Origin: an uncultured Clostridia bacterium
Lineage (GTDB): Bacteria; Bacillota; Clostridia; Christensenellales; UBA1242
Length of the DNA stretch: 31,024 nucleotides
Assembly: GCA_947623795.1 (NCBI GenBank)
Contig: CANQHS010000001.1
Coordinates: 1 to 31,024, forward strand
Direction of reading: 5' to 3'
The translations under genes were made by a program, and so were the position numbers. Each line of letters begins with the position of its first letter. Within the stretch, counting starts at the first letter, position 1. The notes below the pieces were generated by a model. It was not told where the DNA came from, made no database searches, and worked only from the letters and a program-made list of their open reading frames with translations. Positions 1-31,024 of the stretch are shown here, one piece after another.

Positions 1-215
1 TAGCAGACACCGAGCATTCAATTGAAAAATGGATTGATCACACAGATCTTCTTGATGCCATAAAGCAGCTGGACGAACGCGAACGCGAAATTTTGAATTT
101 GAGATATTTTATTGGCAAAACACAAATGGAAGTGAGCGATGCGGTTGGCATTTCGCAAGCACAAGTCAGCAGGCTAGAAAAGAACGCTCTCGAGCATATA
201 AAGCGCAGTTTGTAG
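1..215 (+). CDS. sigG: Sporulation RNA polymerase sigma factor SigG, C-terminal part (5' end outside window)
   Basis: Frame from position 3 reads ADTEHSIEKWIDHTDLLDAIKQLDEREREILNLRYFIGKTQMEVSDAVGISQAQVSRLEKNALEHIKRSL*. KTQMEV..GISQAQVSRLEK is the region 4.2 signature of SigG (SigF is the closest alternative). Not in the ORF track because it is truncated. Confidence 0.85.
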   Translation, partial: ADTEHSIEKWIDHTDLLDAIKQLDEREREILNLRYFIGKTQMEVSDAVGISQAQVSRLEKNALEHIKRSL

Positions 216-222
216 AAAAATC

Positions 223-261
223 AAGAGATTTCGACAAAATAAAGTTGGAATCTCTTTTTTT
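223..261 (+). terminator. Rho-independent terminator after sigG
   Basis: 13-bp stem AAGAGATTTCGAC / GTTGGAATCTCTT (two G.U pairs), 8-nt loop, then a T-run. Confidence 0.8.
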
Positions 262-286
262 ATACCATTTTAGTTAAATTTTTTGG

Positions 287-315
287 TTATATTTATTTTT
301 TATTGCTCATTTTAT
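287..315 (+). promoter_or_regulatory. Possible SigE-type promoter of pdaB
   Basis: TTATATT-14 nt-CATTTTAT resembles the B. subtilis sigmaE consensus (ATA-containing -35, 14 nt, CATAcanT); pdaB is sigmaE-controlled in B. subtilis. The AT-rich context makes chance matches easy. Confidence 0.3.
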
Positions 316-341
316 GTGGTAAGATAGGACGGTAGATATCT

Positions 342-1106
342 ATGAAAGTGCTTTTTTTAAAAAGGACAACTTTAATTTTTGTGCTTGGTGTGGTGTTGTT
401 CCTTTCGGCCTTCTCTTTAAATTTTTTGGGCGTAGAAGCAGGCATGGTCTATTTGAACGCAACGAATAGGAAACTTCCCATTTATTCAGTTCAAACAGAT
501 GAAAATAAATTGGCAATTTCTTTTGATGCAGCGTGGGGTGCAGACAAAACAACTGAAATTATGAATATTTGTGACGAATATAATGTTAAAGCCACTTTCT
601 TTTTGGTCGGCTTTTGGGTGGAAAAATACCCAGAAAAAGTGAAAGAAATATACAATCGCGGCTTTGAAATTGGCTTGCACTCTAACACGCACCCAGATAT
701 GACAAAACTTTCCAAAAAACAAATTCGAGAGGAACTTGAAACCAACATAAACTTAATTAATGACATCACTAACTGCAAACCGAAACTTTTTCGCCCGCCA
801 TATGGCTATTATAATGACGCTTTGATCGAAGTCTGCAATAGTCTTGGGCTTAGTACAATAGAGTGGAGTGTGGACAGTCTTGATTGGAAAGGGCTTTCAG
901 CAAGCGAACTTGCCGGCAGAGTGGTTGGCAAGGCTAAAGCGGGAAGCATAATTCTATTCCATAATAATTCGGACCATATTACAACGGGTTTAAGGCTAGT
1001 TTTGGAACATTTTAAAAACAGCAAAACCGCAATTGTACCTATTGGGGATCTAATATACTACGACAACTTTACGATAAATCATGAAGGTACGCAAATTAAA
1101 AAATAA
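342..1106 (+). CDS. pdaB: Polysaccharide deacetylase (NodB/CE4), sporulation PdaB-like
   Basis: N-terminal TM segment; CE4 motifs ISFDAAWG, ATFFLVGFW, HSNTHP, FRPPYG, WSVDSLDW, ILFH; located next to sigG. Confidence 0.75.
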   Translation: MKVLFLKRTTLIFVLGVVLFLSAFSLNFLGVEAGMVYLNATNRKLPIYSVQTDENKLAISFDAAWGADKTTEIMNICDEYNVKATFFLVGFWVEKYPEKVKEIYNRGFEIGLHSNTHPDMTKLSKKQIREELETNINLINDITNCKPKLFRPPYGYYNDALIEVCNSLGLSTIEWSVDSLDWKGLSASELAGRVVGKAKAGSIILFHNNSDHITTGLRLVLEHFKNSKTAIVPIGDLIYYDNFTINHEGTQIKK

Positions 1107-1117
1107 AGGGGAAACAA

Positions 1118-1738
1118 ATGAATTCAGATAACAATAACAATGTTTATTTACAAGGTGTGGTCGATGACGAACCCACATATAATCACTCTTGCTTGGACGA
1201 GGATTTCTACTCGTTTAATCTTAGGGTAAAACGCCTGAGTGGAAATGATGATGTCTTGCCGATTACAATATCTCATAAGCTCTTGGAAAACATCAAGCCA
1301 GGTGAAACAATCGCGCTACGCGGCCAATTTAGAAGTTTTAACAAGGCGGTTGACGGCAAAAGTAGATTAATTTTAACTATATTTTGCCGCGAACTCTGCC
1401 CGTGCGAGGACGATGTCAACACTAATATGATTGAACTTAACGGATTTGTGTGCAAATCACCAACTTATAGAAGCACACCGCTCTCGCGTGAAATTTGCGA
1501 TTTGCTTATAGCGGTCAACCGCAACTACAATAAATCCGATTATATTCCTTGCATTGCGTGGGGAAGAAACGCACAGTTTATAAATTCTGCTCCTGTCGGC
1601 ACAAAGATTCACCTAACCGGCCGCATCCAGAGTAGGGAATACTATAAAAAGATTGACGGCACGGATGAAACGATAACAAAAACAGCATATGAAGTCAGCA
1701 TATCAAATTTGGCGATTGTGCAATTAGAGACCATTTAA
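1118..1738 (+). CDS. ssb: Single-stranded DNA-binding protein, clostridial tandem OB-fold type
   Basis: Two SSB-like OB repeats (NNVYLQG..G.FRSFN; NMIELNGFVCK.P.YR.TP..REICDLLIAVNR.Y.KSDYIPCIAWGRNA..G..IQSREY); AAGGGG-type RBS upstream. Confidence 0.8.
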   Translation: MNSDNNNNVYLQGVVDDEPTYNHSCLDEDFYSFNLRVKRLSGNDDVLPITISHKLLENIKPGETIALRGQFRSFNKAVDGKSRLILTIFCRELCPCEDDVNTNMIELNGFVCKSPTYRSTPLSREICDLLIAVNRNYNKSDYIPCIAWGRNAQFINSAPVGTKIHLTGRIQSREYYKKIDGTDETITKTAYEVSISNLAIVQLETI

Positions 1739-1749
1739 TGGTCTTTTTT
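1728..1749 (+). terminator. Rho-independent terminator after ssb
   Basis: AGACCAT-TTA-ATGGTCT followed by a T-run; overlaps the stop codon. Confidence 0.65.
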
Positions 1750-1771
1750 ATTTTTCGCCATTTTGTACAAA

Positions 1772-1789
1772 ATAGAACATTTGTTCTAT
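1772..1789. promoter_or_regulatory. LexA (Cheo/DinR-type SOS) box in the spacer of a putative sigmaA promoter
   Basis: Perfect 7-bp-arm palindrome ATAGAAC-ATTT-GTTCTAT containing GAAC-N4-GTTC, the Firmicute LexA core. It lies between TTGTAC (1763-1768) and TATAAA (1787-1792). Confidence 0.7.
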
Positions 1790-1858
1790 AAAATTTGCTG
1801 ATTTTTATCGAAAATTGGCAAAAATTGGAAAATATTTGTAAAAAACTGACATATACAC

Positions 1859-1888
1859 TTGACTTTTCGACAAATTTTAGATTATACT
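1859..1888 (+). promoter_or_regulatory. sigmaA-type promoter with a Spo0A-type box in its spacer
   Basis: TTGACT (1859-1864)-18 nt-TATACT (1883-1888). TTCGACA at 1866-1872 is TGTCGAA on the minus strand, a perfect 0A-box match. Confidence 0.5.
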
Positions 1889-1912
1889 TTTTTTGAGTTT
1901 AAGGAGAGGATT

Positions 1913-2404
1913 ATGATTGATATTTATGACAGTGAAGCACTTGTCAAGTGCTATCGTATGCTAAACAAAAAATGTAAAGCTATTGATAAGTTTATTGCAA
2001 ACCATGCATTATATTTTGGCGCCGGCTCGGAGGAATATGGTTCACTTGATATAATTAATAATATTATAGACCTTATGACAAAGAAAAATCAACTAATTAA
2101 TTTAAAAGTTATTCTAGATGGGGCGATAAATTCTCTTGATGTTAGGGACAAGAAAATTCTTTATGTCAAACTGAACTATCATGTGTCTATGGAGGATTTG
2201 TGCGAATTTCTAAATATGAAGCAGCGCACCGCATTTAGACGCGTTGAACACGCATATTTGAGCTTAACCGATGCACTTAACAATTCAAAATACATCGACA
2301 AGCTAATTTCTATTATGCAAAAAGAAATGTGGATTAGCGAAGTTAAAGATCAAGTTAAAGAAAAACATTTAAATTATAAAAAGGTGGATATCAGTAGTCT
2401 TTGA
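1913..2404 (+). CDS. ArpU/RinA-like phage late transcriptional activator (sigma-region-4-like HTH), 163 aa
   Basis: RBS AAGGAG at 1901-1906 favours ATG 1913 over the track's TTG 1859. Coiled-coil centre followed by INSLDVRDKKILYVKL...SMEDLCEFLNMKQRTAFRRVEHA (sigma4-like HTH); positioned upstream of a terminase as in Firmicute phages. Confidence 0.55.
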   Translation: MIDIYDSEALVKCYRMLNKKCKAIDKFIANHALYFGAGSEEYGSLDIINNIIDLMTKKNQLINLKVILDGAINSLDVRDKKILYVKLNYHVSMEDLCEFLNMKQRTAFRRVEHAYLSLTDALNNSKYIDKLISIMQKEMWISEVKDQVKEKHLNYKKVDISSL

Positions 2405-3152
2405 TTTCCTTATTGGGTGTCTTTTTGTGGTCAGCAATAAGTTTGCTGCCTTTTATAACTAAAAACACAAAGACGAGCGCTGGGATGGATAGAATTGCTA
2501 TTATTATTGCTGTTGTTTTGTTTTCGATTGGCAAACTATTAATTTGTTCGGCGATTTCAAAATTTGGCGGGTCAATATATGCCACCAGTTCGCTATTTTC
2601 GTTCCACGATACGGGTTCGCCATATCCGTCATCACAATAGTCTGCATAAACATATCCAATATGTTCAAAATCTGTCGTGTATTTGCAAAAAAACCAAATG
2701 TTCGGCCGCTCATCCACCTTTGCTGTTCCAAATATTTTGCCAATAAAGGTTATATTTCGTGAATTAGAAGATATTGTGTCCAAAAGTTCAGCTTCTGCGC
2801 TAGGGCTAGCTCGCAAATCTCGGCTGTCCTCATTGAACACTCTAAATTTAACATTGGAAAGAAAAGCGTTTTCTGGCGTTCCAGCAACTGCCTTAACACT
2901 TTCCTTTTTTATATAGCCTTTAAATTCCATATAGTTCGCTTCATAAAAAATTTCGTTGTAGCTATTTGTTAGTTCAACAAAGTAAGTTTTTGGCACTATA
3001 AAGTATTTATTATTTATATCATTGTCGTCAATAGGTTGCCGATATAGATAAACATTGTCCATCATCACCCGTGCATAATAGGTTATGTTGGATGAAGCAT
3101 AGGCACAAAGCGTGGGTTGAAAAACCAATGAAAATATAAGCAAAATAATCAT
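2391..3152 (-). CDS. Secreted, C-terminally membrane-anchored protein with probable SH3b-like domains
   Basis: N-terminal signal peptide (IILLIFSLVFQPTLCAYA); SH3b-like segments (VYLYRQP..FYEANYMEFKGYIKKE; DLRASPS..WFFCKY..IGYVY); C-terminal TM (AIIIAILSIPALVFVFLVI) followed by a basic tail. Overlaps the 3' end of 1913..2404 convergently by 14 nt. Confidence 0.55.
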   Translation of the reverse strand: MIILLIFSLVFQPTLCAYASSNITYYARVMMDNVYLYRQPIDDNDINNKYFIVPKTYFVELTNSYNEIFYEANYMEFKGYIKKESVKAVAGTPENAFLSNVKFRVFNEDSRDLRASPSAEAELLDTISSNSRNITFIGKIFGTAKVDERPNIWFFCKYTTDFEHIGYVYADYCDDGYGEPVSWNENSELVAYIDPPNFEIAEQINSLPIENKTTAIIIAILSIPALVFVFLVIKGSKLIADHKKTPNKEIKDY

Positions 3153-3158
3153 AAAAAA

Positions 3159-3167
3159 ATTTTATCA
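3159..3167 (-). promoter_or_regulatory. Extended -10 element 6 nt upstream of ATG (leaderless transcript candidate)
   Basis: Minus strand reads TG-A-TAAAAT-tttttt-ATG; no Shine-Dalgarno sequence. Confidence 0.45.
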
Positions 3168-3236
3168 CGAAAAATTTGCTAAAAAATGACATGTTATGGA
3201 TATTTTTGATAACTTTTAAGCTAAATTAATTGGTAG

Positions 3237-4661
3237 ATGGAAATTGTAGAAAAAATTTTAAAAATCGACCGCATTTTAAAAGAGCGAAAAGAAAAAAACA
3301 AACTTCAATTCTATAACTCGGGAGAAATAAAGCATAATAAGCAATTGGAGTTTCATAAATGTCCTAAAAAGAATAGATGGGTGTTTGGCGGAAATAGAAC
3401 GGGGAAAACCGAATGTGGGGCGGTTGAAGTTGTGTATTTTGCACGCGGCTGCCACCCATATCGAAAAATCAAAGGAGCAACAACTGGTTGGGTGGTCAGT
3501 TTGTCAACTCAAGTTCAGCGCGATGTTGCACAAAGTAAGATTTTATATTATTTAAACCCGGATTGGATTGTCGATGTCGTTATGCTCCAAGGACGAAAAG
3601 ATAATATAAAAAATGGAATAATTGACTATATATTAGTTAAAAATGTGTTTGGCACCTTTAGCAAGATTGGCTTTAAAAGTTGCGACCAAGGCAGAGAGAA
3701 ATTTCAAGGCACAAGTCTAGACTATGTTTGGTTCGACGAAGAGCCACCATACGACATATATAGCGAGTGCAAAATGCGTATTTTGGATAAGCATGGCGAT
3801 ATATTTGCAACAATGACGCCACTAAAAGGACTCACATTTGTTTATGATGAAATATTCTTAAACAAATTTAATGACGCAAACATTTGGTGCGAATTCATAT
3901 CTTGGGACGATAACCCGTTTATAAGCTCGGAAGCGAAAGAAGAAATGAAAAAGACCATGAGCGATGCCGAGTTAAGGTCAAGACAATATGGCGAGTTTTT
4001 GGATTTTGGCGGGCGAGTTTACACCGAATTTGACGAAAACGTTAATGTCATCGAACCGTTCGATATTCCATATGATTGGCAGGATAAATTATCTATCGAC
4101 CCAGGACTTAAAAATCCACTATCGTGCCACTGGTATGCGGTGGATTATGACGGAAATGTTTATGTGGTGGCGGAGCATTATGATAAGGACAAAGATATTG
4201 AATATCATAGCAATAAAATACACGAAATATGCGAAAAGTTGAATTGGCACAGAAATTCAAATGGCATGGTTGAGGCATTGATCGATAGCGCGGCAAATCA
4301 AAAAACTTTGGCTTCAATAAAAAGTGTTGCGGACTTATTTTATGAGCATAACATTTTGGTCAACACAAATGTAAACAAAGATGTGTTTTCGGGCATACAA
4401 AAGGTGAAATCATATTTAAAAAATAGTTTTGGACAGTCAAAGCTGTTCATTTTTAACACTTGCAAAAATATGATTAACGAAATAAAAACATATCGTTGGG
4501 GAAAGGGTGATAGCCCGGTTAAAGAAAATGACCACAGTATGGACGAATTGAGATACTACATCATGAGCAGGCCAGAAAATAAAAAACCACCACGCGAAAA
4601 AAGCGTTGTTGAATTGGAAAAAGAGCGGCTTATTAAGCAGCTGAAATTAAGGAGGCGATAG
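3237..4661 (+). CDS. terL: Phage terminase large subunit (Terminase_6-like ATPase plus RNase H nuclease)
   Basis: Walker A GGNRTGKT, Walker B/coupling YVWFDEEPP, ATMTP, nuclease SIDPG and NDHSMDELRY all intact. No obvious SD before the ATG. Confidence 0.93.
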   Translation: MEIVEKILKIDRILKERKEKNKLQFYNSGEIKHNKQLEFHKCPKKNRWVFGGNRTGKTECGAVEVVYFARGCHPYRKIKGATTGWVVSLSTQVQRDVAQSKILYYLNPDWIVDVVMLQGRKDNIKNGIIDYILVKNVFGTFSKIGFKSCDQGREKFQGTSLDYVWFDEEPPYDIYSECKMRILDKHGDIFATMTPLKGLTFVYDEIFLNKFNDANIWCEFISWDDNPFISSEAKEEMKKTMSDAELRSRQYGEFLDFGGRVYTEFDENVNVIEPFDIPYDWQDKLSIDPGLKNPLSCHWYAVDYDGNVYVVAEHYDKDKDIEYHSNKIHEICEKLNWHRNSNGMVEALIDSAANQKTLASIKSVADLFYEHNILVNTNVNKDVFSGIQKVKSYLKNSFGQSKLFIFNTCKNMINEIKTYRWGKGDSPVKENDHSMDELRYYIMSRPENKKPPREKSVVELEKERLIKQLKLRRR

Positions 4662-4665
4662 TTAT

Positions 4666-4965
4666 ATAAAAGAATTAGATAAAGAAACCCTAAAAGCGAT
4701 AAAGCAATGCATTATGGGCAGTTATGTTAAAGAGATAACAAGCGAATATAGCATGGATGAAAACGGGGATTTAAAACTCACAAAACAAAAAGTTAACGAA
4801 AAAAATCTTCCGCCAAATCCAGATATAATCAAACTTATTTTCCATTCAACAGATGCGGACGACTATGAAAAATTGACAGATGAACAATTATTGCAAGAGC
4901 GAGAGCGATTATTAAACGAATTAAAGGAGAAAAATGACAGTAGAAAAACTAAAACGAAAAATTAA
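4666..4965 (+). CDS. Terminase small-subunit-like protein lacking the N-terminal HTH (start uncertain: ATA 4666 or ATG 4714)
   Basis: The frame is open from 4651. AGGAGG at 4650-4655 lies 10 nt before ATA 4666, giving xKELDKETLKAIKQCIMGSYVKEITSEY...KLTKQKVNEKNLPPNPD, which resembles the G-Y-x-x-x-E...K...K-x-x-P-P-D oligomerisation core of one TerS family. Confidence 0.45.
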   Translation: MKELDKETLKAIKQCIMGSYVKEITSEYSMDENGDLKLTKQKVNEKNLPPNPDIIKLIFHSTDADDYEKLTDEQLLQERERLLNELKEKNDSRKTKTKN

Positions 4966-5149
4966 ATGTGATGTCAGCGGTTGCAACAATCAAGCAGACT
5001 ACACGATTCTTAATAAAAGATTTGTGTTTGATGGAAATGTCTATCTATGTGCAACTTGCCTAAACAATTTGTATGGCGAAATAGGCAAGTTCGTAAAACC
5101 CAAAAGCATAAAACCAATTTACAAAAAAGGAGAAAAAGATGAAATCTAA
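4934..5149 (+). CDS. Small Cys4 zinc-finger-like protein
   Basis: CDVSGC ... CATC; AAGGAG RBS upstream; overlaps both neighbours (translational coupling). Confidence 0.6.
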   Translation: MTVEKLKRKIKCDVSGCNNQADYTILNKRFVFDGNVYLCATCLNNLYGEIGKFVKPKSIKPIYKKGEKDEI

Positions 5150-6986
5150 TCAAAAACTTGTTGAAGAAGTCAAAGCGGACTATTTAAATAGGCGCGAAAA
5201 GCGACTAAGCTTGGAACGCCAATGGCAGTTAAATATAAATTTTATGATGGGAAATCAATATAGTTACATAGCTTCAAATGGCAGTTTGCGTGAAGATGAA
5301 AAACAATATTTTTGGCAAGAAAAAGAAGTTTTTAATCATATTGCACCAATCATAGAAACGCGAATTTCAAAAATCACAGCCAGCACGCCAAATGTAACAG
5401 TTGTGCCAGCTAGCACAGACGAAGAAGATATTGAAAGTGCAAAATTGAGCAAGGAAATTTTAAATTCAGTTTGCAACAGAATTAATCTTCCCGATATCCA
5501 AAAAACAGCAACAACTTGGAGTGAAATTTGTGGCACTGTGTTTTATAAAGTTGTTTGGAACACAAACACGGGCAAAATGGTTGCAACGGACGAGCAAGGC
5601 AACGCAATTCGAGAGGGAGATGTCCAGGTTGAAGTTGTTTCCCCGTTCGAAATTTTTCCAGACAACCTCTCCACCGAACGCATTGAAGATGTAAAAAGCA
5701 TTATTTATGCACGTGCGGTGGATGTGGACGAAATAAAACACGAATGGGGTGTTGATGTGGAAAGCGAAAGAGTTAACTCATTTACACTCGATAGCAACAC
5801 ATCAAGCCTAGGTGGGCTAGGTTATGACGCACACATTAACAAAGTTTCGAATGTGGAACTTTCAAACCACGCAGTTATGATTGAAAGATATATTAAGCCA
5901 ACAAAAAATTATCCAAATGGACGGTTGACCATTGTTGCTGGAAACAAACTTTTGTTTGATGGCGATTTGCCATATATAAACGACGATTTAAATCTAAGAA
6001 CTTTCCCGTTTGTTAAGCAAGTTTCAAACTATTTTCCGGGCAATTTCTTCGGCACAAGTGTTGTTGATAGGCTTATTCCATTACAGCGTGCTTATAACGC
6101 TGTTAGAAATCGCAAACACGAATATTTCAATCGCTCGGTTATGAATGTGCTTGCTGTTGAGGATGGGAGTGTGGATACTGATGCTCTTGAAATTGACGGA
6201 TTGTCTCCCGGCAAAGTGCTTGTTTATAGACAAGGCAGCAGAATGCCAGAAGTGGTTGAAAATCCAAGACTAAATTTGGATTTTGATGCTGAAGAAGAGC
6301 GTTTGCTTGGCGAGTTCAAAACTGTTTCAGGAGTCAGCGATATGATGACAGATAGCTATGCAGAATACACAAATCTTTCCGGCTCTGCACTCGAACTTTT
6401 GGCAGAACAAGACAATGCAAGGCTAATCAACGCGATCGATTCAGCCAAACTCGCAAGCAAAACTATCGCAAAATACATTTTAAGGCTATATAAACAATTC
6501 GCTGTCGTGCCAAGACTATTAAAAATCACCGGACAGAACAATTCTGTTAAAATGTACTATTGGAATCAAAATGAAATTTCGAGCGATGATGTTGTCTTTG
6601 ACACAACTGCCGAATTTAGCGATAGCATTGGTCAAAAACGCACAATGTTGTTGGACTTAATTCGACAAGGCTTGATGTATGACGAAGATGGAAAATTTAG
6701 CCCGTCAACACGCAAAAAATGTTTGGACTTATTAGGCTTTGGAATGTGGGAAAATAGCGTAGATTTGCAAAGTTTGAATATCAATAGGGCGAAAGAAGAA
6801 AACCTAGCAATATCAAAGGGTGAAAAACTTGAAATCTTGCCAGTTGACGACCACAAAATTCACATCGATGAACACACTGCCTATATTTTAAGTGCAAGCA
6901 TAAAAGATAAGCCAAACTATAAAAAAATTATCGAAAATTTGTTAGAACATATTGAAGAGCATAAAAAGATGTTAAAAGGAGAATAA
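5139..6986 (+). CDS. Phage portal protein (P22-like podoviral type)
   Basis: 615 aa downstream of the terminase genes; WQLNINFMMGNQY and NHIAPIIE resemble the N-terminal F..G.QW / N.I.P motifs of P22-like portals; AAGGAG RBS. Confidence 0.82.
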   Translation: MKSNQKLVEEVKADYLNRREKRLSLERQWQLNINFMMGNQYSYIASNGSLREDEKQYFWQEKEVFNHIAPIIETRISKITASTPNVTVVPASTDEEDIESAKLSKEILNSVCNRINLPDIQKTATTWSEICGTVFYKVVWNTNTGKMVATDEQGNAIREGDVQVEVVSPFEIFPDNLSTERIEDVKSIIYARAVDVDEIKHEWGVDVESERVNSFTLDSNTSSLGGLGYDAHINKVSNVELSNHAVMIERYIKPTKNYPNGRLTIVAGNKLLFDGDLPYINDDLNLRTFPFVKQVSNYFPGNFFGTSVVDRLIPLQRAYNAVRNRKHEYFNRSVMNVLAVEDGSVDTDALEIDGLSPGKVLVYRQGSRMPEVVENPRLNLDFDAEEERLLGEFKTVSGVSDMMTDSYAEYTNLSGSALELLAEQDNARLINAIDSAKLASKTIAKYILRLYKQFAVVPRLLKITGQNNSVKMYYWNQNEISSDDVVFDTTAEFSDSIGQKRTMLLDLIRQGLMYDEDGKFSPSTRKKCLDLLGFGMWENSVDLQSLNINRAKEENLAISKGEKLEILPVDDHKIHIDEHTAYILSASIKDKPNYKKIIENLLEHIEEHKKMLKGE

Positions 6987-6990
6987 GAAA

Positions 6991-7539
6991 ATGGAAAAAT
7001 TGGAACAACCTGAAAATTTAGGCTCCAATGCTTTTGGTAAATTTAAAGATGCAGAAAGTTTGATGAGGGCCTATTCAAACTTGGAAAGTGAGTTTACCAA
7101 AAAAAGTCAAAAATTGGCTCAACTTGAAAGCGAAAAAGAAAACGAACAAAAAATTATTTCAAGAAAGGCCGAAATTGAAAGAAAGGTGGACGAATTTGTA
7201 ACAAAATTTGAAAAAATCAAACCTTTTAGCAGCGCGCTCAAAGAAAGTTTGATTAACAATGAAAATTCATCTCTTGAAGATGAAGCGATAAGTATATTGT
7301 CAAATAATTACAAATCAGCAGAAGAATTTATGACTGATGATGAGTTTTTAAACAAGTATATTTATTCCAATAAGGACATTAAAGATAAAATTGTAAAAGA
7401 ATATTTATCAAATATAACTTTAAATTCTCCAATCAAAATGAATTCTAGCGCCTCCAACATTTCTTTAACCCCGCCAAGCGACCCGACCACAATTAAAGAG
7501 GCTGGGAAGTTGGCAAAATCTATAATCAAACAAAAATAG
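6991..7539 (+). CDS. Capsid scaffolding/assembly protein
   Basis: Lies between portal and capsid; GKFKDAESLMRAYSNLESEF resembles the GKFK...L.KAY.ELE motif of T7-like scaffolds; coiled-coil; no protease motif. Confidence 0.7.
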   Translation: MEKLEQPENLGSNAFGKFKDAESLMRAYSNLESEFTKKSQKLAQLESEKENEQKIISRKAEIERKVDEFVTKFEKIKPFSSALKESLINNENSSLEDEAISILSNNYKSAEEFMTDDEFLNKYIYSNKDIKDKIVKEYLSNITLNSPIKMNSSASNISLTPPSDPTTIKEAGKLAKSIIKQK

Positions 7540-7547
7540 GAGAATTT

Positions 7548-15175: not shown

Positions 15176-18100
15176 ATGGTGGCGAACAAAAGGACACATG
15201 TTTTAATAGCAAGTTTTGTTTTATTTTTGCTTGCTGCAAGCGGATTGATTTTTATTTTTCCTGAGCAGCAAAAAGATTTTGTTTGCGCAAGTTCAGTCGC
15301 TGCAGAAACAAGTTTGGCCACAACCGACATTTTTGAAGATTATACTCAAACGCGCCTAAAACAAGAATATGCCTCGCAAGAAATTCTTTCCGAACTCAAA
15401 ACGTCTGGGGAAATAGATGAAATGGTGTATGCCCGAGCAATTGATGTTCTAAAAGGCAATGTTAAATATTCTCCCCAAAGAGAGTTTTCATCCAAATTTG
15501 AAAATGACCATAAAATCGACCAAGTGGGAGATATCGCCGCATATTCAAAAAATGAACTTAAATGTATTTGGCCAGCAAGCGAACTTATTATAACGGGCAT
15601 ATATGGAAAGCCTAATTATGCTTTTAATGTATTTGTTGAAGCGGACGACACGACCGACAAACTGCCATCCATTATATTTTCGCAAAATCACGGATATTAT
15701 TATCATTGGTATGACAAAATACAACTTAAAAAGGGCCTAAACAAATTGACCTTTCCAACTTTTGGGCTATCATATATTGACAAAGATGAAATAAGGGGCG
15801 GCGCTGTTTATTTATGCAATCCTTATTTCCCCGATGAACAGGGCGAAGTTAGCGTTTATATCGAGGGTGGCGGCTATTATCCCGTTTTTAGAAAGGGCGG
15901 AAATGAAAAAGAATTTTTAAATTTTTTAAAAGAATATGAAAGTGAGCGGGAAACAAAAAATCTGCTTAATATGGCAGAGTTGGTCACCGATCACGCCATA
16001 ATTTCAACGACATCATATTCACTTTATGATGTGTATTTTAACAACAATGTCATAACTCCGAGCGAAAATCTTGAACTTTGGGGCAATTATTTCACAACGC
16101 TTTTTGAGTTTAACGGGATTCCAACAAGCAAAGACTCTTCGCTTGACATTCCATATAATTCGAGAAATGATTATGTCAAAATAAATTTTAGATATATGAC
16201 TGTTTATCAGGGCTCGGGTGCTTATTCATATGAATATCATATTGGATGGTATTATGAGCATTATTGGTTTGCAAATTTCTACAATGCAAAATATCCAATG
16301 ACTGATCACAAATTATCAGAACATTTGATTTTTGGAATAGGGCACGAACTTGGGCATGCTTTGGATAACGAGCCGCGAAAGATAAACGAAACAACAAACA
16401 ATTTCACTGCCGCAATGGCGTATTATAAAATCTTAAACATGCCGCACTATGAGCAATATCAGCCATTTGAAAAAACGCTGAAAGCACTTGCAAGCGATTA
16501 TAACATAAATTATAAAGCATATGACGATGGGCAGATTATGTACACGAAAAATGATTATCCAACCAATTATGACCACAACTATCTCATTTGGTGGGACCTT
16601 GAAGCAGTTTTCCCCGGCTTTTGGGCAAGGTTAAATAATTATTTTAGGAATCCGCACGAAACGGGAATAAGAAAAGAGGAACAATATGTGTATTATTCTT
16701 CTCTTGCAACAGGCGTTGATCTATCAAACTATTATGAGCGTTGGGGATTTTATGATGGGAAAAGTCCATCATATTGGAAAAATAGATTTATTTATAATGA
16801 ATCATCTCAAGAGTTTAAGGCATTAATGAAGCAAGCGATTTCGACCAACAAAATTTCAACACAATATGACCATTTTTGGTATGCGGATGCGGAACAATAT
16901 AACTTTTCTCTTGAGCATCAAAATGTGTTAGAAAATGAAAAGGAATACATAAACGGGAAGCCGACAATAACAAAGATAACAAAATCTGGCAACAAAAGGA
17001 CATTGTTCATCCAAAGCGAGAAAAGCGAAAATCATCTTGGCTATGAAGTGATGTCCAAAACGTCAGAAAACGATTGGAAAGTTGCCGGATTTACATATTC
17101 CTCTTCGTTTGTTGATGAAAATAATTATGCTTCCACTCCAACATATAAAGTAGTGGCGGTCAACAGATTTTTTAGAACGAGTGAGCAAAGCGCAGAGTAT
17201 TCTAATGTTTCTAACGAAAGTGCATATGTGTGTAAGATAGATGATAAAAATTACACAAGTCTTAATTCAGCAATAGACAACGCTTTGGACGGTCAGACGA
17301 TTTATCTTCTCAATGACTGCTCTTTGGCAAATGTGGAATTTAGCAGAAAATTGACAATTGAAGTTGACCCATCCGTTCAAAACGATATATTGATTTCCAC
17401 AAATAAATCATACATACATTGCAACAGCGATTTTAACATTGTTGGTAGGAAAAATGCGCGCATTATAATTGACGGGAAATCACTCGATACATCCAACCCC
17501 GTTATCTATAGCACAAAAGGCACATTCACTGCTGATTATGTCACCTTTCAAAATTTAAGATCGAAATTTTTGGCTGCAGCAATTTATGCGCAAGGAGCAG
17601 ATATCAATATTTCAAATTGCATTTTCTACAATTGCAAAGATTTGCACGAAGACGGCATTGTTAGGGCAACGCAAAACTTAAAAATCGAAAACTGCACATT
17701 TATAAATTTAAGTGAAGTTTGTGTGAATATTTCAAATCTTGGAAATTTGACACTTTCTAAAACAATAGATGATTTAACACTTAATTTCGATGATTTTGAT
17801 GATGAAAAAATAATAAATTTAGATGGCGAATTTTTGCAAGAAAATATCGGCAAAATTAAACTAAAATCTGGCTATTTAATGGATTATAAAAACGGTCAAT
17901 TAAGTGTTAAAAAACTTTTGTTTAACTTGAAGTTTTTTATATCCGGTTCTCAAATTCAACAAGAAGTTAAAACACCAACTTTTGTTTTTGGTAGTGAAGA
18001 TCATAACTACAATTTAAGCGACAATCAATATGTACAATACATGGACAAAAACACCAATAAAATTTATTTAACTGGAGACGAAATTCAACTTGAAAAGGAT

Positions 18101-19792
18101 ATGGAATTTGATTGTGAAATTAAAGAAAAAATAGAGATAAAAATGTTTTATGATGGAGGCAACAACTCAAATTTCTATCATGAACAAGAGGAAGTATATC
18201 TTCCAACTATAGACGAAAATGGGAAACAAGTTTTTGCCTATTTGGACGGACAAAAAATATATTATTCTGGTCAAGTTTACAAGGTTGAAAAAGCAACAAC
18301 TCTAACAGCAATTTACGAGGGAAATTTTGTTTATCGATATATTGTCAGAAACAAAATTCATAGTGTTGGCTATGACACATATGGCAAAAATTTAAATCTG
18401 TTGCAACTTGGCGAAAAAAACTTTCTTGGTTGGCAGTGTGGCGGCAAATTTGTGACAACTAATTTGACCTTGCAAGGCGATTCGGATTTGATTGCTGTGT
18501 TTGGCGAAGAAGGGGTTGTTTATGACCTATCTCAATGTAATATTGTGATTGATGGAAACTATACTTATTCTGGCCAGCAAATTATTCCTAATTTTGTTGT
18601 TTATTATAACGATAACATTGTTCCTTCAATTTATTATTCAGTTTCATATTTTGATAATGTCGACGCGTCAAATCACGCGCGAATTGTAATAAGCGGAATC
18701 GAGGGAATTTCGATTGGAAACAAAACGGAATATTTTACAATCTCGGCAAAAAAACTTTTGCTTAAAGACGTGCGAGTTGAGGGTTTGAAAAATTATGTTT
18801 ATGATGGCAATCAGACAAGGCAAAATCTAACTTTGTATTTCAACAACATTCAAATTGAAACTTATTCGATGAGATATATAGGCGATCGAACAAATGCGGG
18901 AGATGTGCAGGTTGAAATTAGTTTTTCAAATAACTTTTCTGGAACAATCCTTTTAAACTACAAAATCGAAAAAGCGGCGAGAGCTGACTTTAGAGTTTCA
19001 CAATCGAATTGGACATTTGGCGAAACAAAACCCGAACCGCAAACAACAGGCAAAATGGAAACGAGCTCGATAAGTTTCTATTATTCAACGTTAGAAAATG
19101 GCGAATATTCTAGTTCAATTCCAAAAGATGCTGGCAGCTATTGGATTAAAGCAAAAATTGATGAATCAACAAATTATTTAGCGGCAGAATATAAGGCTCA
19201 ATTTAAAATTTTGCCAAAAGAAATTTCTGTTTTGTCATTTGATGTTCAAGACTCGAACTTGTTTTACACTGGGCAGCAAATTAAACCAAAAGTGGAAATA
19301 AAAAATGGCGAAACAATTTTGAAAGAAAATGTTGATTATAGTTTGACATATCAAAACAATATCAATGCGGGCAAAAATGCAGCGATAAAAATCCAAGGAT
19401 TAAAAAATTATGCGGGCACAAAAAATTTGACATTTGAAATTAAAAAAGCCACAAGCGTTAATTTCAACACAACAATTCATTTGCAAAATAAATTTTCTAG
19501 CCTATCCGAAGTGGAGTTGCCGAACGATTTTGAGTGGGATATGGATTCACTTGAACAAGTGTCTGAAAATGAAATGAAGGCAGTTGCAATTTACACGGGC
19601 AGCAACTATGATATAAATCGACTTGAATTTAGAATTTTAATAGATGATAATTCATCAAATCAAATCGCAGAACAGTCGGGATTTAGTTTATTTTGGCTTG
19701 CGTTTGCAATCCCGGGCGTTGTTTTGGTTATATCGTGTATTAGCTTAGTTATCATTAGACACAAACGCAACAGCTGGTGGAAAAATAAATGA
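15176..19792 (+). CDS. M60 (enhancin-like) metallopeptidase, large surface-anchored multidomain protein
   Basis: Signal/TM at the N-terminus; GHELGH plus downstream ETTNN (M60 gluzincin pattern); FN3-like segment (TYKVVAVN), beta-helix-like stretch, MBG-like repeats (Y.GQQI.P...Y.NN.NAG.A.I.I.G); C-terminal TM and basic tail. Confidence 0.8.
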   Translation: MVANKRTHVLIASFVLFLLAASGLIFIFPEQQKDFVCASSVAAETSLATTDIFEDYTQTRLKQEYASQEILSELKTSGEIDEMVYARAIDVLKGNVKYSPQREFSSKFENDHKIDQVGDIAAYSKNELKCIWPASELIITGIYGKPNYAFNVFVEADDTTDKLPSIIFSQNHGYYYHWYDKIQLKKGLNKLTFPTFGLSYIDKDEIRGGAVYLCNPYFPDEQGEVSVYIEGGGYYPVFRKGGNEKEFLNFLKEYESERETKNLLNMAELVTDHAIISTTSYSLYDVYFNNNVITPSENLELWGNYFTTLFEFNGIPTSKDSSLDIPYNSRNDYVKINFRYMTVYQGSGAYSYEYHIGWYYEHYWFANFYNAKYPMTDHKLSEHLIFGIGHELGHALDNEPRKINETTNNFTAAMAYYKILNMPHYEQYQPFEKTLKALASDYNINYKAYDDGQIMYTKNDYPTNYDHNYLIWWDLEAVFPGFWARLNNYFRNPHETGIRKEEQYVYYSSLATGVDLSNYYERWGFYDGKSPSYWKNRFIYNESSQEFKALMKQAISTNKISTQYDHFWYADAEQYNFSLEHQNVLENEKEYINGKPTITKITKSGNKRTLFIQSEKSENHLGYEVMSKTSENDWKVAGFTYSSSFVDENNYASTPTYKVVAVNRFFRTSEQSAEYSNVSNESAYVCKIDDKNYTSLNSAIDNALDGQTIYLLNDCSLANVEFSRKLTIEVDPSVQNDILISTNKSYIHCNSDFNIVGRKNARIIIDGKSLDTSNPVIYSTKGTFTADYVTFQNLRSKFLAAAIYAQGADINISNCIFYNCKDLHEDGIVRATQNLKIENCTFINLSEVCVNISNLGNLTLSKTIDDLTLNFDDFDDEKIINLDGEFLQENIGKIKLKSGYLMDYKNGQLSVKKLLFNLKFFISGSQIQQEVKTPTFVFGSEDHNYNLSDNQYVQYMDKNTNKIYLTGDEIQLEKDMEFDCEIKEKIEIKMFYDGGNNSNFYHEQEEVYLPTIDENGKQVFAYLDGQKIYYSGQVYKVEKATTLTAIYEGNFVYRYIVRNKIHSVGYDTYGKNLNLLQLGEKNFLGWQCGGKFVTTNLTLQGDSDLIAVFGEEGVVYDLSQCNIVIDGNYTYSGQQIIPNFVVYYNDNIVPSIYYSVSYFDNVDASNHARIVISGIEGISIGNKTEYFTISAKKLLLKDVRVEGLKNYVYDGNQTRQNLTLYFNNIQIETYSMRYIGDRTNAGDVQVEISFSNNFSGTILLNYKIEKAARADFRVSQSNWTFGETKPEPQTTGKMETSSISFYYSTLENGEYSSSIPKDAGSYWIKAKIDESTNYLAAEYKAQFKILPKEISVLSFDVQDSNLFYTGQQIKPKVEIKNGETILKENVDYSLTYQNNINAGKNAAIKIQGLKNYAGTKNLTFEIKKATSVNFNTTIHLQNKFSSLSEVELPNDFEWDMDSLEQVSENEMKAVAIYTGSNYDINRLEFRILIDDNSSNQIAEQSGFSLFWLAFAIPGVVLVISCISLVIIRHKRNSWWKNK

Positions 19793-19964
19793 TTTTAGAT
19801 TTGTAATTTAAATAAAAAATCAAAAAAAATTTAGAAAAATTAAAAATTTATTGTAAAAATCAAAAAAAAATTTAAAAATTTCAATAAAAAAATAAAAAAT
19901 ATTAATAAAAATAAAAAAATTAGGAAATGTAATAATTTTTGAATTTAAAAAAAATTTGAAATTG

Positions 19965-20004
19965 AAAGAGAGAAATTGGATAGAAAAATTTTTCTCTTTT
20001 TTTT
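19965..20004 (+). terminator. Rho-independent terminator after the M60 gene
   Basis: AAAGAGAGAAATT / AATTTTTCTCTTT 13-bp stem (one G.U) plus a T-run. Confidence 0.65.
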
Positions 20005-20005
20005 C

Positions 20006-20015
20006 GGGGGGGGGG
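20006..20015. repeat. G10 homopolymer tract
   Basis: Ten consecutive G in a very AT-rich intergenic region, upstream of an extended -10 (TGTTATAAT, 20047-20055). Confidence 0.9.
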
Positions 20016-20095
20016 CACTATTTTACTAGGAAATTTACAAAATATGTGTTATAATGACAAAAGTAGACATAATACAATAAGGAGAAAACCATTAA

Positions 20096-20815
20096 ATGTT
20101 AGTAGTAAAAAACCTTTCAAAGAAATATCCTAAAAACGAAAAATTTTCTGCACATAATATAACTTTTACTGTTAAAACGGGCGAAGTTGTTGGCCTTGTT
20201 GGAAGCAACGGAGCGGGAAAATCAACTATAATAAAAAGTATAATTGGCGTTTTGCCATTTCAAGAAGGTGAAATTCAAGTCGATGGCTACGATATTGTGA
20301 AACAAAGTGAGCAAGCGAAAAAGCGCATTGGCTATGTTCCGGACGACCACTCAGTTTATGAAAAACTCACCGGCAGAGAATATGTTAACTATATGGGAAG
20401 TTTGTATGGGGCAACAAAGGGACAGAAAAAATATGCAATTGATGTTTTAGCAAAACAATTCAATATCGATTATGCGCTAGACACACAAATTGCGAACTAT
20501 TCGCATGGTATGAAGCAAAAAATTTGTTTGCTTGGTGCAATAACCCACAATCCGTCGCTTTGGATTCTTGATGAACCTATGGTTGGTCTTGATCCTCAAA
20601 CTATGGCATTGCTTGTAAAATACATTAAAAATTATGCAAAGAGTAATCGCTCAGTTTTGTTTTCATCACATAGTTTGGACACCGTTCAAAAAGCGTGCGA
20701 CTCAGTCATTTTCATCAAGCATGGCGAAATTGCGCGCATTGTGGATATGAAGAAAAATCCAAATGCGGATTTGGAAAAAATGTTTATGGAGATAAACGAG
20801 GTGAAAGATGTTTGA
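20096..20815 (+). CDS. ABC transporter ATP-binding protein (ABC-2 exporter type)
   Basis: Walker A GSNGAGKS, signature YSHGMKQK, Walker B WILDEP, H-loop FSSH; AAGGAG RBS. Confidence 0.95.
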   Translation: MLVVKNLSKKYPKNEKFSAHNITFTVKTGEVVGLVGSNGAGKSTIIKSIIGVLPFQEGEIQVDGYDIVKQSEQAKKRIGYVPDDHSVYEKLTGREYVNYMGSLYGATKGQKKYAIDVLAKQFNIDYALDTQIANYSHGMKQKICLLGAITHNPSLWILDEPMVGLDPQTMALLVKYIKNYAKSNRSVLFSSHSLDTVQKACDSVIFIKHGEIARIVDMKKNPNADLEKMFMEINEVKDV

Positions 20816-22409
20816 TTTCATCCGTTTGCAACTTAAACTTAAATGGGGGCTAAACCGCAACAACAACAAAATTAACGCAATAATGACAACTGTTATTGCG
20901 CTTCTTGCAATTGGTGTTGCACTTGCTCTCGTTTGGGGGCTTTCATTTGTGCTAAAATCCAGCATTTCGGCTAAAGCAAAGGACCTTTCTGTACTTTACA
21001 TAACAATTGTGATGATTGGTCTGACTGTTGTTGCAACCGGCATGCAGATGAACAGACTTTATAGGCCAGGGGACATCAACATAACAGCACGTTTTCCGTT
21101 AAGCCCATTTAAGATGTTCATAAGTTGCTTAATTTTGAATTACATCGATTTACTTATATATTCAACAATCCTTTTGTTGCCAATCATGATTGTGTTCGGC
21201 GTTGCAATGCATTGTATAACAGCTAGTTTTATCTTTGGAACAATTTTGGGCATTTTGTTTTTGCCAATTGTGCCTTTTGCGTTGTCAATTTTTATTGCAA
21301 TTCCAATAATGTACATAAACACTCTTTTAAAAAAGCATAACTTTATTAGACTTATTTTATTCATCGCGTTTTTAGTGGCATGTTTTGTGCTATATTATTA
21401 TCTTTTAAATGTGCTTGCAAACTTTTTTATCCATCGCAATTGGGAAGAAGGCACACTTGAAATTTGGCAAAACTTAATCAATGGGGTTAATGGCTATTAT
21501 AATCCAGCATACTATCTTTCCAACATTATTTTCTTTGACCATTTTTGGCTTGGCGCGGGAGCAATGCTCGGCTTTGCGGCCGTGCTTTTGACGATTGGCA
21601 TTTTGGTTGCAAAATTAGTTTACACAAAAATAAGAACAAAAGTGCTTGATGGCGGCTCGGATGTTTATAAAAGATTTTCTAAAATCGACGGAGCAAATAG
21701 TTCACTCGCCATTTTCAAACACACCATTAGCGAAATTATTCACACAAAAACCTATTCATACTTTTATCTTGGCGTTGCAATATCAACCCCAGTTATGGTG
21801 TTCTTTTGCAATAGGCTAGTTAGCCTTGTTGGTGAGGCTCAAATTGGTGCGGGCATAAACTTTGGTGCTTCGATGTTGGTTATCGCGGTGTTTATGGCAA
21901 TGATTGGCTCGTTTTCTGCCACGATATTAAGCATAGAGGGGAGAAACTTTTACATAACAAAAATGATTCCGGTTAACTTCCGCAAACAATTGCTTATTAA
22001 AGGCGTTGTTAATGTGGTGGTTAGCCTTGGCGCACTGCTCATTAGTGCAATCGTTTTGGCAGCACTAAATTTTGTTAGTATGACTGAACTAATTATTCTT
22101 GTTGTGTCGCAAATTCTGTTCGTGATAGGTCTTGTGTTCAATGGCATAAATCTAAATTTGGCAAATCCAAATCTAAAACCAAAAGCCAACGGTGAAGCGG
22201 AAGAAATAAATATAACTATCATGCTTATTATTGGCATTTTGGTGGCGGCCGTGTTCGGCGTTGCTGGCATTCTGCTTCCAAAAGTTTGGGATAGTTCAAT
22301 TGTTGGAACATATGTTGTTATCATTGCTATTGGACTTGTCTATGCACTTGTGAACTTCCTCGTTTTCTGGTTTACTGCCAATAAAAAATATAGGAAAATT
22401 GAAGTTTAG
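20808..22409 (+). CDS. ABC exporter permease (multi-TM, internally duplicated)
   Basis: About 12 or more hydrophobic helices; SIEGRNFYITKMIPV motif typical of ABC-2-type permeases; overlaps the ATPase gene. Confidence 0.8.
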   Translation: MFDFIRLQLKLKWGLNRNNNKINAIMTTVIALLAIGVALALVWGLSFVLKSSISAKAKDLSVLYITIVMIGLTVVATGMQMNRLYRPGDINITARFPLSPFKMFISCLILNYIDLLIYSTILLLPIMIVFGVAMHCITASFIFGTILGILFLPIVPFALSIFIAIPIMYINTLLKKHNFIRLILFIAFLVACFVLYYYLLNVLANFFIHRNWEEGTLEIWQNLINGVNGYYNPAYYLSNIIFFDHFWLGAGAMLGFAAVLLTIGILVAKLVYTKIRTKVLDGGSDVYKRFSKIDGANSSLAIFKHTISEIIHTKTYSYFYLGVAISTPVMVFFCNRLVSLVGEAQIGAGINFGASMLVIAVFMAMIGSFSATILSIEGRNFYITKMIPVNFRKQLLIKGVVNVVVSLGALLISAIVLAALNFVSMTELIILVVSQILFVIGLVFNGINLNLANPNLKPKANGEAEEINITIMLIIGILVAAVFGVAGILLPKVWDSSIVGTYVVIIAIGLVYALVNFLVFWFTANKKYRKIEV

Positions 22410-22417
22410 GAGATTTT

Positions 22418-25400
22418 ATGAAAAAATTAATAACCTCAACAATAATCGTTCTACCATTAATCATTTTGGCGATTATGCTTGTGAGTGGTGCATTGCTTAG
22501 TATAACCACTCATATTTACGTTGAAGCCATAGAATTGGAAAAGGACGATGTTATACGTTTGCGTATGGAAGATGAACTCAACCCTCCAACATATAACCTG
22601 GCAGAGGAAGTAACAATTTTGCCATTAAAAGCCACAAATAGAGGGCTAAGTTATAAAACCGATGACGAAACAATTGCAAAAGTAGACAACAATGGTATCA
22701 TAACTGCAGTTTTCTATGGCGAAACTTTTATTACAGTCACAAGCAACGAAAATAAAGCTGCAACAGCAAAAAGAAAAGTTGTTATAACCGACACCGCTGT
22801 GCACGCAGTGCGTTTGAACAAGGACTATGAAACCGATATTTATGAAGGACAAACTCACCAAATGTCGGCAACAATTCTTCCAGCAGAAGCTGGGAATCAA
22901 GGCGTTATTTGGTCAAGTTCAAATCCAAAAATTTTGGATGTTAGTCCAAGCGGCATGATAACCGCTCGCGGGGCAGGGAAGGCAGAAGTTATTGCCACCT
23001 CGCAAGAAAAAGGAACAATTTTTGATAAGCTTGAAATAACTTGTCATAAAAAATTATTGGATATAACTTATAGTGGCAATTTTCAAACGTCTGCAACTCA
23101 CACTCAATTTCCAAATATAACCCCATTGCCAAAAGATGATGATAATCCCGAGAACACCATCGACCCGGCTGATGTTAGTTATAGTTATTCATCAAGCAAT
23201 GACGAAATAGCAACTGTAACGAAAACGGGCGCAATAACATTTTTGCAACCGGGCAGAGTTACAATAACAGTGTCAGCAACCGACTTCAATGGCACAGAAG
23301 TTACAAAAAAACAAGATTTCGTTTCTACAATGGGATATTATAAGGACTCAATTTTCAATTCTGAACAATTCCTTTGGAGCGAGTGCCATGCGGGAGAGCA
23401 AGTCCCAGCAAATTGGTTTGCCCCTCAATATGACGGAACGTATTTGGGGTTTAAGTCAATTGAATGTTTGGCAGACGGAATAAATTTGATCGCCGACATG
23501 ATAACATATGATTCAGACACAAAAACATTTGTTTTTGGCGATGACATTGAGTGTGAAAGTTTTATTCAAGTGACTCTCACTTCAACAATTTATAATTCAA
23601 GTTTGGACATCCTTGAAGTGGATAAAACTGAAACCTTCAGAATCAATAAAAACGCAATAGAATCGGGCGTTAATGCAAAATTAACACTAAATGGCAGTGA
23701 ATTAAAAAACGACAAAAACGGAGAAACAAACAACATAACAATCCACGACATTGGCGACAGCATTGATTTAATAATAAGCGACGCAAGTGCAATGCCAAAA
23801 ATAAGCGGAGATTGTGTTAGTGTTACAATTTCAGAAGATGGCAAAAAAGTTACATTAACTGCCAAAGATGTGTGTACTAATCAAGAGCTAATCTTAGCAG
23901 TTGGTGTTTCAAGATTTAAAATTACATTAAATATCGAAGCAAAAGCCAATCAACTTGCTGTTAACGTTGGCGATTTTGCATTGCAAGATGGCCAAACATA
24001 TAACACTCTTTTGAACGAACTTACATTTACTGTCGTTCCAAGTAGGACCGACAAAAAAACAATAACCAACAGTACCATTTCATATTCTTATGACAAAGAC
24101 AGTTGGCTTTCTTCTACAAATGGAATTATTAATGCTGACACAAGCCGCGGCGAAATTAATTTCAAATGTGGCAACGCGGAATTTAAGATCAATTTGCAAA
24201 CTATTACATTGAAAGATTTCGGCATAAGAATTTCTGCATCTATGAGCCGTGTTGGCGGAAGTGTTGAGTTATATGAGATCGAGAGTGTAAAAAATGTGGA
24301 AACTGTACAGTCCTTTGATGTTCCAAGCGATATACAAGATAGCGTAACTCTTGAAATTGTGCCTAATGTTACAATTTTGGGCGGATTTGGGAATGACGAT
24401 AATTTCTTTAAAAGCTTATTTGAAATAAATTTTGTTGATACAAGTTGGCAAGCAGGCTATAGCGCATCAAACAGCCAAATAACAATAAGTTTTGGAGGAG
24501 CTAGAGCATTTGACAACAAAATCACAGTTTTATATGACGATCTTTCAATAGATTTGCGATTTGTTCGCATCAAATTAACTTCAATTGATTTTAACGGATT
24601 TGAAAATAATCTGCATGCTGGATATCAGCAAGCGAACGTGTTCGCAAAACATAGTTATTATCAATCAAAAGTGGAGTATTTCAAAGTTCCTTTCCAAGCG
24701 TATGAAGAGGCGGACACTTTGGCAACATCAGACACTATTGACACAATAAAATGGCAACTTTCTAGATATGTTGGCAATAGTGTAGATGAACAAATTACAA
24801 CACAAATCGGCAAAAAGGTTATATATAAGGGCACGGAATACACCTTAACTCAAGATGGTGAAACATATGTGCTTAAAGATAAAGCGGGCAATAATATCGC
24901 AGGCAAAGATGGACAGAATGCGCAAGGCATAACGTTTGTAGACATCTATTCTGAGCCAGGCTATGCACGTGTGTATTTTGGAAATATTGCGGGTTTAAAA
25001 GAAATTGATGTACAAAACGACTATTTTGGCAATTTTGATGACAATCCAACTTGGAGTCAACCAAGCGATGTTGAGCCGGACGGTAGCGATAGAAGTTTTG
25101 CTCACTCTGAAAACGCGTTTTCGTTCTTGCGCGTTGAAGCGGGCGATGGTGCAAACAATGGAATTAACTGCCATTATAACTTTAATGTGTTGGACGATTT
25201 GGGCGGTGGAGAAGGCAACAAAATTTATAATATATTTAACGCCAATGGATATTATCAATTTTCTAACATTGTGTTGCACACTTCGCTTTATGGTCCGGGC
25301 GAATTAGATGGTGATGACCCAAAAATTCAACAGAAAAAACAAGAGGCGGAGGAAAACGACCTTTTCTTAGATTATAAAGTTAACGAGAGCACATATGAAA

Positions 25401-26536
25401 CAACGAAATTGAACAAAACTACCATCTTTGGCAATGGTAATCGCATTAATGTTATGGCAAGACATATTGAACTTAAAAAATCTACGCCAGCAAACGAACT
25501 TGGCTGGAGCGGAGGTGTTACCTTAACAAATATTTATAACCTCAAATTTTATGGTGCAAACCCTAACGAAAAAATTGTTCCAACAAATCAATCTGTTGTG
25601 CTAGTCCTCAAAAATGCATATTATTGTGACTTGCAATATTATGCAAAAATCAATGTTTCGGGCGGAACGGGCTACTTTAAAAACACAGTGCTTCACGGTG
25701 CTTCGCGTGGGGCAGTGCAACTTTATGGTAATGACATAAAAGTTTATATGGAAAATGTTGTTTTCTCAGAGTGCGTTTCGGCAATTATGTCCGAACAGTT
25801 TGCAGCTGCAAATCAGGCGTGCTACTTTAAAGGTTTTTACGATATTTTAAATTACTATAACGGTGTACAGCTGAAAGAGCTTGTTCCGGATATGGCGAAA
25901 ATGTATATCGATTATTTCCTAACAAGCGACCCCGCAACAGACCAATATGCAGAGTGGATGGGCAAAACTTTCAACGGTTATGATATTCACACACACAAGT
26001 TCGTAAACCCAATTTTCTTAGATACAACACTTAACAATAAAGCCCTTAATATCCCTTACACTTGGGACGAAAAAACAAAATCATATGTTAGAGATGTGGA
26101 CATCAATATGCCAATAACTTTGGAAGGAATGTTCTATGGTTGGACCTATAACTCGCCTGTAACGACAGATGGCGGGCAAAAAGAGGGCGGCAAATATTCA
26201 ACGCGAGATATGAGCCAACTTTTCTCAAACGATCGTTATATCCGCTTGCTTTGTCAGTATAAAAACTTTGAGGAAACAGACAATTTGGTTAAAAATGAAT
26301 CGCACATTTTGTGGCATATGCAACGCGTTTATCGTGACACCTCGCTAATTGAAGATAGGGAGCCTGACCACATAAAAGACCTTATCAATTCTCTAAAAGG
26401 CACGACTTGGCAAGATGGAACGGGCGTTAACAGCGATGGCCAAATCACAGAAAATGGAAAAGTTATAGAATCTTCAATCGTTGATGTTAACAAAATGATT
26501 TCTTGTGCAATTGAGCCAAGAAAAGAACAAGTATAA
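22418..26536 (+). CDS. Large secreted/surface protein with bacterial Ig-like (Big_2) domains
   Basis: N-terminal TM/signal; three Big_2-like repeats (IAKVDNNGIITAV..GET; WSSSNPKILDVSPSGMITA..AG.A; SSSNDEIATVTKTGAIT...G); possible beta-helix near the C-terminus; AGGAG RBS. Confidence 0.7.
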   Translation: MKKLITSTIIVLPLIILAIMLVSGALLSITTHIYVEAIELEKDDVIRLRMEDELNPPTYNLAEEVTILPLKATNRGLSYKTDDETIAKVDNNGIITAVFYGETFITVTSNENKAATAKRKVVITDTAVHAVRLNKDYETDIYEGQTHQMSATILPAEAGNQGVIWSSSNPKILDVSPSGMITARGAGKAEVIATSQEKGTIFDKLEITCHKKLLDITYSGNFQTSATHTQFPNITPLPKDDDNPENTIDPADVSYSYSSSNDEIATVTKTGAITFLQPGRVTITVSATDFNGTEVTKKQDFVSTMGYYKDSIFNSEQFLWSECHAGEQVPANWFAPQYDGTYLGFKSIECLADGINLIADMITYDSDTKTFVFGDDIECESFIQVTLTSTIYNSSLDILEVDKTETFRINKNAIESGVNAKLTLNGSELKNDKNGETNNITIHDIGDSIDLIISDASAMPKISGDCVSVTISEDGKKVTLTAKDVCTNQELILAVGVSRFKITLNIEAKANQLAVNVGDFALQDGQTYNTLLNELTFTVVPSRTDKKTITNSTISYSYDKDSWLSSTNGIINADTSRGEINFKCGNAEFKINLQTITLKDFGIRISASMSRVGGSVELYEIESVKNVETVQSFDVPSDIQDSVTLEIVPNVTILGGFGNDDNFFKSLFEINFVDTSWQAGYSASNSQITISFGGARAFDNKITVLYDDLSIDLRFVRIKLTSIDFNGFENNLHAGYQQANVFAKHSYYQSKVEYFKVPFQAYEEADTLATSDTIDTIKWQLSRYVGNSVDEQITTQIGKKVIYKGTEYTLTQDGETYVLKDKAGNNIAGKDGQNAQGITFVDIYSEPGYARVYFGNIAGLKEIDVQNDYFGNFDDNPTWSQPSDVEPDGSDRSFAHSENAFSFLRVEAGDGANNGINCHYNFNVLDDLGGGEGNKIYNIFNANGYYQFSNIVLHTSLYGPGELDGDDPKIQQKKQEAEENDLFLDYKVNESTYETTKLNKTTIFGNGNRINVMARHIELKKSTPANELGWSGGVTLTNIYNLKFYGANPNEKIVPTNQSVVLVLKNAYYCDLQYYAKINVSGGTGYFKNTVLHGASRGAVQLYGNDIKVYMENVVFSECVSAIMSEQFAAANQACYFKGFYDILNYYNGVQLKELVPDMAKMYIDYFLTSDPATDQYAEWMGKTFNGYDIHTHKFVNPIFLDTTLNNKALNIPYTWDEKTKSYVRDVDINMPITLEGMFYGWTYNSPVTTDGGQKEGGKYSTRDMSQLFSNDRYIRLLCQYKNFEETDNLVKNESHILWHMQRVYRDTSLIEDREPDHIKDLINSLKGTTWQDGTGVNSDGQITENGKVIESSIVDVNKMISCAIEPRKEQV

Positions 26537-26544
26537 TTTCAACA

Positions 26545-26574
26545 AAAAGGCTGGATTACCAGCCTTTTATTTTT
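26545..26574 (+). terminator. Rho-independent terminator
   Basis: AAAAGGCTGG-ATTA-CCAGCCTTTT plus a T-rich tail. Confidence 0.85.
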
Positions 26575-26711
26575 GCGAAAACAACGTATATTAAATGTTT
26601 TACAGATTTCAGAGTAAAGAAAGTATGAGGATTCTGCGAAATAATATCACGATTCACATACAAAAAGAGGGACATGATACGTTTCGCAAAAATAAAGAAT
26701 TTTTCACTATT

Positions 26712-27077
26712 TCAATCTATCAATTGATTAGTGTGAGTTTCGAATATGGAATCGATTGCCGCTTCTAAATATTTTTCATAGTAGCGTCCTTCGCCTTTAA
26801 ATTTGCTTGCGAAAAATATACTTGCAAGTTCTTCACCGGTAATTTTGAGTATGTTAGATCCCTCTTTAACATTGACACAATTAAAATGTTTATTAGCAAA
26901 ACGTTCAATATCATAATGTGTTAAAATTAAATTGATTTTAATATTATCGCTTAATAAAATATTATTGAACTCACTAGTACATTCAAAAATAATATCAAAA
27001 GGAATTTTTAACACCCCTCTTTTTGCGAATTCAAGAATAATGCACCCAAGAAACGCGTGTTTATCAAATATTTTCAT
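26712..27077 (-). CDS. Hypothetical protein (121 aa)
   Basis: Only long ORF in this interval; no motif recognised; lies downstream of the tRNA remnants on the same strand. Confidence 0.5.
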   Translation of the reverse strand: MKIFDKHAFLGCIILEFAKRGVLKIPFDIIFECTSEFNNILLSDNIKINLILTHYDIERFANKHFNCVNVKEGSNILKITGEELASIFFASKFKGEGRYYEKYLEAAIDSIFETHTNQLID

Positions 27078-27117
27078 AATATTTATTTATGAATTAAGAA
27101 TTTAATTGTTGCAAATT

Positions 27118-27137
27118 AAAAAACCACAAAAGTGGTT
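27118..27137 (-). terminator. Terminator downstream of the outer tRNA-Lys remnant
   Basis: Minus strand AACCAC-TTTT-GTGGTT followed by a T-run. Confidence 0.55.
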
Positions 27138-27157
27138 AAATCAAATAAATGCTTTTC

Positions 27158-27291
27158 TGGTGGACCATCGGGGACTCGAACCCCGGACCCACTGTATTCA
27201 AGTTGAGAGTGAGCGTGGCTGCTCTGCTTGCAGACACGCGAAACGCAGAATACTCCAAGCGAAGCGGAGATTAAGAGCCTCTTAATCAGTT
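27158..27291 (-). pseudogene. tRNA-Lys(CTT) 3' remnant (about positions 26-76) with a 75-bp and an 8-bp insertion
   Basis: Removing 27195-27269 and 27278-27285 restores tggtggaccatcggggactcgaaccccggacccactgattaagagtcagtt; acceptor 3' strand is AUGGUCC. Confidence 0.8.
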
Positions 27292-27320
27292 ACAAGGGGG
27301 TAAGCCCGTTTAATAAAAAA

Positions 27321-27365
27321 TGGTGGGCTGTCGGGGACTCGAACCCCGGACCCACTGATTAAGAG
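27321..27365 (-). pseudogene. tRNA-Lys(CTT) 3' half (att junction)
   Basis: 43/45 identical to 30883-30927. The two differences are in the acceptor stem (C70, A66 versus U70, G66). Identity stops exactly at the 5' edge of the anticodon loop. Confidence 0.9.
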
Positions 27366-27382
27366 AAAAAAATAGCATATTT

Positions 27383-27518
27383 TTATTAGACACTTTTTGT
27401 GTTATCTTATCCCTTAAAATGCCCTATTTTATAGACAAACTTGGGGTTGTATTGTGTTATCTTTTTCTTTTTAAAATTGTCTAATATTGTTTTAGATTTT
27501 GTAGTTTTTTATTAGACA
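27383..27518. repeat. Left cluster of putative integrase arm-type sites
   Basis: TTATTAGACA at 27383 and 27509, inverted TTGTCTAATA at 27477; TTGTGTTATCTT repeated at 27397 and 27452. Confidence 0.6.
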
Positions 27519-27619
27519 ATAAATATGGGATAATATTTAAAAGACCTTTAATAAAACGCTTTTTTTAAACTTGTAATTATGTTAAAATTAAAATATAAAT
27601 TAAAAAGGAGTTTGATAAA

Positions 27620-28462
27620 ATGAAAATTACTTTTTTAGGAACGGCCGCCGCAACGAGTTTTCCACTGACTTTTTGTCAATGTAAAAATTGTAAAGCAGCA
27701 AAAAAGCACAAAGGCAAAAGCATCCGTAAACGTTGTTCACTTTTGATTGATGACAAAATTTTAATTGATTTGTGTCCAGATTTTTTGACGGCTTTAAATA
27801 TGTATGGAAAAGATATTTCAAAGATTAAATATCTTTTACAAACCCACCCGCACTCAGACCACTTTGACGCTGGGCATTTTGTAACAAGAATGACAGACTA
27901 TGCAACTGAGAACGCACCAAATCTTGATATCGTTGCATCAAAAAACTGCCTATTAAGGATGTCGGAGATGATTAAAAGCAATGAAGATATAGATATTTTT
28001 GATAAAAAATGGCAAAAAGATTTAAATATTGCACTAAATGAAATAAAGCACGGACAAGAAATTAATTTTGAAAATTATAAGATTTTGGCAATTGAATCTT
28101 TACATGATTTGAAACAAGGTTCTTTGCTATATTTAATTGAAAAAGGAAAGTCGAGCATTTTGTACGCAACAGATACTGTCGTTTTTTCAGACAAAGCTTT
28201 AGATACTCTTAAAAATCGATGTTTAACTTGTCTTATCTTGGACCATACTTATGGTTTTGTAGAAAACCATGGAGGACATTTAAACGAAAAATTGTTTTTA
28301 CAAGAAATAGATAAGTTAAAAAAAATAAATGCTGTAAATAGCAAAACCTTAATATATGCAACACATATATCCCATGAGGGTTGTTCTTATCACGAACAAA
28401 TGGAAAAAGATGCCAAAGGAAAGTATTTAGTTGCTTATGATGGACTAGAAATCAAAATTTAG
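27620..28462 (+). CDS. MBL-fold metallohydrolase, PhnP-like phosphodiesterase (cargo)
   Basis: ITFLGT, CQCKNC structural Zn site, ILID, QTHPHSDH metal motif, YATDT, THISH; AAGGAG RBS. Confidence 0.8.
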   Translation: MKITFLGTAAATSFPLTFCQCKNCKAAKKHKGKSIRKRCSLLIDDKILIDLCPDFLTALNMYGKDISKIKYLLQTHPHSDHFDAGHFVTRMTDYATENAPNLDIVASKNCLLRMSEMIKSNEDIDIFDKKWQKDLNIALNEIKHGQEINFENYKILAIESLHDLKQGSLLYLIEKGKSSILYATDTVVFSDKALDTLKNRCLTCLILDHTYGFVENHGGHLNEKLFLQEIDKLKKINAVNSKTLIYATHISHEGCSYHEQMEKDAKGKYLVAYDGLEIKI

Positions 28463-28558
28463 ACAAAACTGTTACTATCCATAGCTTATGACAATAAAAT
28501 CCAATATTTTACAAAATTTTTTAAATTTTTTATTAAAAAATACCCTAACGATTTGTGA

Positions 28559-28703
28559 TTTTATGTCCTCATAGATATAGAGGGGATTGTTAGTTTTGGG
28601 CAGCCGAAAGTACGAATTTTGTCTAATTTTAGAAAATTTAAAACTTTTTTCTTAAAAATGACTTAACGATTTCAACTTTTATGTCCTCATAGATATAGAG
28701 GGG
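28559..28703 (+). repeat. 27-bp perfect direct repeat, two copies 118 bp apart
   Basis: TTTTATGTCCTCATAGATATAGAGGGG at 28559-28585 and 28677-28703, each preceded by TAACGATTT 4 nt upstream. Confidence 0.9.
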
Positions 28704-29162
28704 TCTTTTATTTTTGTTAGTTCTAGGTTTATTAAAAACAACAATTCCCTTGTTAAATTAGAAATTAAAAGGAGGTTTACGAGTAAAATATGTTTTTACA
28801 TTAACGAAGAGATGAATATGCGAAAAGAGTGAAAATTAAAGCCGAAAGTATAGAAATTTTTAGTAAGCAGGATAAGGAGTAGACACAAAATGCCTTGTAC
28901 CGCCACGAAAATGCCCTATTTTATAGGGGGTTTTAGGTGCGTCAGGCGGGTATGGGTGGTGGCACAATTTTGAGTCACTCCTCTTTTTCTTGGCAAACGG
29001 GATACCCGTTTCCGTTTTCGCGATTAAAATCGCTATGTTAACTTAACAAAATCTTATTAATTTGTTAGGTTTGATTAGTGCCGAAAGCCTTTCGCTCGAT
29101 GCGTAAAAGGACTATGTCACATTAGTATAGAAAGTGAGAAATTTAAAAAATGGAGATTAAAT

Positions 29163-29381
29163 ATGAATAACACAAAACTAAACACACTAAACATTTTTAC
29201 AAATTACAAAGACATAGTCAAAGTTAAAGATTTACAAAAAATGTTGGGTATTGGCAGGAATTTGGCATATGAGCTTATATCCACAAATAAAATTAAAAGC
29301 ATAAAATCTGGGAACATAATTTTAATACCAAAGCAAAATGTTATTGACTTCCTAAACGGAGGTGAGAACAATGAAAGGTAG
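29163..29381 (+). CDS. xis: Excisionase (winged HTH)
   Basis: 72 aa; VKVKDLQKMLGIGRNLAYELIS..KIKSIKSG..ILIPK; overlaps the integrase start; GGAG RBS. Confidence 0.85.
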   Translation: MNNTKLNTLNIFTNYKDIVKVKDLQKMLGIGRNLAYELISTNKIKSIKSGNIILIPKQNVIDFLNGGENNER

Positions 29382-30645
29382 TTTGCAAGTAAAACACGGA
29401 ACTTATTATGTTGTTGTCAATTACAAAGATGAATATGGCAAGCCAAAGCAAAAATGGATAAGCACAAACCTTAAAGAGCAAGGCAATAAAACAAAAGCAA
29501 AAGAAGAAATGCGAAAGATTTTGAAAAATTTTGATTTTAACAATGTTGCGGTTAAAGAAGTGGATAAAACGGAAGATATTTTGTTTGTGGACTTCCTACA
29601 AAGTTATTTACCAATAAAAAAACAACAAGTTGAACCTGTAACCTATAATGCTTATGTAAAAACTGCCGAAACAATTTGCCATTATTTTAAAAATATGAGA
29701 TTAAAACTTAAAGATTTAAAGCCATATCATATTGAGGGGTTTTATAAATCACAATACGATAAAGGCCTTTCTGGAAATAGTGTTTTAAAATATCACGTTT
29801 TAATTAGAGAGTGTTTGCAATACGGAGTAAGAAATGATTTTGTTCTAACAAATGTTGCCGACAAAGTTACAAGACCAAAAGTTACAAAATTTAAAGCAAG
29901 TTTTTATTCTGTGGAAGAAATTCAAAAATTATTTGAAGCCATTAAAGAACACGAACTACATTTACCCATAATGCTTACCGCAATGTATGGTTTTAGAAGA
30001 AGTGAAGTGCTAGGTTTAAAATGGGAAGCGATTGATTTTGAAAATAAAATAATAAAAGTACAACATAAAGTGTTAGAAACAAAAGTTGATGGCAAAAGGT
30101 GTATTTATAAATCAAACAAATTAAAAAATGAAACTAGCAACCGAATTTTACCACTCCTTCCGCAAGCGGAAGAATTATTGTTAAAACAAAAAGAGCAAAT
30201 TGAAATGAACAAAACTAAACTTGGCAAATGCTATAACGAACAAAATTTAGAATATGTTTGTGTTGATAACATTGGCAGGTTGATTTTACCAAACCGCCTA
30301 ACAAAAGCATTTAATAAAATATTAGCCAAGAACGGATTAAGGCACATTCGCTTTCACGATTTGCGACATTCGTGTGCGAGTATTATGCTTGCAAACAATG
30401 TACCAATGAAACAAATACAAGAATGGTTGGGGCACGCAGATTTTAGCACCACAGCCAATATTTACTCTCATTTGGATTATAAAACAAAAATAAACTCCGC
30501 AAACACAATCTCAAATGTTTTTGATTTTAATATTGACAAGCCAAAGCAAGAAGAAAACGAGTTGAGCACCGCTGAAATTGAAAAAGAGATACAAGAATTG
30601 CAAAAACTTTTAGAAAGGAAAAGACAAAAAGATTATGAAATGTAA
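29371..30645 (+). CDS. int: Tyrosine recombinase/integrase (Tn916/Tn1549-like), 424 aa
   Basis: GGAGGTG RBS fits ATG 29371. N-terminal arm-binding domain (YYVV..G..KQKW.ST), catalytic GFRRSE, HDLRH, LGH, IYSH. Confidence 0.95.
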   Translation: MKGSLQVKHGTYYVVVNYKDEYGKPKQKWISTNLKEQGNKTKAKEEMRKILKNFDFNNVAVKEVDKTEDILFVDFLQSYLPIKKQQVEPVTYNAYVKTAETICHYFKNMRLKLKDLKPYHIEGFYKSQYDKGLSGNSVLKYHVLIRECLQYGVRNDFVLTNVADKVTRPKVTKFKASFYSVEEIQKLFEAIKEHELHLPIMLTAMYGFRRSEVLGLKWEAIDFENKIIKVQHKVLETKVDGKRCIYKSNKLKNETSNRILPLLPQAEELLLKQKEQIEMNKTKLGKCYNEQNLEYVCVDNIGRLILPNRLTKAFNKILAKNGLRHIRFHDLRHSCASIMLANNVPMKQIQEWLGHADFSTTANIYSHLDYKTKINSANTISNVFDFNIDKPKQEENELSTAEIEKEIQELQKLLERKRQKDYEM

Positions 30646-30675
30646 AAAGGTTGGGATTAAATTCTCAACCTTTTT
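30644..30675 (+). terminator. Rho-independent terminator after the integrase
   Basis: AAAAAGGTTGGGA / TCTCAACCTTTTT stem; potentially bidirectional. Confidence 0.8.
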
Positions 30676-30704
30676 CTTATTAAAAAGTGTGGTTTTTTGA
30701 AATT

Positions 30705-30837
30705 TTTATTAGACAATTTATTAGACAAAGCCAAATTTTGCTAAATTTTTGAGATTTTGAAAGACCTATTTTAAGTGTTCAAAAAAGCACATTTTATAAA
30801 ATTTATTAGACAATTTTTAAAATTTTATTAGACAAAA
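30705..30837. repeat. Right cluster of putative integrase arm-type sites
   Basis: Four copies of TTATTAGACA, two of them in tandem (TTATTAGACAATTTATTAGACA); same motif as the left end. Confidence 0.6.
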
Positions 30838-30849
30838 TTTGAAAGATAA

Positions 30850-30879
30850 AAAACAAAAACCCCCATAAAATAGGGGTTT
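30850..30879 (-). terminator. Terminator of the intact tRNA-Lys
   Basis: Minus strand AAACCCCTA-TTTTA-TGGGGGTTT followed by a T-rich run directly after CCA. Confidence 0.7.
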
Positions 30880-30882
30880 ATT

Positions 30883-30958
30883 TGGTGGACTGCCGGGGAC
30901 TCGAACCCCGGACCCACTGATTAAGAGTCAGTTGCTCTACCAACTGAGCTAGCAGTCC
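30883..30958 (-). tRNA. tRNA-Lys(CTT), complete
   Basis: GGACTGCTAGCTCAGTTGGTAGAGCAACTGACTCTTAATCAGTGGGTCCGGGGTTCGAGTCCCCGGCAGTCCACCA; all stems paired; anticodon CTT; encoded CCA. Confidence 0.96.
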
Positions 30959-30990
30959 AAATTTGTTATTAAGTTGTGTTTTTGCCCTTC

Positions 30991-31024
30991 GATTAAGAGT
31001 CAGTTGCTCTACCAACTGAGCTAA
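30991..31024 (-). pseudogene. tRNA-Lys(CTT) 5' half truncated just after the anticodon loop (5' end outside window)
   Basis: 33 nt identical to 30919-30951. Position 7 is U (A at 31024) rather than C. Sequence after CTCTTAATC is unrelated to tRNA. Confidence 0.85.

Follow-up and report, generated by a model that had tools for sequence, protein, structure and literature searches.

A 3.6-kb integrative element splits a tRNA-Lys(CTT) gene in a gut Clostridia genome and carries a complete tRNA-Lys of its own

Results

In the metagenome-assembled genome (MAG, G000) of a gut Clostridia bacterium, a 3.6-kb mobile element splits the host's only tRNA-Lys(CTT) gene at the anticodon loop. The window, the whole stretch of 31,024 nucleotides that was analysed, is an entire contig (C1), and its right end overlaps the end of another contig, C85, over an exact 77 nt. 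Very probably, the single tRNA-Lys(CTT) gene, divergent from murG, was hit in its anticodon loop by an integrative element of 3,634 bp (27366-30990 and one copy of the core). The element comprises genes for an MBL-fold hydrolase, an excisionase and a tyrosine integrase, arm-type repeats, a complete tRNA-Lys(CTT) and a 32-bp spacer; structural, lysis and repressor genes are absent, thus it is not a phage.

The left arm of the attachment site attP (27366-27619) contains the repeat TTATTAGACA at 27383-27392 and 27509-27518 and an inverted copy with 9 of 10 matching positions at 27478-27487. It is followed on the plus strand by a cargo gene for an MBL-fold metallo-hydrolase of 280 aa (PhnP/PRK02113-like; 27620-28462), a non-coding stretch of 700 bp (28463-29162) with two 80-nt direct repeats (28519-28598 and 28637-28716), and xis (29163-29381), which encodes an excisionase-like HTH_17 protein of 72 aa (Xis/recombination directionality factor). 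The integrase gene int (29371-30645, plus strand) was assigned the ATG start codon that agrees with the homologues, hence a product of 424 aa with the Pfam domains Phage_integrase and SAM-like; the catalytic residues R210, K252, H329, R332, H355 and Y365 are invariant across the alignment. Four exact TTATTAGACA repeats, starting at 30706, 30718, 30803 and 30825, form the right arm of attP (30706-30834). All six exact copies present in the 31 kb lie inside these two arms. Domains, catalytic residues and repeats characterize Int as a lambda-type tyrosine integrase with arm-type sites on either side of the attP core.

Beyond the right arm, all features lie on the minus strand. ARAGORN and Rfam (tRNA, 71.6 bits) agreed on a complete tRNA-Lys(CTT) at 30883-30958, as the first-pass annotation had placed it next to the attachment core. 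This tRNA, named C, has the acceptor stem GGACTGC/GCAGTCC and its own intrinsic terminator (30857-30879). It is the sole tRNA-Lys found in the 76.6%-complete MAG; a tRNA-Lys(UUU) was not detected in this assembly, but may exist. The spacer (30959-30990, GAAGGGC…AAATTT) separates the tRNA from the outer 9-bp core CTCTTAATC (30991-30999), the crossover site at the promoter-proximal junction. A second copy of CTCTTAATC at the distal junction (27357-27365) links the element arm to a 3' half of a tRNA gene. The core is flanked by TTTTTTT and GAAGG in attP and by CAACTGA and AGTGG in attB. Since element and target have these 9 bp alone in common, the host tRNA is not rebuilt by the insertion.

The interrupted gene, named B, is represented by two orphan halves on the minus strand. 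Its 5' half occupies the contig end behind the core (31000-31024) and runs 6 nt further into C85. There the continuation after 31024 reads CAGCCC on the plus strand, thus the half starts with GGGCTGT and pairs at all 7 positions with ACAGCCC of the orphan 3' half (27321-27356, …CCCCGACAGCCCACCA). A 30-nt spacer follows outward on C85, then a decayed 5' fragment of an older tRNA gene, A (GGACCAT…CTTAATC), a host promoter (TTGACT-17-TATAAT) and the divergent murG. GGACCAT of this fragment pairs 7/7 with ATGGTCC at 27158. The first-pass annotation had offered the pairings with the 27321 and the 27158 copies as alternatives; both are realized, one nested in the other. Its observation that the displaced 3' half mispairs with the tRNA of the element was also confirmed, as ACAGCCC and GGACTGC mismatch at 3:70 and 7:66. 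Three different acceptor stems that each pair with their own nested partner only, in a pattern that recurs in independent genomes, exclude chance.

Relatives within the genus possess an intact tRNA-Lys(CTT) at the same site, e.g., GGACCAT/ATGGTCC in G015 and GGACCGC/GCGGTCC in G010, and thus provided the empty site that the first-pass annotation had suggested to look for; the genomes of G010, G015 and G005 each contain a single intact tRNA-Lys(CTT). In the sister species G059, with a MurG 87% identical, an identical spacer follows the 5' orphan GGACCGC, and the same left arm and core precede the 3' orphan GCGGTCC. In both genomes, each orphan half fits its counterpart but not the tRNA of the element. 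G059 thus carries an independent insertion of the same element into another tRNA-Lys allele.

A different origin of the fragments would be an ordinary tandem tRNA-Lys array decayed to pseudogene fragments, with the int-xis module merely nearby. Such arrays exist in other gut organisms, and short-linker joints between tRNA-Lys copies occur in metagenome contigs. However, on either side of the int-xis module with its bordering arm repeats the fragments end precisely at one and the same 9-bp core, halves 3.6 kb apart are complementary, the relatives have a single intact gene at the site and a junction molecule was found (see below). We consider this explanation extremely unlikely.

The junction molecule is a contig of run X9, a rabbit-gut metagenome of a different study, which joins 30990 to 27357. 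This corresponds to 3634 bp, with 9 shared letters and 58 nt on the short side, and is exactly the product predicted for recombination at the outer core. It consists of one Logan contig of 221 nt, from a variant with approximately 94% similarity, in which a circle and a tandem array are indistinguishable; the junction is the attP of a circle or of a tandem copy made at the outer core. A contig of run X2 crosses the integrated distal junction. The exact attP junction pattern TTTTTTCTCTTAATCGAAGG had 0 matches in viral_contigs, and its two matches in metagenome_contigs were unrelated chance hits.

The first-pass annotation had also proposed two alternative cores. Both are present in the sequence: the inner core GATTAAGAG (30919-30927) lies within tRNA C, and 30991-31023 is identical to 30919-30951 over 33 nt, while A in place of G at 31024 results in U7 in the orphan 5' half. 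Use of the inner core by the element was not seen; the corresponding 3562-bp junction did not occur among the metagenome contigs compared, although contigs cannot show absence. A classical element could have used the inner core and supplied a 3' half only, the upstream 5' half and spacer being an unrelated local duplication of 72 bp. In addition to the inner core and the 33-nt repeat, this interpretation finds support in the relative L035, whose junction is devoid of a spacer and whose hybrid tRNA has a mismatch, A3·C70, and in classical members of the same integrase family (L076, L099) as well as the island of G010 at the same tRNA. Yet the displaced ACAGCCC, mispaired with the tRNA of the element, is a perfect partner of the upstream orphan GGGCTGT, whereas a simple duplication would yield identical acceptor strands. 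G059 shows the same pattern with another allele and an identical spacer, and the junction observed has 3634 bp, not 3562 bp. The inner-core interpretation is therefore largely refuted and very unlikely. The hybrid tRNA of L035 is what would be expected from inner-core use or from loss of the DNA between the repeated 5' halves.

Among homologues of the integrase the pattern is widespread. Of the 61 loci that combine a homologous integrase gene with a convergent tRNA, 31–41 had an orphan 5' half (41 above the 99th percentile of the null, 31 with a score of at least 40). Target genes were tRNAs for Ser, Lys, Leu, Arg and Gln, and the orphan 5' halves end at tRNA positions 37-45. Within the 10-kb flank, 3' orphans were located in few loci only (L105, L030), and orphan pairing was assessable in four cases. 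At the tRNA-Ser loci L105 and G026/L030 both orphans are present, and GGAGAGG and CCTCTCC pair with each other, not with the tRNA of the element. Of the small virome records with 45%-identical integrases, MT839038, MT840019, MT836946 and MT836101 were considered as excised circles and rejected, as they have no terminal overlaps; MT839038 and MT836101 have a clear orphan 5' half and represent integrated copies flanked by host DNA.

The MAG was assembled from short reads and is 76.6% complete; the right junction of the element is split over C1 and C85, joined by the 77-nt overlap only. The terminal 5' half and the link of the two contigs could thus be a chimera of tRNA-Lys loci from different strains of the metagenome: the MAG consists of 100 contigs, the break falls exactly into the repeat, and G059 has a contig break at this very 77-mer, which points to a branching assembly graph. 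Against such an artefact, the orphans on different contigs have perfectly complementary acceptor strands at two nested levels, the same architecture occurs in dozens of independent assemblies, including scaffolds of isolates and long contigs, and contigs of three other studies cover the junctions. An assembly artefact is hence highly unlikely.

Downstream of the distal junction, relics of older insertions were identified. The oldest and most distal is the 3' half of tRNA-Lys A (ATGGTCC plus ACCA; 27158-27194, minus strand), the partner of GGACCAT on C85, followed by the native terminator (27137-27122). The junction of the old core with this 3' half is broken by a GC-rich insert of 75 bp (27195-27269, minus strand), which is conserved in G015 and G059. 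Its removal restores CTCTTAAT joined directly to CAGTGGG; the insert belongs to the older relic and not to the 3.6-kb element. The relic core (27270-27277, minus strand) forms a palindrome with CTGATTAAGAGG (27278-27289, minus strand), an inverted copy of core and stem. A 31-nt trailer behind tRNA B (27290-27320, minus strand) is the sole remnant downstream of the tRNA of an intermediate element; homology to G015 begins only at CTGATTAAGAG. Rfam did not yield a match in 27158-27320 beyond a tRNA-like T arm, and GC-rich D-loop inserts of L036-L038 had no detectable similarity to the 75-bp insert. Of the intermediate element, the donor of B, the spacer, the tRNA and the 31 nt remain. Its body is missing, thus a nested history requires an unexplained deletion. 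The 5' and 3' halves of B together are identical to the tRNA of the L038 element (sequences compared by eye), but spacer and trailer differ.

Discussion

The arrangement suggests that the lambda-type integrase, with the arm-type sites TTATTAGACA and the Xis-like protein, would perform the strand exchange within the 9-bp core CTCTTAATC, i.e., at tRNA positions 32-40. Neither junction rebuilds the tRNA, and the two separate halves are what remains of the host gene. The tRNA function is presumably kept because a whole tRNA-Lys(CTT), terminator included, forms part of attP; it lies 32 bp from the core and reads in the direction of the broken gene. In the integrated state this tRNA lies just downstream of the host tRNA promoter, which from this position and orientation can drive it. 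The only strong promoter is that of the host, upstream of the 5' fragments; a promoter-like site was not found in the 32-bp spacer. Most likely, transcription proceeds from the host promoter through the orphan 5' half, followed by trimming by RNase P. The cell may then depend on the tRNA of the element. The presence of the same element in two alleles with different acceptor stems fits the host-range benefit proposed initially. As the tRNA of a newcomer is a fresh attB, insertions may nest, here from the native A to B to C.

With slightly less than even confidence we propose a broader scenario: a large clade of Clostridia integrases with attP-embedded tRNAs might capture host tRNA promoters, and nested insertion might serially replace single-copy tRNA genes with alleles gained by horizontal transfer. 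The tRNA-Lys at work in this genome would be a third-generation import, and decay of the orphans by deletions and GC-rich mini-inserts would make the replacement irreversible. If true, tRNA gene turnover and element fixation in small genomes would have a general route in this process.

The logic of bringing an own tRNA is not new. It was shown by experiment as tRNA-dependent lysogeny for actinobacteriophages, i.e., Fionnbharth/K4, Cluster L, Cain, Gaia, BrutonGaster and Mollymur (Guerrero-Bustamante & Hatfull, mBio 2024; PMC10865867). These phages share with our element a lambda-like tyrosine integrase with arm sites, an attB in a tRNA gene, there too often tRNA-Lys, a short common core (8-17 bp there, 9 bp here) that does not rebuild the tRNA, and a tRNA gene inside the element, here at 30958-30883. 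They are, however, temperate phages of 40-80 kb, whereas the element of the gut Clostridia has 3.6 kb and no phage genes. Fionnbharth encodes its tRNA elsewhere in the genome under an own, tested promoter; here the tRNA is part of attP. The tRNA dependence was demonstrated experimentally for the phages and is conjectural in our case. Nested serial replacement and an integrase clade acting on Ser, Lys, Leu, Arg and Gln tRNAs are not described in PMC10865867. Our case differs in several respects: the mini-element is not a phage, its attP houses the tRNA, which would come under the host promoter, and replacement is serial and nested. It also belongs to another bacterial group and is more compact. 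The strategy to break a tRNA gene and bring an own one is not confined to actinobacteriophages; it occurs commonly in gut Clostridia, where very small non-phage elements make use of it. A tRNA in attP would remove the need to match the acceptor and T arms of the host, so the same element can enter different alleles, as seen in two species, and the imported tRNA would come under the host promoter. The 3.6-kb int-xis-attP-tRNA module is a candidate integration vector for Clostridia that are uncultured or difficult to handle.

Prophage Lj965 of Lactobacillus johnsonii, as cited in PMC10865867 and PMC3714127, is another Firmicute element that reportedly does not restore its target tRNA and carries cognate tRNA genes; it is a full prophage, likened here by these descriptions only.

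Classical anticodon-loop integrators, e.g., mycobacteriophage Boilgate with a 43-bp core (PMC10865867) and the islands mapped by Islander (PMC4383910), have an integrase of the same superfamily, the crossover in the anticodon loop and int beside the tRNA. Their attP combines the core with a 3' half, so the tRNA is rebuilt and a displaced 3' fragment is left, whereas our element shares 9 bp with its target, imports a whole tRNA and leaves 5' and 3' orphans. Island-mapping tools that seek a rebuilt tRNA and a displaced 3' fragment could mis-map or miss such elements, and annotators would mistake the horizontally imported tRNAs for native ones. The present insertion is distinguished from the tRNA-restoring Islander type by its orphan 5' half, by orphans that pair with each other and not with the tRNA of the element, and by a junction formed at the outer core.

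Organisation of the tRNA-Lys(CTT) locus

Contig C1, which the window covers entirely, belongs to a MAG of 854 kb with 36 % GC and a completeness of 76.6 %. On the reverse strand, an orphan 5' half of tRNA-Lys ending at CTCTTAATC (31024..30991) was followed by a 32-bp spacer (30990..30959), a complete tRNA-Lys(CTT) (30958..30883; ARAGORN; Rfam 71.6 bits) and its intrinsic terminator (30879..30857). The 5' half thus occurred twice, with identity over 33 nt and a difference at the very next base. Beyond the terminator were located a tyrosine integrase gene convergent to the tRNA (29371-30645), an HTH_17 excisionase-like gene (29163-29381), an MBL-fold hydrolase gene (27620-28462) and, again on the reverse strand, a distal copy of the core CTCTTAATC (27365..27357) with the 3' half of tRNA-Lys (27356..27321). 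A check against the sequence confirmed all coordinates of the first-pass annotation. The 700 bp of non-coding sequence within the element (28463-29162) contained two direct repeats of 80 nt (28519-28598 and 28637-28716) that were 80 % alike. Metagenome contigs accumulated and broke at about 28513-28533, as if a module boundary common to many elements were located there.

The right end of C1 and the end of contig C85 had an overlap of exactly 77 nt, and no other contig of the MAG was found to share these ends. Two continuations had been considered in the first-pass annotation, CAGCCC for a pairing of the orphan with the 3' half at 27321 and TGGTCC for a pairing with a further copy at 27158. C85 continued with CAGCCC, thus the orphan 5' half starts with GGGCTGT and pairs in 7 of 7 positions with the ACAGCCC of the displaced 3' half, whereas the complete tRNA (GGACTGC/GCAGTCC) differs from this pair at 3:70 and 7:66. 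The better fit of the orphan had been foreseen. The alternative partner at 27158 was real as well: a second 5' fragment, 30 nt further upstream (GGACCATTAGCTTAGTTGATAA-CTTAATC), decayed and lacking about 12 nt, paired 7/7 with the ATGGTCC of that copy. Behind each of the two orphan 5' pieces came GAAGG and a spacer of about 30 nt. The region had a single strong promoter, TTGACT-17-TATAAT with extended -10, which lay upstream of both pieces; the divergent murG was located beyond it. With both 5' fragments paired to 3' copies and the promoter and murG beyond them, the locus is nested. Naming the native tRNA A, the intermediate B and the element-borne C, the order is promoter, 5'A, spacer, 5'B, spacer, tRNA-C, element, core, 3'B, relic, 3'A and native terminator. 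An identical 77-mer (100 %) ended contigs in two MAGs, the window at 30948-31024 and contig C87 of the relative G059 at 1-77, which suggests either a branch in the assembly graph, the element being common and the tRNA alleles host-specific, or a population in which only some members carry the insertion.

In the relic behind 3'B (27158-27289), a core palindrome was combined with a GC-rich 75-bp insert, whose boundaries were confirmed, and with the distal 3' half; CTGATTAAGAGs, in front of the distal 3' half, repeats the core plus stem in inverted orientation. It was conserved in three species, in the window, in G015 (locus L116, ~1090-1225) and in G059 (locus L144, 110-253), with a GC-rich insert of 75-76 bp interrupting the core of the distal 3' half; in G015 and G059 the acceptor strand of the distal copy was the same as in the working tRNA. 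Since the relic is common to the three genomes, it predates these insertion events. The intermediate element that brought tRNA-B has lost its body. An open reading frame of 121 aa (26712-27077, reverse strand) adjoined the native tRNA terminator and had no match in Pfam, NCBIfam or PHROG; a similar-looking frame was seen by eye at the equivalent position in G015.

Evidence for recombination at the outer core

The element offers two right-hand cores, an outer one (30991-30999) and an inner one within tRNA-C (30919-30927). Acceptor pairing, the empty site, the insertion in G059 and a junction contig point to the outer core. In the acceptor stem, the orphan halves match one another and not tRNA-C. 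The empty site, a search for which the first-pass annotation had proposed, was found in relatives: within the genus, a single intact tRNA-Lys(CTT) precedes murG. Its acceptor stem was GGACCAT/ATGGTCC, the A allele, in G015 and GGACCGC/GCGGTCC in G010, and further genomes have still other stems. In a pattern search, the genomes of G010 (99 % complete), G005 and G015 each yielded one intact anticodon arm. In the closest relative, G059 (MurG 87 % identical), one contig started with the same spacer as in the window, preceded by a 5' orphan GGACCGC immediately behind the promoter, and a second contig began with the left arm of the element and the core, after which came a 3' orphan GCGGTCC. G059 and the window thus share the element, the spacer and the first bases of tRNA-C in two alleles with unlike acceptor stems, and in both insertions the orphans agree with each other. 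The insertion in G059 is independent of that in the window.

Logan contigs were taken from four rabbit or gut metagenomes and mapped to the window. In run X9, which belongs to a third study, one contig of 221 nt joined 30990 to 27357, 3634 back, with 9 letters fitting both sides and 58 nt on the short side. This is exactly the size predicted for the outer-core product in the first-pass annotation, and the contig represents attP, either in a circle or in a tandem copy, formed at the outer core. For a false join, the short-word contigs of Logan would have to share a sequence far longer than the 9-nt core. Run X2 contributed a contig across the integrated distal junction.

Anatomy of attP and probable expression of the imported tRNA

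The sequence common to attP and attB was only CTCTTAATC, tRNA positions 32-40, flanked by TTTTTTT/GAAGG in attP and by CAACTGA/AGTGG in attB. Exact copies of TTATTAGACA occurred six times in the 31 kb, all within the element ends: two left of the core, accompanied by an inverted 9/10 copy, and four on the right, in the stretch from the tRNA terminator to the end of int. These repeats are likely arm-type sites. With the core on one side of it and the arm sites on the other, the tRNA gene is embedded within attP. Inspection of the 32-bp spacer revealed no promoter-like site. After integration, some 130 nt separate the host tRNA promoter from the imported tRNA downstream of it; the most economical reading is that this promoter would drive its transcription and RNase P would then process the transcript.

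Integrase family and known systems

An alignment of five integrase homologues led to 80 loci from one-genome-per-species contigs, mostly Clostridia MAGs (Christensenella-labelled, Oscillospiraceae, Ruminococcaceae and others). A convergent tRNA was present directly behind int in 61 of them. The first 45 nt of each tRNA were locally aligned to the 450 nt upstream, with the 99th percentile of a within-locus null as cut-off: the alignment exceeded it in 41 of the 61 loci, and 31 scored at least 40. The orphans stopped at positions 37-45, the anticodon loop. Lys loci had spacers of about 32 nt and Ser(CGA) loci had spacers of about 150 nt; further loci used Leu, Arg or Gln tRNAs. The acceptor strands of orphan and element tRNA were often unlike. 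Where both orphans were within reach, in L105 and in L030 of genome G026, they paired mutually (GGAGAGG/CCTCTCC) and not with the element tRNA, and the shared core had 9-12 nt. The same clade includes the classical members L076 and L099, with a 3' duplication only.

In 2024, 'tRNA-dependent lysogeny' was described for actinobacteriophages, whose tyrosine integrases recombine at 8-17-bp cores in tRNA genes without rebuilding the tRNA; the phage brings a cognate tRNA, and viable integrants were shown to require it; an occurrence outside Actinobacteria was anticipated, citing prophage Lj965 (PMC10865867). Among the later papers examined, this work is mostly cited in connection with phages, and one paper mentions a rhizobial prophage case. 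At the level of sequence, the present element shows every feature of tRNA-dependent lysogeny. The strategy itself is therefore already known. The present case differs in its small size of 3.6 kb without phage genes, in a tRNA that is part of attP and runs in the same direction as the broken gene, whereas the Fionnbharth tRNA is located elsewhere with its own tested promoter, in the nested serial replacements, and in an integrase from a large Clostridia clade that uses at least five isotypes.

Near relatives of the element

The integrases of loci L036-L038 were 67-71 % identical to that of the present element, and stacked 5' orphans were found there too. The tRNA carried by L038 is identical to the reconstructed tRNA-B, and the split tRNA of L036 has the acceptor stem of tRNA-C. 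In L035 (Christensenella sp. UBA5893 contig, 3672-3747), an L038-type element was joined without spacer or orphan to a tRNA-Lys with GGACTGT/ACAGCCC and an A3·C70 mismatch, apparently a hybrid whose 5' half came from the host and whose 3' half came from the element. Such a mismatched hybrid is the expected product of inner-core use or of a deletion between repeated 5' halves.

GC-rich inserts of 77-99 nt were present in orphan 5' halves of tRNA-Lys in L036 (~11650-11840), L037 (~7930-8120) and L038 (~2345-2470), upstream of the element tRNAs and at the same place in the D-loop, right after GTTGG. The three start alike but do not resemble the 75-bp insert found in the window, and they may represent a small insertion element or serve to disable the orphans. 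In this genus, the tRNA-Lys(CTT) site is a hot spot serving both modes of integration. A classical island of about 12.6 kb occupied the same tRNA-Lys(CTT) in G010 (contig C7, 44920-57626), with an intact tRNA and a displaced 3' fragment ACGACTCTTAATCAGTGGGTC.
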